A stretch of 64,000 nucleotides of DNA from Thermoplasmatota archaeon. Lineage in GTDB: Archaea; Thermoplasmatota; E2; DHVEG-1. Below are positions 1 to 64,000 of the stretch, piece after piece (position 1 is the stretch's first letter; each line of letters starts with the position of its first letter). The stretch lies in NCBI GenBank assembly GCA_025457885.1, contig JALOTN010000004.1, positions 10,875 through 74,874 of the forward strand. Reading direction: 5' to 3'. The position numbers and the translations under genes were made by a program. The notes beneath the pieces were generated by a model, which was not told where the DNA came from, made no database searches, and saw only the letters and a program-made list of their open reading frames with translations.

Positions 1-130
1 TGTCTGGTTCGTAATTCAGTTTCATGTATCGTGGGTTATGGGCAGCTGCCTGCATACTTATCATCAATGAACTGATGATAAGAAATATTCCTATGATTGC
101 GTATCTTCTATATTTCATGGTTTCAAACTC

Positions 131-1765
131 CTATTCTGCGGTGAGATGCCATATCTCACCAGTTGGTAAAAGGGATCCTATGAACCGGGTTGTAACTACA
201 TATATTTCTCCTGATTCGTCCTGTCCGAATCCAAGGATGAAACGTTTCAGAGGTTTTTCGTTTTCGAATGAAAACTCCTGTCGTTCCCATACTCCAGGGT
301 CGGTTTCTGTAAGATAATATATTTTCCCATCAGGTTTGACGAAATCGGTGCTCCAGTCACCAAACACATAGCAGCCAACAAGATTTGGTGATTGATTTCC
401 CCTATAAACATATCCCCCGATTATGGATCTTCCGACGTTATGACTATATTCATAAATCGGTGGTTGCAACGACTCGATACTGATGTTGAGTTCCTCTGCT
501 AAATCAGGATCATAGAGATGAGTACCTTCAAGGATGCGCCAGCCGTAGTTCCCACCGTTTTCCACCAGGTCAATTTCTTCCCATTTATCTTGTCCGACAT
601 CAGCTACAAAAAGGGCTCCAGTGAGACTGTCAAAAGAAAAACGATAGGGATTCCGGAAACCAAATGCATAGATCTCATCAAGACCCTCAGTGCCAACAAA
701 AGGATTGTCTAATGGGATCGCATAGGGGCTGTCTGAGTCGATATCAATCCGAAGGATTTTACCAAGAAGGGTGTTATTGTTCTGGCCATTACCGATGGTT
801 CCATGTTGATCACCAGCACCTCCTCCGTCCCCAAGCCCTATGTAAAGATAACCCTCTGGTCCGAATGCAAGCTGACCACCATTATGATTTGGTTCTGGTT
901 GATCAACTCGTAGAATAATTATCTCTGACAATGGATCTGCTATGTTGGAATCCTCTGATGAGACATGATATTCAGCAATGATACTTTCATGATCCACTCC
1001 TTCTGCAGTCTTCGTGCCGCTATAATAAACAAAGAATCGTCCGTTTATCTCATAATTTGGATGAAAAGCAAGACCGAGCAATCCTCGTTCATCATAGATG
1101 GGATTTACCTTCACCATTTTACTTGTGAGATCTAAGAATGGTGTTTGAAGAAGAACGTCGTTTTCAATAATATAGATCTTTCCTGGTTGGTCCGCGACAA
1201 AGAGACGGTTCGTTCCATCTCCTGCAGTGGTAAGCATCGTTGGTGCCTTCAAACCCGAGGCGATACGATTGAGTGTCGTAGTAAGAGCGTTCACATCCCC
1301 TGGTATCAGACGGACGAAGAAACCTAGCAGGCGGGCACGCGATGTTTTCATTGATGTATTTCCCTCTGATGCATTAATCGTTACTGTTATCGTTGTTTTC
1401 CCAAAACCAAGCACGAATGGAACCTTTATGGTCTCAGTATTACCAGATCGTAAGAGATCTACGGTCCCTCCAGTGTTTTTCCCTACAAGTACGATGCCTC
1501 CATTAAGGATGATTTCCCATGAGAGGTTTGTAAGATTCTCATCTCCGTCGTTTCGGATAACGGCACCGATACCAATACCACCCGTAATCACTTCCACTTC
1601 AAGGGGTGAACCTGCTATCGATGTGTTTTCTTGTTTTGATGGGAGCTTTGCTGCTAGTACGTACATACTTGTAAGAAGAAACACGACGCTGAACAATACT
1701 ATCACAATTTTTTTTCGCATAATAAAAACCTCCTTATTTTTTTTAAAAATAGGGGGGAACCTCAT
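131..1765 (-). CDS. Secreted PQQ-dependent sugar (glucose/sorbosone) dehydrogenase-family beta-propeller protein
   Basis: 544 aa. N-terminal hydrophobic signal/anchor (MRKKIVIVLFSVVFLLTSMYVLAA). SGDH-family motifs GLLGLAFHPNY, NHNGGQLAFGPEGYLYIGLGDGGGAGD, GFRNPYRFSFD. Confidence 0.65.
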   Translation of the reverse strand: MRFPPIFKKNKEVFIMRKKIVIVLFSVVFLLTSMYVLAAKLPSKQENTSIAGSPLEVEVITGGIGIGAVIRNDGDENLTNLSWEIILNGGIVLVGKNTGGTVDLLRSGNTETIKVPFVLGFGKTTITVTINASEGNTSMKTSRARLLGFFVRLIPGDVNALTTTLNRIASGLKAPTMLTTAGDGTNRLFVADQPGKIYIIENDVLLQTPFLDLTSKMVKVNPIYDERGLLGLAFHPNYEINGRFFVYYSGTKTAEGVDHESIIAEYHVSSEDSNIADPLSEIIILRVDQPEPNHNGGQLAFGPEGYLYIGLGDGGGAGDQHGTIGNGQNNNTLLGKILRIDIDSDSPYAIPLDNPFVGTEGLDEIYAFGFRNPYRFSFDSLTGALFVADVGQDKWEEIDLVENGGNYGWRILEGTHLYDPDLAEELNISIESLQPPIYEYSHNVGRSIIGGYVYRGNQSPNLVGCYVFGDWSTDFVKPDGKIYYLTETDPGVWERQEFSFENEKPLKRFILGFGQDESGEIYVVTTRFIGSLLPTGEIWHLTAE

Positions 1766-1877
1766 ATAAAGATTGTGGTAGTGTAAATAAATAAAAAAAA
1801 TGAAATTTTATAACCATAACCTCAAGATTTAAATACCTCGTATCTTTGTTTTAATAAGACACTCGGGAGTTTGAATT

Positions 1878-2786
1878 GTGAAGATTGCTTATGTCAGGCA
1901 GATTATAAAATTAGCACGAATGCCGATTGTTCTGGCGGTCATACCTATTTTTCTTGTCGGAATCCTGTTCGCTCTTCGTTCTGGGGCGTCTTTTTCTGGT
2001 GTAAATTTCCTCTGGGGTTTTTGTATCTTATTCATCATTGAGATAGCAGCGTCCTTTTCAAACGATTATTATGACTATGAAGCAGATAAACACAACAGAC
2101 AATTTGGTTTCTCTGGAGGCAGTGGAGTCTTACTCGAATATCCTGAACTCCTTTCATTTGCAAAATGGGCATCAATCATCATGTTTGTTCTTGCCATCCT
2201 TTTAACAGGTCTGTTTATCATTTTCGCATCACTTCCTTTTTGGGTAATCGTATATATCGGCATCGCCGTGTTTTTTTGCTGGTTTTATACAGCACCACCG
2301 CTTCGTCTTGTTTATCGAGGTCTGGGTGAGATCCCTCACCTGCTCGCAGGAATCATGTTCCCTGGATGGGGATATCTTATTATGACCGGAACAATAACCA
2401 CTGATTTGGTCATATTTGCGATTCCCTTCGGTTTCCTTGGTTTAACAGTGATACTCAATTTTGAGATACCTGACATGGAAGCGGATATCCATGGGGGGAA
2501 ACGAAATCTCATCGTGATGAAAGGTCGATATTTTTCTTTCCTCACCATTTTTTTGCTGTATCTCATTACTTTTCTTTATTTTTTCATCCTTGCTATCTTT
2601 GGATTATTTGAGGATATCCTGAATCCATGGCTGATTACCTTACTTGCTTTTTTCCCCTTATGTATATCTTTTATCTCCATTATAAAAAAGTCAATTCAAA
2701 AAGATGTCGCAACAAAATATGCTATACGAAATGCGATAGCTGGCTTTCTTGCATCGTTTCTCATTATGGCATCTCTTTTATTTTAA
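1878..2786 (+). CDS. UbiA-family polyprenyltransferase (integral membrane)
   Basis: 302 aa, multi-TM. First Asp-rich motif NDYYDYEADKHN (NDxxDxxxD) and second motif EIPDMEAD (DxxxD) are typical of UbiA/MenA/lycopene-elongase prenyltransferases. Lies near the carotenoid genes. Confidence 0.7.
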   Translation: MKIAYVRQIIKLARMPIVLAVIPIFLVGILFALRSGASFSGVNFLWGFCILFIIEIAASFSNDYYDYEADKHNRQFGFSGGSGVLLEYPELLSFAKWASIIMFVLAILLTGLFIIFASLPFWVIVYIGIAVFFCWFYTAPPLRLVYRGLGEIPHLLAGIMFPGWGYLIMTGTITTDLVIFAIPFGFLGLTVILNFEIPDMEADIHGGKRNLIVMKGRYFSFLTIFLLYLITFLYFFILAIFGLFEDILNPWLITLLAFFPLCISFISIIKKSIQKDVATKYAIRNAIAGFLASFLIMASLLF

Positions 2787-2937
2787 CTGAAAACCTTGAG
2801 ATATTGATTGTTTACCACATTTTTAGGGAATCGATATAAATATCTTTGGTAAAATTTATTTAAAGAGCTCTTCTATTTCTAAAATATGGGAGTTACCTCC
2901 TAAACGAGAATCATCTAAATTAAAGGGGAGAAAAAGC

Positions 2938-3756
2938 ATGAAAAAAAGAAATGCAATAGTCTTAGCAATACTGCTGGTATTTTCAAACTTCGTCGTTGTC
3001 GGAGCAGCGATATCTGATCAATTAAAAGATAATACCATTAAACAGAAACATGAGAATCAACCATGGTCAACACTCCAATCAGACGATGACATTACGATTT
3101 CCTTTTCAAAAGCCCCACTGTCCTTAGGAATAAATATCGAAATACAAAACAACAGAAATGTGACCTATCAAGACGTACCATGGAGTTTTCGGGCAAAACC
3201 ACAGATCTCTGGAACAGGACTTGTTTACAAAGACCAAATACGGTCTGGAGTTATCGATCAACTTGAGGCCAATGCACTTGTGACTATTCCATTACGACCA
3301 TTGAAGGGGCAAACTTCGAGTCCTTTTGGGCTTGGGCTGTTCTATTTTAATGCCTCGGTCAGCACGTCAGATACCTTCTTTCGCTCTTCACAACTCTGCT
3401 GGCTGGTGCTCTTTTTCATGGTGAATCTGAAACCAACCTACATGGATATACCACCTGCAGAAGCATACAGCTTATATGAGAATGGGACCTTTGACCTCAT
3501 CATTGATGTGGTCGGTCTGAATATCTATAGCCTTGGTCATCTCCCTGGCGCTGTAAATTACGTCTGGGCTGATGGGACATTAAATGAAACGATTCCTACT
3601 CTTGACAAAAACCTCACCTATCTTGTCTACTGTCACACCGATCCACCTTCCACCGCCAGCGCTCAGGCATTGGTCAATGCAGGGTTTCCCTCCGTCTATC
3701 GATTGGAAGGCAATTATCGAGCATGGGTTGATGCAGGCTACCCTACAGAAACCTAA
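2938..3756 (+). CDS. Secreted protein with C-terminal rhodanese-like domain
   Basis: 272 aa, N-terminal signal peptide. C-terminal region FDLIIDVV...GHLPGAVNY...LVYCHTD...RAWVDAGYP matches the rhodanese fold with its active-site Cys loop. Confidence 0.55.
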   Translation: MKKRNAIVLAILLVFSNFVVVGAAISDQLKDNTIKQKHENQPWSTLQSDDDITISFSKAPLSLGINIEIQNNRNVTYQDVPWSFRAKPQISGTGLVYKDQIRSGVIDQLEANALVTIPLRPLKGQTSSPFGLGLFYFNASVSTSDTFFRSSQLCWLVLFFMVNLKPTYMDIPPAEAYSLYENGTFDLIIDVVGLNIYSLGHLPGAVNYVWADGTLNETIPTLDKNLTYLVYCHTDPPSTASAQALVNAGFPSVYRLEGNYRAWVDAGYPTET

Positions 3757-3845
3757 ACACGTCTTCCTTATTCGCTTCATTAAGCACCGTAACAAATAAA
3801 GTCACATAATCTTCTTAAACCACTGTAATATACGACTAACAAGGT

Positions 3846-4595
3846 TTGAAAGGCGGGAGACATATGGTCATAAACTATCTTATCTTAGATATCCTAATCA
3901 TCTTATTTCCGTTCTTACTTTCATTTAAGTGGAAGTTCGCCTATTATCGATACTACAAGGCATTGTTTCCAGCAATCGCCATCGTCGGAGCAGGTTACAT
4001 TTTCTGGGATGCGATTGTGACTGCAAGAGGAGACTGGTGGTTCAACTATGAGTATCTTTCTGAAATCACCATCATCGGATTACCTCTGGAGGAGATTTTA
4101 TTCTTCATTGTTGTCCCCTATTCCTGTATATTCATCTATGAGAACCTTGAGTATTTCTTTCCAGATAAAAAAACAAGATTCAGCAAGATCTTCTATGTTG
4201 TTTTGATCATATTATTCGTTCTCGGTGGACTTGCGTTCTATCACCAGGATTATACAATCCTTGCTCTGATGTCGTGTGCGTTTTTTTTACTCATCGCGCT
4301 TTGGCGTTTCCCAGACATCCTGCAATCACGGAACTACTGGCTCTACATCGGCATATCTATGATTCCCTTCATAATCTTCAATTACCTGCTCACCTCCACG
4401 CCCATCGTATTGTATAACCCTGCGGCCATCTGGGGTGGTGATGGGGCGTGGAACGGCCGGTTCTTCACTATACCACTCGAAGACTTCTTCTATAATTTCT
4501 CGATGCTATCGTTTTATCTGCTTGTTTACCGGTATTTCAGGAAACGATGGATTCAACCATCTACATCAAAACAAGGATTAAAGGATCACAAATGA
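3846..4595 (+). CDS. crtY: Lycopene cyclase domain protein (fused CrtYc/CrtYd-type)
   Basis: 249 aa polytopic membrane protein. It has two copies of the conserved PxE(E/D) motif of heterodimeric-type lycopene cyclases (GLPLEEILFF and TIPLEDFFY). Located beside crtI/crtB. Confidence 0.6.
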   Translation: MKGGRHMVINYLILDILIILFPFLLSFKWKFAYYRYYKALFPAIAIVGAGYIFWDAIVTARGDWWFNYEYLSEITIIGLPLEEILFFIVVPYSCIFIYENLEYFFPDKKTRFSKIFYVVLIILFVLGGLAFYHQDYTILALMSCAFFLLIALWRFPDILQSRNYWLYIGISMIPFIIFNYLLTSTPIVLYNPAAIWGGDGAWNGRFFTIPLEDFFYNFSMLSFYLLVYRYFRKRWIQPSTSKQGLKDHK

Positions 4596-4608
4596 GTGAT
4601 TCAATGGT

Positions 4609-5124
4609 GTGACCACCATGGATTTTTTTGGAGTGATTCTGGATGGATCTTCGGATCCTTTGCTTTTCGGGATTTTCTTTTTCGTCTATGTCGTGCTCAA
4701 TACCCTTGCCCTGCCTTTCCCAGTGGAACTGGGATTATTCAACCCTGCTTTTCATCCCTTGTTCTTGATAGGTATCCTTGCCGTGGGGCGAGGTGTTGGA
4801 GCGTTTTGTGTTTTTGAAATTGGAGGATTTATCAGAAAAAAGACAAGCACGTGGTCTGTAGGTGCATTCCGGTTACGAAAAACAATCAGCTCTCTTGAGC
4901 GGTTTATCCAACAGTATGGATATTATGCCTTGTTCCTCCTTATGAGCATCCCACTCATGCTGGATTCAGTGGTGCTGTATCTCTTTTCTCTTCTCAATAA
5001 ACGAAAGGATACCAAGGTAGCCCTTGCCCGGCGATGGTTTATCGGTATCACCATTGCAGCAAGTATCCTGCGTGGCACCATCATTCTTTTGGTTGCTGAA
5101 TTTGTAAAAATAATCCTGATATGA
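4609..5124 (+). CDS. Small polytopic membrane protein, unknown function
   Basis: 171 aa, 4-5 predicted TM helices, same strand and tightly spaced after crtY. No recognisable motif. Confidence 0.35.
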   Translation: MTTMDFFGVILDGSSDPLLFGIFFFVYVVLNTLALPFPVELGLFNPAFHPLFLIGILAVGRGVGAFCVFEIGGFIRKKTSTWSVGAFRLRKTISSLERFIQQYGYYALFLLMSIPLMLDSVVLYLFSLLNKRKDTKVALARRWFIGITIAASILRGTIILLVAEFVKIILI

Positions 5125-5183
5125 TATATTTAGTAATACAATAGGTATTACCTCTGGTATCACTTCTGGAGGAACATGTCATC

Positions 5184-6548
5184 ATGGTCTATCGTTCACC
5201 CTGGATCGTCCAATTAAAACGGTCCCGACCTATCCAAAAAGCACACTCCTTGCTCCACCCCGATTGTGTAGTTGTCGGTGGTGGTATCGCTGGGGTTGTC
5301 ACCGCATATTTTATTCTTCGACAGACATCTCATACTATCCTTCTCCTCGAGGCCGATCGTGTCGCCCATGGTGCGACTGGTCATAACGCAGGACAAGTAG
5401 TCAGCTACTTTGAGCGTCCTCTTCATGATATCGCCAGTCAGTTTGGGGCGCCTCTCACCTTAGATGCTTATCATCATCTTCAGGAGACCTGGGGTGTCTT
5501 GGATGATATTATCACCACAGCACACCTAAGGACGCCAGTCACAACATTCACTGGGTACGCTGGATACAGCACGTATCACCAACTTTTGAACCAATTAAAG
5601 ACTCTCCACCTGCTGCGCGATTCAAAAACAACACCAGAAAATCTCCTTCTCCTAAAAGAATCAGACCTTCATGGTAAGATCCCCTCCCTGTATCACCCTT
5701 ACATCAGCCTCATAAAACACCAGGAGTTATTACAACTTCTTGGTACGGGAAATTCACAGTATATCGCTGCTTTTCCCGAAAAAAAAGGATGTACCAACTC
5801 AAGTCTTCTGACCGAAGAACTCGTTGGGTATCTCCTCAGTACCTACCCTGAACGGTTTCATCTTTCAGAGCTTACACCTGTGAAAAGAATTTTGGTCACT
5901 CCAACACAAATTACACTTTCGACACCAGATCAGATCATCAAGACCCCTAGTCTGATTCTCTGCACCAATGGGTATACAACGTATCAGATTGATGCAGAAC
6001 CACTTAAACCGGTTCTCCAAAGATTTCATATTACTTCGACAGTCGGTTACATGAATGGATACCTAGATACTACCCTAAAACCACCGACCGCGACCCAATA
6101 CTTCACAACCCAAAACATCTCTCCAATCGATCCTTATTATTATCTCACGCGACGCATCTATGAACATGGAAGACATGCACATACATTGTTATGCATCGGT
6201 GGACCAGAACATCACTTACCGCAGGATCAACCTTATTCCCCTCATGCACAGTATCTTCCGAACGCACATCATGAAATCGACGCCTTCATTCATACAACCA
6301 GCAGCTATCCTCTTATCAAAACAACACCAGATTTTAAATGGCATGGTCTGATGGGCTATACCCCCACGATGATACGTCTGATCGGACCAGACCCACACTA
6401 TCCCAACCTCTCCTATAATCTTGGTTGCAATGGAGTCGGGATTTTACCATCTATCTATGCGGGAAAACGACTCGGTAACTATCTGGCTGGACGCTCCTTG
6501 AAACCATCTATATTTGATACAAAATTCATGAATAACAAAGAATTTTAA
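5184..6548 (+). CDS. FAD-dependent oxidoreductase (DAO-like)
   Basis: 454 aa. N-terminal dinucleotide-binding motif VVVGGGIAGVVTAYFIL (GxGxxG). Sits between crtY and crtI. Confidence 0.55.
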   Translation: MVYRSPWIVQLKRSRPIQKAHSLLHPDCVVVGGGIAGVVTAYFILRQTSHTILLLEADRVAHGATGHNAGQVVSYFERPLHDIASQFGAPLTLDAYHHLQETWGVLDDIITTAHLRTPVTTFTGYAGYSTYHQLLNQLKTLHLLRDSKTTPENLLLLKESDLHGKIPSLYHPYISLIKHQELLQLLGTGNSQYIAAFPEKKGCTNSSLLTEELVGYLLSTYPERFHLSELTPVKRILVTPTQITLSTPDQIIKTPSLILCTNGYTTYQIDAEPLKPVLQRFHITSTVGYMNGYLDTTLKPPTATQYFTTQNISPIDPYYYLTRRIYEHGRHAHTLLCIGGPEHHLPQDQPYSPHAQYLPNAHHEIDAFIHTTSSYPLIKTTPDFKWHGLMGYTPTMIRLIGPDPHYPNLSYNLGCNGVGILPSIYAGKRLGNYLAGRSLKPSIFDTKFMNNKEF

Positions 6549-6625
6549 TAGAAAATAAATATACTCCTGGAACAAAACTTTCTTTAATATCAAAACTATC
6601 CCTAAAATACGTAACGTGAAACACT

Positions 6626-8092
6626 ATGAAGAAAATAATTATAATCGGTGCAGGTTTTGGAGGAATAGCCGCAGCAGCCCTCCTGGCAAGAGATGGACAT
6701 GATGTCACTGTCGTAGAAAAAAACGATCAACCCGGAGGACGAGCCATCGTCTGGAACGAAAAAGGGTTCGTCTTCGACATGGGGCCATCCTGGTACCTCA
6801 TGCCTGATGTTTTCGAACAGTTCTTTGCTCTCTTTAACAAAAAACCAGAAGACTATTATAAACTCATTCGACTCAACCCAGCCTACCGGGTGTTCTTCGA
6901 TAAAGATGAAATCGTCGATATCTCGCCAGACCTTGAGAAGAACCTTCAACTCTTCGAACGATATCAAAAAGGAGGCCGGGAGCAATTAAAAAAATATCTC
7001 CAGGCTGCAGAATATCAATATACAATAGCAATGAAAGAGTTCATCTACAAGGAATATCGTCATCTCTGGGATTTCTTCAGCCTCCGTCTGTTGTTAAAAG
7101 GTAGTAAACTGCATATCTTCACCAGTCTTGACCGCTATGCGCAACGATACATCACCGATCAGAAATTACGGAAGATCCTTGAATACACCATGGTGTTCCT
7201 TGGAGGCACCCCCTTTGACACCCCTGCTTTATACTCCTTGATGTCCCATGTCGATTTCAACCTGGGCGTCTGGTACCCCGATGGTGGATTTGGAGCTCTT
7301 GCGAGAGGTTTTCAACGCCTCGCGGTTGAACAAGGCGTGAAATTCGAATTCAACACAGAAGTAGAAAAAATAATCGTGAAAAACGGGTCGGTCACTGGTG
7401 TGAAAACTTCTAAAGGAGAGACGTCTGCTGATCTGATCATAGCCAACGCAGATTATCCCTATGTTGAAATGAATCTACTCGAACCAACCTATCAAACCTA
7501 TCCAAAGGAATACTGGGAAAAGAAAGCCATTGCTCCCTCTGCCCTGCTCATGTACCTCGGGGTAAAAGGAAAAATCAAATCTTTTGCGCATCATAACCTA
7601 TATTTTGCCACTGACTGGGAGAAACATTTCCAGACAATATTCCATGAACCCAGCTGGCCAGAAAACCCAAGCTACTACGTCAGCTGTCCCTCAAAATCAG
7701 ATGCCACGGTCGCACCAGCAGATGATGAAAACCTCTTCATCCTGGTTCCGGTTGCTGCTGGATTAGAAGATACACCCCAGGTTAGAGAACGATATTTCAA
7801 CCAAATCATAAATCATTTGGAACTACTCACCGGGGAAAACATCAAGGACCGCATTATTGTCAAACGATTATTCGCCCATAAGGATTTCACCCAGTACTAT
7901 CATGCATACAAAGGGACCGCTCTTGGTCTAGCACATACATTGGGGCAAACCGCTATCTTCCGATGCTCCCATCAGAGTAAAAAAGTCAAAGGACTGTATT
8001 ACACCGGCCATTACACACATCCTGGCATCGGAGTTCCCATGGTAGTGATTTCCTCACAAATCATTGCTGAACAGCTTAGGAGCTCTCCATGA
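6626..8092 (+). CDS. crtI: Phytoene desaturase (CrtI family)
   Basis: 488 aa. N-terminal MKKIIIIGAGFGGIAAAALLARDGHDVTVVEKNDQPGGRA is the canonical CrtI FAD-binding start. Length and C-terminal region are typical. Overlaps crtB by 4 bp. Confidence 0.85.
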   Translation: MKKIIIIGAGFGGIAAAALLARDGHDVTVVEKNDQPGGRAIVWNEKGFVFDMGPSWYLMPDVFEQFFALFNKKPEDYYKLIRLNPAYRVFFDKDEIVDISPDLEKNLQLFERYQKGGREQLKKYLQAAEYQYTIAMKEFIYKEYRHLWDFFSLRLLLKGSKLHIFTSLDRYAQRYITDQKLRKILEYTMVFLGGTPFDTPALYSLMSHVDFNLGVWYPDGGFGALARGFQRLAVEQGVKFEFNTEVEKIIVKNGSVTGVKTSKGETSADLIIANADYPYVEMNLLEPTYQTYPKEYWEKKAIAPSALLMYLGVKGKIKSFAHHNLYFATDWEKHFQTIFHEPSWPENPSYYVSCPSKSDATVAPADDENLFILVPVAAGLEDTPQVRERYFNQIINHLELLTGENIKDRIIVKRLFAHKDFTQYYHAYKGTALGLAHTLGQTAIFRCSHQSKKVKGLYYTGHYTHPGIGVPMVVISSQIIAEQLRSSP

Positions 8093-8982
8093 TTATTGAT
8101 AAGACATTCTTCTCCATCTTCAGAAAAGGAAGCAGGACCTACTTCTACAGCAGCCTGTTCTTCCCCATGCATATCCGTCAGGAGGTCTTCATCCTCTACG
8201 GGTTCGTCCGGAAAACAGACAATTACGTCGACGTCACCCCACAGGACCGTGAAGGTTTTTATTCCTTTAAAAAGAAATATTACGAAGCAAAGAACGGAAA
8301 GGAAACCGGGGATGTCGTCATCGACTCCTTCGTCCGCTTAGCGGAACGGAAAGGATTTCACGATGAATGGGTAGACGCGTTCCTGCATTCCATGGAACTA
8401 GACATCACCAAAACCAAGTACGAGACCCTTGAGGAAGCCTTAGAATATATTTATGGATCTGCTGAGGTCATCGGCTTGATGATGGCACGCATCATCGGTC
8501 TTTCAAAAGAATCCTACGAGTATGCGAAATACCTCGGGCGGGCGATGCAATACATCAACTTCATAAGAGACATCGCAGAGGACCTCAAACTCGGTAGAGT
8601 CTATTTCCCGCAAGTCGATTTACGAAAACACGGGCTGGAGAACCTCACCTATGATCATGTAAAAGACCATCCGGAACAATTCAAACGGTTCCTGCAGACC
8701 CAGCTTGATCATTATTGTCAATGGCAAGAAAAAGCAGAGGAAGGTTATCACTACATCCCAAAACGCTACCTCATCTCTATAAAAACCGCCTCTGAGATGT
8801 ACAACTGGACCGCTGAACAAATCGCCCATCACCCCTTCATCGTTTACGACCTCAAAGTCAAACCGATGATCTCAAAGATACTTCTCACCGTTTTTTCAAA
8901 CCTTATCAACACCATGGGAAAGAAATTCAGCACCAACTTCTGTCATGAAGTCCTACACGAACAACCTCCTCCATCAAAGTAG
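8089..8982 (+). CDS. crtB: Phytoene/squalene synthase family (CrtB)
   Basis: 297 aa. Trans-isoprenyl diphosphate synthase head-to-head family features (YFYSSLFFP, Asp-rich regions, RDIAEDL...GRVYFP). Translationally coupled to crtI. Confidence 0.8.
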   Translation: MIIDKTFFSIFRKGSRTYFYSSLFFPMHIRQEVFILYGFVRKTDNYVDVTPQDREGFYSFKKKYYEAKNGKETGDVVIDSFVRLAERKGFHDEWVDAFLHSMELDITKTKYETLEEALEYIYGSAEVIGLMMARIIGLSKESYEYAKYLGRAMQYINFIRDIAEDLKLGRVYFPQVDLRKHGLENLTYDHVKDHPEQFKRFLQTQLDHYCQWQEKAEEGYHYIPKRYLISIKTASEMYNWTAEQIAHHPFIVYDLKVKPMISKILLTVFSNLINTMGKKFSTNFCHEVLHEQPPPSK

Positions 8983-8987
8983 CTCCT

Positions 8988-9968
8988 ATGAAATCCTTCA
9001 TCAAACCTCGAATCGTTATCAGCAAATGCATTGAATTTGACTTCTGCCGCTACAACAGCCAAATCATCCGCAGCCCAATCGTTAGCACCCTCAAACCCTA
9101 TGTCGAGTTCCAGCCCATCTGCCCTGAAGTAGAAATCCAACTAGGGGTACCAAGAGACCCTATCCGCATCATCGAACAACATACCAACAAAAAGTTAGTA
9201 CAACCAACAACCGGTAGAGATGTCACCGATGCGATGCAAACATTCACCCAGCACTTCCTTGCCTCACTTCAAGGAATTGACGGTTTTTTATTAAAATCAC
9301 AGTCTCCCTCCTGTGGGACGCGAGATGTGAAAATCTATCCAGCGGTCCTCCATTCTGCACCAGTACGCAGGGAAGCAGGATTCTTCGGAGAACAAGTCCT
9401 CCAACGGTTCCCCCATCTTGCCATCGAAGATGAGATGCGACTCCAGAACCCCGTCATCCGACAACACTATCTCACAAAGATATTCACCTTCGCCGCCTTC
9501 CGATCGGTCAAAGACAAAGCATCACTCCAACGGTTATTACAGTTTCACACAGAAAACAAATACCTCCTCATGGGATATAGTCAAAAAGAACTCCGCATCC
9601 TAGGCAATATCCTTGCGAACCAAGAGAAACAACCACTTCCCAAGATGTTCACCGAGTATGAACACCATCTGCATCTAGCGTTTCTTAAGGCACCACGATA
9701 CACCTCCCAGATAAATGTACTGAACCATACCTTTGGATACATCTCAAAAGAGCTCTCCGCTGCAGAAAAAAGGTTTTATGCAGACCTCCTCGAAAAATAC
9801 AAAAATGGACAGATTCCACTCAGCGTCCCAGTCAACCTCATACGCTCCTGGGTCATCCGATTCGAACAAAGCTATCTCTTACCTCAGACCTTTTTCGAAC
9901 CCTACCCTAATCAACTCCTGGACATAGAAGCGATAAAAGCAAGCGAGGTGAGGGATTTCTGGAAGTAA
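8988..9968 (+). CDS. DUF523/DUF1722 (YbgA/TudS-like) protein
   Basis: 326 aa. N-terminal Cys-containing DUF523-like region (ISKCIEFDFCRYN...PICPEV) plus C-terminal DUF1722-like region. ybgA homologs are classically linked to photolyase genes. Confidence 0.55.
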   Translation: MKSFIKPRIVISKCIEFDFCRYNSQIIRSPIVSTLKPYVEFQPICPEVEIQLGVPRDPIRIIEQHTNKKLVQPTTGRDVTDAMQTFTQHFLASLQGIDGFLLKSQSPSCGTRDVKIYPAVLHSAPVRREAGFFGEQVLQRFPHLAIEDEMRLQNPVIRQHYLTKIFTFAAFRSVKDKASLQRLLQFHTENKYLLMGYSQKELRILGNILANQEKQPLPKMFTEYEHHLHLAFLKAPRYTSQINVLNHTFGYISKELSAAEKRFYADLLEKYKNGQIPLSVPVNLIRSWVIRFEQSYLLPQTFFEPYPNQLLDIEAIKASEVRDFWK

Positions 9969-10057
9969 AAAAAACAGATGAACAGAATAACACGACAGAA
10001 CCATCACAGGATCTCCGTCGTCTCATCCACACCCTCCTGTCCAGCCAGCATTTCGCT

Positions 10058-10453
10058 GTGATTGCGACAGAGTCACATCATCACCCCTACACCAGCCTCG
10101 TTTCATTTGTCCCTTCATCGGACGATACTCATCTTTATTTCCCAACAAAAAAAGAGACACAGAAATTTTTTAATATATCAAAAAACCCGCATATCGCTGC
10201 CCTCATCGATAATCGAGAGAACACCCCCGGTGATTTCTCGAAGGCTACCACGGTCATTGCATTAGGAGTTGCCTCTGCAGTAGAGACGAACAAAGAACAT
10301 ATTAGGGAACTTCTCCTCCAAAAACACCCTGATTTATCTGATTTCATCTCTCATCCAGACTGTGCGCTTATCGACATCACCATAACGACCTATCAGATTG
10401 TACAACAATTCGAAAAAGTAAAGATCCTGCGTCTGAGAGATGTACCAGAATGA
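10058..10453 (+). CDS. Pyridoxamine 5'-phosphate oxidase-like FMN-binding split-barrel protein
   Basis: 131 aa as annotated (GTG start). The in-frame upstream peptide RRLIHTLLSSQHFAV resembles the usual N-terminus of this family, so the true start is probably upstream or non-canonical. Overlaps the photolyase start by 4 bp. Confidence 0.45.
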   Translation: MIATESHHHPYTSLVSFVPSSDDTHLYFPTKKETQKFFNISKNPHIAALIDNRENTPGDFSKATTVIALGVASAVETNKEHIRELLLQKHPDLSDFISHPDCALIDITITTYQIVQQFEKVKILRLRDVPE

Positions 10454-11787
10454 TTCAGCAGGAACGCATCCAGCAGCTCAATTCTCATTCCATCGGCTCA
10501 GGAGATTATGTACTCTACTGGATGCAAGCATCACAACGAATTCTAGATAATCATGCGTTACAATACGCGATACAGAAAGCCAATGAATACCAGAAACACC
10601 TCGTAGTTTTTTTTGGTTTGACACCTTCTTTTCCCGAGGCGAACCAAAGACATTACACTTTCATGCTTGAAGGTCTCAAAGAAACACAACAATCGCTTGA
10701 AAAACAAGGTATCACTTTTATCATTCAACCAATCTCACCAGAACAAGGAATCAAGAGACTCGCAACAGATGCATTACTCCTTGTCGTCGATAGAGGGTAC
10801 CTGCGTATTCAACGACAATGGAGACAGATAGTAGCCCAGCAGGTGCGTTGTCCACTACTCCAAGTTGAGACGGATGTCATCGTCCCCATTGATGTTGTGT
10901 CACAGAAAGAAGAATATGCGGCTGCAACCATCAGACCAAAGATACTGAAAAACCTAGAAAAGTTCCTGGTCCCCATCGAACCAGAACCACTTCAAAAAAC
11001 CTGTACGATGCATCATTTCGACTCACTTGACCTTTCGGACATACCCCGTCTTATAACGAACCTTCAAATCGATTCAACCGTGAAACCATCCGCACTATTT
11101 CATGGGGGGACGTCTGCTGCATTGCGATTCCTCCGTCGATTCATCACCCAGAAACTACCATGTTTTTCTGAGTTAAGAAATGACCCGAGCAAAGAATTTT
11201 GTTCCTATCTTAGCCCGTATCTTCATTTCGGTCAAATCTCCCCCTTAACGATCGCATTGAAAATTCGTGCAACAAAGGACCCCAACACTGACGCATTCCT
11301 CGAAGAACTCATCGTGCGAAGGGAGCTGAGTATGAACTATGTATACTTCAACAAAGACTATGATTCCTTCGCTGGTTTACCCTCATGGGCGAAGACAACG
11401 CTTCTCAACCATGTAAAAGACCCTCGACCGTATCTTTATACCGAAGAGGAACTTGAGACTGCAAAGACTCATGACCCGTTCTGGAACGCGGCTCAACGAG
11501 AAATGACACAGACAGGGAAGCTGCAAGGATATATGCGGATGTATTGGGGGAAGAAAATCATTGAATGGACTTCATCACCACAGGAAGCTTTTCAACTGGC
11601 TCTCCGGTTGAATAACAAATATGAACTGGATGGAAGAGACCCCAATGGATTCGCTGGTGTCGCCTGGTGCTTTGGGAAGCACGACCGAGCATGGAAGGAA
11701 CGACCGGTCTTCGGGAAAGTCCGTTACATGAATGACGCGGGTCTGACAAGGAAATTTGATATGACATCCTATATCAGGAACTTATAA
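10450..11787 (+). CDS. phr: Class II CPD deoxyribodipyrimidine photolyase
   Basis: 445 aa. YVLYWMQASQRILDNHALQYAI near the N-terminus and the C-terminal FAD-binding region (GYMRMYWGKK, W-rich) match class II photolyases of archaea/metazoa. Confidence 0.85.
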   Translation: MIQQERIQQLNSHSIGSGDYVLYWMQASQRILDNHALQYAIQKANEYQKHLVVFFGLTPSFPEANQRHYTFMLEGLKETQQSLEKQGITFIIQPISPEQGIKRLATDALLLVVDRGYLRIQRQWRQIVAQQVRCPLLQVETDVIVPIDVVSQKEEYAAATIRPKILKNLEKFLVPIEPEPLQKTCTMHHFDSLDLSDIPRLITNLQIDSTVKPSALFHGGTSAALRFLRRFITQKLPCFSELRNDPSKEFCSYLSPYLHFGQISPLTIALKIRATKDPNTDAFLEELIVRRELSMNYVYFNKDYDSFAGLPSWAKTTLLNHVKDPRPYLYTEEELETAKTHDPFWNAAQREMTQTGKLQGYMRMYWGKKIIEWTSSPQEAFQLALRLNNKYELDGRDPNGFAGVAWCFGKHDRAWKERPVFGKVRYMNDAGLTRKFDMTSYIRNL

Positions 11788-11819
11788 AACATCACTCAGA
11801 GGACTTTTTTTTATGAGAT

Positions 11820-12461
11820 TTATGGCACATGCAGTTCTTTGTCATGACGTATTAATGGAGTGTTGATTAAGGCTCTGAGGAAATCTATCGGGGGAAACTG
11901 TTCTTTATACCCAAGGACTGCGACATAGTCCCCTCCTTTCTGGTAGGGGTCCCAATAATAGACGGAATACGTCCCTGTAATGTTGATCGTCTCATCGAAC
12001 CGTGGGCCTTGATAGTATGATTTTCCACCAAATAGCTCATAGAACTGATCCCGTGGGCTCCCCGGTGGAGCATCTGCTTTTATGATCACGCCACACCCCT
12101 CAGGGATCTCAAATGGTAGGGTCTGATTGGGTGGGGGGAGTCCAGGACCAACCAAGGCAAACCACGGAGTGAAATTCGCATAGAACCCATCACAGACCGG
12201 GACAATAACCTCAAGGAAAATCTGTAATGGCTTGTCTTGTATATTGAACTGGTATACATCGATGTCTGTTGCTGGATTTACCCAGTCGGTCTCCAACCAG
12301 GAATACACTGCGATTGATTGGGTGATTGATCTTCTCACCTTGAATGGTTCTTCAATGGTCGAATCCCGACGTTCCAGATAAGGAACGTGAGCAAGAACGG
12401 TCGGCATAAAAAATAAGAAGCTGCTTATGATTACAAAGATAAACAAGCGTAACCTTTTCAT
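11820..12461 (-). CDS. Secreted hypothetical protein
   Basis: 213 aa with N-terminal signal peptide (MKRLRLFIFVIISSFLFFMPTVLA). No recognisable domain. Confidence 0.4.
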   Translation of the reverse strand: MKRLRLFIFVIISSFLFFMPTVLAHVPYLERRDSTIEEPFKVRRSITQSIAVYSWLETDWVNPATDIDVYQFNIQDKPLQIFLEVIVPVCDGFYANFTPWFALVGPGLPPPNQTLPFEIPEGCGVIIKADAPPGSPRDQFYELFGGKSYYQGPRFDETINITGTYSVYYWDPYQKGGDYVAVLGYKEQFPPIDFLRALINTPLIRHDKELHVP

Positions 12462-12550
12462 AATATCCTAACTCATTAACCATATATAAATATTTTTTTC
12501 CCTATAATTTTTGATTTTCGTAACAATCCCAAAAAGCAGATAAAGCCAAA

Positions 12551-13507
12551 ATGATTTCATTGTATCAAAAACGTGGGGAGAATGTATCCATGTCTGATAT
12601 GAAAATCATGTGTCCGAAATGCCGCCATCAGTTCAATACCACAGGTGCACCAAACGAAAAAATCTATGTCACCTGTCCCTCCTGTAAGACCTATGGGACG
12701 TTTCTGGTCCCAGCAGGAGCCTGCGACCCGAAGAAAGTGGAATGTTTCACAGATATAGGAGATACCCGTTTTCGGAAATTACGGATTTTTAATGCCGTGA
12801 TGGGTGTCATCCATATGATTCAGGGGATCCTTATGCTTATTCTGAGTAATTCTTTTACCTTACCTCTTTGGTACACACGCCCAGAGTATAACGCGGTCAC
12901 CAACACGATTTCACCTGTTTCAGTGGAATTTTTGAAGCTTCCAATTGGACCACTTGTCGCCTTGTTCCTCTTCATGTCGGCAACAGCACACATCCTCCTT
13001 TCCACGGTGCTGTACAAATGGTATGTGAACAATCTGAAGAATCATATCAATCCTGCCCGTTGGTATGAATACTCTTTAAGTGCGTCCCTTATGATTTTCC
13101 TTATTGCCATGTTGGTCACGATTTATGATTTTGGAACGTTACTTGCGCTATTCACCTTGACAGCCGTGATGAACCTTATGGGGTTAATGATGGAGCTTCA
13201 TAATCAGACGACGACAAAGACGAAATGGACGTCGTTTAACATCGGATGCCTCGCAGGATTCATCCCTTGGGTTGTGATCTTCATCCCTCTGGTGATGGCG
13301 TCATCAGTCCCGGATTTTGTCATTGCGATTTTTATTACGATCGCGGTGTTCTTCAACCTCTTCGCCATCAACATGTTCCTTCAGTACAAGCGAATTTGGA
13401 AATGGAAGGATTACCTCTATGGTGAGCGGATGTATATCGTCCTCAGTCTGGTTGCTAAATCTGCTCTCGCCTGGCAGGTGTTCGCCGGAACCCTTCGACC
13501 AATGTAA
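12551..13507 (+). CDS. Heliorhodopsin with N-terminal zinc-ribbon domain
   Basis: 318 aa. Residues ~75-318 align closely with heliorhodopsin 48C12: FNAVMGVIHMIQGILMLILSN, WYEYSLSASLMIFLIA, GCLAGFIPWVVIFIPL, and the TM7 retinal-lysine motif YIVLSLVAKSALAWQVFAGTL, which is near-identical. The N-terminal ~60 aa carries CPKC...CPSC (C4 zinc ribbon). Confidence 0.85.
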   Translation: MISLYQKRGENVSMSDMKIMCPKCRHQFNTTGAPNEKIYVTCPSCKTYGTFLVPAGACDPKKVECFTDIGDTRFRKLRIFNAVMGVIHMIQGILMLILSNSFTLPLWYTRPEYNAVTNTISPVSVEFLKLPIGPLVALFLFMSATAHILLSTVLYKWYVNNLKNHINPARWYEYSLSASLMIFLIAMLVTIYDFGTLLALFTLTAVMNLMGLMMELHNQTTTKTKWTSFNIGCLAGFIPWVVIFIPLVMASSVPDFVIAIFITIAVFFNLFAINMFLQYKRIWKWKDYLYGERMYIVLSLVAKSALAWQVFAGTLRPM

Positions 13508-13567
13508 GACAAACCATCCTCATCCATTCTTCAGAGTAATGAGTAAAACCCCGGAGAATCAGTACCA

Positions 13568-14209
13568 ATGAGCAGCGGCGCGGGTAACCCAGGTATAATA
13601 GATGTCCCCTATTTCCAGCAGACGCGGACCGCAACCTGTGGTCCTGCGTGTCTGATGATGGTGATGAACTATTGGGATTCTTCTTTTGATTTATCAAGGA
13701 AGATGGAATTCCGACTTTGGACACAGAGTTACTCATTGTTTTTACTTGGTGGAACATTTCAATATGAGTTGGCATCCACCGCCGCAGCTTATGGTTTTCA
13801 CCCGGAGATTTCTCAAAAGACAGGATTCTCCACAGAATACCCACGATTCCCACAACTTGCGACACTGATTGAAAACATGGTCTCTTACAAGGCGCGTCGT
13901 ATGAACATCCCTATCCATTATGGATCTGAGAATATTACAGTGATCCGTAAAGCGCTTTCTGAGAACATCCCACCGATTGTTTTTATCAATCTGTTGCCTC
14001 TTCTTGGTGAGAATGTCCTCCATTGGGTCGTTGTCACTGGACTAGATGAACAGTTGGTTCATATAAACGATCCATACATCCCTAAAGGTTTTTTAGGGAA
14101 ACAAAAGAAAAACCATCCTGTTCCAAGAGACGTTTTTTTAAAAGCGATGGAAACACAAACCGGTCGTATCTACCGACTCCCACCATGTGTCGTCCTCATT
14201 AAACCATAG
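13568..14209 (+). CDS. Peptidase C39-like (papain-fold cysteine peptidase) domain protein
   Basis: 213 aa, apparently cytoplasmic. Catalytic Cys context QQTRTATCGPACLMMVMNYW, downstream His (LHWVVVTGLD) and Asp (INDPY) are consistent with a C39-like triad. Confidence 0.5.
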   Translation: MSSGAGNPGIIDVPYFQQTRTATCGPACLMMVMNYWDSSFDLSRKMEFRLWTQSYSLFLLGGTFQYELASTAAAYGFHPEISQKTGFSTEYPRFPQLATLIENMVSYKARRMNIPIHYGSENITVIRKALSENIPPIVFINLLPLLGENVLHWVVVTGLDEQLVHINDPYIPKGFLGKQKKNHPVPRDVFLKAMETQTGRIYRLPPCVVLIKP

Positions 14210-14274
14210 AAACACAATTGGGGTTTTCTTTTGAAACGAACCTTTAAATGACCCTAATGTTTTGATGATTCATC

Positions 14275-15564
14275 ATGCGGATTCTTATCACGGATGAAAT
14301 GAGCCTTAGTACGGTCTTTACTCCTTTTGATCGTTCGTTTCTCTATTCGTTTTCATTTATTCCAACTGTGATTACTGCACGACAGTTGGCTGCGGTGACA
14401 CCCTCAGCCCATCTAGTGACAATCCAAGAAGGAAACCGACCTATCGATTATGATGCATCCTATGATGTGGTACATATAAATTTCAAAACCGCGCTTGCTC
14501 CCCGGGCGTATGAGGTTGCTGATGCGTTCCGGAAGAGAGGAAATCGTGTCATCCTCAGTGGGTATCATCCCTCTGCTCTGCCTGATGAGGCGATGCAACA
14601 TGCGGATGGAATCATAATTGGTGATGCTATCACCCTCTGGCCGGTCGTGGTAAGAGACCTTGAAAATAATACACTCCGACCTCTGTACACCTCTGCTGAT
14701 ACCCCTGAGACACTAATTCTTCCCTCGACATCTTCTGTTACACTGAAGAGTCTTCAATTGACCAATTCCATTGAGGCGACTCGTGGTTGTCCCCATAAAT
14801 GTGATTTCTGTCAGGATTCAAATATTCGAGATGGATCTATGTTTCGCACCCGGTCTCTTGATGATGTCATTGAAGAGGTCGCCTCCCTTCAGCAAAAAGT
14901 ATTTTTCTTCACTGATTTTTCGTTGACTATCGATTTAGCGTATACGAAAGAGTTGTTTCGTTGTCTACGACCGTTGAAAAAGAAGTTTATCTGCGGCGGG
15001 AACATTGATGTTCTTGGTGAAGATGAAGAGCTGCTTCGATTGTCTCATGAGGCTGGATGCATTGAATGGATCAGTGGTTTTGAAACGTTTTCCCAGGAAT
15101 CACTTGATGGTGCGCATAAAAAATCAAACATCGTGGATGACTATACAAGGGCTGTGAAGAATATCCATAAACACAGGATGGCTGTGTTTGGAACATTCGT
15201 CCTTGGTTTTGATGAAGACACCCCCGATATCTTTCAGACGATGCAAACCCACATTGGGAGGCTTGGGATTGATGCAGTAAATTTTGCTCTTCTCACACCC
15301 TACCCAGGGACTCCCTTGTTCTCGCGGTTAGAAAAAGAGGGACGAATACTCACGAAGGATTGGTCATTATATAATCGGAAGAATGTTGTATTTGCACCAA
15401 AGAACATAACAAAAAAAGAACTGGAGGAAGGATTTCGAACCATCACCCGATCGTTTAGTTCCCTTCCTTCGATGGGATATCGAACCGTCCGAAGTCTAAG
15501 TCTAGGAGTGTATCCCTGTCTAGCAACCTTTGCTGGAAACCTCGGACAATATATGAAAACGTGA
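14275..15564 (+). CDS. B12-binding domain-containing radical SAM enzyme
   Basis: 429 aa. N-terminal Rossmann-like cobalamin-binding region, then radical SAM CxxxCxxC (ATRGCPHKCDFCQDS). C-terminal region typical of the class B family. Confidence 0.75.
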   Translation: MRILITDEMSLSTVFTPFDRSFLYSFSFIPTVITARQLAAVTPSAHLVTIQEGNRPIDYDASYDVVHINFKTALAPRAYEVADAFRKRGNRVILSGYHPSALPDEAMQHADGIIIGDAITLWPVVVRDLENNTLRPLYTSADTPETLILPSTSSVTLKSLQLTNSIEATRGCPHKCDFCQDSNIRDGSMFRTRSLDDVIEEVASLQQKVFFFTDFSLTIDLAYTKELFRCLRPLKKKFICGGNIDVLGEDEELLRLSHEAGCIEWISGFETFSQESLDGAHKKSNIVDDYTRAVKNIHKHRMAVFGTFVLGFDEDTPDIFQTMQTHIGRLGIDAVNFALLTPYPGTPLFSRLEKEGRILTKDWSLYNRKNVVFAPKNITKKELEEGFRTITRSFSSLPSMGYRTVRSLSLGVYPCLATFAGNLGQYMKT

Positions 15565-15583
15565 TCTGAGTGCATAAAAGTCG

Positions 15584-15605
15584 TTTTTTTTTTTTTTTTT
15601 TTTTT
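15584..15605 (+). terminator. 22-nt poly(T) tract 20 nt past the radical SAM stop; putative oligo-T archaeal terminator
   Basis: Uninterrupted T22 at 15584-15605 between convergent genes. Archaeal terminators are oligo-T runs. Confidence 0.45.
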
Positions 15606-15731
15606 AAATAATTTAGACTGGTGGATGTTTACCGAGTTATCTCGATATAAAACCAGATGAAAATGACATCGTTATCAAAATCGCTGATTCAGAAGCAAAA
15701 CACTATTTGTTCTAACAAGAGACATCAAATA

Positions 15732-16700
15732 TTAGGCGATATGACACACATTCGACCCTTCATCGGTGCATATCTGAAGGGTACATTCGATGATATTGTA
15801 TTTCTTCAAAAGATAATCATTTATTTTTGAAATGGCGTCCTCTTGTGTACCCTGGATTTTATTTGACTCAAGCTGCATATGAGCAGAAAACACAAGCATA
15901 TCCGGAGTGATTGACCAGAGATGGACATTATGGAGGTCTCGTATTTCCGGGAAATTCTTTTTCAGATCCTCCGAAATCATAGCGATGTTCAAACCCTTCG
16001 GTGCTGTCTCCAAGAGAATCCTTGTGGAATCTTTTAATACACCCCATGCCCAAAACACGATGATAATGGAAATACCAATACTGACAATTGGATCAATGAA
16101 GATCCAGTTCGTAAACATGATAATTAGAGCTGCGATGACGATACCAACTGATGAGATTGCATCAGCGAACATATGATAAAACACCCCACGGATATTCAAA
16201 TCCTTCTGGTGAGCTCCTCGTAGGATAAGGATGCTTAGGATGTTCACCGTTAAACCGATACATGCGATAAGGAGCATTTCCGTACCAAGAATTTCAATGG
16301 GATGGATGAACCGTAAAACAGCTTCGTAAATGATGATTCCTACGACAACCAGTAGAAATAATCCATTCACAAACGCAGCAAGGACCTCTGCCCTGTACAA
16401 CCCGAATGTTTGATGATGACAGGGTGGTTTCCGTGCGATGAGGATAGCTGCAAGTCCGATAATTAAGGCGAACGCATGGGTAAACATATGCCCTGCGTCA
16501 CTGAACAACGCCATGCTGTTTGTCAGATACCCCCCGATAAACTCTAGGACCATAGCGATAATTGTAATTGACAGAGAAATCATGAGTTTCTTCTGTTCAA
16601 CATGCCGATATTCAAAGAGATGCTCTGCATCGGGAGAACTTTTCTTGTCATCCTTCATAGGTTTTGTCGACTCTTTTCCACTGATACTCCTTGTTTGCAA
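15732..16700 (-). CDS. Cation diffusion facilitator (CDF) family divalent metal efflux transporter
   Basis: 322 aa, 6 TM + cytoplasmic C-terminal domain. CDF signature FSDAGHMFTHAFALIIGL (HxxxD) and a second HD pair in TM5. Confidence 0.8.
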   Translation of the reverse strand: MQTRSISGKESTKPMKDDKKSSPDAEHLFEYRHVEQKKLMISLSITIIAMVLEFIGGYLTNSMALFSDAGHMFTHAFALIIGLAAILIARKPPCHHQTFGLYRAEVLAAFVNGLFLLVVVGIIIYEAVLRFIHPIEILGTEMLLIACIGLTVNILSILILRGAHQKDLNIRGVFYHMFADAISSVGIVIAALIIMFTNWIFIDPIVSIGISIIIVFWAWGVLKDSTRILLETAPKGLNIAMISEDLKKNFPEIRDLHNVHLWSITPDMLVFSAHMQLESNKIQGTQEDAISKINDYLLKKYNIIECTLQICTDEGSNVCHIA

Positions 16701-16728
16701 CGATTTTTAAGCTTTTTTGATTTTTCTC

Positions 16729-18588
16729 TCATATCTCTTGTGGGGGAACAATCGGTAAGGTAAACCGGAAGGTACTACCTTTCCCCAATTCACTGTCTAC
16801 CCATATCTTCCCACCATGGGAAAGGACCACACCTTGCGCTATCGTAAAACCAAGTCCTTCAATCCCTGTGTCAATCTGGTAGAGGATGTCAAAAATCTTT
16901 TTCTGTTTGTTCTTTGGGATGCCTTGACCAAAGTCCTGCACTTCAAAGATGATATCATCGCGTTCTTTATTGACTTTCACAGAGATATTTGATCCTTCCG
17001 GGGAGACGTTGATGGCGTTCTGCAGGAGGTTTACAAGGACCTGTCTGATGCGTTCCTGATCAATCATCATCTCCGGGAGGTCCTCATCGATTTCTTTCAT
17101 GATTTGAATTTGTTTATCTTCTGCTGCGTTTTGTATTGCACCAGTCGCAGTGTGTATCAACCTCTGGATGTCTGTTTTTTCTGGGATGAATTTCATTGTT
17201 CCTGACTCTAGATGAGAGACATCGACGGTGTCCTGGATGAGTTGGTCTAATCGATCGGTGTTTGTGAGGATCACCTCAAGACCCTTTCGTTGTTCTTCTG
17301 TGATGGGGCCAAGGCTTTTCATGAGCAGTATCTCGACGTATCCTTTGATGGTCGCCATGGATGTTCGTAACTCATGAGAGGTGACGCTTAGGAAATTTGA
17401 TTTGATATGATCTAGTTTTTTTAATCGAGTGTTTTGTTGTTCGATTTTCTTTTGTGCTTTCTGCAGTTTCTCCAGCTGGACATGGAGTTCTCCGATGGTG
17501 CGTTTGTATTCATTGGTGTGTTTTTTCAGCATCTGGTTTTCTTTAGCGAGGTCTACGGTGCGCTCCTGGACTTTTTTATCTAACCAGAAATGGGCTTTAT
17601 GAAGCTCCTCTTCGATTTTTTTCCGACCTGTGACATCTTCCATGGTGGAATACACTGAAAGCGTGCCACCGGTCTCATTGAAGCTGAGAAAATCATGAAT
17701 GATGAAGACGCGTGGTTCACCATTCTTGGTAATGTAGGTCCGTTCATGGCCTCCCGCGTAAGGTTTTTTGTTGTTGATTTTTTCTTTGAAGGAGGCTTTT
17801 GCGGCTTCTTGTTCGTCACCGTGGATGTACTCAAAGATTGAGTTTCCAATGACTTCAGTTTTTGTGTAGCCAAACAGGTTGCACCATTTTTCATTGACAT
17901 CCGTAATCGTCCCATCGGACGCAAGGGTATGGTAGGGGACGGGTGCTTTTTCGTAGAGTTGTTTGAATTTTTCTTCGGAGGCTCGTAGGGCGTGTTCCAT
18001 TTGTTTGTTCTGTGTATTGTCTTTGATAATGCCAATTGAGCCAATCACGTTGTTGATACGGTCTTTGAGGACGCTAAGGGAGATGTCGACGTCGATGAAG
18101 GTGTTATCCTTTCTAATCATCTGGGTTTCCATATGGTGTTGGATGCCTTTCTGTCTGATGTTTTCGGAGCGGATTTTCTTCCATTCCTCTGGTGGGTAGA
18201 GGTATTTAACGGGTCGCATTATGAGTTCTTCTCGGGTCAGTCCGAGGAGTCGTTCGGTGTATTTGTTCCAATGAACAATCCGTTCATTCTCATCAGTCAG
18301 CATGATGGCGACCGCGGAGTTGTCAAAGATGATTCGGTATTTTTGGCTTGGGTCTCCCAGGTCAATGGTTCTGATGTCCTCCTCCTTACGGTGTCGGAGG
18401 ATGGTGAATATCGAATCCAGTGGCTCTTCCTCAAGTTCCCTGGGGATGACGATCGTATGTTTTCCTGGGGTGTGGGCTCGTAGTTTTCCCATGCGTTCTT
18501 CTTGTCGTAAGGTCTGGATGATCTCCGGGTCTTCTTTTTTCATGGTTTTCCTCCTGGATTCTTTCCTCTTTTTCTTTTTAACACTCAC
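16729..18588 (-). CDS. Cytoplasmic PAS-domain sensor histidine kinase
   Basis: 619 aa. Lys-rich N-terminus, two PAS-like regions, a coiled coil, H-box SHELRTSMATIKGY, and HATPase_c N/G boxes (NLLQNAINV, QDFGQGIP, GLGFTIA). No adjacent response regulator. Confidence 0.8.
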   Translation of the reverse strand: MSVKKKKRKESRRKTMKKEDPEIIQTLRQEERMGKLRAHTPGKHTIVIPRELEEEPLDSIFTILRHRKEEDIRTIDLGDPSQKYRIIFDNSAVAIMLTDENERIVHWNKYTERLLGLTREELIMRPVKYLYPPEEWKKIRSENIRQKGIQHHMETQMIRKDNTFIDVDISLSVLKDRINNVIGSIGIIKDNTQNKQMEHALRASEEKFKQLYEKAPVPYHTLASDGTITDVNEKWCNLFGYTKTEVIGNSIFEYIHGDEQEAAKASFKEKINNKKPYAGGHERTYITKNGEPRVFIIHDFLSFNETGGTLSVYSTMEDVTGRKKIEEELHKAHFWLDKKVQERTVDLAKENQMLKKHTNEYKRTIGELHVQLEKLQKAQKKIEQQNTRLKKLDHIKSNFLSVTSHELRTSMATIKGYVEILLMKSLGPITEEQRKGLEVILTNTDRLDQLIQDTVDVSHLESGTMKFIPEKTDIQRLIHTATGAIQNAAEDKQIQIMKEIDEDLPEMMIDQERIRQVLVNLLQNAINVSPEGSNISVKVNKERDDIIFEVQDFGQGIPKNKQKKIFDILYQIDTGIEGLGFTIAQGVVLSHGGKIWVDSELGKGSTFRFTLPIVPPQEI

Positions 18589-18839
18589 GCTGACCTACAG
18601 TGAGTCGTATTTGTGGATGAGTCTGAGTGACCCATCGTGATCCCATCAAATTGTATCCCATCAAATTGTATATGAAAAAGGAAACATTTTTTGGTATAAA
18701 ACCATTTGGTTTGTTGCGTGTGTTTTTTCTCTCTCAAAGAATACAGTATTATTTTCAAGGCACTGCATCCGTTCCAACCAGCAGACCCCATTATTTATAA
18801 AAAGAAAAATATATTAATCATGAAAAGAACCATTGAGCT

Positions 18840-19196
18840 ATGAGGTTCCTGAAGGGTTTCTTCATACTCATCCTACTTAGCCTTGGCATCATCGCAATAT
18901 TTTTTCCTGCAGCGGTGTTCGTCCATGAGGCCACTCATTCTCTCCTCTATAGCCTTGAGGGGATAGCGGTGACTTCATTCCATGTTCTTGACCCGGAATC
19001 TGTACATGCTGGTCGATTCGGTTTCATCACCACTGCAACAGAATCCAGATACGGTTCTTTTTTCCATGAGATCGTCGCAACCATCAGCACCTCTCTGTTC
19101 ATCGCTGGTGTCCTCATCTTCTTCCTCTTAGGTATCTTAAAAAAAATAACCATTCACCAATTAGAATGCATAGGAGTACATCGAACCTCCCAATAA
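18840..19196 (+). CDS. Small membrane protein, unknown function
   Basis: 118 aa with hydrophobic N-terminal and C-terminal segments. No motif. Confidence 0.3.
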   Translation: MRFLKGFFILILLSLGIIAIFFPAAVFVHEATHSLLYSLEGIAVTSFHVLDPESVHAGRFGFITTATESRYGSFFHEIVATISTSLFIAGVLIFFLLGILKKITIHQLECIGVHRTSQ

Positions 19197-19257
19197 GACC
19201 TCTCATAGATATCCTCCCTTGAAAAACACAACCTTCTTTTGTAACGCACAACCAAGG

Positions 19258-19611
19258 TTATTTTAAAAACTCCATCAGATTTGTTTCCCCTATCCTTACC
19301 TGAGGGAACCTACCGATGAGCTGCTTTGCTATTTCTGATAAAATACTTTTCACACCTGCTGTCTTTTCAACATCACTGCCAGGATAGATCCTGATAACAA
19401 ACCCATCATCCCGCTGACCAATCAACGTAAAAAAACTCCTTTTTTTTCCCTCTTCAATCGCGAGACTCTCGATAAGGATACTAGATTTATCTCGACTTAT
19501 ATACATCGCATCTGTCTTTAAAATCCCCCCTTGATTCCGGATTAAAACCGGTTCTAATAAAGGAAAGATATCATCCACATGGATAGCACCAGTAAGAACA
19601 ACATGAGGCAT
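19258..19611 (-). CDS. Hypothetical protein
   Basis: 117-aa ORF with a good intergenic setting. No recognisable family. Confidence 0.3.
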   Translation of the reverse strand: MPHVVLTGAIHVDDIFPLLEPVLIRNQGGILKTDAMYISRDKSSILIESLAIEEGKKRSFFTLIGQRDDGFVIRIYPGSDVEKTAGVKSILSEIAKQLIGRFPQVRIGETNLMEFLK

Positions 19612-19751
19612 TTTTTCACACCAAGGAGCTGATATCCTCTCAGGTTCTTAATCTTTGAGTCCCCATTGCCTATGTCGCATCAGCGTAATCATCTACATCC
19701 GATATTCCCCATAGGTATATTTTAATAGCATTATCTCCTCATTATCAGTCG

Positions 19752-20447
19752 GTGAATCCTGCGAAAAAACCATCTGAGACGATGCCTCAACAGTTTCATT
19801 TTCATGATTTAGTAATCTCCTTACATCCTGAGGTCTATGATCCTGCAGAGGATTCCTTCCTCTTGCTTGAATCTCTCATGATTAGCCCAAAGGACACAAT
19901 TTTAGAGCTAGGCACTGGGTGTGGTCTGATCGCCTTAGCCTGTGCCTTTCAAGGAGCAACGGTGGTCTGTACAGATATCAATCCGTATGCCGTCCAACTT
20001 ACCCGTCAGAACATCGAAAAAAACAGCCATCTTCTCAAAGGAGTAATCACCGTTCGACAAGGAGATTTGTTTTCCATGGTGAAAAACTCGGAACGATTCA
20101 ACTTGATTCTGTTCAATCCTCCCTATCTTCCCACGAAAAAAAACGAAAGAACAGACACCTGGTTCAATGTTGCGACCGATGGAGGACCCACCGGTCTGCG
20201 GCTGACCAAACAATTCCTTCATGGCCTCCGTCAGCATCTTCAGCCAGATGGTGCTGGATATTTCATCTTCAGCTCCTTGTCGAACCGGATTCTTCTGGAG
20301 AAATACCTTAAAAAGGAACAGCTCTCCTCAACGATTCTTACCACAAAACGATATGACGGGGAGGACCTTGACGTCTACCGCGTCACTCCGACAGCTTCAA
20401 ATCAACAAAAAGAGTTACGTTCCCCAACTGAGGCACGCACCACATGA
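19752..20447 (+). CDS. HemK/Mtq2-type protein N5-glutamine methyltransferase-like class I SAM MTase
   Basis: 231 aa. EVYDPAEDSFLL, the SAM motif LELGTGCGLIALA, and the NPPY motif (ILFNPPYLP) are characteristic of the HemK/Mtq2 family. GTG start, with an alternative ATG at 19782. Confidence 0.7.
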   Translation: MNPAKKPSETMPQQFHFHDLVISLHPEVYDPAEDSFLLLESLMISPKDTILELGTGCGLIALACAFQGATVVCTDINPYAVQLTRQNIEKNSHLLKGVITVRQGDLFSMVKNSERFNLILFNPPYLPTKKNERTDTWFNVATDGGPTGLRLTKQFLHGLRQHLQPDGAGYFIFSSLSNRILLEKYLKKEQLSSTILTTKRYDGEDLDVYRVTPTASNQQKELRSPTEARTT

Positions 20448-21013
20448 CCGATGATCTTTACCCCTGGGGTGGTGAATTCACCACATGCTCACCACATGGT
20501 TGCGTCGCAGTCGTACTCCTCAATATCCAGTACACCCCACCAGAGAGCATCGCCATCTACGGACCTTTAAAAACAGAGAATATCGGCATTGAAAAAATCA
20601 TTGCAAACGTCATTTCAAATCCCTTTATTCGTTATTTAGTACTCTGTGGTGAGGACATCCGGGGACATCGCTCAGGCGCCTCCCTTGTCGCCTTGCATAA
20701 AAATGGGATTGATCAGAATCATCGTATCATTGATGCACTTGGTGCCATCCCTTACATCGAAAACCTCCACCAAGAAGCGATTAAAAGATTCCAGGATCAA
20801 TTAACCATCATCAATCTCCTTGGAGTGACACAAAAAGACCATATCGATGCCGTCATCACAGACTGCAACCAAAAGGCACCCCCCTCATTTGGTGCCCCCT
20901 ACATTGCGATACGCATCAAACCACAGGCGACGGTGACCCTCACAGACAATCGAGCGTTACATTCAAGGATTATTATTGATTATTTAGGGAACATCAAAAA
21001 AAGAGGTATGTGA
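20444..21013 (+). CDS. mtrA: Soluble MtrA-like corrinoid-binding protein (homolog of tetrahydromethanopterin S-methyltransferase subunit A, lacking the C-terminal TM anchor)
   Basis: 189 aa. PLKTENIGIEKIIANVISNPFIRYLVLCGEDIRGHRSG closely matches the MtrA cobamide-binding region, including the conserved His ligand. GAIPYIENLHQEAIKRFQDQ also matches. No C-terminal hydrophobic helix. Confidence 0.75.
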   Translation: MTDDLYPWGGEFTTCSPHGCVAVVLLNIQYTPPESIAIYGPLKTENIGIEKIIANVISNPFIRYLVLCGEDIRGHRSGASLVALHKNGIDQNHRIIDALGAIPYIENLHQEAIKRFQDQLTIINLLGVTQKDHIDAVITDCNQKAPPSFGAPYIAIRIKPQATVTLTDNRALHSRIIIDYLGNIKKRGM

Positions 21014-21916
21014 ATGTTTTCATTTACAAAAGAACAGAAAATCTTCGACATCTCCGGTGTAACCATCGGAGGCCAACCCGGGATGTACCCCACTGTCTTA
21101 TTTGGTGGGTTGTTCTTCAAAGGCGAACCGGATTTCGAGGATGCGAAACGACACCTGCAGGTCTTCTATGACCGCAGCAAACAAACCGGAGTCCCTGTCA
21201 TCCCTGATTTCTTCATCAGGAAAGTCGAGTATATCGACCCTATCCTCTCCTTCATTGAAAAGACAATCCCCCGGAAACACCCTTTCTCTGTTGACATCAT
21301 CGAACCATCTTTGAAGATACAGACCTTGGAACAGCTCGCACACAGAAAACTCCTGCCCCGAACAATCTATAACTCTCTACACATCGGGATGACCAGCGAG
21401 GAACATGAGGCATTACAGACACATCCACCAGAGGCAGCTATCCTCGTCGCATTTAATCCGAAAGACAAATCCCCTGATGGAAAAATCGAGGTTCTTGAGA
21501 ACGGGGCACATCTTATGGAACAAGGATTGTTGAAAACCGCTCAGGATATCGGTATTACGAAACTGCTGATTGACACTGCGGCACTTGCCCCTGGTGAGAA
21601 CAGCGGGGCTGCGATCGCTGCCATCCCCGTCATCAAGGAGGAATACGGTTTACCCACAGGGTGCGCTATCCATAATGTCGTTGAGAAATCCCGGTGGTTA
21701 AACGACTTCCCCTTCGCGAAAAAAACAGTCGACGTCAGCTCCAATACCACCATCCCGCTCTTCGGCGGGGATTACGCACTCTTCGGACCTATTGAAAACA
21801 CAGAACTCATTCTCCCGCTCATCGCCTGGCAAGACATCCTCATCTCCGAGTATACTGAGAATTATTTCGGAATCATCCCAACTGCTTCACATCCTCGGAG
21901 GAAACTACTCAAATGA
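21014..21916 (+). CDS. mtrH: MtrH-like methyl-pterin:corrinoid methyltransferase
   Basis: 300 aa. N-terminus MFSFTKEQKIFDISGVTIGGQPGMYPTVL is near-canonical for MtrH (MFxFDKEQxVFDIGGVKFGGQPGExPTVL). C-terminal YALFGPIEN matches too. Confidence 0.8.
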   Translation: MFSFTKEQKIFDISGVTIGGQPGMYPTVLFGGLFFKGEPDFEDAKRHLQVFYDRSKQTGVPVIPDFFIRKVEYIDPILSFIEKTIPRKHPFSVDIIEPSLKIQTLEQLAHRKLLPRTIYNSLHIGMTSEEHEALQTHPPEAAILVAFNPKDKSPDGKIEVLENGAHLMEQGLLKTAQDIGITKLLIDTAALAPGENSGAAIAAIPVIKEEYGLPTGCAIHNVVEKSRWLNDFPFAKKTVDVSSNTTIPLFGGDYALFGPIENTELILPLIAWQDILISEYTENYFGIIPTASHPRRKLLK

Positions 21917-22812
21917 GACAGAAGATACAGACCAGTGTCATCGGATCCTACCCGGTCTTCATCAACACCCAGGAGATCATGAACCTCTATTTTACTGAAC
22001 AACCAATACCCTGGGCTCCCTACATCCGCCAAGCAGTCCAGGACATGACCACCGCAGGCATCACCAACGTTTCTGATGGCCAGACCAGGGATCCCTTTAT
22101 CCAGTTATTCACCAGAAAAATGAAAGGATGCCGCGTCAGGCAACGACCTGAGATTATCGGAAAAGTACAATACCAAGACCCCATCACCGTTGATGATCAG
22201 ATCTATGCCAAACGACTCCTCCCTAGACATACCAAGCTTATCGGGGTCCTCACTGGTCCGTATACTCTTGCGAAATCCTCCGTTGACTCCTTCTATCATG
22301 ATGAAAAAGAACTTGCTTTTGATTTTGCAACCGCCCTTCGAAAAGAAGCAGAACATCTAGTAAAACATGTCGATTTCATCAGCATCGATGAACCGGTTTT
22401 CTCCAATGAACTCCCCGAGTACGCATCGGAGCTACTCCAAACCATCACTAAAGATCTCTCCTGCCAGACACGACTGCATGTCTGCGGCGATGTCTCCGGT
22501 ATCATCCCGCAACTCGTAGACATGCCAGTTGACATCCTTTCCCACGAGTTCAAAGCCTCACCACATCTCTTTGAGGGTTTCATCGAATACCCCTGCAAGA
22601 AACACATGTGTATCGGTGCAGTCCGCTCCGATGAGGTACGAGTGGAGTCCGTCGAGGAAATCGTCACCCATGTCAGAAAAGCTCTCAGTGTGTTTGATGG
22701 AAACATCTCTCAAATCTCCCCTGACTGCGGACAGCGGCTTCTCCCAAGAGAACATGCGTTTCAAAAACTGAAAAACCTTGCATTAGCAGGAGAGATACTC
22801 AATGGCGGATAA
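21913..22812 (+). CDS. metE: Core-MetE-like (cobalamin-independent methionine synthase catalytic-domain family) methylcorrinoid:homocysteine methyltransferase
   Basis: 299 aa. VIGSYP motif near the N-terminus. Meth_synt_2-like Zn-ligand region (HxCG: RLHVCGD, and a C-terminal CG). The size matches archaeal core-MetE. Overlaps mtrH by 4 bp. Confidence 0.6.
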   Translation: MRQKIQTSVIGSYPVFINTQEIMNLYFTEQPIPWAPYIRQAVQDMTTAGITNVSDGQTRDPFIQLFTRKMKGCRVRQRPEIIGKVQYQDPITVDDQIYAKRLLPRHTKLIGVLTGPYTLAKSSVDSFYHDEKELAFDFATALRKEAEHLVKHVDFISIDEPVFSNELPEYASELLQTITKDLSCQTRLHVCGDVSGIIPQLVDMPVDILSHEFKASPHLFEGFIEYPCKKHMCIGAVRSDEVRVESVEEIVTHVRKALSVFDGNISQISPDCGQRLLPREHAFQKLKNLALAGEILNGG

Positions 22813-23128
22813 AGAAATCCCATTAATTCAAGCAAAGAAAACCACGGAAAAAGATGTTCTCCTAGATCCCAACGGTTTTTTCGTCATCGAGGTCGACAGA
22901 AAAACCATCCGCGTGGAATACTACTCAAACGTGTACAAAAATAAACGAATCGTCTCAGGGATCCTCCAAAAAGTATTCACTGGAACCTCCGCTGATGCCT
23001 TATCTGACACCATCGCATCCCATGTTCCCCCTTTACGACCTGAACATTACCTATACCTTGGTCGTGAGCTACAGAAAGCACAACTCGCGTTCGAACACCA
23101 GAAAAAATACATCCAAGGTGGATGCTAA
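22802..23128 (+). CDS. Small conserved hypothetical protein in the methyltransferase operon
   Basis: 108 aa. Overlaps the metE-like stop by 11 bp on the same strand. No motif I can name. Confidence 0.35.
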   Translation: MADKEIPLIQAKKTTEKDVLLDPNGFFVIEVDRKTIRVEYYSNVYKNKRIVSGILQKVFTGTSADALSDTIASHVPPLRPEHYLYLGRELQKAQLAFEHQKKYIQGGC

Positions 23129-23349
23129 CCTCATATAAACCGTTCCTCGTACCGCATGAGATGTTTTTTCCTCTGAATCAACAATGTTTTTTTCTTCAAA
23201 GCAGCCATGTCCCGTTTATCGATTTTTGGTTTTGTATGAAAAAATTGCTTATCACGAGGCGGCTGATAATGCGATCTCATGGTGAACCATCCTCCATTAT
23301 ATCTTATAACAGCGTAGGTTTATATTAGTGTAACGACAAAAAAAAAAGA

Positions 23350-24132
23350 CTACGATTGTTTCTTCACCGATTCATTTCTGGTCACATGAAACTCTGTTTT
23401 CCCGTTACACCATTTTTTTGTGATATTACTCACCGTGATGGTCTCCCCAATACGACAGGGTTGGATATCCTTTACGTTCCGATCCCAAAGGATTAAATTT
23501 TTTTGTGTATTCTGCTGTTTCATCGTAATCGATGTCACAAAACCAACCTCTCCATCGTCCTTGAAGAACGCTTTTGTGGGTTCTTTCAAGAGTAGGACTC
23601 CAGTGATCTCCTCAGAATACTCCTTTGTTGGCTGCAAGGATGACACATCAGATGGTTCCACCTCTAAAAGCCCCCATCGACCAAGATGAATCTCCATCCC
23701 ACCCGTATACCCCGTCTTGGTGTATCCATTGATGATCTTCACACGTGTCCCTGGTTTGATTTCCTTGTTTTTTATCGAGTCAATATCCCCATTCCATAAA
23801 ACGAGTCGGCAGGAACCGGATTCATCTGCTATCTCGAGATTTACGACCTTTCCTGGGGAGCCGTTCTTTCTTTTAAATGACTTTGAGTCTGAGACGTTTT
23901 GGACTACCCCGGCCACGGTATACTCCCCGTTGGCGGTGAGGTCAGCGATTTTTATGATGCTTTGGGTGTTTCTCCCCAGTTGATCGACCAGGAGGAACGC
24001 AATGGTGTCCTTGTCTATCAGCTCATCATATTGTTTATATTGTTTGTTAATTTCTTTTTCAAATTCTTTTATCGGCTTGATGTCAGCGATGAGTTTGAGA
24101 AGCTCTATTTTTGTCTTATGCATCCGCAGCAT
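23350..24132 (-). CDS. OB-fold ssDNA-binding protein (RPA-like, two OB folds)
   Basis: 260 aa. Two repeats with the RPA-like OB-fold pattern (GKVVNLEIADESGSCRLVLWNGD; second unit ...ILWDRNVKDIQPCRIGETITVSN). Confidence 0.45.
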   Translation of the reverse strand: MLRMHKTKIELLKLIADIKPIKEFEKEINKQYKQYDELIDKDTIAFLLVDQLGRNTQSIIKIADLTANGEYTVAGVVQNVSDSKSFKRKNGSPGKVVNLEIADESGSCRLVLWNGDIDSIKNKEIKPGTRVKIINGYTKTGYTGGMEIHLGRWGLLEVEPSDVSSLQPTKEYSEEITGVLLLKEPTKAFFKDDGEVGFVTSITMKQQNTQKNLILWDRNVKDIQPCRIGETITVSNITKKWCNGKTEFHVTRNESVKKQS

Positions 24133-24564
24133 GTCACGGTATGCGGTCTTCTTTCTTATAGTCTGCTGTGTGAATAAAAAAAAAAATGGGGAAAGTGTGG
24201 TAGTTGGGATTGCACCACGGGATGATTCAGGTTACTGGAAGATGAACTCTTAGGTAGATCGAATTGATTTATGGTCGTTTTTCCAGGGGAGTGTGGTTTG
24301 TTTGTAATAGGGTTTTGTTTTTTTCTTCTCTGTCTTCTGATACCCGTATTTGTATTCCCCATTCCCTCCATAGCGCTTCTCGGTATAGTGCTTCATTTTT
24401 CTTCACCTCTCTTCCCGCCGCTTTTATGGCGGGACGCATGGTGGATTCTGTGCTTTTTCCTATTTAAAGCTGATCTGTGAAAATGTCAAAAAGGAAAAAA
24501 GAACCTTGGCATCAACAGAGGGAAATCATATATATAATATAGCTGATATAAAGTCGTTAGAGGG

Positions 24565-26352
24565 ATGATTTCCATGAAGAATAAGAAACTCGTTGGAGGA
24601 CTTTTTGTTGTGATTCTCGTAGCTGTTGTGGTGCTTTCTGGATGTGTGACTCCGAAACATACTATGGTTCCCATGAGGGATGGGGTCCAGCTTGCGACCG
24701 ATGTGTACGTTAAACAACCAAGTCAGCAGCATGGCGCAATCCTAGTAAGAACGCCCTATAACAAGAACGCCTTGGTCTTGATAGGGACGAACTGGGCGCA
24801 GAACGGCTGGCCGACGGTGATACAAGATAGCCGCGGCAGATTCGCCTCTGAGGGGATTGATACGGTGTTTAAAAATGATCAGACCGATGGTCCGGATACT
24901 CTTGCTTGGATGGCGCAACAACCCTGGTTCAATGGGAAGGTTGCAACCTTTGGCGGGTCTGCGCTTGGGATTACTCAATATCTCATGGCCGGGTCTAATC
25001 CACCTGAGCTTGCTTGTCAATATATCCAGGTCGCTACCCCTGATATGTACACCCATGCGATGTATCCTGGTGGGCAGTTCCGAAAGAACCTTGTCGAAGA
25101 ATGGTTGAAAGGTCAAGGAAGCACGTATATTCTTCCAGAATTGTGGGCTCATGAGAACTATACCATGGACTATTGGACAAATATCTCCTTACAGGATAAC
25201 TGGGGGCAGGTCAATGTACCCGCTATCCATATCGGTGGATGGTACGATATCTTCACCCAAGGGACCATTGACGGATTTCTTGGTTACCAACATCTGGGTG
25301 GACCTGGGGCGCAAGGAAAATCGAAATTGATCCTTGGTCCGTGGACCCATGGAGGCGCGGGGACTACCACACAAGGGGAACTGACCTATCCAGAGAATTC
25401 CCTTGATAACTTCTCCCAGGCGTTATTCTGGCAGATGGCTACCCAGTACACCATGGGCGGCTCCTCAGAGTATGACAGCTGGCCTGCGGTTACGTACTAT
25501 GTGATGGGGGATGTTACCGATCCTAATGCATCCGGTAATGAATGGCGGTTTGCGGATGACTGGCCGATCCCCTCCATTGAACGTGCCTGGTACCTACAGG
25601 GGGATGGCAGCCTTCAGGCTACACCTCCAACACAGGACCATCAGTTCAGCTACTCTTATGATCCCTCAAATCCTGTTCCCACCATTGGTGGACAAAACCT
25701 GAACATGGCCGCGGGTCCCTATGACCAACGATCAGTGGAAAACCGCTCCGATATGCTCCTCTTCACCAGCCCCGTCCTCGGTGCCCCCTATGAGGCGACC
25801 GGTCCGATCACTGCACAGTTGTTCGTCTCCTCGGACTGCCCGGATACTGATTTTACCGTAAAACTCACTGATGTATACCCTGATGGCCGCTCGATGTTGA
25901 TTACCGATGGGATCCTGCGGATGCGGAATCGAAACGGGTTCGACCATTGGGAGCTTATGGAGCCAGGCACCATCTACCAAATCGAGGTCGACCTCTGGAG
26001 CACCTCCTATGTCTGGAACACCGGTCATCAGATCCGTGTCGCGATCTCCTCATCAAACTACCCACGCTGTCTGAATAACCCGAATACCGCGGAGGGGATT
26101 TACCAAAATACCACTTCTAACATCGCCCAGAACCTCCTCTATGTTGATACCGTTCACCCCTCCTGTCTGCTCCTCCCAGAAATCCCACCCACTGCCTCCA
26201 GCGTCCAACAGAGATGGATTCCTTCGATGGTCTCACCTCTCAATATCGAGAATCATCATCAGATACGACTCCCGGAACGACTCAAACACCTCCTTGAACA
26301 ATCACCTCTCTTTCCCAAGCTCTCCGAGTATCGCTCCTTCCTCATCCAATAA
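24565..26352 (+). CDS. Secreted CocE/NonD-family (S15 X-Pro dipeptidyl-peptidase-like) hydrolase
   Basis: 595 aa. Signal peptide/lipobox-like LSGC, nucleophile elbow GGSALG, IHIGGWYDIF, and a C-terminal beta-sandwich domain typical of CocE/NonD. Confidence 0.65.
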   Translation: MISMKNKKLVGGLFVVILVAVVVLSGCVTPKHTMVPMRDGVQLATDVYVKQPSQQHGAILVRTPYNKNALVLIGTNWAQNGWPTVIQDSRGRFASEGIDTVFKNDQTDGPDTLAWMAQQPWFNGKVATFGGSALGITQYLMAGSNPPELACQYIQVATPDMYTHAMYPGGQFRKNLVEEWLKGQGSTYILPELWAHENYTMDYWTNISLQDNWGQVNVPAIHIGGWYDIFTQGTIDGFLGYQHLGGPGAQGKSKLILGPWTHGGAGTTTQGELTYPENSLDNFSQALFWQMATQYTMGGSSEYDSWPAVTYYVMGDVTDPNASGNEWRFADDWPIPSIERAWYLQGDGSLQATPPTQDHQFSYSYDPSNPVPTIGGQNLNMAAGPYDQRSVENRSDMLLFTSPVLGAPYEATGPITAQLFVSSDCPDTDFTVKLTDVYPDGRSMLITDGILRMRNRNGFDHWELMEPGTIYQIEVDLWSTSYVWNTGHQIRVAISSSNYPRCLNNPNTAEGIYQNTTSNIAQNLLYVDTVHPSCLLLPEIPPTASSVQQRWIPSMVSPLNIENHHQIRLPERLKHLLEQSPLFPKLSEYRSFLIQ

Positions 26353-26471
26353 CATCAACAGATACACACCCCTACCGACATCCAGAAACCCACTTCAGAA
26401 GCCTCCTTCAGAAACTATATATATTATATAAGACAACTTTTATATAAAAAACGCGGAGTTTCTGCATACAC

Positions 26472-27707
26472 ATGGTGACAAAAAAGAAAATCTTTGCAAT
26501 CGTACTTGTCGTACTCTTTCTCATCAACATCAGTGCTGCGGCACTCATCTTCATCGACATCCAAGTCCTAGCGTTCCCAAACACGACCCTCCGTGTCGAT
26601 ATCGTCGAGATAAACACCGATGAAATCATCATCCATCATGACATCCAACTGTACAACCCGAACTCTTTTGAGATGATCCTACAGGACTTTCATATTGTCG
26701 CTCGGACAACCGATGGCGAAGAAGTCACCAACATGACGATAGACGGAGGCTCCATCCCCGGACAGACCAACCAAAGCTACGCAGCTGACGACCGCATCAT
26801 CATGAAAGGAGACCTCTCCGACTTACTCAGCACCACCATCACCGGAATCGTAGGCTTCAACATCTTTGGCATCATCACCAAAACCATCCCCCTCGAGGTC
26901 ACCGTACTAACTTCACTAAAGGAAGCATTAAGCAAAATAGCAGTCCCAGACATCACAATTCGCGCGGAAATCGGAGAGATCACCAGATACGGAGTGAACC
27001 TCACCACCGAAGTCGAGGTACACAACCCAAACCCCTTCGACATGATGGTAAACAATTTCCAAGTCACCATCACCACAGAAAATGGAAGCAGCGTGGGTCA
27101 TTTTGATATCCCTGGATCAACCATCCCTGCAGAAAGCACCACGACAGCCACAGGAGCAGGATCAATCCTTCTGACCGCCCTCAACGCCAAAACACTCTAC
27201 ATCACCCTTACCGCAGATGCTGGAGCACACCTCGCAGGAATCAACAAAGCACTCCCGATCACTGCTCGGATTGAGATACTCATGCCAAACCTCGAGGAAC
27301 TCGTCCCACCCGACAAACCCCTGGAACTCTCCTTAGATATCGACTTATCCCGTGTTCGAGGTGGGTTGAAAGGAGATATGACTCTGGAAGTCATCAACCC
27401 AACAAAAATCCCCTTCATCGCCACCGATCTCGTCGTGAAGTACTATGGGGTGAAAAACCACCAAAAATACCTTGTGGCGGAAGGACCCTTTGGATTTGGT
27501 GAACTCGTCCCCGAAGCAACCACCTACTTCCATGGAGAAATGATACTGTACTATTCCAAACTTTTGAATTTCTCCGGGAAAGGTTTCTTCCCCGATATGG
27601 TCTTTGCCCAACTCTGGGCGAAGATATCACTCCCCGACGTCTCTATTTATATCCCTGTTGCGATTGGATCATATATCGATTTTCATCTCCTCAAACCTAA
27701 CCAATAA
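26472..27707 (+). CDS. Membrane-anchored protein with three LEA_2/WHy-like repeats
   Basis: 411 aa. N-terminal TM anchor. Three ~120-aa repeats each contain an NPN(S/P)F(E/D)M motif (LYNPNSFEM, HNPNPFDM) typical of LEA_2 domains. Confidence 0.5.
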   Translation: MVTKKKIFAIVLVVLFLINISAAALIFIDIQVLAFPNTTLRVDIVEINTDEIIIHHDIQLYNPNSFEMILQDFHIVARTTDGEEVTNMTIDGGSIPGQTNQSYAADDRIIMKGDLSDLLSTTITGIVGFNIFGIITKTIPLEVTVLTSLKEALSKIAVPDITIRAEIGEITRYGVNLTTEVEVHNPNPFDMMVNNFQVTITTENGSSVGHFDIPGSTIPAESTTTATGAGSILLTALNAKTLYITLTADAGAHLAGINKALPITARIEILMPNLEELVPPDKPLELSLDIDLSRVRGGLKGDMTLEVINPTKIPFIATDLVVKYYGVKNHQKYLVAEGPFGFGELVPEATTYFHGEMILYYSKLLNFSGKGFFPDMVFAQLWAKISLPDVSIYIPVAIGSYIDFHLLKPNQ

Positions 27708-27841
27708 CCATCAGATGAAAAAAACACGAGTTTAAAAATTTAAATAAATATAATCTATATAATTTTATATAAAAAAACATTCATAGAAAACTACAAATAT
27801 AACGACATAAATAGCACTATAAGATACGATGCGAGGGAGCC

Positions 27842-30286
27842 ATGGTTGACGTAAAACATTCTAAGCGACAGCTAGTCACCATCAAAAAAAGACAATGGTC
27901 TCTTTCTAGCATCTTCGTGCTCCTCCTTCTTACCAGTGGAATATCATCCACCTCAGCAACCATCATCCCCCAGGCTACACCAATCATAGAATCAACCGCC
28001 ACCACCGACCACATCCCAAACCAAAACACCCTTGAAACACCCACCACAACAAATCCCTGGTGGAACCCCAACTGGCATTACCGCACCATTTACAACATCA
28101 CGGGAACCGGCACCATATCCCTCCAAATAAATTTCACACAACTCCTTCGCAACACCCTCCACGTCCTAGACAAAACCTTTGACAACACCACCATCGCTAT
28201 CGTACAATACTCCGCAAACGGGACCACCACCATCGTCAACACCAGCTGGTTCAATGAAACCACCACCTACCACAATAAAACAAACGCAAAAGGCATCCTC
28301 ACCTGGAAAATCACCACACCATCACTCTACCATGTCTACTTCGACGTCCTCGAAAACCAAGGAACACGCAACCCAACACCAGAAACACCAAACCTCACCC
28401 CCTCAGGCAACCCCCAAGCCGCCATCATCTCCACCCACGGCTGGTGGCCTGCGTTTACCACCTCATTTGAAACCTACTATCCCCCTCCAAAAACACTCAA
28501 TGTACAACTCCAAACCACCGCACTAGCAACAAACATCACCGCTAAAGTCCTCTACAACAACAACCTCAACTTCACCAAACAACTCACCACCCAAGACCAT
28601 CTCCAATGGAACATCACCATCGCCAACCTTACAAAAATCGGAGATTGGACCATCCAAATAAACGGACACGACGACGCAGGATATCAACCAACACAGATAT
28701 CCATCAGTTTCTACATCGGAAAACCAGATCTCGTCGCCACCGCCATCACCGCACCAAACATCTCCTACATAGGAAACAATGTAACCGTCACAGGACATCT
28801 CATCGCAAAAAATACCACCGTCGAACATGTCGACATCAGCCTAAAAGTCGACACTATCAACGTCGACACACAAAAAAACCTGACCATACAAAAGAATATC
28901 AACACCTCCTACGACCTGGTCTGGGTCAACTGCACCAAAGGAATCCATAACCTCTCAATAAACATTATTTACCACCAAGACTCAAATCAAACAAATAACG
29001 TCCGCTGGAAACACATCACCATCGAAGGAATACCAGACCTCTCAGTACTCAATCTGAGTGTCTCACCAACCACCGTCAACGAAGGAAAACCAATCACCGT
29101 CAACGCCTTCATCAAAAACAAAGGTGACGGCAACGCATCCGACTACACCATGGTTCTCTACTGTGAACAAAACCAAAACAACCAAACCATGCTCTATATA
29201 CAAAGCAAAAACACCACGACCTTCTCCCTCAAAAAAGATCAATTTACCAACGTGACACTCACCTGGTCACAGACACGATACGGGAAAACCACCTTCAACG
29301 GAGAATGGGCGGTAGGCATACAAATCCTGACCTCAGAAGAAACACCAGACAAGAATGAAACAGACAACAAAAAACCACTCTACCATGCACTCTACGTCAT
29401 CGCAGCAGAACGAAACCCCCCGCTTCTAACCAACTTAGAGTTTCTCTCCACCCTTGAAATAGGAGACCAACAACAAATCACCGTCAAAGCAACCGATGAA
29501 TCAGGAATCGACACCGTGACCATCTCCCTAAAAACCCCCAACAAAACCTACCTAAACACCACCATGACCCCTATTGAAGGAAACACATACGAATATCTCC
29601 TCACAACCACACAAATCGGCAGACATAATTTTACCATTAAAGCCACCGACCTTTCACCGAATAAAAACCAATCCATCATCACCGGATTTTTCATCGTCAC
29701 TGAAGATCAAACCCCACCGACCATCACATACTATGGAGTCAACCCCATCAAACAACTCCCGAATCTCCCCGTGGAAATCCGCTGTATCGCTACCGATTAC
29801 TCAGGGATACGATCCGCAGAGGTAACCATACAATTCCCAGACAACACCGTACAGACCCACACCATGAATACCCCACCAGGGGATACAAAATACATCTATG
29901 AAAAAACCTACGATATCACAGGAAAATACCTTTTCACCATCACCATCAGAGACACCCTAGGAAACCCAATCACCACCGACGAAAAAACATTCTGGGTCAC
30001 CGAGCATCTCGACGACACCGACAATGATGGGATACCAGATGACTGGGAGAAACGCTACGGATTCAACCCCACTGACCCCAACGATGCATCCAATGACCAG
30101 GACGATGACGGATTCACCAATAAAGAAGAATACCAACAAGGAACCAATCCACTGAAAAAACAGACCTCCACACCAGAAATCATGGATCAACTGCAGCAGA
30201 ACTGGGCGTATCTCTCCGCCTCTCTTCTCATCTTTCTTATCATCATCATCCTAGCAATCTACGGCATACGGAGACGCACCCCATGA
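27842..30286 (+). CDS. Large cell-surface protein (CARDB-like domain, Asp-rich Ca-binding repeats, C-terminal TM anchor)
   Basis: 814 aa. Signal peptide, Thr/Asn-rich region with many N-x-T/S sequons, a CARDB-like segment (VSPTTVNEGKPITVNAFIKNKGDGNASDY), thrombospondin-type-3-like DDTDNDGIPDDWE...DPNDASNDQDDDGFTNKEE, and a C-terminal hydrophobic helix + RRR. Confidence 0.6.
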   Translation: MVDVKHSKRQLVTIKKRQWSLSSIFVLLLLTSGISSTSATIIPQATPIIESTATTDHIPNQNTLETPTTTNPWWNPNWHYRTIYNITGTGTISLQINFTQLLRNTLHVLDKTFDNTTIAIVQYSANGTTTIVNTSWFNETTTYHNKTNAKGILTWKITTPSLYHVYFDVLENQGTRNPTPETPNLTPSGNPQAAIISTHGWWPAFTTSFETYYPPPKTLNVQLQTTALATNITAKVLYNNNLNFTKQLTTQDHLQWNITIANLTKIGDWTIQINGHDDAGYQPTQISISFYIGKPDLVATAITAPNISYIGNNVTVTGHLIAKNTTVEHVDISLKVDTINVDTQKNLTIQKNINTSYDLVWVNCTKGIHNLSINIIYHQDSNQTNNVRWKHITIEGIPDLSVLNLSVSPTTVNEGKPITVNAFIKNKGDGNASDYTMVLYCEQNQNNQTMLYIQSKNTTTFSLKKDQFTNVTLTWSQTRYGKTTFNGEWAVGIQILTSEETPDKNETDNKKPLYHALYVIAAERNPPLLTNLEFLSTLEIGDQQQITVKATDESGIDTVTISLKTPNKTYLNTTMTPIEGNTYEYLLTTTQIGRHNFTIKATDLSPNKNQSIITGFFIVTEDQTPPTITYYGVNPIKQLPNLPVEIRCIATDYSGIRSAEVTIQFPDNTVQTHTMNTPPGDTKYIYEKTYDITGKYLFTITIRDTLGNPITTDEKTFWVTEHLDDTDNDGIPDDWEKRYGFNPTDPNDASNDQDDDGFTNKEEYQQGTNPLKKQTSTPEIMDQLQQNWAYLSASLLIFLIIIILAIYGIRRRTP

Positions 30287-30819
30287 GCCTGATAACCCGC
30301 CGGACTCTCCCGTTTGTTGCAATCATCTTCTTCGCCTTCCTCGTCTTCCTCTTCTCCCTTTGGGACATCATCTACCATGAACAATGGCTCGAGCGTATCC
30401 TTGCATTATACGCGATATTGATTCTCCTCACCTTCCTGTTCCTCGTGTCTCACGAAAAAAAGAAACCCGTCATTAAAAAAAACGTCGATGAATATGAAAA
30501 AACATCGGAAGGAAAATTACAGCATTTCAAATGCCCTTCCTGCGGAGGGATTTTTGCGGTTAAAAAATCAAGTCAAGAGAATAAACAATCATTCACTTTG
30601 ACATGTCCGGATTGTGGGATGACCGGGTCTATTCCTTCCAAACCATCACAAATACAGGAGGAAATCCCAGAAAAAAAATCAGTCCAAAAGCAGTTCCAAT
30701 GCCAGAACTGCGGAGAGACCATCACGATTTGGTCCGAGGGACCGGATATGATTCAAGAACAGATTCATGTCTACTCCTGCCCGTATTGTGGGAAAAAACA
30801 AGACCTCAATCTCACCTAG
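30283..30819 (+). CDS. Membrane protein with two C4 zinc ribbons
   Basis: 178 aa. The start overlaps the upstream stop (ATGA). Two TM helices, then CPSCGG...CPDCG and CQNCG...CPYCG. Confidence 0.45.
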   Translation: MSLITRRTLPFVAIIFFAFLVFLFSLWDIIYHEQWLERILALYAILILLTFLFLVSHEKKKPVIKKNVDEYEKTSEGKLQHFKCPSCGGIFAVKKSSQENKQSFTLTCPDCGMTGSIPSKPSQIQEEIPEKKSVQKQFQCQNCGETITIWSEGPDMIQEQIHVYSCPYCGKKQDLNLT

Positions 30820-32687
30820 ATATGATGACGGATTTTCACTGCCTCCCCATGCGATGACTCCGTCATTTCTTTTCCATTCATAAGTGCCACACCAACACCA
30901 CAAACAGTATCATTCTTCCTTATTATGACTTCATCACCAATCCGAATAGAATCATCCGCATCGATGATCCCTGGAGCAAACACCGATCCTTTCAGAGTGA
31001 AATCACCAGCGATTTCCACCCAATACTGCTCCGCATCTCCAAGTCGGTTCGCCCCCTCCAAGGTCAACGAGAGAAACCCTCGTTCCTCAGTCAGCATCCC
31101 CAGTTGAGTTCCTTTCTGCATGATCTTCAAATAAGGATATTTCCCGATAACGGTGCTTTCTTTCATCAAATGATCCGCAAGAGGAGAACCAAACTGGTAA
31201 CCAGCCAGTGATTGCATGTTTTCATACAATCGCGTTTGGAGTCTCACACGGTCAAAACTTGATGTGAGTTTTTCTAACGCTTGAGATAACGTTGAAAGAG
31301 ACGTTTCAGATGTCGGTGAATCCTCACAGGTCACCCATGGTTTTTCCAAAATATCACACACAAATAACCGCATCGCCGCAGGGAGATGCACAATGACTGC
31401 ATCATAGCAGTTGTGCTTCAGATATTCCTGAAGCATTGTACGTATCATCTTTTTTTCGTCCTCATCCCAATGCCCGGTCACCGCGATATCATAGTTTTTC
31501 GCAGGGTACGTCAATTCAAGTTCCCGTGGAACCAGCCCCAGTGGTGACGTAAGAATCAGTTCATGGACCACAAAGGGATTCACTTGTCTGGTGATACATT
31601 CTCTAAAAAGCTGATGAGATTTAGAAAACGAGTAGGGTTTCTTCGCTGAACAGGGGAGCAGAACTAAAATCTTGGCACTCCTTGGTTTTTCATACCGATG
31701 GAGGACCCGATACTGGAATCGTCTAATCTCCGGTCGGAGAAGCGCATCTTTGGTTGTCGCAATCAATGGTTGTTTTCGAATCAGAGGAGTCCGTTCTTCA
31801 AGGAACTCATACTGATTCAGATCAAGGATATGGAGCAGGGCAGCAAGATGTGGTCTGGTTCGTACGCGTATTTCAACAAGCTCTCGTAACGAACCGGTAC
31901 GTATCGCGTTCCTCACCAGCTGTATCTCTGAGTCAAGCATCGTGTAATTATGTTGAAGAATCTCATCATAGTTCATTGATGAGACATCCTTTTTTATAGC
32001 ACAGGTCGGACACCTACAAGGATTCTCATGTAAGTGATCTTTTGAGTAATACCCCGTCTGGAACAGGAATATCTCGTTTCGTGCCGCCATGATAGCAGGA
32101 AACGAATCAAACAAGTCAACCCCCATATACGCGAGAAGCGCAATACTTGTTGGGTCACCAACACAGGGAAGATAAAGCGGTGTTGTGTACCCAATTTGTT
32201 GGCGAAGTGTGGTGATGAAATCAACAAAATATGATTGTTGATTAAACAGTTGGATGGCATCTGAAACGATGCAGAGAGTTGTGTCTTTTTTTCTTCTCAG
32301 GTCCGGTATCAGTTCTTTTTTTCCTGGAATAAGATAACAAGGGGTGTTGGTGTTCTGTTTCACTGCATCTGAATGCATCTCTCGAATCACATCTTTTGGA
32401 TAGAGAAGATACTGGTCTAAACAGGCAGGTTTTCTCTCGTTGTTTTTTTGCGTTGAAAAAATGCTTCTCCCGATCTGTATGACTGGTTGAGTTGTTTTTA
32501 TTGGTTCCTGTGTTAGAAGGATGCGAGAGAATGTTGGAGCCTGAAGTTGGGAGGTCTGGATATAAAGAATCTCTGGTGTGCAGATACTCTCCTCTTTTAT
32601 CTTGAGCTGTCCCATGCGGGCAGGTCCGTCTCGAAACTGTATCTGAAAATCCATTGATGACTGATATGATGCTCTGTTTAAGAACAT
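30816..32687 (-). CDS. tgtA: Archaeosine tRNA-guanine transglycosylase (ArcTGT)
   Basis: 623 aa. TGT catalytic domain with the zinc motif CRCPTCA...H, and C-terminal extensions as in ArcTGT. Consistent with queC elsewhere in the window. Confidence 0.7.
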   Translation of the reverse strand: MFLNRASYQSSMDFQIQFRDGPARMGQLKIKEESICTPEILYIQTSQLQAPTFSRILLTQEPIKTTQPVIQIGRSIFSTQKNNERKPACLDQYLLYPKDVIREMHSDAVKQNTNTPCYLIPGKKELIPDLRRKKDTTLCIVSDAIQLFNQQSYFVDFITTLRQQIGYTTPLYLPCVGDPTSIALLAYMGVDLFDSFPAIMAARNEIFLFQTGYYSKDHLHENPCRCPTCAIKKDVSSMNYDEILQHNYTMLDSEIQLVRNAIRTGSLRELVEIRVRTRPHLAALLHILDLNQYEFLEERTPLIRKQPLIATTKDALLRPEIRRFQYRVLHRYEKPRSAKILVLLPCSAKKPYSFSKSHQLFRECITRQVNPFVVHELILTSPLGLVPRELELTYPAKNYDIAVTGHWDEDEKKMIRTMLQEYLKHNCYDAVIVHLPAAMRLFVCDILEKPWVTCEDSPTSETSLSTLSQALEKLTSSFDRVRLQTRLYENMQSLAGYQFGSPLADHLMKESTVIGKYPYLKIMQKGTQLGMLTEERGFLSLTLEGANRLGDAEQYWVEIAGDFTLKGSVFAPGIIDADDSIRIGDEVIIRKNDTVCGVGVALMNGKEMTESSHGEAVKIRHHI

Positions 32688-32700
32688 TTAGTTTTTCTTC

Positions 32701-34251
32701 TTAATGACGGAAGTACCTCTGACCCGTGAACACCATGGGTATCTTATGGTGGTCGGCTGCCTCGATGACCTCCGCATCCCTAATGGAGCCCCCTGGTTGA
32801 ATGATTGCTTTGACCCCTGCGTTCACCGCGACGTCCACAGCGTCCCTGAAGGGGAAGAACGCGTCACTGGCCATGATGGATCCTTTGATGTTGTCCTTGC
32901 CTTTGTTGGTGGCAATCCATGTGGCATCAACCCGGGAGGTCTGTCCTCCACCGATTCCCACGGTCCGCGTGTCTTTTACAAACACCACGGAGTTTGATTT
33001 GATATGTTTGACGCATCGTACCGCGAAATCCATGGAGAGTAAATCCTCCTTTGTTGGTTTGTTTTTTGTCACGACCTTCCAGGTGTTTTGATCCGCGAAC
33101 CACACGTCTCGTTCCTGGATGAGGTACCCTCCGACGACACTGCGGAGGTCTAAGCCGTTTCGCATCTGTTTTTTCTCAAGACCGGGGAGTCCAAGGCACC
33201 TGAGGTTTTTCTTACTTTGTAATATCTGTTGTGCCTCAGGGGTGAAACCTGGTGCGATAATCACTTCAAGGAAATATTTTGAGAGCTCCTGAGCGACTTC
33301 ATGGTCCAGTTCTCTGTTGAATGCGACAATACCACCGTACGGTGAATAGATGTCGGTGGCGTAGGCATCGTTCCACGCCTGAAGTTCTGTAACTGCACTG
33401 GCGATTCCGCAGGGAGTCGCATGTTTAATGATCACGCAGGAGGGTGCATTGAATTCTTTGATACATTCAATCGCACAGTTGGAATCAAGGATGTTGTTGA
33501 ATGACAACTCTTTCCCCTGTAATTGCTCTGCGGTAGCGATACAGGGTTCCTTGGTTACGGGGAGGCTTTTATAAAACGCTCCTTTCTGATGCGGGTTTTC
33601 CCCGTACCGCATCTCCTGAATCTTCCGCATGGTTATGGAGAAATCCTCTGGTAAAACCTCTTTGGTCCATCGGCTTCTCAGGTACTGGGCGATCATTGCG
33701 TCATACTGAGCCGTATGAGCATAGGCATGGATCGCTAATTTCTCTTTTTGCTCAGCTGATACTCCTTTTTTTGATTGTAACGCCTGGAGGACCTCATGAT
33801 AGTGTTTTGGGCTCGTGACCACGACGACATCCTCGTAGTTCTTGGCTGCCGCGCGAATGAGCGTAGGTCCCCCGATGTCGATATTCTCGATAACCTCCTC
33901 GATGCTAACGTTTGGTTTTTGAATCGTGCTTTCAAACGGGTAGAGGTTGCAGACGACCACATCGATCATGTTGATATGATGTTCCTTGAGGGTTTTCTGA
34001 TGGTCTTTCTTTTCTCGCCTTGCAAGGATCCCTGCATGAATGATCGGATGCAGAGTCTTAACTCTCCCATCAAGCATCTCAGGAAACCCGGTCACCGACG
34101 ACACATCAGTGTACGGGATGTTAGCTTTCTGCAGCACCGCAGCAGTCCCACCGGTTGTTAGAATAGTGTACCCTAGCGTATGAAGTCCTTTTGAAAAATC
34201 AACGATACCTTCCTTGTCATAAACGCTTATCAGTGCGTATCGGTAATCCAT
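32701..34251 (-). CDS. purH: Bifunctional AICAR transformylase/IMP cyclohydrolase
   Basis: 516 aa. N-terminal MGS-like domain (ALISVYDKEGIVDF...ILTTGGTA) and C-terminal AICARFT domain. Confidence 0.85.
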   Translation of the reverse strand: MDYRYALISVYDKEGIVDFSKGLHTLGYTILTTGGTAAVLQKANIPYTDVSSVTGFPEMLDGRVKTLHPIIHAGILARREKKDHQKTLKEHHINMIDVVVCNLYPFESTIQKPNVSIEEVIENIDIGGPTLIRAAAKNYEDVVVVTSPKHYHEVLQALQSKKGVSAEQKEKLAIHAYAHTAQYDAMIAQYLRSRWTKEVLPEDFSITMRKIQEMRYGENPHQKGAFYKSLPVTKEPCIATAEQLQGKELSFNNILDSNCAIECIKEFNAPSCVIIKHATPCGIASAVTELQAWNDAYATDIYSPYGGIVAFNRELDHEVAQELSKYFLEVIIAPGFTPEAQQILQSKKNLRCLGLPGLEKKQMRNGLDLRSVVGGYLIQERDVWFADQNTWKVVTKNKPTKEDLLSMDFAVRCVKHIKSNSVVFVKDTRTVGIGGGQTSRVDATWIATNKGKDNIKGSIMASDAFFPFRDAVDVAVNAGVKAIIQPGGSIRDAEVIEAADHHKIPMVFTGQRYFRH

Positions 34252-34329
34252 TACTCTTACCCAAGGAACATATATCCAATACTCATAAACATTTGGGTTT
34301 ATCCAAAACCAGGTAGGATTCCAATCCTA

Positions 34330-35091
34330 CTAGATGGATTTCTGTTCTTTTTGCAGTGCCTCCAGCAAACTCAGTTCACCCTTCAGAACCTGTAAAGCGG
34401 TCTTCTCAGAGATCGTAAACCTCCCTTCGCTGAGTTGTCTGCTCCATCGCTGGATGTTCTTAATCGCCCCACGCGACGTCTCAATTGGGAGGGTGGACTG
34501 GACGCGACCACCAGAGAGTAACGCGATGACTGCCGCCGCCTCGCTGTCCCGGATGGATCGTCGTTTCTGCTGAGCAGGTGTCGTACGAGTCTCATCGACG
34601 ATTTCAATTGGCACCTCTAAGGGGATCAGGGAGTTGATGATACGATTTCGGTTGATTACTGAGCCATGGCCAATCCGGATATATGTCTCCTTTGAGGGAT
34701 AGCATTGTAAAAATTGTTTGACTGTGCTAAGCACTTTTTCCGGGCTGTCTACCTGTAGCTTCTGTAGTAATATATCATCGCAGACAACTGCTATTCCAGG
34801 CCGCTCCCCTGGGTCAATCCCAATTGATATCTTCGCATACAGCTCTTTACCGGTGAGTTTCTGCAACGCAAGGTCAATAGCATACTCAATGGAATCACAT
34901 GCATCCACCGCGACTTTCTTCCCATGAGCGATTCGATGGTACTCCTTTTGTGAAGTGAGGATCACTCCGATCCTCCGAGGGAGATTCTCCGGGGACGCCA
35001 AGGAGACATATGCGACATTGCGTTTCTTCAGTCCTTTGATGATATCATGATACAATGAGAAATCCTTGGTGTACACACCCAGTGTTTTCAT
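34330..35091 (-). CDS. Hypothetical protein with RNase H-like (YqgF/RuvC-fold) signature
   Basis: 253 aa. ISIGIDPGERPGIAVVCDD resembles the N-terminal catalytic Asp motif of YqgF/RuvC-like nucleases. Confidence 0.35.
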   Translation of the reverse strand: MKTLGVYTKDFSLYHDIIKGLKKRNVAYVSLASPENLPRRIGVILTSQKEYHRIAHGKKVAVDACDSIEYAIDLALQKLTGKELYAKISIGIDPGERPGIAVVCDDILLQKLQVDSPEKVLSTVKQFLQCYPSKETYIRIGHGSVINRNRIINSLIPLEVPIEIVDETRTTPAQQKRRSIRDSEAAAVIALLSGGRVQSTLPIETSRGAIKNIQRWSRQLSEGRFTISEKTALQVLKGELSLLEALQKEQKSI

Positions 35092-35138
35092 CTAAAAAAA
35101 CAATCTACCATGCTCGATATATACATTTCCCCCTGTTG

Positions 35139-35879
35139 TTACGTGAAGAACTTGGTCAGGAGGTTCCCACCGATAAACATCCCGCTGAGCAGCAGCACAG
35201 AGACGGAGAATAACACGAACCAGACGGTTTCCTTCCACATCATCACTTTCTTCCCATCCAATGGGCCAAATGGCAAGAGATTGAACGTCGCAAGCAGGAG
35301 GTTCACCAGACAGACAAACCCAACCAGTGTTCCCCAGAATCCCATGTCTGAGAAAAGAAAATGATACAATATATAGGTGAACACCGCTATCACGATATTC
35401 GCACTCGCACCTGCAGCGGCGATCCTTCCTGTGTCAGCGGGGTTCGCATTCCCTCGGAACATCACTGCGCCTGGGGTAGCGAACACAAGCCCTGTAAAGA
35501 ATGCAACAATGATAGAAAGAAGAAGCCCGCGCGGATACATACGAAACTCAGACCATAACCCGCATTTCTGCGCGACGAACTTATGGGACAATTCATGAAT
35601 GAAAAAAGCAGAGACAATACCTAAAAAAGCAATGGGCATAAAATAGAAAAAAGATCCGATATCCACTGGCGAACCCAAGAGAAAGAACAACAGGTTATTC
35701 TTCGAAAAGGTAAACGTAAAGGCGACAGTCAGTATCGTGATGGCGATACCCAGATGTCCTAGTTCGATTTTACTAAACGAACCGGGTTTTCCCACCTCCA
35801 AGCTCCCCTGAGGGATGTACATATACTCCCGGGGGGACAGATCATGAAAAGAGGTGTAGAATTTCCTTCGCTCAGACAT
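35139..35879 (-). CDS. Site-2 protease family (M50) membrane metalloprotease
   Basis: 246 aa polytopic membrane protein with HExxH inside a TM helix (FFIHELSHKF) and a second LDG motif (LPFGPLDGKK). Confidence 0.65.
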   Translation of the reverse strand: MSERRKFYTSFHDLSPREYMYIPQGSLEVGKPGSFSKIELGHLGIAITILTVAFTFTFSKNNLLFFLLGSPVDIGSFFYFMPIAFLGIVSAFFIHELSHKFVAQKCGLWSEFRMYPRGLLLSIIVAFFTGLVFATPGAVMFRGNANPADTGRIAAAGASANIVIAVFTYILYHFLFSDMGFWGTLVGFVCLVNLLLATFNLLPFGPLDGKKVMMWKETVWFVLFSVSVLLLSGMFIGGNLLTKFFT

Positions 35880-35929
35880 CGGAGTCGTTCCTTATTGAAA
35901 CGAGTTATAAAGAATCCAGATAAAAACAT

Positions 35930-37099
35930 TTAGCCAAGACCCATGCTAAGAATCCAGGGTAATGCAATGATCGTCCCAATAATGCTGCCAAGATTCCCCA
36001 ATGCGACCACCATTAACAGACGGATGACCTTGTTCTTCAAGAACCCCCGGATGCTTTCAATCTTACTGAGCTCCTGAAAATCCTTAATCAAAGGTTTCCG
36101 CAGTTTCGCTTCGACCAACCCAGCAAACCACCCTGGTGCGAAGAACGGCTCCAATGACGTAAATGGTGCAGCAACAAACGCCGTCAGAATCGAAAGCGGA
36201 TGACCCCGTGCGATCGCAACACCAATCCCTGAGAGTATCCCATGGACCAGGAACCATACTAAGAATACATCCTTAATCTTATTCCATGGATCTAAACCCG
36301 TTGAATAAATAATCCAGGCTATCAACCCAAAGAAAATCACTGGGATGGCAACCTCAACGACCTTCACCCAACTGAAACGTTTCTTTGGGACCTGCTCTAA
36401 CTCCTGCAGGTTCGCATCAAACCGCTCCCCCTGCAGATACTTTTTAATCCCATTCAGATGACCAGCGCCGACAACCGCAACAACCTTTCCTTTTTTGCTT
36501 TCCTCATGGATCTTCTGCGCGATATACTGATCCCGCTCAGAGATCAACACCTTTGAGGCACTCGGGGCTATCTTACTGAACTCCTCCATCATCTGAGAAA
36601 TAACATCCTGTTTCATCAATTCCTTCAAATCCAACTCCTCAAGTTCCTCCTCATCATAACCGATCATCGCTTTGAGGAACTCCCAGAATACCCGGAACTT
36701 CTCACGAATCCCCATCAACCGCCACGCCCGTTTCAGGGTCACAGTGATGTCACGATCAACCAGGGCGACCGGAACATGATTCCTTTCTGCCTCCTGCATC
36801 GCAGCACACATCTCAGAACCAGGCTCCACCCCATACTCCTCACCAAGCCTACGTTGGATCGACGCAAGAAACGTCTGGGCAAGCATAAAATACGCATTAT
36901 TGGACTTAATGAGCGCAGTCACCGGGGTATTTTCCCATTTATCCTTCTTAGTAATCGAATCATACCGACGTTGACACAGCTCGACAGCAACAATATCAGG
37001 TTTATACGCCTCAATCGCTTGCCGTACCTCTTGGACGCTCTCCTCAGAAATATGAGCCGTACCGATAAGGATAATGTTATCAGAGATTTTTTCTTCCAA
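35930..37099 (-). CDS. TraB/PrgY family protein
   Basis: 389 aa. ILIGTAHISEESV...DIVAVELC is the signature N-terminus of the TraB family. C-terminal TM helices. Confidence 0.7.
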   Translation of the reverse strand: MEEKISDNIILIGTAHISEESVQEVRQAIEAYKPDIVAVELCQRRYDSITKKDKWENTPVTALIKSNNAYFMLAQTFLASIQRRLGEEYGVEPGSEMCAAMQEAERNHVPVALVDRDITVTLKRAWRLMGIREKFRVFWEFLKAMIGYDEEELEELDLKELMKQDVISQMMEEFSKIAPSASKVLISERDQYIAQKIHEESKKGKVVAVVGAGHLNGIKKYLQGERFDANLQELEQVPKKRFSWVKVVEVAIPVIFFGLIAWIIYSTGLDPWNKIKDVFLVWFLVHGILSGIGVAIARGHPLSILTAFVAAPFTSLEPFFAPGWFAGLVEAKLRKPLIKDFQELSKIESIRGFLKNKVIRLLMVVALGNLGSIIGTIIALPWILSMGLG

Positions 37100-37149
37100 A
37101 GAGTCTCTCCTTTAAGCCGGTTATCTACACAACGAAGACAAAAAAATCT

Positions 37150-37782
37150 TTAAATTTCTGCTTCGAAATCCTCAACGGTTGTCGTAAACTCTTCATCAGA
37201 CGAAATCTTCCCTTGTTCCCGAAGGATCGCACGGGCAAGCAACCAGTAAATCAAGGCAAGCGCTCGTCGACCTTTGTTGTTTGTTGGGACGACATAATCA
37301 ATGTATTTCGTCTCATTGTTCGTATCACATAAGGCAATGACGGGAATCCCAATATTCTTTGCCTCATGCAACGCCTGAATATCCGCAAGTGGGTCAGTCA
37401 ATACAATAATCTCTGGCTCAAGAAACGTCTTTGCATTCGGGTTGGTCAACGTCCCAGGCTGGAACCGACCATCAAGCACCTGAATACCAGTTATCTCCCC
37501 AAGCTTCCGCACTGGTTTCTGACCATACTGACGAACCGAGACCACCAGGATTTTTGAGGGGTCGTATTTCGCAAGGAACTTCGCGGCTGCCTTTATCCGC
37601 TCATCGGTTTTCTTCACATCAATGATGTATAAACCGTCATTCCGCACCTTGTAGATGAACTCCTTGATATCAGCGGTTTTTTGTCGTGTGCCGATATGAA
37701 CACCGGACGTCATGTAGACTTCCTCAGTCACCATCATGGTTGGTTCTGTTTCTGCTGCTGTTTTTTCTTCCGCCATAGTCAT
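37150..37782 (-). CDS. rps2: 30S ribosomal protein S2 (uS2)
   Basis: 210 aa. [31 protein letters not shown] matches archaeal uS2. Confidence 0.85.
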
Positions 37783-37793
37783 GCCTCAAATCC

Positions 37794-38018
37794 TTACGCT
37801 TTCATATCCTTTTGTTTCACGGTGATTGGAATAGCGTTTTCGTCATACTCAAGCATCGCGATCTCAACAGGGTCAATCATGTCCTTAGGTATCTCTGCGA
37901 GAAGCGTAGGTGCCCCCATAGAGAGTTGTAAGGCGCGAGCGCCAATGATACGAGCTTTTTCAAAGCGAGTATACGACACAGTCTTCCTCCGAAGCCATCG
38001 GGATAGGTAGAAGCCCAA
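37794..38018 (-). CDS. rpoK: DNA-directed RNA polymerase subunit K (Rpb6/omega homolog)
   Basis: 74 aa. TRFEKARIIGARALQLSMGAP is the conserved Rpb6/RpoK core. Confidence 0.7.
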   Translation of the reverse strand: MGFYLSRWLRRKTVSYTRFEKARIIGARALQLSMGAPTLLAEIPKDMIDPVEIAMLEYDENAIPITVKQKDMKA

Positions 38019-38043
38019 ATAACAGAAACCTTTAAAAATATTG

Positions 38044-38069
38044 CCCTTGAAAACAACGGTTTTTCAAGG
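38044..38069 (-). terminator. Perfect 10-bp stem/6-nt loop hairpin followed by a T-rich run on the minus strand; putative terminator of the r-protein super-operon
   Basis: cccttgaaaa-caacgg-ttttcaaggg on the + strand. On the minus strand it is followed by AATATTTTTAAAGG. Lies in the 84-nt gap between the small ORF (ends 38103) and rpoK (starts 38018). Confidence 0.5.
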
Positions 38070-38102
38070 GGAATGAGGTTTTTGTGTATAATAACGGGTT
38101 TT

Positions 38103-38327
38103 TTATTTTAATTCGTCGGTGAACTCCGCAATATCGGTTGCGGTCATCCTGCTGGAGAACTCATCGTCTAAGGCAAGCTGCATGTCGACGATGATATCGC
38201 GGAGTAACCGGTCGATGCGGTTATTTTCAAATTCTTTTACCCCGTCGATGTCTGAATAAATCTTCCCCATATAGTTTCCATCATTGCGATGAATTTCAAT
38301 ATTGTAGAGAACTTCCTCCATCTTCAA
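38103..38327 (-). CDS. Small acidic hypothetical protein at the end of the r-protein operon
   Basis: 74 aa, acidic, no motif. Occupies the position after L30 where L15/secY normally sit. Confidence 0.3.
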   Translation of the reverse strand: MKMEEVLYNIEIHRNDGNYMGKIYSDIDGVKEFENNRIDRLLRDIIVDMQLALDDEFSSRMTATDIAEFTDELK

Positions 38328-38398
38328 ACACCCTCTTTCTCTTTATTCACCCAATAAAATAGAATCCCTATAATAATCTTTTGGAATATTTCGGTTGC

Positions 38399-38863
38399 TT
38401 AGAGCATCCGTTCAATGAGTGGGTTGATGGCGTCCTTTCGGTACCCCAGCGAGCCTTTATTCACAAACGATCGTTTCACGGTCCGATGACCTTTCCGTGG
38501 TGGGTTGAGTCGGAATACTGGTTTGATCTCAGGGATGTCCTTGTATTTTACTTTGTTCTCTAAAATCGCCTCACAGAGTTTTTCAAAACTATGATACGGG
38601 GCTGCCTTCTTGAGGTACTCCTCGGTGAGTGGTTTATCACCGATTAATCTGCCTCGTACCATTAAAAGTTTCGTCAATGTCTCTTTGTTAATCTCACCCC
38701 AGGTGGTGTAGTCTTTTATAATCTGGAGCATTCCTTTATGAACCGTGTTTTCCTCAAGAAGCACGCAGTGGTTCGCGCGGGTTAACCGCAGCAACTGCAT
38801 GGTTCTCTTAATATCAGGTTTTATGTTGACTGAGCCTCTTACTCGGATAACTGCATAGACCAT
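38399..38863 (-). CDS. rpl30: 50S ribosomal protein L30 (uL30)
   Basis: 154 aa. MVYAVIRVRGSVNIKPDIKRTMQLLRL matches archaeal uL30. Confidence 0.8.
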   Translation of the reverse strand: MVYAVIRVRGSVNIKPDIKRTMQLLRLTRANHCVLLEENTVHKGMLQIIKDYTTWGEINKETLTKLLMVRGRLIGDKPLTEEYLKKAAPYHSFEKLCEAILENKVKYKDIPEIKPVFRLNPPRKGHRTVKRSFVNKGSLGYRKDAINPLIERML

Positions 38864-38868
38864 GTTGT

Positions 38869-39621
38869 TTATCCCTCCGTTTTAACTGGGGCCGCTGGTT
38901 CTTCTTTTACAGGTACTCCAATGTTTCCTTGGACGATACCTAGTTTATTCATCTCACTTTCGGTGATCCTCATCTCTGCGTTCTTCTTTAACGCATCATA
39001 GACACCTTTTGCGTAGTTTACGACCGTCTTGGTTTTCCCCTCGGTGAACGCCCAGCAGTCACTTACGCCAGCAAGGCGGAGGATCTTCTTTGCGACATCA
39101 CCAGTGGCTAGTCCGATACCGCGAGGTGCGGGTTTGAAGGTGACTTCGACAGAACCGCTTTTCCCTGTCACCAGGAACGGGATCGTATGGGGTGTGCGAC
39201 ATCCGCATTCCCAGGAACCGCATCCTCGCCGGATCTGGATCATGTTCATCTTGGCATTCTCAATCGCTCGTTTAATGCTTAAGCCGACCTCTTTGCCTTT
39301 TGCTTGGCCAAGGCCGACAAAACCGTCTTTGTTACCGACAGCAACCGTGATGACGAACTTGACTCGCCTGCCGGAGTCAGTCATCCGCTGCACCATCTTT
39401 ACATCAATAACCTCATCCTCAACAGTTGGTAAGAGCAGATCAACAATCTCAGGTTCTCTCATGGGTAACCCGGATTTTAACGCATCACTCATGGTGGTGA
39501 TCTCACCGTTTTTCACCATTTTTCCCAGTCTGGTCTTTGGTGTCCAAATGACCGGGGCGGCGCCTTCGTCAAACTGTCTGCGTCGTCCTCGGGGTCCGCC
39601 ACGATCTCCTCGTCCTGCCAT
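38869..39621 (-). CDS. rps5: 30S ribosomal protein S5 (uS5)
   Basis: 250 aa. RG-rich N-terminus, then S5 dsRBD and C-terminal domain ([26 protein letters not shown]). Confidence 0.85.
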
Positions 39622-39623
39622 AG

Positions 39624-40130
39624 TTATTTGCCTCCATTCATCCTTGTTCTGATATCACCAACGAGCGGTTTAATCTCCTTGTTCAGATGTGCTCCGTAAA
39701 TACGGTCCTCTTTAGGCAGCATTGCTTCATCATGGGGACAGTCGATCCCTGCGTCCAAGACGCCTTTCAATGATGCAAACAGGGTGCTACCGACCGTCGG
39801 GTGATACAGTCCGATGTCAAGCACTCCTTGTTCGATTCCTTTTTCCTTTGCTCGTTTGCCTGCAAGAAAACCAGTCAGATACGCTGCTGGTGTGTTTGAA
39901 ACAGAATATTTCCATCCATAGTCTTTCGCAAGCTCATTAGAGATAGCAGACACAATGATCCGGTCGCCCTGGGGGTTGTACTCCACGAACTGCACGCGAA
40001 TCGCCCGAAGCGATCGTCTGACGACGATTCGGGGTTTCTTGCTGCGCAGCAGTTTCAGTCGAAGCCGGTAATCGGTTTTCCGTTCCCGGTGTCTCCGTGG
40101 TTTGACATGGTATCGTGGTCCTGATTTCAT
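39624..40130 (-). CDS. rpl18: 50S ribosomal protein L18 (uL18)
   Basis: 168 aa. [26 protein letters not shown]... is typical of archaeal L18P. Confidence 0.85.
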
Positions 40131-40588
40131 TGGTTCTCCTCCTTAAGGATGTTATCGCTGAGTAAATGTGATTTCAGATGTTGTTTACTGCGGAAGACGC
40201 CTCCCTTTGCCTTCTTGTAATACTGGCGGTAGGTGTGTGCGTCAATCTTCTCGTTCTCTCGCAGTTCCTTCAAATACGTCCGGATGGGGCGAATGGTTCG
40301 GATCCATTGTTCCTTCTTTGGGAGCCGGGCATGCTTTGGTCCTTTCCGAGACCCCTGGCCGGTTCGTCGTCCTTTTTTGCGCTGATTCAGGACATACTTA
40401 TGTCGTCCCCGGGAGTTGCCTTGTTTCGGCTCACTTTTAATGGCACCACCATTGATGAGGATCATGATGTCATTCCGGGTGACTGCCTTAGCAATCTCCT
40501 CGAGTCTATCCGGGTCCATCCATACTTTTGTTCCACCGCATTTCAACATGGACGCAGCCATCCTGCGTTGATTCCGTAAGTCGGTCAT
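40127..40588 (-). CDS. rpl19e: 50S ribosomal protein L19e
   Basis: 153 aa. MTDLRNQRRMAASMLKCGGTKVWMDP is the L19e signature N-terminus. Confidence 0.85.
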   Translation of the reverse strand: MTDLRNQRRMAASMLKCGGTKVWMDPDRLEEIAKAVTRNDIMILINGGAIKSEPKQGNSRGRHKYVLNQRKKGRRTGQGSRKGPKHARLPKKEQWIRTIRPIRTYLKELRENEKIDAHTYRQYYKKAKGGVFRSKQHLKSHLLSDNILKEENQ

Positions 40589-41293
40589 TTAAGATTCCCC
40601 CATGTTCAAGACTCTGATAGCAAGCTCATCGGCTCGTTTCGCGATATCCAAGCGTTTCTTCGTCCCAACCGTACCACCGATGCGTACCGCTTGTTTCTTC
40701 GGGTCAATGGTGTCTAGCTCCTTGACGGTATGAACCATGACTTCCTCGAAACCAGATGCATGGAGCCCGCGGACGATTTTTGGTGCACGGAACCCTACCC
40801 GCACCTTGCTTGGTCGATACTTCAAATTGATCCGTAATTTTGAGGTATATCCAGTCGGGCGTCGCCAGTTCTTCGGGATCCTTTTATACCGGAACCCCTC
40901 GTCCCGTAGGAAATGCGGGGTGCGTTTCTTGATTTGCCGGCGGATCACCAGCTGCTCCTTCTGCTGCTCGTTTAACTGTGGTTTTATCTTCGGATGATAT
41001 GCCCCTTTCTGCTGCTCGACGATCTCCACTGCTTCTTCTTTCTTCTCTGGTTGTTCTGCTTGTTCTTTCTTCTCATCGGTTTTCTTCACTGGTTTTTCTT
41101 TTTTGACTTTGAGTTGATCAATGATTTCCTTCGCATTTTTCTCTGAGACTCCTTTCAGCTTCGTCAGATCCTTTATCTTTGCTTTTTTCAGTTTCTCAAG
41201 GGAATCATACCCGTTGTCATAGAGGAGTTTTGCTTTTGCTTTACCCACACCTTTTAACGCTTCAAACTCCTTTAACACTGCTTCTTTTGTCAT
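40589..41293 (-). CDS. rpl32e: 50S ribosomal protein L32e with N-terminal HhH extension
   Basis: 234 aa. C-terminal ~130 aa are L32e (RRQIKKRTPHFLRDEGFRYKRIPKNWRRPTG...). The N-terminal ~95 aa contain an HhH-like module (LKGVGKAKAKLLYDNGYDSLEKL...LKGVSEKNAKEII) plus a KE-rich linker. Confidence 0.8.
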   Translation of the reverse strand: MTKEAVLKEFEALKGVGKAKAKLLYDNGYDSLEKLKKAKIKDLTKLKGVSEKNAKEIIDQLKVKKEKPVKKTDEKKEQAEQPEKKEEAVEIVEQQKGAYHPKIKPQLNEQQKEQLVIRRQIKKRTPHFLRDEGFRYKRIPKNWRRPTGYTSKLRINLKYRPSKVRVGFRAPKIVRGLHASGFEEVMVHTVKELDTIDPKKQAVRIGGTVGTKKRLDIAKRADELAIRVLNMGES

Positions 41294-41296
41294 GGT

Positions 41297-41845
41297 TTAG
41301 CCTCTTTTCACAATGTAGATACCGTCTTGGAACACCCGGATATCACGATTTTTCACTTTCGTTGCTCGTTCGATATTCGCAGCGGTCTGTCCAACTTTTT
41401 CCTTATCAATTGCGGTAAGGATGATGCTTTCCCCTTTGATGTCCACTTTGACGTTCTCCAGGATCTCTGCGCGGCGTGCGAACCGCTCCCCTAGGAAGTT
41501 CTGGATGAGCAGCTGGTTGCCTTCCACGCTGGTCTTAATCGGGAAATGAGAAAACACGGTTTTCATCTTACATTCATAGCCTTGACTGACTCCTTTGATC
41601 ATGTTTCGGATATGGGCTTTGAAGGTACCGATCAACGCTTTTTCTCTCCGGCGAGGAGATTGAGCACAGATGATCTGAACGACATTCCCTGAAACAGACA
41701 CCTGGATCTTCGGATGGGACAGGACCTTTGCTAGAGCACCTTTCTGTCCTTTCACATGAATGGTTTTCCCTTCAACGGTGATCTGGACACCATCTGGGAT
41801 TTTTATTTCTTCTTTAATCGTGGCTTTCTTTTCCATGTGTCTCAC
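41297..41845 (-). CDS. rpl6: 50S ribosomal protein L6 (uL6)
   Basis: 182 aa, two-domain L6 pattern, placed between S8 and L32e. Confidence 0.85.
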   Translation of the reverse strand: MRHMEKKATIKEEIKIPDGVQITVEGKTIHVKGQKGALAKVLSHPKIQVSVSGNVVQIICAQSPRRREKALIGTFKAHIRNMIKGVSQGYECKMKTVFSHFPIKTSVEGNQLLIQNFLGERFARRAEILENVKVDIKGESIILTAIDKEKVGQTAANIERATKVKNRDIRVFQDGIYIVKRG

Positions 41846-41848
41846 TCT

Positions 41849-42250
41849 TTAGTAAACATACGCGAGGAGTTTTCCTCCGATGCCTTTCTTTCGTGCCTCG
41901 TCATGACCGATGATGCCCTCGGTGGTGGTAAGGATGAGTAACCCGAAGTCACGCGCGGGGAGATACCGAGCCTCCCATTTATCCATCTCATCGACCTTGA
42001 TGGGGTAGCGTGGTTTGATAACACCGCAGTTATTGATACTTCCGAGGAGTTCTATTTGATAGATACCTGCTTTTCCATCCTCCACAAACTCGAAGTTCCC
42101 AAGATACCCTTTCTCCTTAAGCAGGGTCAAGACCCCGCCGATGAGCTTTGAGGAGGGTCGGATACTGCATTTATGTATCCCTCGGATTTCTGCGTTTCTG
42201 ATGATTGATAATGCATCTGCCAATGGATCGTTTAACATAATCTTCAACAA
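41849..42250 (-). CDS. rps8: 30S ribosomal protein S8 (uS8)
   Basis: 133 aa. NDPLADALSIIRNAE is the S8 N-terminal signature. Confidence 0.85.
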   Translation of the reverse strand: MLKIMLNDPLADALSIIRNAEIRGIHKCSIRPSSKLIGGVLTLLKEKGYLGNFEFVEDGKAGIYQIELLGSINNCGVIKPRYPIKVDEMDKWEARYLPARDFGLLILTTTEGIIGHDEARKKGIGGKLLAYVY

Positions 42251-42253
42251 CCT

Positions 42254-42409
42254 CTAATCGTATTTTTTAAACCCCATTTCTTCTGCGCGGTCACGGAAAC
42301 ACTGTCTGCAGAGATGAAGTCCATAGCGTCGGATAATTCCACGTTTTCTACCACATTGCTCACATCCGATTTTCCTGCCGTATATTTTCTTTCTCTCCTT
42401 GATCCTCAT
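42254..42409 (-). CDS. rps14: 30S ribosomal protein S14 (uS14, zinc type)
   Basis: Not in the supplied ORF track. I translated it by hand from the minus strand: [51 protein letters not shown] (51 aa). It has the CxxC...CxxC zinc motif. Its ATG overlaps the L5 stop (ATGA). Confidence 0.8.
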
Positions 42410-42996
42410 TCTACGACCTCGACGTTAAATTTTTCTGCGATAAACTTCATGGTTTCTTCTCTGCTTAACTCATGGCGATGTGGTATTTTCCGTCGGTCGA
42501 TCCGACGATTTTTTATCCGATACCCGGGATTTTCGACCGTTACACAGATATCCATGCCGAAGATACCGACGTTCGGGTCGTATTTCTGACCCTCGAAAAG
42601 GGTATGGTCTGGTACCCCGAATGAAAAATTCCCTTGATTGTCAAATGAGTACTCTGAGATTTTATTTTCCCGGATCTTTAAGGCACTCATCAGGAATGTC
42701 TCTGCTGCTTTCTTTCGCAGGGTGACTTTACAACCGATAGGCATAAATTTACGTAAACCCCAGTCTTTATTGGTTGTTTTTGAGAGTGTTTGTATAGGTT
42801 TTTGTTTGGTGACTCCTTCTAAGACCGATTCTGCTTTCTTGAGCTTTTCTCCTGCTTCCCCGACTCCGATGTTCACCGTGACTTTTGCGACATGTGGTTT
42901 CAAAGGGCTCTCCTTTGTTTTTTTCTTAGTGGTAGATTTTTTTGAATGCGCCGTTGTTTTATGGGTTTTCGTGGTGGTTGTCTTTTTTGGGCTCAT
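42406..42996 (-). CDS. rpl5: 50S ribosomal protein L5 (uL5) with N-terminal K/T-rich extension
   Basis: 196 aa. The conserved L5 core starts at [14 protein letters not shown] and is preceded by a ~35-aa Lys/Thr-rich segment. The start overlaps the S4e stop by 4 bp. Confidence 0.8.
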
Positions 42997-43709
42997 TGCA
43001 TTTTCACCTCAGGAAGTGTGATTGCTGGTTTGGTCTTCCCTATGGGAAACACATGCTGTGCAATCGTTGAAAATTCTTTTTCTCCTTTCAGATTCACGAG
43101 ATTTGGTTTTGAGGATGCAACCATATGAATCTCTTCGATACTAGCGATTTCCCCGATATGGCTCCCGCCGATGATCATGGAGACGGTTCCTTTATCAAAT
43201 TTATAGACCTCGTCGATCTTCTTTTCCTTAAATCCGATTTTCAGGACATCCCCTGTCTTATATTCGTCTTTTTCCACCAGCTTGTTCTTTCCGTCATGCA
43301 GGTTCAACTGTACTTTTTTTCCTTTTATTATCGTCTTATTCTGTATGCGGCAGAGTTTCCATTCTGCATCGCTTTCCGAGATGGGGGTGAGGGTAAGCTT
43401 TCCGTTTCTGTCATAAAGTATTCGAAGGTTCTTTCGCATCTTTGGTATCGAAACAACATCCATGAAGCCGCAAGGGAATTTGAAGTTCTTCCGTTTCATT
43501 CCGTCGACGAGGATGTCTCCATTCGAAACGATTTTTCGCGCTTCTTTATAGGTGTCGCACAACCCAAGATAATCACGGACAAGGAGTCCTAAGGGGATTG
43601 ATTGTGCTAAAGGATGGGGCCCTGGTGCTGCACGGATTGTTAACGCGCGTTCTTTTCGATGGATGCGCAGTACTCGAGGTGCTGCAAGTCTTTTCAGGTG
43701 TTTGCTCAT
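42993..43709 (-). CDS. rps4e: 30S ribosomal protein S4e
   Basis: 238 aa. MSKHLKRLAAPR...LTIRAAPGPH is the S4e N-terminus. Confidence 0.85.
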   Translation of the reverse strand: MSKHLKRLAAPRVLRIHRKERALTIRAAPGPHPLAQSIPLGLLVRDYLGLCDTYKEARKIVSNGDILVDGMKRKNFKFPCGFMDVVSIPKMRKNLRILYDRNGKLTLTPISESDAEWKLCRIQNKTIIKGKKVQLNLHDGKNKLVEKDEYKTGDVLKIGFKEKKIDEVYKFDKGTVSMIIGGSHIGEIASIEEIHMVASSKPNLVNLKGEKEFSTIAQHVFPIGKTKPAITLPEVKMQ

Positions 43710-44395
43710 GGTTCACCTTCTTCTTTCTTTTTTGTTGTTTTTTTAGAGGGAGATTTTTTTGTTGCTGGTTTCTTTTTCGGCGGCTCAGCATCGGCTTTTT
43801 CTGTTTTCTCTTCTGGTTTTTCTTCTTCGGCTTCTACCTTAATGGTCTCTGCAGTTTTTTCTGTTATTATTTCTTCTTTCGGCGGCTCAGGGGTTTCTTC
43901 TTTTTGTTTTTCCTCAGCTGCTTTTACTGCTTCTTCTGCCTTCGCTGCTTCTTCTGCAGCCTTCTTTTCAGCCTCAAGGTTCTTGAGTTGCTCTTCTGCT
44001 TCTTTTTCAATTTCTTTCTTTGCAGTCTCTGAAAGTCCTTTTTCTAGCTTGCGTCGTCGCCATTTATCTGTGACGTTTAATTTTGTGATAAGTAAGGTAC
44101 TGGCATGGATTGGTTTTGCTATCTTTGTTCCTTTCGCAGTGGTGATGGTGACACCTTCTATTTCTATCGTTTGATCTCGTACGTTGACTTTCGAGATTTT
44201 ATCCTCATGCCCCCGATAGTTTCCACGCATGATTTTTACGGTATCTCCTTTCACAACAGGGATGCTTCGTCTATCGTATTTTAATAGGAGGTTTTCTGCA
44301 AGATGTGACGAAATCCATTTCCTCTTTTTATGTAAAGGTGCATTATGGAGATTGTAGCGTTGCTTTCTTGGTTTTGTTGATGTCATATCACTCAC
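43706..44395 (-). CDS. rpl24: 50S ribosomal protein L24 (uL24) with ~110-aa K/E/A-rich C-terminal tail
   Basis: 229 aa. N-terminal ~115 aa are the KOW-containing L24 (VKGDTVKIMRGNYRGHEDKISKV). The remainder is a low-complexity charged tail (EAEEQLKNLEAEKKAAEEAAKAEEAVKAAEEKQKEE...). Confidence 0.8.
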   Translation of the reverse strand: MSDMTSTKPRKQRYNLHNAPLHKKRKWISSHLAENLLLKYDRRSIPVVKGDTVKIMRGNYRGHEDKISKVNVRDQTIEIEGVTITTAKGTKIAKPIHASTLLITKLNVTDKWRRRKLEKGLSETAKKEIEKEAEEQLKNLEAEKKAAEEAAKAEEAVKAAEEKQKEETPEPPKEEIITEKTAETIKVEAEEEKPEEKTEKADAEPPKKKPATKKSPSKKTTKKKEEGEP

Positions 44396-44396
44396 T

Positions 44397-44795
44397 TTAC
44401 AGGATTGTTGCTGCTAATGCAGCGATCTTTGGCCATCGTTCTGCCGCTTCAATGGCGACCGGGCCTTTGATCATTGTTCCTTTCGTTTCTCCGGTATCTG
44501 TTATTAACACGGCAGCGTTATCTTCGAATTGGACCATGAGGCCATCTGGGCGTCGGAATGGACGTCTCTGACGGACAATTACCGCTTTTAAGATCTGCCG
44601 TCTCATCTCTGTTGCCCCTTTTTTTACGCTGACAATTACTAAATCACCGACGCCAGCGGTAGGGGTTCGACGATGTACTCCTTTAATCTTAACGGTCATA
44701 ATAATTTGTACGACTTTTGCACCGGTGTTATCGATACATGTTAGACGGGCGCCAACCGGCAGCCCTCGCATTACTCTACCCGCTATTCCTTTCAT
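44397..44795 (-). CDS. rpl14: 50S ribosomal protein L14 (uL14)
   Basis: 132 aa, highly conserved uL14 sequence (LTCIDNTGAKVVQII..., RQRRPFRRPDG). Confidence 0.9.
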   Translation of the reverse strand: MKGIAGRVMRGLPVGARLTCIDNTGAKVVQIIMTVKIKGVHRRTPTAGVGDLVIVSVKKGATEMRRQILKAVIVRQRRPFRRPDGLMVQFEDNAAVLITDTGETKGTMIKGPVAIEAAERWPKIAALAATIL

Positions 44796-44810
44796 GTCTT
44801 TTCACCAATC

Positions 44811-45155
44811 TCACATTTTTTCTATTGCGACGAATGAAACTGTTTTGCTTAAGGGTCGACATTCTGCAATTCGAACGGTGTCACCTGCTGTAAGATGCAT
44901 ACAAGGCGGACAGTGAGCATGATACGTTGAGGTCCGTTTCTCGTACCGCTCATATTTCTTGACATAATGCATGAATTCTCGTTTGACGGAGACGGTGTTT
45001 TGCCTTTTGGTTGATACCACCGTTCCCATGAGAACTTGTCCTCGTACAGGTAATGTCCCATGAAATGGGCAGTACGTATCGGTACAGCTATCGCTCGGTG
45101 GTTTGACATTTAACCCTATGTCTCGTGCTTGTTTTTTTTCTGCCAATGTGTTCAC
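44811..45155 (-). CDS. rps17: 30S ribosomal protein S17 (uS17)
   Basis: 114 aa. [33 protein letters not shown] matches the archaeal uS17 OB fold. Confidence 0.85.
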
Positions 45156-45430
45156 CTTGTTTTTTTTATCCTATCTTCTGGTCGATACACCAATCGTGAT
45201 CCGTTCACGATGGTTTTTTTTCCATGGTACTCAAACGCAAATGTCGCGGTTTTCTTCGCGATCCGTTTGTGTTTGTTACCGATTTGTATGAGGAAGGTCT
45301 GTTGTGTCTCATCGATGATGAGACCGGTTTGATGGACCCATGCTGGGTCGGTGCATTCGATGATGCTGACGGTTCTGCCGATGAGTTCATCGCTGATGAT
45401 CGGCTCTTGTTCCATAGCTGGACCTTCCAT
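45152..45430 (-). CDS. rnp1: RNase P protein component 1 (Rpp29/Pop4)
   Basis: 92 aa. [34 protein letters not shown] is the Rpp29 Sm-like core. It sits at the canonical position between L29/SUI1 and S17. Confidence 0.7.
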
Positions 45431-45456
45431 GGCGCTCTTGGCGTCTGATCAGCTGG

Positions 45457-45756
45457 TTAGATGACGTCAACAGTGAATCCGAGTTTTTCCAATGCTTCTT
45501 TTACCCGTGTTCGATGGTCTCCCTGGAGTTCAATCCTGCCTTCCTTGATGGTTCCGCCGCAGGCGCAGATCGATTTGAGGTTGCTTACCAAGGCGTTCAT
45601 ATCCAGGTCATGGGGGTTCAGACCGTCGACGACGGTCATCGTCTTCCCATATCGTCTCTTGTCGACCGCGATCGTGATGCTTTGTTGTTCACGCGCTATC
45701 TCTTCACAGACACAGATTTCTTTTGGGAGGCCACATTTTGGGCATATATCACTCAT
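45457..45756 (-). CDS. Translation initiation factor aSUI1 (eIF1 homolog) with N-terminal zinc ribbon
   Basis: 99 aa. N-terminal CPKCGLPKEICVC, then the SUI1 domain (ITIAVDKRRYGKTMTVVDGL...ICACGGTIKEGRIELQGDHRTRVKEALEKLGF). Confidence 0.75.
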   Translation of the reverse strand: MSDICPKCGLPKEICVCEEIAREQQSITIAVDKRRYGKTMTVVDGLNPHDLDMNALVSNLKSICACGGTIKEGRIELQGDHRTRVKEALEKLGFTVDVI

Positions 45757-45956
45757 TTGTGTTCTCCTTCCTCCTGCATGATTGTCAGAATCCGTGCGAT
45801 GGATTGACGCAATTGCCGGATTTTCCCTGGGGAGGGTGATGATCCCCCCATGGCAGAGATGCCACGTTCATGCATGAGTTCTTCTTTTAACTCTTTGAGT
45901 TTTTCATTCTGTTCTTCAGGAGTCATCTGTTTTATTTCTTTAACTTTGAGAGCCAT
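45753..45956 (-). CDS. rpl29: 50S ribosomal protein L29 (uL29)
   Basis: 67 aa. MALKVKEIKQMTPEEQNEKLKELKEELMHER is the typical L29 helix-rich sequence. Confidence 0.75.
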   Translation of the reverse strand: MALKVKEIKQMTPEEQNEKLKELKEELMHERGISAMGGSSPSPGKIRQLRQSIARILTIMQEEGEHK

Positions 45957-46821
45957 TTTCAGTACCCTCTTCTAACAATTTTCGTATGTTTTTTACTATT
46001 AACTCGGCGGTTTTGTTGCCGATGCCATCGATTGCGATGAGGTCATCGAGATTCATCGTGTACAGCTCCTCAAGGGAGGTGATTTTTGCTTTCTCAAGTT
46101 TTTTTACAACCGAGGGACCAATGCCCGGGACGTCTGTGATTTTCTTGATGTCTGTTTTTTTCTCAAGTTTCACCTCGGGTTGTTTTATCTCCACTTTGGG
46201 TTCTGGTTTTGCTTCTTCTTTTACCGCGAGTTTATAGGTAATCTCATCAGGGAGTTTTGCATCTGGTTTCATGATTCTGACTTTCACGCCAAGCACGCCG
46301 GGTTTGAGTTTCGCGGTCGCATAGCCAATGTCCATGACTTCTTTTGCGGTCTCACCGCAGTATTTCACATGCCCTTCGGTGAATTTCTCTGTCCGGTGTC
46401 GTTCTCCGGTGAGTTTTCCAGCGAGGATCACCTGGCAGCCTTTTGCTCCTGCTTGCATGATTCGTCGGACGGTTGAGTGTCCTGCTCGTCTGAAATGCCA
46501 TCCTCGTTCGAGGGCTTCCGCAAGTTTCTCTGCCATGATCTGTGCGTTCAATGATGCACTTGAGCCTGCTTCCTGAATCTCAATCTGAGGGTTGTCAACG
46601 TTGAATTTCGTGCGAATGGAATCGGTCAGTTCCTTGATCTTCGAACCGCTTTTACCGATGACCATACCGGGTCGTTCGACGAGGATGTTGACTCGGGTTC
46701 CGATGGGGGTTCGTTGGATATTCATCCCACCAAAACCAGCTCCTTCGATTTCTTTTACCAGGAACTTTTTTATTAACGATCGTTTGGCGTTTTCTCTGAT
46801 AAACTTGCGTTCATTAGCCAT
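45940..46821 (-). CDS. rps3: 30S ribosomal protein S3 (uS3) with C-terminal HhH extension
   Basis: 293 aa. N-terminal KH and S3-C domains (MANERKFIREN..., PGMVIGKSGSKIKEL), then a ~90-aa C-terminal extension with HhH (DVPGIGPSVVKKLEKAKITSLEEL...IDGIGNKTAELIVKNI). Confidence 0.85.
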   Translation of the reverse strand: MANERKFIRENAKRSLIKKFLVKEIEGAGFGGMNIQRTPIGTRVNILVERPGMVIGKSGSKIKELTDSIRTKFNVDNPQIEIQEAGSSASLNAQIMAEKLAEALERGWHFRRAGHSTVRRIMQAGAKGCQVILAGKLTGERHRTEKFTEGHVKYCGETAKEVMDIGYATAKLKPGVLGVKVRIMKPDAKLPDEITYKLAVKEEAKPEPKVEIKQPEVKLEKKTDIKKITDVPGIGPSVVKKLEKAKITSLEELYTMNLDDLIAIDGIGNKTAELIVKNIRKLLEEGTENGSQS

Positions 46822-47267
46822 TATTCTACCTCTTCAAGAATGATTTCAACATCGGTGGTCGTTTCGTTTTTATCGGTGGCTCTTCCGTGTGCTCGTGGCA
46901 TGATACCTCGGATGATTCTACCTTGATAGGCGGAGATGTGGGTGATTTTCATTTTATCAACATCAAATCCTTTGTACTCAGCGTTGTTCTCTGCGTTTTC
47001 GACGACTTTGAGCATGTAGCGTGCGGCTTTTTCCGGGAAGCTGCCTGGTCCGATCCCTTTCTGATGTAGGCGTTTCTTCTTATGATAGATCGCAGGAAGC
47101 GGTCGTTTCAGGGCGATGATTTCCTCCAGATACTTCTTAGCATCCTCGATGGTTTTTCCTCGTAACGCATGGGCAAGGTTCATCGAGTCTTTTTGGGAAC
47201 AGTGGAGTTCGTATCCGTAGGCTCGTGCGCTTTTTTCCGGGTCTTTCTCAGCTGAGTATTTAGGCAT
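46821..47267 (-). CDS. rpl22: 50S ribosomal protein L22 (uL22)
   Basis: 148 aa. ARAYGYELHCSQKDSMNLAHALRGKTIEDAKKYL is typical of uL22. Confidence 0.85.
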   Translation of the reverse strand: MPKYSAEKDPEKSARAYGYELHCSQKDSMNLAHALRGKTIEDAKKYLEEIIALKRPLPAIYHKKKRLHQKGIGPGSFPEKAARYMLKVVENAENNAEYKGFDVDKMKITHISAYQGRIIRGIMPRAHGRATDKNETTTDVEIILEEVE

Positions 47268-47273
47268 GGCTCA

Positions 47274-47729
47274 TCACTTCAATGGCATGAATTTAGAACC
47301 TCTGGTAGCTCCTACTCCGGGTCCTGTGTGTTTTACTTTCTTACGAGTCAAAGCGAATTCCCCTAGGTAATGGCCGATCATCTGGGGCTGGATGTTCACT
47401 CGTTCGAAATCCTTTCCGTTGTGAATCAGGATGTTATGGCCAACAAATGAGGGTAACACGATCATATTTCTGCAATGGGTTTTTATCAGATCCCCTTGTT
47501 TTGCGTTCTTCACATCAATCATCAGTTTATTCTCATCCTTTGATAATCCTCGTTTCAGGGTCCGTCGGGACCGTGAGGGAAGCATGGGTAGTAACTCTTC
47601 GACGGTGAGTTTTTGGAGTTCCTCAATGGTTTTCCCATGGAATTGGAACTCCTTTTTTCGAATCTCAACTTTCTTACGGTCTCGTTTCCGTCTGCTCTTC
47701 GCTGCAGACCCAAATTTTATTTGCGCCAT
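47274..47729 (-). CDS. rps19: 30S ribosomal protein S19 (uS19)
   Basis: 151 aa. Conserved core GHNILIHNGKDFERVNIQPQMIGHYLGEFALTRK. Confidence 0.85.
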   Translation of the reverse strand: MAQIKFGSAAKSRRKRDRKKVEIRKKEFQFHGKTIEELQKLTVEELLPMLPSRSRRTLKRGLSKDENKLMIDVKNAKQGDLIKTHCRNMIVLPSFVGHNILIHNGKDFERVNIQPQMIGHYLGEFALTRKKVKHTGPGVGATRGSKFMPLK

Positions 47730-47734
47730 GATTA

Positions 47735-48442
47735 TTACCTTCTTCCAGTTCTTCTAGCAGCAATATTCCCGACTTTCCTACCAGGTGGTGCGCCACGTGG
47801 GACACAACTTGGTTTTCCGACATGCTGGTGGCTTCCTCCTCCATGGGGGTGGTCCACCGGGTTCATGGCAACACCACGGACGACGGGGTAGTTCCGCCCT
47901 TTTCCGCGAGATGCATGCCATTTTTTTCCTGCTTTCATGAATGGTTTGTCCTGTCGTCCCCCACCCGCGGCGATGCCGACGGTGGCTCGACAGAGTGAAT
48001 CGAGTGTTTTGAATTGACCGGATGGGAGGCGGATGATTGTCTTGCGGGCATCATGGGAGATGACATAAGCGCCACTGCCGCCTGCGCGAACCATTTTTCC
48101 CCCGTCACCAGGGGTGATTTCGATGTTGTAGATCGGGTATCCCTCGGGGACGTTGCCGATGGGCATGATGTTGCCTATTTCACAGTCTGCTTTGCTTGCA
48201 GTGAATTTTACTTCCTGCCCGATGGAGGATCCCTCGGTTGCTATCATAAGGATTTTTTTGTTGTTCTGCATTCTGATTTCAGCGACAGGAGCGCTTCGAC
48301 CAGGGTCGTGAAGAAGGTTCTCCACGGTGCCTTTGGTGTTCCTGTCATTAGCGTAATGGATGTTTCCTCGGTATTTGTGTGACGGAACGTTGTATCGTCC
48401 ACGGACTCGTCCTCGTCGTTGTTGGATAAGGTTTTTCCCCAT
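47735..48442 (-). CDS. rpl2: 50S ribosomal protein L2 (uL2)
   Basis: 235 aa, highly conserved (GRNYPVVRGVAMNPVDHPHGGG, GSSIGQEV). Confidence 0.9.
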   Translation of the reverse strand: MGKNLIQQRRGRVRGRYNVPSHKYRGNIHYANDRNTKGTVENLLHDPGRSAPVAEIRMQNNKKILMIATEGSSIGQEVKFTASKADCEIGNIMPIGNVPEGYPIYNIEITPGDGGKMVRAGGSGAYVISHDARKTIIRLPSGQFKTLDSLCRATVGIAAGGGRQDKPFMKAGKKWHASRGKGRNYPVVRGVAMNPVDHPHGGGSHQHVGKPSCVPRGAPPGRKVGNIAARRTGRR

Positions 48443-48453
48443 GGTTCACCTCT

Positions 48454-48717
48454 TTAGAAGACTCCTATGCGCATCCCGAGGTCCTCTGCTTTGTATTCTG
48501 GCATGAAGACAACGGTTGCATGTTTTCCTTTGCTTGTTATCCGTGTGTTGACTGATTTGACTTTCACGGAGAACATTTTTTCGACCGCTTTTTTTATCAA
48601 CGCTTTGTTCGCGGTGCGTCTTACAACGAATTCTAATGCGTTGTTTTTCTCCATGTGACTCATTGATTTTTCTGTCACAAACGGATAGAGAACAATTGAA
48701 TATGGATCCATCGTCAT
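48454..48717 (-). CDS. rpl23: 50S ribosomal protein L23 (uL23)
   Basis: 87 aa. YPFVTEKSMSHMEKNNALEFVVRRTANKALIKKAVEKMF matches uL23. Confidence 0.85.
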   Translation of the reverse strand: MTMDPYSIVLYPFVTEKSMSHMEKNNALEFVVRRTANKALIKKAVEKMFSVKVKSVNTRITSKGKHATVVFMPEYKAEDLGMRIGVF

Positions 48718-49478
48718 TATTTTGCGCCTCCTATTTTTGTTAAAGCGGATTTGGTAAAAATGGTTAGTCTGCCAGCAATCCCGCCAGGGGCGAGAAGCTC
48801 GATGTTGAGCTGTTGTGGTTTGCTGATATCGACACCGCTGAGGTTCTCAGAGCTTTGTAATAATCCTTCTTTTACGGAGACGATAAGGAGGGATTTTGGG
48901 ACTCGATAGCGGCGTCCTCGCATCTTTCCTTTGCCGGCTCGGACGTGTTTTCCGTTTGCGGACCGGAGGACATCTGAGTTAATCCCTATTTTCTCGAGGA
49001 CTTCGATGACCTCTTTGGTCTTCTTGAGGTTCTCAAAGTCATCGTCGATGACAATGGGTAAGGTGACTTTCTCGTCAAATCGGTGTCCTCTTTTTGAGAC
49101 GATTTCTTTCACAGCGGTTGCAGCAAGGGCTGAGTTGCGAGCGAGTTTGTTTTCTTTTTTATTCATTTTTTCTTTCCAGTCCCGTTCGACTTTTGGTGGA
49201 TGGGCTCGTCTTCCGCTGACGACATTGGGGGCAAGAGCTGCGGCCTGTCCTTGGGTTAACCGTGGGACACGGGACATCCCTCTGCCTTTTCCTACGGATG
49301 CGACCGCGTGTCGTGTTCCTGCTAAGGGGTCAGACCCGTAGGGTTGTCGTTGGTTTGAGTGGATGACTTCGAATGATTTTTTTATGATGTCCGGTCGATA
49401 GGGGGTGTCGAAGATTTTTGGCAGATCGATTTTTTCTTTGACGGTTCCGTCTAAGGAGTAGAGGTTTACTTTTGTCAT
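48717..49478 (-). CDS. rpl4: 50S ribosomal protein L4 (uL4)
   Basis: 253 aa, archaeal L4/L1e pattern. The stop overlaps the L23 start. Confidence 0.85.
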   Translation of the reverse strand: MTKVNLYSLDGTVKEKIDLPKIFDTPYRPDIIKKSFEVIHSNQRQPYGSDPLAGTRHAVASVGKGRGMSRVPRLTQGQAAALAPNVVSGRRAHPPKVERDWKEKMNKKENKLARNSALAATAVKEIVSKRGHRFDEKVTLPIVIDDDFENLKKTKEVIEVLEKIGINSDVLRSANGKHVRAGKGKMRGRRYRVPKSLLIVSVKEGLLQSSENLSGVDISKPQQLNIELLAPGGIAGRLTIFTKSALTKIGGAK

Positions 49479-49480
49479 TG

Positions 49481-50473
49481 TTAGGCCCCCTGTTTACTCG
49501 TGGTGGACACATAGGTGATTTCTGCTTTTTGGAATTTCACACCTCGTTGATATCGGACTGCGTCTCGCATCCCAATGAGTCGTTTGGTTGGTCCTGGGAT
49601 GGAGCCATGGATAAGGATGTAGGAGTTGCGTATCACACCGTAGTTCGGGAATCCGCCAGCAGGGGTGATCTCCTCGCCGTTCTCTCCGATTTTCAGGACA
49701 CGTTTGTTGTATTCGGTGCGTTGATGGTATCCCATTTGTCCTGCTTGTGGGACGGTTGCCTGTACCCAGCTGGGGTGCCAGGAACCCGCGGTTCCGATCA
49801 TCCGTCGGTGTTTTGAGTTTTTATGTAAAAGGAGTTTCACATGATGTCTTTTGATGGTGCCTTGCCATCCTTTTCCTTTGGTGATAGCGATGGTGTCCAG
49901 CATGTCTCCTTCTTTGACGACATCGTTTATCTTAAGGTCTTTTCCGAGGAGGTCTTTTGCGTATTTGACTTGATCTTCAATGGTGCCTCCGCCGATTTTC
50001 ACCTCGCTAATCTCTGGTGCTTTTTTGGTTGTCCCAGAAACGAGTTTTGGTTGTGTGTAGACGATAACGCGTATTTCGTCGGCATCCTTTGTCAGGTCCC
50101 AGTTTTTCTCTTTTTGGTTTTTTGCCATGGGGATCCTGCGTGAGAGTTCTGGGTCGAGTTTTTCTGCCCAGATTTCACCAGTGCATTGGAGCCCGTAGGC
50201 GGTTTGATGGTATGCGCGGACTGCAGCGACTTTCATGGGTGGTGTTTCGACGACAGTGACAGCCATTTTGACTTCTCTACCTGAGGTTGTCGAGGTTGGT
50301 CGGTAGTCGACGATGAATGCATGGGTCATCCCGGCTTTGTATCCGAAGAAGCCTTGGATCTTTGGTTTGTCCGCTCCTTCTGCCCAGCTTTTAATGTGGG
50401 GTGTTTCTGTTTTTGCTCGTTTGCGTGGCCAATAACCGTGTGACCCTCGTTTTGGATGGTGGATATTTGGCAT
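49481..50473 (-). CDS. rpl3: 50S ribosomal protein L3 (uL3)
   Basis: 330 aa. HPKRGSHGYWPRKRA...FFGYKAGMTH is the uL3 N-terminus. First gene of the operon. Confidence 0.9.
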   Translation of the reverse strand: MPNIHHPKRGSHGYWPRKRAKTETPHIKSWAEGADKPKIQGFFGYKAGMTHAFIVDYRPTSTTSGREVKMAVTVVETPPMKVAAVRAYHQTAYGLQCTGEIWAEKLDPELSRRIPMAKNQKEKNWDLTKDADEIRVIVYTQPKLVSGTTKKAPEISEVKIGGGTIEDQVKYAKDLLGKDLKINDVVKEGDMLDTIAITKGKGWQGTIKRHHVKLLLHKNSKHRRMIGTAGSWHPSWVQATVPQAGQMGYHQRTEYNKRVLKIGENGEEITPAGGFPNYGVIRNSYILIHGSIPGPTKRLIGMRDAVRYQRGVKFQKAEITYVSTTSKQGA

Positions 50474-50640
50474 AATATATCCTCTGTTTTTTTCTAGTCT
50501 GTATTAGATTGAATTGTTGTTGTGTCAGAACCGTGACATTTCCGAAACAACCAAAAATAGGTGAGGTTGTTTCTTACCGGGATTCTTGGAGAATTGCCCG
50601 ATCGTGTCTGGTAGAGACAAGGAAGTAAGGCATAAAAGAA

Positions 50641-50660
50641 TTGGTATATAAATGTTGTCC
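50641..50660 (-). promoter_or_regulatory. Candidate TATA box (ATTTATATA on the minus strand) upstream of the rpl3 operon
   Basis: TATATAAAT at 50645-50653, ~170 nt upstream of the L3 start in a 420-nt AT-rich intergenic region. Position and identity are uncertain because the region has several AT-rich candidates. Confidence 0.25.
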
Positions 50661-50892
50661 CCTTGAGAGTTGGTTCATGGAAATGGGTTGGTGAGTCAGT
50701 CTGTAGTGTACAATATATATTATGCATTTTTCATGGTTTTGTTTTTGTTTTTGCATATCTTCTTACATTGGAGTGATGTTGGTAATTTACCAATAATTAT
50801 AAATAGGGGCTACACTATAATATTATTGCTGATACGTTGCTTGCTATCATCAGTCAATGCAACGGTAGCAGAACAAAAGGGAGACATTATAA

Positions 50893-51879
50893 ATGGATGA
50901 AAAAACTCAAAAGAACAAAAAAATAATCACAACACTTCTCATCATAAGCATGGTAGGAATCATAAGCTTCTCAGGATGTACCACTCAACAAGAAGCCACC
51001 ACCATAAAAGTCTCAGGAGCATACTCGCTCTATCCGATGATGGTGATCTGGGCTCAACAATATCATAGCCTGCATCCTGATATCAACATCGATGTCAGCT
51101 CTGGTGGAGCCGGAAAAGGAATGGCAGACGCACTCGCCGGTTCCGTCAACCTTGGGATGGTCTCACGAGATGTTACCTCGGCAGAGGCAGACCAAGGCAT
51201 CATCGCCGTCGCCGTCGTCGAAGACGCAGTCCTTGCGACCATCAACACCGAAAACCCGGTGCTTGCGATCATCCAAGAAAAGGGACTGACCAAAGAACAA
51301 CTCCGAGCAATCTTCATCAACTACTCCATAACAACCTGGGGGCAACTCGTTGGAGATATGAACAACACCGACCCGATTAAGGTCTACTCACGATCTGACC
51401 CCTGTGGCGCGGCTGAATCCTGGGTAAAATACCTTGGAGACTACACACAGGACTCCATCCCGACCCGGGAAGAAATCACCAAGGTAAAAGGCGATGACTC
51501 CATGTCAAAATCCATCGCAGGCGACCCCCTTGGGATCGGATACAGCAACGTCAACTATATTTACTCCAACTCCACAAAAACCCCTAAGGACGGAATCGCG
51601 GTCGTTCCTCTCGACCTCAATGAAAATGGAACCATCGATCCCGAAGAAGATTTTTATGACAGCAGAGACGATGTGGTGAACGCAGAAATCCATGATACCT
51701 TACCAGCACCCCCCTCACGACTCGTCTATCTCGTCACCCTGAACAATTTCACTGGAGCAACCAAAGACTTCGTCCAATGGATTCTCACGGATGGACAACA
51801 ATACACGTTTGACAATGGATATGGAGCAGTACCAACCGACATACTCGACGACCAAATTCAGATCCTCGAAGGCACCTAA
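50893..51879 (+). CDS. pstS: Phosphate ABC transporter substrate-binding protein
   Basis: 328 aa. Lipoprotein-like N-terminus (SGC), then PstS fold motifs (SGAYSLYP...SSGGAGKGMADALAGSVNLGMVSRD). Confidence 0.8.
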   Translation: MDEKTQKNKKIITTLLIISMVGIISFSGCTTQQEATTIKVSGAYSLYPMMVIWAQQYHSLHPDINIDVSSGGAGKGMADALAGSVNLGMVSRDVTSAEADQGIIAVAVVEDAVLATINTENPVLAIIQEKGLTKEQLRAIFINYSITTWGQLVGDMNNTDPIKVYSRSDPCGAAESWVKYLGDYTQDSIPTREEITKVKGDDSMSKSIAGDPLGIGYSNVNYIYSNSTKTPKDGIAVVPLDLNENGTIDPEEDFYDSRDDVVNAEIHDTLPAPPSRLVYLVTLNNFTGATKDFVQWILTDGQQYTFDNGYGAVPTDILDDQIQILEGT

Positions 51880-51930
51880 GAAAGGATATTTAAAGCCCTT
51901 AATATATCAAAATAAAAAAACAGGATACTT

Positions 51931-52989
51931 ATGTCCCCCAGCACCCTTAACGACCTATTTAAAAATAAAGTAGTGCTAGGAGGCATAGTATCTCTTCTTC
52001 TTTCAATACTCTCACTTTTCGTGCTGAACAATCTTGTCTTTTTTGTGGTGTTCCTGGTCATATTCATCATTCTACTCCTCTTTAACTTCATCAAAATCAC
52101 CAGAAAACTCTACGATACCCTTGGCTCACGCCTGATGCTGTTCGTCACTGCCTCCATCATATTTCTCTTCTTCCTTCTCCTTATCATCCTCATCCAAGGA
52201 TCCCTGCGCATCCTCTCAGAGGAATCCCTTCCGAGCCTCCTTTTCTCCTCAACATGGAAACCCTTCTCCGGGGAATTCGGCCTGTTTGCTGTTATCATTG
52301 ACACCCTCATCGTCACCGCGATTTCCATGCTTATCGCCGTTCCCATCTCCCTGCTTAGCGCGATTTACATCGCAGAATACGCTCCAAAGAAATTCAAAAA
52401 CATCGTCAGACCATTCATCGACGTCCTCGCAGGAGTACCCTCTGTCGTCTTCGGTCTCTGTGCCCTACTGGTGTTCGTCCCTATCGTCCGAGATGACATC
52501 GCCCCGTTCTTCGGCAGCAACATCAGCTCCGGTTTTAGTCTCTTTACCGCAGCATTGATACTCGCCATCATGGTCTTTCCCATCATCATCTCCTTATGCC
52601 TTGAATCATTCAACTCCATCCCCATCGCCCTCAAAGAAGCATCACTCTCTGTGGGAGCCACCAAATGGGAGACTGTGAAAAAAGTCATCTTCCGCGCCTC
52701 CGGCCCCGGGATACTTGCCGCAATCTTCCTAGGATTCGGCAGAGCATTTGGTGAAACCATCGCGGTTAGCATGGTGATCGGCAACCAAGAGCTCATCCCC
52801 AGTTCACTCTTCGGACCCGGTCAGACGCTTGCTTCCCTCATCGCTTCTAACTACACCGAGGTAAGCTCCATTCCGATTCTTGCGAGCGCCCTTATCTTCG
52901 TCGCCTTACTCCTTTTTATTGTCGTACTCATCTTCAATCTCCTTGGATACCTCGTCCTCCGAAGAGCCAGTAAGAGGTGGAAGTATTGA
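51931..52989 (+). CDS. pstC: Phosphate ABC transporter permease PstC
   Basis: 352 aa, multi-TM, ABC permease EAA-like loop (EASLSVGATKWETVKKVIFRASGPGI). Confidence 0.8.
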   Translation: MSPSTLNDLFKNKVVLGGIVSLLLSILSLFVLNNLVFFVVFLVIFIILLLFNFIKITRKLYDTLGSRLMLFVTASIIFLFFLLLIILIQGSLRILSEESLPSLLFSSTWKPFSGEFGLFAVIIDTLIVTAISMLIAVPISLLSAIYIAEYAPKKFKNIVRPFIDVLAGVPSVVFGLCALLVFVPIVRDDIAPFFGSNISSGFSLFTAALILAIMVFPIIISLCLESFNSIPIALKEASLSVGATKWETVKKVIFRASGPGILAAIFLGFGRAFGETIAVSMVIGNQELIPSSLFGPGQTLASLIASNYTEVSSIPILASALIFVALLLFIVVLIFNLLGYLVLRRASKRWKY

Positions 52990-53840
52990 ATAGAAGAAGA
53001 AACATAGAAGAAAAAATATTCATCGGTCTTATGCTTGCTTCCGTGTTCATCGTCATGGGCAGTCTCATCCTAATAGTTGGCGTTATCGTCTTCAACGGAG
53101 CACCATCCCTTTCTCTTCAAATACTCACCCAGACCTCCGAAGGAGGATTCTACCTTGGAGCAGGCGGAGGGTTTCTCAATGCTATCGTCGGATCACTCCT
53201 TCTGGCCCTCCCCGCCACAGGACTTGCCTTCATCATCGGCATCGCTATCGCATTATATCTTCAGAAGGACTTCCTCAACCCAAGCATCGCTAACTTTATC
53301 CGCATCTGCCTGGACATCCTCTGGGGCGTCCCCTCCGTCGTCTACGGAGTGTTCTGCCTCACCATCATGATCGCAATAGGCATGACTGGAGGATCCGTCC
53401 TCTTTGGAATTATCGCTCTCACCCTCCTTGAAATCCCTATCATCACTCGCAGCATCGACGAATCTATTAAAATGGTCCCCGCCGGATTGAAAGAAACTGC
53501 GTATTCCTTAGGATCTACAAAAGTCGAAACCGCGATGAAAGTAGTCCGACGACAAGCCATGCCAGGGATCATCGCTGGTGTGCTCCTCGGGTTTGGACGA
53601 GGAATCGGTGATGCAGCATCGATACTCCTGACTGTCGGGGATTCGAATTATTTCCCAACATCACTGTCAGATCAGACTGCAGCACTTCCCACCATGATTC
53701 TTAACCTCGTCAGCATGCCTGACCAGGTGGTTCAAAACAAGGCATACGCCGTCGCCTTCGTCTTACTTATGATCGTCTTACTCATCAGCATCATCACACG
53801 ATACTTAACCAAAAAATCATCAAAACATATCATCAAATAA
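52977..53840 (+). CDS. pstA: Phosphate ABC transporter permease PstA
   Basis: 287 aa, multi-TM, EAA-like loop (ETAYSLGSTKVETAMKVVRRQAMPGI). Overlaps pstC. Confidence 0.8.
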   Translation: MEVLNRRRNIEEKIFIGLMLASVFIVMGSLILIVGVIVFNGAPSLSLQILTQTSEGGFYLGAGGGFLNAIVGSLLLALPATGLAFIIGIAIALYLQKDFLNPSIANFIRICLDILWGVPSVVYGVFCLTIMIAIGMTGGSVLFGIIALTLLEIPIITRSIDESIKMVPAGLKETAYSLGSTKVETAMKVVRRQAMPGIIAGVLLGFGRGIGDAASILLTVGDSNYFPTSLSDQTAALPTMILNLVSMPDQVVQNKAYAVAFVLLMIVLLISIITRYLTKKSSKHIIK

Positions 53841-53868
53841 AAAAAATATTCATAAGAAGGAATCAACC

Positions 53869-54636
53869 ATGGAGAACCCCAAGACAATCCAAATAGAGAC
53901 CAAGGCGTTAAATGTCGCCATCCACAACAACCAGGTGTTGAAAAACATCGACATTCAGATACCCGCCAAGCAACTCACCGCCATCATCGGTCCATCTGGA
54001 TGTGGAAAAACCACGCTACTCAAATCATTCAACAGACTCCTGGAGATCCAGGACGGCATCAAGATAGAAGGCGAGATTGTCGTCGATGGCATCAACATCA
54101 TGTCCAGCGGCCTTAACGTCCCGGACATCCGGAAAAAAATGGGGCTCATCTCCCAAAAACCCTACCCCTTACCCATGTCCATATTTGAAAACGTCGCTTA
54201 TGGACTGCGCATCCACCATGACAAGAACCAAAAGGAACTCGCAGAGGCAGTACAAAACTGCCTTCAAGAAGTCGGACTCTGGAGCGAAGTCAAAGACCGA
54301 CTCCATGACCCTGCCTCACGATTATCCGTCGGACAGCAACAACGATTATGCCTCGCCAGAGCCATCGCTGTACAACCAGAGGTCATCTTATGCGATGAAC
54401 CTACCTCCGCTCTTGACCCTATCGCCGCCCAACAAATCGAAAAACTCCTCCTAAAACTCAAGAAGGACTTCACCGTCATCCTTGTGACCCATACCCTCCG
54501 ACAGGCCAAACGGGTCGCGGACCATGTCATCTTCCTGTATTTCGGTAAGGTCGTTGAACAGGGAACTGCCGCTGAATTTTTCAACAACCCCAAAAACCCT
54601 GAGACAAAAGCCTATCTTGCAGGAGAAATAAGTTAA
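53869..54636 (+). CDS. pstB: Phosphate ABC transporter ATP-binding protein PstB
   Basis: 255 aa. Walker A GPSGCGKTT, ABC signature LSVGQQQRL, Walker B ILCDEPTSALD. Confidence 0.9.
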   Translation: MENPKTIQIETKALNVAIHNNQVLKNIDIQIPAKQLTAIIGPSGCGKTTLLKSFNRLLEIQDGIKIEGEIVVDGINIMSSGLNVPDIRKKMGLISQKPYPLPMSIFENVAYGLRIHHDKNQKELAEAVQNCLQEVGLWSEVKDRLHDPASRLSVGQQQRLCLARAIAVQPEVILCDEPTSALDPIAAQQIEKLLLKLKKDFTVILVTHTLRQAKRVADHVIFLYFGKVVEQGTAAEFFNNPKNPETKAYLAGEIS

Positions 54637-54675
54637 AGAACATCAATTAACAGAAACCACCGAGCGTGAAATACC

Positions 54676-54864
54676 ATGAAAATCGATCTGGAATCCGTGA
54701 AATGCATCAAAGAAACCGCAATCACCATCCGTGGATCCCGCCGACGAATCACCGTTCCCTCCGAAGTCGTCGAACTGCTCAAACTCAAAGATGGTGATAA
54801 ACTCAAATGGATTGTCCTTACAGATCGGACAATCACCCTCTCAAAAGTAAATAATAAAAAATAA
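54676..54864 (+). CDS. AbrB/SpoVT-type small DNA-binding protein
   Basis: 62 aa. RRRITVPSEVVELLKLKDGDKL matches the swapped-hairpin AbrB-family motif. Located directly after pstB. Confidence 0.4.
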   Translation: MKIDLESVKCIKETAITIRGSRRRITVPSEVVELLKLKDGDKLKWIVLTDRTITLSKVNNKK

Positions 54865-54891
54865 AAAAAAAGATAGATCTTTGTTTTCCAG

Positions 54892-55542
54892 TTAAGCGGT
54901 ATCGAGCTCTTTTCCGTAGGCGTGTTTCGGTGTAATCCCACTAGCGATCCCTGCGGCCACCGCTATTTTTACGGTATCACCGATAATGAACGGGATCAGA
55001 CCCATAAGGAGCAACCCTCCGAGATCCACTGGTGTACCACTCAAGGACAACCACCCATACAGCTGTAATAACCCAAAGCCGAAAACAATCCCAAAATTCG
55101 CAAAAAACATCAAAGCAAACATCGCCCAATACTTCCGAGAACGGACATAGGTATCCACACAATATCCCAGGAAGAAGGCAGCAAGAACAAACCCAATCAG
55201 ATACCCACCAGTAGGCCCAGCGAGATACGCAAGTCCACCATTCATACCAGCGAACCAGGGGACTCCGGCAAGACCCACACCAAGATAAATACTTTGGCTA
55301 ACGCCACCCCACCATTTTCCAAGAATCACGGCACTGAGAACCACTGCAAACGTCTGACCGGTCAGAGGAACAGGTGATCCAGGGATATAAAACCGCAGCT
55401 GAGCAAGCAAAGCGGTAAGACAAGCAAAGCTCACGGCAAGGATAACCTTGTTATACAATTCAAGTTGATAACGCCATTTAAAAAACGCGTACCGAGCATG
55501 TTTGTATTTATTTACATACATGGTTATTTCCATAGAAATCAA
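54892..55542 (-). CDS. bioY: BioY-family biotin ECF transporter S component
   Basis: 216 aa. PVPLTGQTFAVVLSAVILG...LAGPTGGYLIGFVLAA is the BioY signature. Confidence 0.75.
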   Translation of the reverse strand: MISMEITMYVNKYKHARYAFFKWRYQLELYNKVILAVSFACLTALLAQLRFYIPGSPVPLTGQTFAVVLSAVILGKWWGGVSQSIYLGVGLAGVPWFAGMNGGLAYLAGPTGGYLIGFVLAAFFLGYCVDTYVRSRKYWAMFALMFFANFGIVFGFGLLQLYGWLSLSGTPVDLGGLLLMGLIPFIIGDTVKIAVAAGIASGITPKHAYGKELDTA

Positions 55543-55745
55543 CCTCTTTTTAGATAGAAAGTCAAGAGGTGTAACAAATACTGCTAAAAGAAGTTTTTGC
55601 CTCTTTTTCCGATATTTCTTAAAAACTCTAGGAGAAAAATCTGAAACAAAAACTCATCTTATCACAATCCTTTTTTAAAAAAACTTTCGCTCCTTCATCC
55701 CCTGAAGAGAAACATAATTAAAGAAATCCTACTATACGACTGCCT

Positions 55746-57014
55746 ATGTTTCAAGTACCACGAGGAACCAGAGACTTTACTCCAGAAGAAATGCAAAAAC
55801 GACGCTACCTAGAACATACCATGGCTACCACATTCACCTCCTTTGGGTACGGCGAAATCCAGACCCCTACCTTCGAAAACCAAGAACTCTTCACCGCAAA
55901 ATCCGGGGAATCTATCATCAATGAACTATACGCATTCAACGATAAAGGAGGCAGAGCACTTGCATTACGACCTGAGTTGACCGCACCAGTCATCCGCTGC
56001 TACGTTGAACGATTACAAATGGAACCCAAACCACTCAAACTCTACTACTTTGGAAACTGCTACCGATACGACCGACCACAGAAGGGACGATACCGGGAGT
56101 TCCAACAAGCGGGCTGTGAGCTCATCGGAACAGATACTCACGAAGCCACCGCTGAGTTACTCGCCCTCGCGTACACCATACTGAAAAACACAGGATTAAA
56201 AGACATCCACCTCAATATCGGCAACCTCACTATCATCAGTGCTATCTTCAGAAAACTTCATCTCCTCAAAGACGACCAAAAGATGATTCTCCCCTTGATC
56301 GACAAATCCCAATTCGATGACCTACAAATAGCGCTCCGAGATTGTAACGTCTCCGAGGAGATGATCACAACATTCCTTGATGTCCTCCAAACATCTGATA
56401 TCACCAAAATCCGTGCATTCATCGGTGATGATGCAGAAGCCAACACAGAACTATCCTCCCTGGAAACCATCCTTGATCTACTCAGAGACGCATTCCACAT
56501 CCCTGATTATGTCATCAAACTCAGTATCGTCCGAGGGTTGGATTATTACAAAGGCTTGGTCTTTGAAATCGACGCACCCGCCCTTGGGGCTGAAAAACAG
56601 CTCTGCGGAGGAGGCTCCTACGATTTAATCAGCTTATTTGGTGGAACAGCTGTCCCCACATCGGGATTCGCCATCGGATTTGACAGAACACTCCTGGCAT
56701 TAGAAGAGGAAGGTTTTCAATTTCCCACACCCAAACTTGACGTATTCGTCATCCCAGTCAATCCAACAATGAACAATACTGTAATACAGATCACCCAAAA
56801 GTTACGTTCGTTAGGGATCTCAGCGGATTTTGATCAACTCAGACGAGGAATCGGAAAATCCCTTAAATACGCGGATGCCAAACATGCAGAAAAGGTTATC
56901 ATCGTCGGGCCCAAAGAACTCGAGAACAACACTGTTACCATACGCAATATGAAAACCGGCGCCCAAGAGGTCGTCACTCTGAACGATATCTACACAAAAT
57001 TACAAAAAAGCTAA
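55746..57014 (+). CDS. hisS: Histidyl-tRNA synthetase
   Basis: 422 aa. VPRGTRDFTPEE (motif 1 region), class II aaRS core, C-terminal anticodon-binding domain. Confidence 0.9.
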   Translation: MFQVPRGTRDFTPEEMQKRRYLEHTMATTFTSFGYGEIQTPTFENQELFTAKSGESIINELYAFNDKGGRALALRPELTAPVIRCYVERLQMEPKPLKLYYFGNCYRYDRPQKGRYREFQQAGCELIGTDTHEATAELLALAYTILKNTGLKDIHLNIGNLTIISAIFRKLHLLKDDQKMILPLIDKSQFDDLQIALRDCNVSEEMITTFLDVLQTSDITKIRAFIGDDAEANTELSSLETILDLLRDAFHIPDYVIKLSIVRGLDYYKGLVFEIDAPALGAEKQLCGGGSYDLISLFGGTAVPTSGFAIGFDRTLLALEEEGFQFPTPKLDVFVIPVNPTMNNTVIQITQKLRSLGISADFDQLRRGIGKSLKYADAKHAEKVIIVGPKELENNTVTIRNMKTGAQEVVTLNDIYTKLQKS

Positions 57015-57032
57015 TCCCTCCTAGGATATCAC

Positions 57033-57548
57033 ATGAAAAAGAAATTTTTTATCATTGACACCTCAGCCATTCTCTCTGGAAAACCACTCTCCTTCCCTGA
57101 TGCTACCATTATCACCTCACCAGGCGTCTCCGATGAATTTCATCCAGGAGGAAGAGATTTTCAACGATTTGAACTCCTCAAAGAAACAGGGTTAAGTATT
57201 CAAATGCCCACAAAAGACTCACTAAAAATGGTTAAACAAACAGCACAAAAAACTGGTGACGACCGACGATTATCCCCTGCTGACATTGAAATAATCGCAC
57301 TTGCCCTGGATATCAACAGAGAAGAGGGGCAAGAAGCGACTCTTCTGAGTGATGATTATTCCGTTCAAAATATCGCTTCAACCCTTCAAATAAACTACCA
57401 AGGGCTTGTACAAAAAGGAATAACAAAAAAGTTTAAATGGGTCTCTCGTTGTCCAGGGTGCGGAAAACAATTCAATGAGATAAAAAAAATCTGTCCTATC
57501 TGTGGGACCGAGACAAAAAACCATCTTTCACAGAAAAAAAAACTTTGA
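57033..57548 (+). CDS. Nob1-like PIN-domain endonuclease with C-terminal zinc ribbon
   Basis: 171 aa. PIN N-terminus (FFIIDTSAIL), then CPGCGKQ...CPICG, matching archaeal Nob1 architecture. Confidence 0.55.
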   Translation: MKKKFFIIDTSAILSGKPLSFPDATIITSPGVSDEFHPGGRDFQRFELLKETGLSIQMPTKDSLKMVKQTAQKTGDDRRLSPADIEIIALALDINREEGQEATLLSDDYSVQNIASTLQINYQGLVQKGITKKFKWVSRCPGCGKQFNEIKKICPICGTETKNHLSQKKKL

Positions 57549-58384
57549 TTGTGAAACAAATGAACCTAAAAGACCAGTTCATGAAATTTTGGAAAAGTGA
57601 GGATAACAAAATCTCGATCATTCGAGACGTCCTCGTCGCTCTCCTTGCGGTATTCATCATTTTAATGGTTTTATGGGGGTATACTGGTCAATGGTTCGCC
57701 GCCCCAATGGTCGCAATAGAATCTGGAAGTATGGAGCATCCCAATTCTCCTTTCGGTCGCCTCGGGACGATTGATGCAGGCGATATGGTGTTAGTCCAGA
57801 AAGTATCAAAGAAAAACGATATCGTACCCCATGGTGGGCCGGTGAAAGGTGCCGAGGCAGAGAACGGATGGCAGACCTATGGGGACTACGGAGATGTCAT
57901 TATCTACAAACCACTTGGTCGAACCGATGTTTCGCAGATTATCCATCGGGCGATGTGCTGGGTGGATGTCTATCAAACAAACGGTGTTATCACCTACACA
58001 GTCGCGGATTATGGAATCTATAATCAAACAAGTCTCACGATTGAGCATTTAGGATTATTCAATAGAAATCCCGGTTGGAGCCACTCAGGGTATCTGACAA
58101 AAGGAGATAACAATGAGATAATTGACCAGGTCACGGATATTTGCCCAGAACCTGTTCAAGTCGATTGGATCTCTGGGAAAGCTCGACTTGAAATCCCCTG
58201 GCTTGGAGCAATCAATCTGTTTTTTGAGGATATTCTGCATGGAAAGAATACCATCGGAAATGTCCATCAGGATAGTCTTATCTGTCTTGGTGTTGTGATT
58301 GCTGTCCTTGTCTCTATACCAATCACCCTTGATGTCTATGATTATGTGAAGAAACGTAAAAAAAATGAGGTAAAAAACGAATAA
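57545..58384 (+). CDS. Signal peptidase I (archaeal/eukaryotic Sec11-type, S26B)
   Basis: 279 aa. N-terminal TM, catalytic Ser box IESGSMEHP (SxSMxP), C-terminal TM anchor. The start overlaps the upstream stop. Confidence 0.6.
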   Translation: MIVKQMNLKDQFMKFWKSEDNKISIIRDVLVALLAVFIILMVLWGYTGQWFAAPMVAIESGSMEHPNSPFGRLGTIDAGDMVLVQKVSKKNDIVPHGGPVKGAEAENGWQTYGDYGDVIIYKPLGRTDVSQIIHRAMCWVDVYQTNGVITYTVADYGIYNQTSLTIEHLGLFNRNPGWSHSGYLTKGDNNEIIDQVTDICPEPVQVDWISGKARLEIPWLGAINLFFEDILHGKNTIGNVHQDSLICLGVVIAVLVSIPITLDVYDYVKKRKKNEVKNE

Positions 58385-58442
58385 CTTTCCCCTGAGAACA
58401 TCATCTTACTTTTCCAAGGATTTTGTCTTTGTTCATTTTTTT

Positions 58443-61154
58443 TTAAAAATGCTCGATTGAATCAAACACCTGCCATTCTACAAACTCTGTGCATTCTGCT
58501 ATTATTCTTTGGGCATTTTTCTTTTTTAAACCGGTTTTCATGAGGTCTTTGACGGTTGCTGAACGAAGCTTCTCAATACTTGTATATCCTGAGTTGCTCA
58601 GAATTCCAGCGGTCTCTTGATCAATACTATCAAAGGCGACGAACGGATCGTTTCGCTCAGCAACGGGGTTCGTTAATTTTTCCTTTATGATTTCTTCTTT
58701 CATATGGAGATCCATTTTTTTCCTTGCTTTCTCCTCAGCCTTCGATTGGTATCTCTGTTCTTCTTTCTCTCTCTTTTTTTGTTCTTTTTGCATCTTTCGT
58801 TCAAATGCTTTTGTTTTTCGGAGTTCCTTTTCTTCTGCAGCTATGCGTACTAAATCCATCGTTTGTTTCTGTTGTTCTACAACTTTACGTTCATCGATGA
58901 GTTTTGTCTCTTTCGTTTTTCCAAAAGATAATCTGCTGATTTGTTGCTTGTCTTTTTTCTGTTCAATGAGTTTTTGCTGCTGTTCCTTCTTTTCCTTTTC
59001 TTTTGCTTCAAATTCCATTATCGCGATTTTTCGTTTTTCTATTTTTTGTTCCTCTTTGAGGCGTTTTTTTGCCTCACGTTCTTTTTCCTCTGCTTGTTTT
59101 TTTAGGAGTTTTTCATCTGTTATTTTCTGTTTCCAAGCTTCATTGCCTCCCTTTGGTGCCTTGAAAAGTGTTTGACGTTGTTTCTCTTCTAGTTTCTTCT
59201 GGAGTTGCTGTTCTTTTTCTTTCTTTTTTAACTCCAGGCGTTCTCGATAGGCTTTTTCTTTTTGCTCCTTTTGCAGATGTTTCTGATCTTTTCTTTTTTC
59301 TTTTTCTATCTGTTTTAGTTTTTCTTTTTCTAATACGTGGTCGTGAATAGCTGATGGATGATGTTTAAGGTCTTGTGGTGTCTCTTCCTTAGTGGTTTTT
59401 TCCTGGGGAAGTGTTTTTCGTTCTTCTTTTTTAGCGCCAAAGAACGATTTATGTACTTTTTCTGGTTTTTCTTTTGTGAAAACAGGGGGTTTCGGGAGGG
59501 GTTGTTCTTGTGTGGTGCTATCTGGTGATGGCGCAAGAGGTGTCTTTTTTTCTTTCGTTATCTTTTCATGTTTTTGTTTTTCCTTTTTGTGTCGTTCGGT
59601 AAGTTCGATGTGCGATTTTTCTTCCATTTCCTTTAGGAGTCGCTGTTCCTCCTGTTGTTTTTGTTTGACTTGGGCTGCGGTGTGTTTCTCTTGGATTTCT
59701 TTTTGTTCTTGTTCTTCCCGTTGTTTTTGTTTTGTTTGTAATGTTTCAAGTCTGATTTGTATTTCTTTTTGTTTTGCCTGTCTTTTTTCTTCTATGGCTT
59801 TTTGTTTTGCATCCTGTTTTGCTTTTTTTGCCTCAAGTTTCTTTTGCTTTCTTTCTTCTTTTTCTTTTTTAAGCATCGCAGCCTGTTCGAGCCGGAGTTT
59901 TGCTTCCCGTTCTTTTAAGAGGCGTTGTTCTTCCTGTTCTTTTTGTTTCGTTTCGACTGCTGCTTTTTTCAACTCGAAATCCTTTTGTTTTTGGGCCTGT
60001 TTTTGTTTATGTTGAAACTCTATCCATTCGAGTTTCAATTTTCGGTCATGTTCTTTCGCAAGCCGTTTTGCCTCCCGTTTCTTTTTTCCTACCTCGAGGC
60101 GTGCTGTTCTTTCATTTATCTTTTTTTGTTTCCGGTCTTCTTTTTCCTTTTTTTGCCGTTCGATGATTTCAAGTTTGGATTTTTTCTCTAGTTCTTTTTG
60201 AAGGTGTTGTTCTTCTTTTTCTTTTTGTTCTGCTTGGGCGAATTTTTGTTTTAACTCCAGTGTTTTTTGTGTCTTTTCCTGTTGTTGTTTTTGTTTTGCT
60301 TCTATGGTTTCAATTTTGAGTTGTTTTTCTTTTTCTTTTGCCTGATGTTTTGCCTCTTTTTCTTTTCGTTTTTCTTCAAGTCTTGTTTTTTTCTCTTCGA
60401 TTTTCTTTTGATGAGACGCCTCAGGTGCTGTTGGTGGATGTTCAAGTGGGACGGAGGCTTTTTTTTCTGTGGTGACTGCTTGGAATTCCACTGGCTCTGC
60501 AGGTGGTGGTTCTGTGTGTTGTTTGGTCGGTATGGAGAAAAACTCTTTTTTTTCTTCTTTTAAGGGAACGGCTTGTAAAAATTCCTTCTTTTTTGGTGTT
60601 GGTTCGATTGTAACGTGAGGTCCTCCGATGGCTGGTTCGTTTGAGACAGGTTGGAACTCCGGGAGGTTTTCTTCTTGACTTCGGGAGGTTTTTATTGGGA
60701 TGAATTCCTTTTGTTTCGGTTGTTTCTTTCGCCGTGTTTCTTGCGTTGTTTTCGCTGGTTTTTTCTTACTGGAAGTGATTTTTTCAATATCAAAGAGGGG
60801 TTCTTTCGCAAACGGGTCTTCCTTTACTGGTAGAAAATTGACGGGAGGTGGTGCTTGGGTTTTTTGTGTTGGTCGTGGACCGAGGTCAATTTGAATGACT
60901 CGTTCCTCCTTTTTCTGGGGTTCTTGTTGTTTTCGGAGGGCGACTCGTGGTTGGAGTCCTTCAGACTGGGGGTGCTTTGGGATGGAAGCCTGTGCTGATG
61001 GTCGATTGGTGTCCTCAGAGAGTTTTTTTCGTAACTCGTTGAGTTTTTCTGTTTCCTGCGGGGATAAGGTTCTTTGTTTTGGTAACGAGGCACTATCAAT
61101 TAATTCGTGCAACTTCTCAATGTCTTTTACTCGTGTTTTTCTCTCTCGCACCAT
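58443..61154 (-). CDS. 903-aa K/E/Q-rich coiled-coil tandem-repeat protein with C-terminal HhH-like module
   Basis: ~70% charged residues. Imperfect ~55-60 aa tandem repeats of the type KQKEQEEQRLLKE[RM]E[AE]K...KKEKE[ED]RKQKK. The C-terminal ~80 aa are non-repetitive with an HhH-like segment (ETAGILSNSGYTSIEKLRSATVKDLMKTGL..AQRIIAE). Confidence 0.55.
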   Translation of the reverse strand: MVRERKTRVKDIEKLHELIDSASLPKQRTLSPQETEKLNELRKKLSEDTNRPSAQASIPKHPQSEGLQPRVALRKQQEPQKKEERVIQIDLGPRPTQKTQAPPPVNFLPVKEDPFAKEPLFDIEKITSSKKKPAKTTQETRRKKQPKQKEFIPIKTSRSQEENLPEFQPVSNEPAIGGPHVTIEPTPKKKEFLQAVPLKEEKKEFFSIPTKQHTEPPPAEPVEFQAVTTEKKASVPLEHPPTAPEASHQKKIEEKKTRLEEKRKEKEAKHQAKEKEKQLKIETIEAKQKQQQEKTQKTLELKQKFAQAEQKEKEEQHLQKELEKKSKLEIIERQKKEKEDRKQKKINERTARLEVGKKKREAKRLAKEHDRKLKLEWIEFQHKQKQAQKQKDFELKKAAVETKQKEQEEQRLLKEREAKLRLEQAAMLKKEKEERKQKKLEAKKAKQDAKQKAIEEKRQAKQKEIQIRLETLQTKQKQREEQEQKEIQEKHTAAQVKQKQQEEQRLLKEMEEKSHIELTERHKKEKQKHEKITKEKKTPLAPSPDSTTQEQPLPKPPVFTKEKPEKVHKSFFGAKKEERKTLPQEKTTKEETPQDLKHHPSAIHDHVLEKEKLKQIEKEKRKDQKHLQKEQKEKAYRERLELKKKEKEQQLQKKLEEKQRQTLFKAPKGGNEAWKQKITDEKLLKKQAEEKEREAKKRLKEEQKIEKRKIAIMEFEAKEKEKKEQQQKLIEQKKDKQQISRLSFGKTKETKLIDERKVVEQQKQTMDLVRIAAEEKELRKTKAFERKMQKEQKKREKEEQRYQSKAEEKARKKMDLHMKEEIIKEKLTNPVAERNDPFVAFDSIDQETAGILSNSGYTSIEKLRSATVKDLMKTGLKKKNAQRIIAECTEFVEWQVFDSIEHF

Positions 61155-61238
61155 CGGCCTTGAAAAGTGTTGTCCCGTATTAATAAATTTTCCTAAAAAA
61201 AACTATAGTTGTATAACCAATAAGGTTTCTTCTGTGTT

Positions 61239-61925
61239 TCATCTCATTTTGTAGGGGACTGGGTCTTTTTGGTGTGCCTCCTGAAATCCTTTGAGGCGTA
61301 ACTGACAGGAATCACATCGTCCGCATGCTTTGGTTCCACCTCGATAACAGGACCAGGTTTTTGAGAAGGGAACCTTTAATCGTGCTCCTTTTTTGACGAT
61401 TTGTGCTTTTGAGAGATGGAGAAGGGGTGCTTTGATGCGTACTGGTTTTCCCTTGACTCCTTGGCATGTTGCGACACGGGCGAGCTGTTGAATTATCTGG
61501 ATATAGCGTGGTCGACAATCTGGGTAGGCGGAGTAATCAACCGCATTGACACCTATGAAGATTGCCTCTGCGTTAATGGTCTCTGCATAGGCGAGTGCAT
61601 AGGAAAGGAAGATGGTGTTTCGTCCAGGGACATAGGTGGTAGGGATGGTCCTTCCGATTTCATTTATCGGATGGTTCGGGATCGTCTCAGGGGATGAGGC
61701 AAGCAGGGAGGATCTACCGATTTTCTGAAGATCAATTGATAAAATGAGATGGTTTTTCGCCCCGACTGCAGTGCTTATTTTTTTTGCGCACGTGAGTTCT
61801 TTTGTGTGTCGTTGACCGTAACGAAATGACAATGCGTAGATATCATAACCTTGTTTTTTTGCGATAAAAGCCGTCACCGCGGAATCAAGACCACCGGAGA
61901 GGAGACAGACCGCTTTTTTTGTCAT
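61239..61925 (-). CDS. queC: 7-cyano-7-deazaguanine synthase
   Basis: 228 aa. PP-loop CLLSGGLDS near the N-terminus and the C-terminal zinc Cys cluster (CYRGG...CGRCDSC). Confidence 0.85.
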   Translation of the reverse strand: MTKKAVCLLSGGLDSAVTAFIAKKQGYDIYALSFRYGQRHTKELTCAKKISTAVGAKNHLILSIDLQKIGRSSLLASSPETIPNHPINEIGRTIPTTYVPGRNTIFLSYALAYAETINAEAIFIGVNAVDYSAYPDCRPRYIQIIQQLARVATCQGVKGKPVRIKAPLLHLSKAQIVKKGARLKVPFSKTWSCYRGGTKACGRCDSCQLRLKGFQEAHQKDPVPYKMR

Positions 61926-61928
61926 GGG

Positions 61929-63098
61929 TTATCGGTTCCAGAGCGGTGACATGGTTCGGAGTCGTTCGACAATCTGAGGGAGCATCTGGGAGACGGTTGT
62001 TATTTCTTCTTTGGTGTTTTCTCTTCCTAGGGAGAGTCGTAATGACCCGTGCGCTTGGACTGGGTCTAGGCCGATGGCAAGCAGCACATGTGATGCTTGG
62101 AGTTTCTTTGATGAGCATGCTGAACCGGTGGAGGTAGCAATCCCTTGTTCATCTAATCCGAGTAGTAATGATTCTCCTTCGATACCGGTGAAACGGAAGT
62201 GAGCGTTGTTGATTAGTCGTTTCTCTGGATGCCCGTTGAGATAGCTTTCTTCGATCTGCAAGATATTTTTTATGAGAGTATCTCGTAGTGTTTTCATTTT
62301 GCTGTTATCCGCTGTCATTCTTTTTTTGGCAAGTTCGCAGGCTTTCCCAAGACCGACAATCCCGGGGGTGTTAAGGGTGCTGCTGCGGATCCCTTTTTCA
62401 TGTCCGCCTCCATGGATGATGGGTTGGATTTTGATGCCATTGCGGATATAGAGTGCTCCGATTCCTTTTGGTCCGTAGATTTTATGGGAAGAAAGTGCGA
62501 GCATGTCGATATGTTGTTTTTTGACATCGATGGGGATTTTTGTAACCGCTTGCACAGCATCCGTATGGAGGGTTATTTCGTGTTCGTGTGCTATTTTGCC
62601 GATTTCCTCGATTGGCTCAATGGTACCAATCTCATTGTTCGCATACATGAATGTAAGAAGGAACGTGTTTTTTGAGATTGATTCTTTTAGGGTTTCCAAG
62701 TCGATTAATCCTTGGTGGTCAACGGGGAGGTATTTCACCTGGAAACCTTGTGTCTCCAGATGGTGGCATACTTCTAGGACTCCGGGGTGTTCGATGGTTG
62801 AGGTGATGATATGGGGTCCTTTTGACGTTCGTTTATCTTTGTGTTGATACGCAAGTCCTTTGATTGCAAGGTTGTCTGACTCGGTTCCTCCTGCGGTGAA
62901 GATGATCTCATCCTCACGTGCGCCAAGGATGTCCCCGACATTTGCTCGTGCGATGTCGATTGCTTCTCTTGCTTCCCGACCATAGGCATGGATAGAAGAT
63001 GGGTTCCCAAAGTGTGTTGAGAAATAGGGAAGCATCGCGTTGATGACTTCTTCATCGACTTTTGTGGTGGATGCATGATCAAGGAAAATTCGTTTCAT
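61929..63098 (-). CDS. Cysteine desulfurase (class V aminotransferase, NifS/IscS-like)
   Basis: 389 aa. MKRIFLDHASTT N-terminus, PLP lysine region SSHKIYGPKGIGALY, and the active-site Cys loop (STGSACSS). Confidence 0.85.
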   Translation of the reverse strand: MKRIFLDHASTTKVDEEVINAMLPYFSTHFGNPSSIHAYGREAREAIDIARANVGDILGAREDEIIFTAGGTESDNLAIKGLAYQHKDKRTSKGPHIITSTIEHPGVLEVCHHLETQGFQVKYLPVDHQGLIDLETLKESISKNTFLLTFMYANNEIGTIEPIEEIGKIAHEHEITLHTDAVQAVTKIPIDVKKQHIDMLALSSHKIYGPKGIGALYIRNGIKIQPIIHGGGHEKGIRSSTLNTPGIVGLGKACELAKKRMTADNSKMKTLRDTLIKNILQIEESYLNGHPEKRLINNAHFRFTGIEGESLLLGLDEQGIATSTGSACSSKKLQASHVLLAIGLDPVQAHGSLRLSLGRENTKEEITTVSQMLPQIVERLRTMSPLWNR

Positions 63099-63109
63099 TC
63101 TTCATCACC

Positions 63110-63982
63110 TTATTTCATATCCATCATTCGTTGTAATGGGATGCGTGCTCTTCGCATGATTTCATCAGAGAGATGGATCTTTGGTTCGAGAGTCTGTAGG
63201 CTTTTTAATACTTTTTCCAAGGTTGTTTTTTTCATATTTGGGCAGATTGCTGTTGAGATGGGATAGAATTTCTTCCCGGGGTTTTCCTTTTCGAGTCGAT
63301 AGCATAACCCTTGTTCTGTGCCGATGATGAATTCTTTTTTTGGTGAGGTTTTCACATGATCTACCATGCCATTGGTGGAGAATGCATGGTCCGCTAGTTT
63401 GATGATGTCTGGTTGGCATTCTGGATGGACCAATAATTCCGCCTCAGGATGTTGTTGTTTCAGGAGTAGAATCTCCTCTTTTTTAATATCATGATGAGTA
63501 CGACAGACCCCTGGCCAGAGGATCATTTCTTTCTTAGGAACCTGTGATTGAATATACAGTCCGAGGTTTCGATCAGGGACAAAGATTATTTTTTTCGATG
63601 CTCTGCTTTTTACGATTTTTACTCCGTTTGCCGAGGTACAGCAGATATCTGCGAGTGCTTTGACATCCGCAGTCGTGTTGATGTAGGCGACGACCTCCCC
63701 ATCAGGATGTTCTTTTTTCAGCCATCCAAGGCTTTCTGCATCGACCATTTCTGCCATGGGGCAATTCGCTGTTTTATCCGGGAGAAGAACGGTTTTCTCT
63801 GGATTCAGGATTTTGGCGGCTTCAGCCATGAAATCAACACCACAGAACACGATGACGTTTGCCTCTGTTTTCGTTGCTTTTAACGATAGGTCCAGCGAGT
63901 CACCAACAAAATCTGCAATATCCTGGACCTCTGGTCGTTGGTAATTATGGGCAAGGATGACTGCGTTGTGTGTTTTTTTCAA
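63110..63982 (-). CDS. nadA: Quinolinate synthase
   Basis: 290 aa. NAVILAHNYQRPEVQDIADFVGDS is the NadA signature, with three Cys ligands spread along the sequence. It starts with TTG at the window edge (stop at 63988-90 just upstream), so the true start is ambiguous. Confidence 0.8.
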   Translation of the reverse strand: MKKTHNAVILAHNYQRPEVQDIADFVGDSLDLSLKATKTEANVIVFCGVDFMAEAAKILNPEKTVLLPDKTANCPMAEMVDAESLGWLKKEHPDGEVVAYINTTADVKALADICCTSANGVKIVKSRASKKIIFVPDRNLGLYIQSQVPKKEMILWPGVCRTHHDIKKEEILLLKQQHPEAELLVHPECQPDIIKLADHAFSTNGMVDHVKTSPKKEFIIGTEQGLCYRLEKENPGKKFYPISTAICPNMKKTTLEKVLKSLQTLEPKIHLSDEIMRRARIPLQRMMDMK

Positions 63983-64000
63983 TTTTTCTATCTGTTGAAC

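Follow-up and report, generated by a model that had tools for sequence, protein, structure and literature searches.

We identified a compact run of 5 plus-strand genes, at positions 19752-23128 of the window (the whole 64,000-nucleotide stretch of Thermoplasmatota DNA analyzed here), the last 4 of which probably specify a methionine synthase that is soluble, composed of several proteins, and dependent on a cobamide; from sequence comparison, we put the probability of this reading at roughly 0.7. Methyl groups would pass from a methyl-pterin, probably methyl-folate, through an MtrH-like methyltransferase and the cobalt of an MtrA-like protein to a MetE-like enzyme, yielding methionine. In the first step, the MtrH-like TIM-barrel enzyme would take the methyl group from the pterin, most likely 5-methyl-tetrahydrofolate, and place it on the Co(I) cobamide held in the His-on mode by the soluble MtrA-like carrier, as the families of both proteins suggest. 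In the second, as suggested by what related MesA enzymes do in vitro, homocysteine would be activated at the zinc site of the MetE/MesA-like enzyme, and the methyl group of CH3-Co(III)-MtrA would be transferred to give methionine and regenerate Co(I). A 3-component relay of this kind had been put forward in the preliminary description of this DNA, and the comparative evidence supports it, with the third enzyme grouping with MetE and MesA, mtrB-G absent, and gene order conserved.

In the Mtr complex, MtrH methylates the corrinoid of MtrA (Hippler & Thauer 1999, as cited in PMC7005905). In vitro, MesA and core-MetE enzymes accept methylcobalamin, and because the Km is high, their physiological donor is expected to be a corrinoid protein (PMC7005905, PMC7857596). 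The relay idea itself is not new, and MtrA has already been predicted as a core-MetE donor: Price et al. (2021) predicted this role for methanogen MesA (PMC7857596), and Price & Arkin (2024) noted proximity of MesA and MtrA in a few genomes (PMC11378808). No description of the present conserved cassette in non-methanogens was found in the literature searched.

The first gene (19752-20447) encodes a HemK2/Mtq2-type SAM-dependent protein (glutamine) methyltransferase, scoring 173 bits against NF011529 (cutoff 162) and E=9e-43 against TIGR00537; gene callers start it at the ATG at 19782 (221 aa), likely the true start, and not at the GTG at 19752. It is followed by genes for a 189-aa soluble MtrA-like cobamide-binding carrier (20444-21013; PF04208), a 300-aa MtrH-like methyl-pterin:corrinoid methyltransferase (21014-21916; PF02007), a 299-aa single-domain MetE-type (MesA-like) zinc thiol methyltransferase (21913-22812; PF01717, NF002119), and a 108-aa small accessory protein of the DUF4346 family ending in QGGC (22802-23128; PF14251). 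The overlapping start and stop codons noted in the preliminary description were read directly from the sequence. An ATGA at 20444-20447 is common to the hemK stop and the mtrA-like start, the mtrH-like ATG at 21014 directly abuts the preceding stop codon (21011-21013), a second ATGA at 21913-21916 is common to the mtrH-like and metE-like genes, and the DUF4346 ATG at 22802 lies within an 11-nt overlap with the metE-like gene, which stops at 22810-22812. Every internal start has a GGAGG-type Shine-Dalgarno sequence 8-12 nt upstream.

The last 4 genes form the core unit, which in this genome is transcribed behind the housekeeping hemK2. HemK2 is co-transcribed here but lies outside the core of the module: hemK adjoins the cassette at only 18 of 64 evaluable loci, although these 18 are scattered over the clade and include the divergent locus L092. 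The translational coupling of an Mtq2-like gene upstream was correctly described, but a partner role for it was not borne out: the protein is an ordinary HemK2, and with so few adjoining loci, the speculation that a SAM-dependent partner reactivates the corrinoid gains no support. No reductive activase is encoded within or beside the cassette. The 40 other annotated ORFs of the window include no mcr, mtrB-G, or Wood-Ljungdahl genes, in agreement with the earlier statement that no other methanogenesis genes are present, and mtrB-G were likewise absent from approximately 80 related loci, so that no complete Mtr complex lies nearby. The window also encodes a folate-type PurH.

Profile searches with the 3 families named in the preliminary description all gave matches. 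The MetE-like enzyme matched PF01717 (Meth_synt_2) at E=3.6e-29, with URO-D and MtaA models far weaker (E=1e-3 and 1e-7), and its best NCBIfam match was to the equivalog model for methanogen MesA, NF002119 (E=2e-66 vs 1e-7 for MtaA). When its profile was compared with the PDB, core and full-length MetE structures scored between 1e-27 and 1e-20, and MtaA scored 1e-5. An MtaA/UroD-like identity was rejected on these values, and the core-MetE-like assignment was upheld. The NF002119 score of 224 bits lies under the cutoff of 258, with true MesA proteins at 403-477 bits and the cassette clade at 216-227, and identity is only 32% to Methanothermobacter MesA and 35% to that of M. jannaschii; the enzyme is therefore a sister branch of true MesA, and its substrate is extrapolated. 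The zinc ligands H189, C191, E212, and C272 are invariant and also found in MesA, as are the VxGSYP, SDGQxR, and DEP motifs. We propose that the enzyme is a methylcobamide:homocysteine methyltransferase.

The small conserved ORF downstream, mentioned in the preliminary description without its family, matched PF14251 (PterinBD-DUF4346) at E=6e-21 and is a core component and not an afterthought; across the loci compared, it is the obligate fourth member of the cassette. Its C-terminal residue is Cys at 69 of 73 loci, and its AlphaFold2 model (pLDDT 95) has a beta3-alpha2 fold, for which no informative PDB homologue was found. In many other lineages, in other phyla, the DUF4346 domain is fused to MtrA, and these fusions connect genes 2 and 5 by Rosetta-stone logic. 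As a working guess, the protein may dock onto, cap, or protect either the cobamide of MtrA or the zinc site of MetE by means of a flexible C-terminal cysteine thiolate. DUF4346 is not mentioned in the literature searched, and both its place as an obligate partner, for which fusions with MtrA are frequent elsewhere, and the almost invariant C-terminal cysteine of the cassette type appear to be new. The conserved cysteine also hints at chemistry beyond a simple relay.

That cysteine bears on the most serious alternative, which we nonetheless consider improbable, namely that the same relay methylates an acceptor other than free homocysteine: coenzyme M, a small thiol, or the DUF4346 cysteine itself, which would yield a protein-borne S-methyl group. 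The terminal residue presents a thiol beside a free carboxylate, resembling homocysteine, and translational coupling joins the DUF4346 gene at every locus to the metE-like gene, whose product falls under the MesA cutoff. However, the nearest characterized relatives of this enzyme are homocysteine methyltransferases, and every motif shared with MesA, including IGS as well as SDGQxR and DEP, is invariant. Coenzyme M methylation by soluble MtrAH, as a methyl-THF:CoM methyltransferase, was proposed by Speth & Orphan for Methanomassiliicoccales (PMC6147122), but here the MtaA-type CoM methyltransferase models fit approximately 60 orders of magnitude worse, and genes for coenzyme M and methanogenesis are absent from the window. 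A near-universal, single-copy, housekeeping cassette in the clade also fits essential biosynthesis.

The MtrA-like protein (PF04208, E=1.4e-48) falls below every MtrA equivalog cutoff (TIGR01111, 153 bits vs 249), and it aligns with the solved M. jannaschii MtrA structure 5LAA at E=1e-40. As previously described, it retains the cobamide-binding core, with His75 (CGEDIRGH) aligned to the cobalt-ligand His84 and Glu45 (KTEN) to its partner Glu54, and it lacks the membrane anchor: with a maximum Kyte-Doolittle 19-residue window of 1.23, it has no predicted transmembrane helix. The conserved C-terminal tail carries a D-x-RALHS motif. The MtrH-like protein, also identified as such before, matched PF02007 at E=1.4e-53, TIGR01114 at 196 bits (cutoff 271), and the MtgA (THF) model at E=1e-41. 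Among PDB structures, its similarity to M. mazei MtrH (9QTP, 140 bits) is nearly matched by that to D. hafniense MtgA (6SJ8, 132 bits), a methylcorrinoid:THF methyltransferase. A methyl-pterin donor is retained from the preliminary description, but folate is the likelier pterin, rather than H4MPT. In related MBG-D genomes, the folate methyl branch is present and CODH/ACS is missing, leaving no CoFeSP as another donor (PMC6461988).

Catabolic flow in reverse, in which the MetE-like enzyme would move a methyl group from methionine or another methylated sulfur compound to MtrA, from where the MtrH-like enzyme would hand it to tetrahydrofolate for oxidation, seems decidedly unlikely. The genes around the cassette are of the housekeeping type and not for transport or catabolism, and to our knowledge MetE-family enzymes do not act as MT1-type demethylases. 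Thermodynamically, the pterin-to-thiol direction is favored, at approximately -30 kJ/mol for the analogous Mtr reaction; thioether-to-pterin transfer is uphill by approximately 30 kJ/mol, and reverse Mtr requires a sodium gradient, whereas the cassette system is soluble and so has no ion gradient to drive the reverse direction. The sodium-gradient caveat for reverse Mtr is also given in PMC6147122. These points outweigh the resemblance that such a pathway would bear to the MtgB-MtgC-MtgA glycine betaine system, the MtrH-like protein being equally close to MtrH and to MtgA, whose reaction runs from corrinoid to THF, and the peptide-fermenting metabolism of MBG-D archaea, which possess a folate methyl branch and no CODH/ACS (PMC6461988).

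We examined how far the cassette is conserved across 80 Thermoplasmatota genomes, each representing a species, and L092, all loci being from one phylum. The MtrA-MtrH-MetE-DUF4346 order, strand, and junction overlaps are kept in approximately 80 species at 48%-82% MetE identity, that is, in essentially every evaluable related genome. MtrA adjoins MtrH at 68 of 71 loci, MtrH adjoins MetE at 77 of 78, and DUF4346 adjoins MetE at 78 of 79, with MtrA separated or missing at 3 loci (L021, L036, and L035). The MtrA-to-MtrH gap is 0-10 nt at 64 of 66 loci, and the following 2 gene pairs overlap at 45 of 50 and 67 of 67 loci, respectively. Identities of the 4 proteins to those of the window co-vary (Spearman 0.77-0.82, n=61), and upstream neighbors differ from locus to locus. 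A convergent OB-fold gene downstream is likewise conserved (68 loci), so part of this conservation is frozen synteny within one clade. That slow rearrangement alone has kept MtrA/MtrH beside a MetE-like enzyme of unrelated function is nevertheless very improbable, since, although the unrelated OB-fold gene is equally conserved, every locus comes from a single phylum, and MesA is not beside MtrA in the methanogen contexts inspected, the same strand and overlapping or abutting codons persist at all 3 junctions over approximately 50% protein divergence while the upstream side is reshuffled, the cassette-flanking genes 2 and 5 are fused in one polypeptide in other phyla, and the chemistry of the 3 enzyme families fits together.

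With methanogen MesA (Schroder & Thauer 1999; PMC7857596), the cassette enzyme shares the approximately 300-aa single-domain MetE barrel, which lacks an N-terminal half for folate binding, and the motifs for zinc ligation and substrate, which are identical, as well as NF002119 as best-scoring family and an MtrA-type cobamide protein as presumed donor. It differs in its identity of only 32%-35%, its score below the equivalog cutoff, its occurrence in non-methanogens, and its donor, a soluble MtrA dedicated to it and sharing an operon with its own MtrH and DUF4346, whereas the predicted donor in methanogens is the membrane Mtr complex and MesA was not found beside MtrA or MtrH genes in the methanogen contexts inspected (L087, L088, L089/L090, and L091). 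The Na+-pumping methyl-H4MPT:coenzyme M methyltransferase (MtrA-H) has the same MtrA fold family, His-on cobamide ligation residues, and MtrH-type pterin methyltransferase as loading enzyme. In contrast, the cassette lacks MtrB-G, the membrane anchor, and ion pumping, has a MetE-type barrel as acceptor enzyme instead of MtrE with CoM, probably uses folate, and encodes MtrA-like and MtrH-like proteins below equivalog cutoffs; its carrier resembles cytoplasmic MtrA homologues in length and in having no anchor (Wagner et al. 2016, PMC4915002).

Orphan soluble MtrAH pairs, also without other Mtr subunits and in lineages without Mcr, have been reported from the MALP Methanomassiliicoccales genome, SG8-5 Thermoplasmata, Thorarchaeia, and other Asgard archaea, with CoM methylation, Wood-Ljungdahl feeding, or no function proposed; the word methionine is absent from these reports (PMC6147122, 10.1101/2020.03.09.984617, PMC9635834, PMC11291895). 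Here, however, the operon that holds the pair also encodes an enzyme of the methionine synthase type. In MesB/core-MetE of Dehalococcoides (presumed donor CoFeSP) and in MtgB-MtgC-MtgA, where MtgA is an MtrH-family enzyme, a dedicated corrinoid protein likewise shuttles methyl groups between 2 methyltransferases, but the cassette carrier is MtrA-type and not CoFeSP or an MtgC/MetH-type B12 domain, cassette-related genomes lack CODH/ACS, and flow would be anabolic, towards the thiol.

The cassette is best explained, on sequence grounds, as a counterpart of MetH in function that is assembled from components not orthologous to it. The predicted reaction logic is the same, from methyl-folate through a Co(I)/CH3-Co(III) cobamide to zinc-activated homocysteine, and MtrH belongs to the pterin-binding barrel superfamily of the MetH folate module (26% identity; PMC7005905). 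MetH, however, is one modular protein, whereas the cassette encodes separate polypeptides, two of which, the MtrA-fold B12 protein and the MetE-type homocysteine barrel, have no homology to MetH modules, and it has a DUF4346 protein in place of the AdoMet reactivation domain. If the proposed methionine synthase is correct, it would give a role to the "methanogenesis" genes of non-methanogens, and a prediction dating from 1999 would become testable in vitro.

We identified five consecutive genes on the forward strand in the ORF listing of the window, matching in coordinates and junctions the run reported in the preliminary description. The first encodes HemK2/Mtq2 (19752-20447; NF011529, 173 bits against a cutoff of 162; TIGR00537, 146 against 87), the second a 189-aa MtrA-like cobamide protein (20444-21013; PF04208, 165 bits, E = 1.4e-48), the third an MtrH-like methyltransferase matching its family profile over nearly the full length (21014-21916; PF02007, 182 bits, E = 1.4e-53), and the fourth a 299-aa MetE-like protein (21913-22812; PF01717 over residues 7-290, E = 3.6e-29). 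The small ORF at the end of the run (22802-23128) had been described as conserved and left without a family name; it is indeed conserved and belongs to PterinBD-DUF4346 (PF14251, 75 bits against 29.6, E = 6e-21, profile positions 1-85 of 86). ATGA overlaps join HemK2 to MtrA (20444-20447) and MtrH to MetE (21913-21916), the MtrA stop abuts the MtrH start at 21013/21014, and MetE and DUF4346 overlap by 11 nt (22802-22812), with a GGAGG-like motif upstream of every internal cassette start. The HemK2 start is ambiguous, as the longest ORF opens at a GTG at 19752 (231 aa) and public gene calls on identical contigs use the ATG at 19782 (221 aa). On comparative evidence, we consider it probable (roughly 70%) that the four genes from MtrA to DUF4346 encode a soluble relay methionine synthase. 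The relay proposed earlier for this locus is thereby supported, with corrections to the place of HemK2, the identity of the DUF4346 gene, the membership of the MetE-like enzyme in MesA, and the likely pterin.

The MtrA-like protein aligned with the MtrA domain structure of M. jannaschii, 5LAA (E = 1e-40), with His75 (CGEDIRGH) and Glu45 (KTEN) falling on His84 and Glu54 of the solved protein, the positions of the cobalt-ligand His and the hydrogen-bonded Glu in MtrA (PMC4915002). Unlike MtrA of the Mtr complex, which has a C-terminal transmembrane anchor helix, it lacks such a helix, and with no hydrophobic segment over its 189 aa it is soluble and fits the category of "cytoplasmic MtrA homologue" (PMC4915002). 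Alignment and hydropathy thus confirmed the initial observation of a retained cobamide core His and a missing anchor. The score against TIGR01111 (153 bits, cutoff 249) was below equivalog level. The stretch of about 28 residues past the Pfam domain (residues 161-189; window 20924-21010) is conserved in 66 orthologues and includes the motif D-x-RALHS; MAFFT sets this tail against the first DUF4346 strands of fusion proteins, a placement that may be real or fortuitous.

The MtrH-like protein scored similarly against the PDB entries for M. mazei MtrH (9QTP, 140 bits) and Desulfitobacterium hafniense MtgA (6SJ8, 132 bits), the latter being a methylcorrinoid:tetrahydrofolate methyltransferase, so its pterin specificity is not fixed by sequence alone. 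It reached 196 bits against TIGR01114 (cutoff 271) and E = 1e-41 against the MtgA model. In the Mtr complex, MtrH is established to methylate the MtrA-bound cobamide (Hippler & Thauer 1999, cited in PMC7005905).

A scan of GTDB species representatives, with a single genome for each species and a MetE-like protein alignment as query, yielded 80 loci. Every one belongs to uncultured Thermoplasmatota, and their MetE-like proteins are 49-82% identical to the window enzyme. They include MBG-D/Thermoprofundales SG8-52-3, SM1-50, M11B2D, and M9B1D, and also the closed genomes CP070724.1, CP070712.1, and CP070836.1; MBG-D genomes have been described as fermenters (PMC6461988). Neighbors were counted by tblastn with the window's five proteins, over evaluable loci only. 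MtrH directly preceded MetE in 77 of 78 loci and was itself preceded by MtrA in 68 of 71; DUF4346 followed MetE in 78 of 79, the one exception falling at a contig end. Junction spacing was also conserved, with a gap of 0-10 nt between MtrA and MtrH in 64/66 loci, an overlap between MtrH and MetE in 45/50, and an overlap of 4-11 nt between MetE and DUF4346 in 67/67. Among the exceptions to MtrA-MtrH adjacency, one apparent case comes from a frameshift in MtrH. In L021 (3680-6102) a 693-aa gene on the minus strand separates the two, and in L036 (482-6102) approximately 5.6 kb of unrelated genes does so. In L035 (5551-7004), from the closed genome CP070712.1, there is no MtrA within 7 kb, and the MtrH match by tblastn begins at residue 22 in a 249-aa ORF. 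Sequence identity to the window counterparts is correlated among the four cassette proteins (Spearman 0.77-0.82, n = 61), and the arrangement is unchanged in a more divergent metagenomic locus, L092, with MetE 48% and DUF4346 44% identical to the window. The gene order MtrA-MtrH-MetE-DUF4346, whose conservation the earlier proposal needed, is therefore kept with its junction geometry in related loci.

A convergent OB-fold gene just downstream (23350-24132, reverse strand) is also kept in 68 related loci, so part of the cassette conservation reflects general synteny within the clade. Its 260-aa product carries tRNA_anti-codon and CDC24_OB3-like domains and is possibly an RPA-type ssDNA-binding protein. 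The upstream side is variable, with a RadA-like cluster (by sequence inspection) in 23 loci, HemK2 in 19, and various other genes elsewhere, and recurrent flanking genes appeared to be housekeeping on inspection of representative sequences (RadA-, SMC-, ScpA/B-, and NAD-kinase-like). No RamA-like or other activase gene and no other recurrent functional neighbor was found near the cassette. In the search for the cassette outside the clade, the loci listed by the species-level genome scan were from Thermoplasmatota only, P0160 found nothing, and P0126 led no further than a more deeply branching part of this clade. The named proteins most similar to the MetE-like enzyme likewise came only from Thermoplasmatota, Thermoplasmata, or "Euryarchaeota" MAGs.

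The MetE-like enzyme had been described as core-MetE-like. Its best NCBIfam family was NF002119, "methionine synthase" (E = 2e-66); the score of 224 bits is below the cutoff of 258, with the window enzyme and other clade members at 216-227 bits and true MesA at 403-477. With an approximate M. jannaschii sequence as query, the search recovered the actual protein (100% identity) and named members of the MesA family from Methanothermobacter, Methanobacterium, Methanococcus, and Methanobrevibacter, and all comparisons were based on the retrieved database proteins alone, never on the approximate query. The window enzyme is 32% identical to MesA of Methanothermobacter sp. (P0405) and 35% to that of M. 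jannaschii (P0344). Price et al. (2021) bounded MesA at roughly at least 40% identity and to methanogens only (PMC7857596), whereas this enzyme occurs in Thermoplasmatota MAGs, and the annotated window ORFs include no methanogenesis genes. Missing both the identity bound and the NF002119 cutoff, it is placed as a sister branch of MesA rather than a member. Like MesA, it consists of one MetE catalytic barrel and lacks the pterin-binding N-terminal half, and a profile search gave no significant match to PF08267. The zinc ligands H189, C191, E212, and C272 and the motifs VxGSYP, SDGQxR, GxxTGPxT, DEP, HxCG, EF, and PDCGxR are shared without exception by the clade and true MesA. This favors a common zinc-thiolate chemistry and, on the simplest reading, a common substrate. 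MtrA and MtrH were absent next to MesA in the methanogen contexts examined (L087, L088, L089/L090, and L091).

The enzyme could also be the catalytic half of a split MetE; this was rejected for want of a Meth_synt_1 partner gene, the neighbors being MtrH and DUF4346, and no PF08267-type gene was found in the window region or among eight recurrent flank clusters inspected. Grouping with MtaA/UroD, the outcome that would have counted against a MetE-type enzyme, was likewise rejected on profile scores (MtaA, E = 1e-7; URO-D, E = 1e-3; against 2e-66) and on the PDB profile, where MtaA 4AY7 matched with E = 1e-5 only. The preliminary suggestion that the Mtq2-like SAM methyltransferase serves corrinoid reactivation is unsupported, as the protein scores at equivalog level as housekeeping HemK2 and adjoins the cassette in only 18 of 64 loci evaluable by tblastn.

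The window also encodes a large ribosomal-protein operon, ArcTGT, HisRS, NadA, and a binding-protein-dependent ABC transporter. A light-related set at 3846-8982, 10450-11787, and 12551-13507 comprises a heliorhodopsin (PF18761, E = 2e-93), the carotenoid-synthesis genes lycopene cyclase and phytoene synthase, a photolyase, and two FAD oxidoreductases, one of them amine-oxidase/CrtI-like. No mcr, mtrB-G, or Wood-Ljungdahl genes were found among the annotated window ORFs, in agreement with the first reading that the window holds no other methanogenesis genes, and mtrB-G were also absent among recurrent neighbors in the 80 loci, leaving no sign of a complete Mtr complex nearby.

In the soluble relay methionine synthase that we favor, the MtrH-like enzyme would use a methyl-pterin to methylate the Co(I) of the soluble MtrA-like carrier, and the MesA-like enzyme would then move the methyl group from CH3-Co(III)-MtrA to zinc-activated homocysteine. 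The Mtr reaction, an analogous pterin-to-thiol transfer, proceeds with approximately -30 kJ/mol; this, together with the lack of an ion gradient to drive the reverse in a soluble system, argues for the pterin-to-thiol direction. Folate is the likely pterin for several reasons. The window encodes a folate-type PurH (32701-34251, reverse strand), a bacterial-type bifunctional AICARFT/IMPCHase (E = 6e-118); enzymes of this kind use 10-formyl-tetrahydrofolate, and its presence indicates folate-based C1 metabolism in this archaeon. MtrH-family enzymes such as MtgA can use folate. Further, Zhou et al. reported the H4folate methyl branch in 8 of 8 Thermoprofundales MAGs and partial H4MPT genes in only one of the eight (PMC6461988). 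CODH/ACS is absent from these MAGs, save for one putative CdhA in SG8-52-3 (PMC6461988), so CoFeSP, thought to serve MesB/MesC elsewhere, would be unavailable, which would explain the need for a dedicated carrier.

We searched for DUF4346 exhaustively in 1.84 billion representative proteins (E <= 0.001) and obtained 104 representatives, most of them standalone proteins of 100-140 aa. Longer members are fusions, and among 20 examined the partner was MtrA in 7, MtrA plus a ThyA-like domain in one, a ThyA-like domain in two, a DHPS-like Pterin_bind domain in three, and a single-cluster 4Fe-4S ferredoxin in three. The MtrA-DUF4346 fusion family comprises 1672 matches, including Aenigmatarchaeota, Nanoarchaeota, and Parcubacteria, and in the fused MtrA domains aligned, the cobalt-ligand His is kept in 7/9 and the Glu in 8/9. 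These fusions make cassette genes 2 and 5 a Rosetta-stone pair bracketing MtrH and the MetE-like gene. Ferredoxin-DUF4346 fusions are represented by P0186, P0209, and P0221, and two MtrA-DUF4346 proteins (P0196 and P0220) carry an N-terminal extension of approximately 100 aa with several CxxC-type motifs; speculatively, these features hint at electron transfer for Co(II) reactivation.

The C-terminal residue of cassette-type DUF4346 is Cys, in a Gly-Cys-stop ending, in 69 of 73 loci (QGGC in 54, QDGC in 11), and the Q-[G/D]-G-C-stop lies at 23114-23128 in the window and at the same position in the related Thermoplasmatota loci L003-L082. It is the sole cysteine or one of two in the DUF4346 proteins of the loci displayed. 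Among the 104 representatives, only eight standalone relatives end in Gly-Cys; a ninth, ThyA-fused, ends in Cys within a different motif, and fused DUF4346 domains lack the Q-[G/D]-G-C ending. Since the cysteine is limited to the subfamily translationally coupled to a thiol methyltransferase, its terminal thiol beside a free carboxylate suggests a role as an MtrA-cobalt ligand for capping or protection, as a MetE-zinc ligand acting as pseudo-substrate, or as a transient methyl acceptor.

MtrA-DUF4346 fusions are widespread in DPANN archaea and present in Parcubacteria, some of them in dTMP-synthesis clusters. In 3 of 5 distinct contexts examined (L083:5001-6709; L084 and L085:4401-7416; L086:5001-7255; negative in L094 and L095), a methanogen-type ThyA-like gene is adjacent to the fusion gene or no more than 700 nt away, with a dCTP deaminase and a thymidylate kinase or another kinase near the fusion and ThyA-like genes. 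The ThyA-like proteins best match TIGR03283, below its cutoff, and neither MtrH nor MetE was found in the fusion/ThyA-like contexts examined. ThyA-DUF4346 fusions and MtrA-ThyA-DUF4346 triple fusions also occur (P0198, P0199, and P0157). The fusions and the ThyA neighborhood point to a possible cobamide-linked thymidylate route, for which we found no literature. In Methanobacteriales (L087:4213-7527 and L091:4166-7607), DUF1890, DUF1894, MesA, thymidylate synthase, and Mch genes lie on the same strand. The thymidylate synthase gene is of methanogen type and overlaps MesA at its end, and these clusters link MesA to archaeal ThyA through gene neighborhood in a second lineage.

A broader and rather doubtful reading is that soluble MtrA plus DUF4346 forms a portable cobamide one-carbon carrier module whose acceptor enzyme varies by lineage. 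On this reading the acceptors would be MesA-like enzymes in Thermoplasmatota and methanogen-type ThyA-like enzymes in DPANN and Parcubacteria. If true, it would mean a previously unrecognized cobamide-linked thymidylate route in minimal-genome organisms, a mechanistic role for DUF4346 with its terminal Cys as a cobalt or zinc ligand or transient methyl acceptor, and a view of MtrA and MtrH as ancient anabolic genes, not methanogenesis markers.

As recounted in PMC7005905, it was argued in 1999 that a corrinoid protein should be the physiological donor for archaeal core MetE, with MTH124 or MtrH (MTH1156) as candidates. For free methylcobalamin with core MetE, a Km of roughly 0.2 mM has been reported. 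Price et al. (2021) predicted MtrA as the MesA donor from phylogenetic profiles (PMC7857596), and Price & Arkin (2024) noted MesA and MtrA close together on the same strand "in a few genomes" (PMC11378808). Where soluble MtrAH has been described in Thermoplasmata and Asgard archaea, its role was either called unclear or proposed to be CoM methylation, and the word "methionine" does not occur in the four papers searched for it. Literature searches on MTH124 and on MtrAH with methionine yielded no earlier description of the cassette, and the literature searched gave no mention of DUF4346/PF14251. What appears to be new is a conserved, dedicated, soluble four-gene system across a whole clade of non-methanogens, together with the inclusion of MtrH and DUF4346, the link through MtrA-DUF4346 fusions, and the terminal cysteine.

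DUF4346, an uncharacterized domain with no solved homologue, emerges as a constant partner of soluble MtrA, and its conserved terminal cysteine must be explained by any mechanism. Soluble MtrAH in non-methanogens has been read as a remnant of methanogenesis or as support for a methanogenic ancestor (PMC9635834, PMC13473441), and an anabolic role would change the use of these genes as markers. The physiological donor of core, folate-independent methionine synthases has been in question since 1999, and the cassette offers an all-soluble four-protein system for a direct test; its main value is that this donor question, like that of what MtrAH does in non-methanogens, becomes directly testable.

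Follow-up and report, generated by a model that had tools for sequence, protein, structure and literature searches.

The locus lies on a 64,000-nt stretch of a Thermoplasmatota genome (the window), where a reading frame for a large protein runs unbroken from an ATG start codon (Table 1). The protein is rich in lysine (20.6%), glutamate (16.4%) and glutamine (10.3%), and purines make up 66% of the coding strand versus 50 to 53% in the adjoining genes. The opposite strand carries spurious ORFs of 88 to 207 aa, rich in F, S, C and L. The single ORF, the Lys/Glu/Gln bias, the purine/pyrimidine skew and the spurious plus-strand ORFs had all been pointed out in a preliminary description of this DNA, and each was confirmed, as was the general picture of a repeat protein whose composition is strongly biased and whose termini are distinct. 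The repeat motifs quoted there were found at aa 403 to 437 (KQKEQEEQRLLKEREAK...KKEKEERKQKK) and at aa 497 to 531 (KQKQQEEQRLLKEMEEK...KKEKQKHEK). No RNA family was detected anywhere in the window with Rfam.

Table 1. Features of the gene and its upstream region, in the direction of transcription (positions are those of the window)
Feature	Residues (aa)	Position	Strand	Remarks
Conserved upstream block TAGGAAAATTTATTAATACGGGACAACACTTTTCAAGGCCG		61155..61195	(-)	Near-invariant in 10/11 orthologous loci
Complete CDS	903 plus stop	58443..61154	(-)	Predicted 107 kDa, pI 9.7
N-terminal conserved module (MVRERKxRxKDIEKLHELIDSASLPKQK...LxxLRKRLS)	1-47	61014..61154	(-)	Mean identity 64%
Conserved short motifs LxPRVVVHK..KKEEKVIQI, EDPFxxEPLYEIEK	67-126	60777..60956	(-)	P69, F115, E124 invariant
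Pro-rich linker 1, predicted disordered	127-249	60408..60776	(-)	pLDDT <50, 22% identity, 19 Pro
Six tandem 47-aa K/E/Q repeats (3 x 94-aa A+B super-repeats)	250-531	59562..60407	(-)	Net charge +30
Pro-rich linker 2, predicted disordered	532-605	59340..59561	(-)	20% identity, pLDDT <50
Second K/E-rich helical region	606-832	58659..59339	(-)	Net charge +25
C-terminal domain: lead-in DPFVAFDSID, (HhH)2 fold, tail EFVEWxVFD	833-903	58446..58658	(-)	

The repeat units were defined, as had been proposed, by comparing the sequence with itself. A direct-repeat search of the DNA gave a family of repeats spaced at 141 nt, equal to 47 aa, and protein autocorrelation, measured against shuffles, was strongest at lags 94 (z = 12.5) and 47 (z = 11.4), giving 94-aa super-repeats. 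Tandem repetition had thus been recognized correctly in the preliminary description, but the unit is 47 aa rather than 55 to 60 aa, and the repeats are clear only at aa 250 to 531, about a third of the protein. Tandem Repeats Finder reported short T/C-rich microrepeats only; with copies less than 70% identical, the 141-nt period escaped it. The units are old: their nucleotide identity is 48 to 73%, and no exact DNA repeat exceeds 14 nt in length. No clear period was found by protein autocorrelation in the second K/E-rich region (aa 606 to 832). Three helices were predicted there, at aa 604 to 663, 671 to 742 and 752 to 828, the last of which is well conserved (MDLVRIAAEEKELRKTKAFERKMQKEQKK; 60% identity over aa 745 to 832).

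More than 30 orthologues were found in Thermoplasmatota MAGs, named Thermoprofundales (MBG-D) among them (n = 32 for homologues of 690 to 940 aa). The closest is 60 to 68% identical at the protein level, a distance at which synonymous sites are expected to be saturated. The orthologues retain both ends, with the N-terminal module and the C-terminal (HhH)2 domain, together with the short aromatic-acidic motifs and the central block of repeats. The orthologous ORF was located between QueC and a signal-peptidase-like gene in the Thermoplasmatota loci with contigs that reach across both flanks (12 of 18), and the flanking genes were constant in all Thermoplasmatota loci retaining them, with the exception of one paralogue (L012). 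The 903-aa protein is a real, conserved and uncharacterized protein of sediment archaea (Thermoprofundales), and its intact ORF, its homologues with conserved termini, the constant flanks and a promoter-like block upstream all speak for constraint. Finding homologues with conserved termini in the same gene neighbourhood refuted the view that the protein is a fast-evolving filler, for which their absence had been named as the sign. A literature search for DUF7898 returned nothing, and the supplementary files of a transcriptome paper on Thermoprofundales do not mention the orthologous scaffold.

It is scarcely credible, and already largely refuted, that the gene is an assembly artefact or a hypervariable (contingency) repeat locus without conserved function. 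The number of 47-aa units does range from about 2 to about 7 between lineages, a few MAGs have a broken or gapped copy of the gene (e.g., L007, with an NN gap, and L014), and the protein outpaces its neighbours in evolution, with 34 to 68% identity to its orthologues versus 70 to 98% for the neighbour genes. However, the ORF is intact and has the same architecture in more than 10 independent assemblies, and conservation is strong both at the termini and in the central repeat block. Collapse of the assembly is unlikely because the units are so diverged and share such short exact repeats, and replication slippage is not expected for the same reason. The earlier suggestion of hypervariability was likewise not supported, since the units are diverged and each central unit aligns more closely with its counterpart in orthologues than with the adjacent units of its own protein.

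The conserved block upstream of the gene contains a TATA-like sequence, TTTATTAATA, about 27 to 37 nt before the ATG. The pattern of the block occurs once in the window, and the DNA farther upstream is unconserved across the orthologous loci. Judged by its sequence, the block is probably the gene's own promoter, with a leader that would be very short or absent.

Within the N-terminal module, K6, I12, H16, I19, D20, S21 and S23 are invariant in the orthologue alignment, and two short helices are predicted (aa 12 to 21 and 32 to 47). Profile searches with the module returned only family members and fragments, with no fusion to a known domain; the search of PDB profiles gave a chance match to L14 alone (E 0.96), and neither the module nor the repeats matched Pfam or NCBIfam. 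The short motifs at aa 67 to 126 are 58 to 59% identical versus 15 to 31% for the linkers between them, and the conserved N-terminal peptide module totals about 125 aa. The preliminary description had passed over two Pro-rich stretches predicted to be disordered, at aa 48 to 249 and 532 to 605; the share of such sequence in the protein is about 30%. In linker 1, the short motifs are LPEFQPV and EPVEFQAV, the latter a diverged copy of the family motif IPSFEPVEF, and its aromatic-acidic motifs stay conserved though the surrounding linker varies. A W-E-S acidic-aromatic motif is present in linker 2 of most orthologues. These motifs (W/F-x-x-V after acidic residues) may resemble those of the LIR/AIM or SIM type, a likeness on which we base no claim.

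The AF2 monomer model gave one continuous helix of 253 residues, about 38 nm long, at aa 255 to 507 (pLDDT 80 to 90). The protein had been titled a coiled coil and a cytoskeletal role had been considered, interpretations that were not borne out by an analysis of periodicity. At periods of 3.3 to 4.0 residues, neither the window protein nor any of 29 orthologues had more spectral power in its hydrophobic residues than shuffled sequences; the a/d pattern of a coiled coil, with a hydrophobic period of about 3.5 residues or, for hendecads, 3.67 residues, was found in none of them. Hydrophobic content was 15 to 20%, and the hydrophobic fraction in the periodicity analysis was 0.16 to 0.20. The charge of the repeat helix was periodic at 7.84 residues (z = 13.6) and 3.62 residues (z = 7.3), and this periodicity was retained in most orthologues. 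The K/R and D/E resultants were 0.23 to 0.26 and 0.29 to 0.34, respectively, and lay about 180 degrees apart (at 3.6 to 3.615 residues per turn). Since 47 residues correspond to 13.0 helical turns, the basic and acidic faces stay in phase along the repeat helix. As in a KER-type helix, the net-basic segment at aa 250 to 531 has its basic residues striped on one face. Ion pairs from i to i+3 or i+4 numbered 0.2 to 0.5 per residue in the helix. Because the hydrophobic residues have no heptad or helical periodicity, a coiled coil is unsupported, and the modelling suggests that the repeat region is probably a very long K/E-rich single helix.

A coiled-coil cytoskeletal or filament-forming protein is thus very unlikely. 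Long helices are predicted, and attraction between the opposed basic and acidic stripes might in principle pair them side by side, but no hydrophobic seam is available, nearly a third of the chain is Pro-rich and predicted to be disordered, and fold and family searches matched the helices to no known filament protein. When the full-length model was searched with Foldseek, the C-terminal domain alone was recovered and the helices matched nothing; the helical region had no match in Pfam or NCBIfam either. An SMC/Rad50-type long-helix ATPase was rejected as a candidate, with no SMC_N or AAA match and no coiled-coil periodicity. Like the ER/K SAHs of myosins, INCENP and drebrin, the archaeal helix has charge blocks alternating about every 7.8 residues, no hydrophobic seam and an isolated, continuous AF2 helix. 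It differs from them in being net basic rather than near neutral, in its glutamine content and in the segregation of charge by face, and the predicted helix is much longer than any characterized example. Against a single helix it can be said that its charged residues (50 to 70%, with about 14% Gln) are less extreme than those of classical ER/K helices and that the AF2 model was monomeric.

The HhH-like motif noticed earlier at the C terminus was recovered as a match to Pfam HHH_5 (PF14520) at aa 846 to 888, with 29.5 bits versus a cut-off of 27, and a precomputed PF14520 match is present in most homologues. The domain has 16 invariant columns in the alignment and a G-h-K-x-K hairpin in which G875, K877 and K879 are invariant and K878 is nearly so. 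Its tail is aromatic-acidic, and the whole domain is acidic (pI 5.0, net -3). The AF2 model of the domain (core pLDDT about 90; helices at model residues 25 to 33, 39 to 43, 47 to 51 and 57 to 74) superposed on the (HhH)2 structures of the RadA/Rad51 N-terminal domain (NTD), the NusA AR and the AF1548 C-terminal domain, with an rmsd of 1.2 to 2.4 Å and a TM score, normalized to the query, of 0.5 to 0.64. The best Foldseek matches were RadA/Rad51 NTDs (rmsd 1.2 to 1.8 Å over 48 to 59 residues, 24 to 35% identity), with E-values that were weak (0.05 to 0.3) because the domain is small; DNA-binding N-terminal domains are matched by the fold in Topo V and Hjm as well as in RadA/Rad51. Against PDB profiles, the NusA AR was best (E 6e-6), and the RadA NTD (E 9e-4) and SAM domains were matched too.

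The motifs G-Y/F-x-S/T-h-E-x-L and h-x-G-h-x-x-x-x-A-x-x-I are common to the archaeal domain and the RadA/Rad51 NTD. Unlike the latter, the archaeal domain is C-terminal, is not followed by a RecA-type ATPase core and has a far more basic second hairpin (G-L-K-K-K). With NusA AR1/AR2 it shares the lead-in D-x-F-x-x-x-x-x-I-D and the overall acidity; it is present in one copy instead of two, and its Lys-rich hairpin is missing from the NusA repeats. Neither protein was retained as a candidate identity. For a RadA/Rad51 recombinase, no Rad51, RecA or AAA match was found, and the remainder of the chain is helices and disordered linkers; for NusA, the N-terminal RNAP-binding, S1 and KH domains are absent, and Pfam found HHH_5 only.

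A sister subfamily keeps the N-terminal module and a domain of the same (HhH)2 type, with 3 to 7 tandem (HhH)2 domains and Zn ribbons in place of the K/E helices. Tandem (HhH)2 domains combined with Zn ribbons are a layout typical of multivalent DNA binders, and the (HhH)2 array of Methanopyrus topoisomerase V offers an analogy. These proteins, likewise uncharacterized, come from sister Thermoprofundales lineages (e.g., PNX47558.1, MAG M9B1D). Their homologous N-terminal module reads M.KDKKSKK..I.KLR..LD, L.PKV.IH, E.IFEIEKV, LPEW.PV; they differ in having a C-terminal YTLYEK...FFSK...PYLRKKK module and no 47-aa K/E repeats. Their locus differs as well, the gene lying between PyrBI and RtcB, and Asp/Asn-tRNA synthetase and ArcTGT genes are also found around it. 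The translation and tRNA genes near the 903-aa gene are QueC, HisRS and a Nob1-like PIN gene, and the two types of locus have no neighbouring gene in common. In a neighbourhood analysis of both subfamilies, the contexts were stable and consisted of housekeeping genes without a functional link. A 397-aa paralogue with the same C terminus is preceded, at a distance of 3 nt, by two KaiC-like genes and is followed by a KaiC-PAS-histidine-kinase gene, and in another protein (P0033) 47-aa repeats of the same kind are fused to a FlaI/T2SSE-type ATPase.

Nucleic-acid binding by the 903-aa protein is plausible in view of the net charge of the two helical regions, the HHH_5 match above its cut-off, the fold match to RadA/Rad51, Topo V and Hjm, the conserved Lys-rich hairpin and the sister subfamily with its multiple (HhH)2 domains and Zn ribbons. 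The earlier idea of a nucleoid role, or more broadly a DNA-associated one, fits three features: the (HhH)2 fold of RadA/Rad51-NTD type, the net-basic helices and the sister subfamily with 3 to 7 (HhH)2 domains. We tentatively favour, by analogy, a product that may act as a DNA-anchored tether or spacer without sequence specificity. It would be a cytoplasmic, non-enzymatic scaffold specific to Thermoprofundales-type Thermoplasmatota. Its (HhH)2 domain would bind duplex nucleic acid without sequence specificity through the G-h-K-x-K hairpin, the long helix would add to this binding with its basic stripe, its stiffness would fix a spacing of tens of nanometres, and the N-terminal module and short motifs may recruit one or more partners. 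Several points stand against such a tether: the C-terminal domain as a whole is acidic, the acidic repeats of NusA, its top profile match, bind protein rather than DNA, the Foldseek E-values are weak, and the housekeeping neighbourhoods offer no functional link. In addition, single helices of the myosin type, though similar in composition, do not bind to DNA (PMC10335832).

Some of these points would suit a protein-protein adaptor, in which the (HhH)2 domain is a protein binder of the NusA-AR/SAM type and the K/E helix merely a stiff spacer or spring, so that two machines are linked. The top profile match to NusA AR1/AR2, the SAM matches and the acidity of the domain agree with this, as do the position of the 397-aa paralogue beside KaiC-type genes, the ATPase fusion in P0033 and the attachment of this domain type to a RecA-fold core in RadA. 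We nevertheless consider an adaptor rather unlikely: a pure spacer does not need helices with a net charge of +55, the hairpin with its invariant glycine and lysines and the multi-(HhH)2/Zn-ribbon sisters resemble nucleic-acid binders, and no ATPase gene adjoins the main gene. RecA-superfamily ATPases are one candidate class of partner for an adaptor of this kind. RNA or ribosomes could also be the target. Eukaryotic K/E-rich ribosome-biogenesis factors, which bind RNA or ribosomes, are the model for a factor whose K/E helices and HhH domain bind rRNA, tRNA or ribosomes. The eL32 gene in the same window encodes an N-terminal HhH extension that is 40% identical to the C-terminal domain (hhalign probability 97.5%) and is followed by a K/E-rich linker, and the loci of both subfamilies lie amid translation and tRNA genes. 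Such closeness to housekeeping genes is weak evidence, however, when no neighbour is common to both loci; the structural matches are DNA-handling proteins, and a literature search for L32e/eL32 with a helix-hairpin-helix found no paper on the extension. An RNA- or ribosome-associated factor is improbable.

A precedent for the tether reading is the KER of CAF-1 (yeast Cac1), a net-basic K/E/R single alpha-helix that binds DNA through a basic stripe, has a spacer role and works together with a winged-helix domain (PMC10335832). Both are long K/E/R-type helices without a hydrophobic seam, net positive and with basic residues that favour one face, and each has a second small domain of a DNA-binding type in the same chain; by analogy, a dual role as binder and spacer may be proposed for the archaeal protein. 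Its helix differs in being about three times longer (253 versus 90 aa), Q-rich and built of exact 47-residue repeats, and the protein has (HhH)2 instead of a winged helix and no histone-chaperone context. There is no sequence homology, and the likeness is a functional analogy only.

Eukaryotic motor and scaffold proteins have been a well-studied source of long, charged single helices. To our knowledge, such helices have hardly been studied in archaea, and we know of no such helix other than that of CAF-1 for which DNA binding has been shown. The present family provides a natural, repeat-built charged helix of about 250 residues, with a unit of exactly 13 turns and charge segregated by face, conserved across an abundant, uncultured order of sediment archaea. 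A bolder version of the tether reading, which we regard as unlikely, is that these proteins represent an unrecognized class of archaeal chromatin or nucleoid protein, in which the basic stripe of the ~38-nm single helix would face DNA and the helix would serve as a ruler or tether with an (HhH)2 anchor; the helix would be interchangeable in evolution with arrays of 3 to 7 (HhH)2 domains, and the CAF-1 KER would for the first time have a counterpart in prokaryotes. If the helix binds DNA, the family would add a new type to the nucleoid-associated proteins of archaea and would offer a simple model for the action of charge-patterned helices as molecular rulers. Otherwise, the protein would be an ordinary lineage-specific scaffold, and still a caution that "coiled-coil" labels on K/E-rich proteins are often wrong.

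The 903-aa protein was rich in Lys (20.6%), Glu (16.4%), and Gln (10.3%), with a predicted mass of 107 kDa and a pI of 9.7. The coding strand of its gene consisted of 66% purine, compared with 50 to 53% in the adjoining genes. This bias accounts for the spurious F/S/C/L-rich ORFs on the plus strand, as in the skewed purine/pyrimidine tract of the preliminary description. The HhH-like motif noted there at the C terminus was also recovered, as the sole Pfam match (HHH_5, aa 846 to 888, slightly over the curated cutoff). An NCBIfam scan of the protein gave no match.

Coordinates of the 903-aa protein gene, its predicted structural regions, and related or neighboring features
Feature	Location	Strand	Remarks
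CDS of 903-aa protein	58443-61154	minus	intact ORF
Conserved upstream block, ~40 nt	61155-61195	minus	TAGGAAAATTTATTAATACGGGACAACACTTTTCAAGGCCG; directly 5' of ATG
Two short N-terminal helices	903-aa protein		AF2
Predicted disorder	aa 48-254 and 508-603		AF2
One continuous helix	aa 255-507		AF2, pLDDT 80-90
Three more helices	aa 604-663, 671-742, 752-828		AF2
Small helical domain	aa 846-895		AF2
Ribosomal protein eL32, 234 aa	40589-41293	minus	N-terminal HHH_5 (aa 9-62), K/E-rich linker, then L32e domain
279-aa membrane protein (signal-peptidase-like)	57545-58384	plus	73-90% conserved across loci
814-aa protein	27842-30286	plus	CARDB and bacterial TSP3 repeats
P0093, 535 aa, full length	locus L022, 356-1963		tandem paralogue, C-terminal HhH
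P0199, 190-aa version	locus L018, 8472-9044		tandem paralogue
397-aa paralogue	locus L012, 5488-6681		MAG JAFNFT01 bin_19; K/E repeats and same C-terminal (HhH)2, without N-module

A search with the full-length protein retrieved 32 homologues (690 to 940 aa, 34 to 60% identity); nearly all contained HHH_5, and those with names were from Thermoplasmatota. Orthologues were present in SM1-50 and M11B2D, which are Thermoprofundales (MBG-D) MAGs (PMC6461988). Scanning one genome per species recovered 18 loci. In the 12 with contigs covering both flanks, the gene lay between NadA-NifS-QueC and the signal-peptidase-like, Nob1-PIN, and HisRS genes; five shorter contigs retained only the latter flank, and the remaining locus, L012, was a paralogue at another location. 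The neighbors were mostly 70 to 98% identical to those in the window, whereas the orthologues were 34 to 68% identical to the window protein. Therefore, the gene evolves fast, yet it has been retained. In two MAGs the orthologous gene was interrupted, by an NN scaffold gap in one (locus L007, 7627 to 7628) and by splitting into short ORFs in the other (locus L014, about 4200 to 7500); the probable cause is an assembly or consensus error in an A-rich gene rather than real pseudogenization.

Conservation was mapped as mean identity per region on a 30-sequence alignment. The C-terminal domain was the most conserved (71%, with 16 invariant columns), followed by the N-terminal 47-aa module (N-module; 64%, with K6, I12, H16, I19, D20, S21, and S23 invariant), the final helix ahead of the C-terminal domain (60%), the motifs LxPRVVVHK..VIQI and EDPFxxEPLYEIEK (58 to 59%), and the central repeat block (52%). 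The Pro-rich linkers were variable (15 to 31%) except for embedded aromatic-acidic short motifs. Judged by these alignments, the protein is a member of a conserved family and not the fast-evolving filler once considered.

Of 11 orthologous loci, 10 had the upstream block in nearly invariant form, with the encoded proteins just 45 to 68% identical. The block contained a TATA-like box. Farther 5', the DNA was unconserved. The spacer between the TATA-like box and the ATG was also conserved. A GKFINTGQHFS prefix in four homologues (P0004, P0006, P0008, and P0023) reflects some gene callers reading through this block.

The repeats are not of about 55 to 60 aa, as initially claimed. Direct repeats in the DNA were spaced by 141 nt, and autocorrelation of the protein had maxima at lags of 94 (z = 12.5, 44% identity) and 47 (z = 11.4). 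Therefore, aa 250 to 531 comprise six 47-aa units, paired into three A+B super-repeats of 94 aa. No clear period was found in the second K/E region (aa 606 to 832). At the DNA level, the six units were 48 to 73% identical, and no exact repeat in the gene exceeded 14 nt, which makes assembly collapse and replication slippage appear unlikely. Repeat number, whose variation the preliminary description had proposed to check, ranged from about 2 to about 7 units across orthologues. In the alignment, central units matched the corresponding units of orthologues better than the other units of their own protein, which argues that the array is old and without ongoing homogenization.

An AF2 model of the protein was built with the family alignment. 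Hydrophobic residues made up 16 to 20% of the helical regions, and no hydrophobic periodicity between 3.3 and 4.0 residues was found in the window protein or any of 29 orthologues. A canonical coiled coil, as previously proposed, is therefore unsupported. Charge in aa 255 to 507 was periodic at 7.84 residues (47/6; z = 13.6), the same kind of block alternation as is typical of ER/K single helices, and at 3.62 residues (47/13; z = 7.3); both periodicities recurred in most orthologues. At 3.6 to 3.615 residues per turn, K/R and D/E pointed, on average, in directions about 180 degrees apart. With 13.0 turns per 47 residues, a basic stripe and an acidic stripe on the opposite face keep their register along about 38 nm. 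The net charge was +30 for the repeats and +25 for the second helical region.

A C-terminal family profile compared with PDB sequences matched NusA AR1/AR2 (E = 6e-6), EphA2 SAM (7e-4), and RadA NTD (9e-4), as well as Rad51 NTD and Hef (HhH)2. The AF2 model of this domain (core pLDDT about 90) superposed best on RadA/Rad51 N-terminal domains (rmsd 1.2 to 1.8 Å over 48 to 59 residues, ≤35% identity), followed by AF1548, NusA AR, Hjm, and Topo V. Its second hairpin is G-L-K-K-K, with G875, K877, and K879 invariant. The domain is acidic overall (pI 5.0) because of its DPFVAFDSID lead-in and EFVEWxVFD tail. The HhH of eL32 was 40% identical to it (hhalign probability, 97.5%); a keyword search found no paper on this eL32 extension.

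Against 1.84 billion representative proteins, the C-terminal profile gave 314 matches at E values up to 0.001, led by proteins of 500 to 1136 aa with 3 to 7 tandem domain copies (multi-HhH), one of them from M9B1D, another Thermoprofundales MAG. The full-length members examined (P0044, P0045, P0047, and P0049) had the N-module in common with the window protein; therefore, the presence of an N-module and of one or more (HhH)2 domains defines the family. Its middle region consists of either (HhH)2 arrays or K/E helices. Multi-HhH proteins additionally contain Zn ribbons and a C-terminal module of their own (YTLYEK...FFSK...PYLRKKK) without a Pfam match, and their conserved locus differs from the K/E locus, being always PyrB-PyrI / X / RtcB-PAC2 (L019, L021, and L023). 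In a deep-branching lineage, the tandem paralogues P0093 and P0199, with their own N-module version (MVSGKHSKTYDINKIHEFID...), have the K/E gene and the signal-peptidase-like gene as their immediate neighbors on either side. The 397-aa paralogue, from the same MAG as locus L010, begins 3 nt past two KaiC-like genes (DUF7504 and DUF7090), themselves preceded by a PAS histidine kinase and a response regulator, and is followed by a KaiC-PAS-histidine-kinase gene. P0033, a 1008-aa protein from a JGI metagenome, carries the same 47-aa units (EKQARQEVKEREREAERVAKEYEEKLRLERLEVQKKEKEEVLRKKLE, repeated) as an N-terminal extension to a FlaI/PilB (FlaI/T2SSE)-type secretion ATPase (PF00437). The repeat module thus occurs in at least three architectures.

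The analysis established the architecture and how it is conserved, a lack of coiled-coil periodicity, a net-basic helix with charge stripes, and a C-terminal (HhH)2 fold. From these features, we tentatively infer that the 903-aa protein may serve as a spacer or tether anchored to nucleic acid. Sequence-independent DNA binding would be provided by the (HhH)2 hairpin together with the basic stripe; the helix, being stiff, would fix a distance, and partners would be recruited by the N-module and the short motifs. In CAF-1, a K/E/R single helix binds DNA via its basic stripe, doubles as a spacer, and works together with a winged-helix domain; single helices of myosin, although similar in composition, do not bind DNA (PMC10335832). 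By analogy, the CAF-1 helix would be the closest functional precedent. That the sister subfamily has (HhH)2 arrays in place of the K/E helices is consistent with a common polyanion-binding role.

A pure protein-protein adaptor, to which the NusA AR-like, acidic C-terminal domain and the connections with KaiC-like and FlaI-type ATPases would point, seems unlikely. Association with RNA or the ribosome, suggested by the similarity to the eL32 HhH and by translation genes in the neighborhoods, is rather improbable. The missing hydrophobic periodicity makes a coiled-coil filament very improbable, and an artefact or hypervariable filler is hardly credible given 32 homologues with conserved N- and C-terminal parts. 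The HhH domain and the ER/K-like charged helix are already known kinds of component. Pfam and NCBIfam hold no family for the N-module, the 47-residue, 13-turn charge-striped repeat, or the whole protein, and a limited keyword search of the literature found no paper on related features. The charge-striped repeat is a neat, testable structural pattern.

The 279-aa signal-peptidase-like protein had no Pfam match and reached 28.9 bits against TIGR02228, the model for archaeal signal peptidase I, below the cutoff of 51.85. The start of its gene and the stop of the Nob1-like PIN and Zn-ribbon gene have 4 nt in common, an overlap suggestive of an operon of HisRS, Nob1, and peptidase genes. The gene of the 814-aa CARDB/TSP3 protein is located where compositional skew in the window is strongest (GC skew -0.46 and AT skew +0.38 over 28 to 30 kb).
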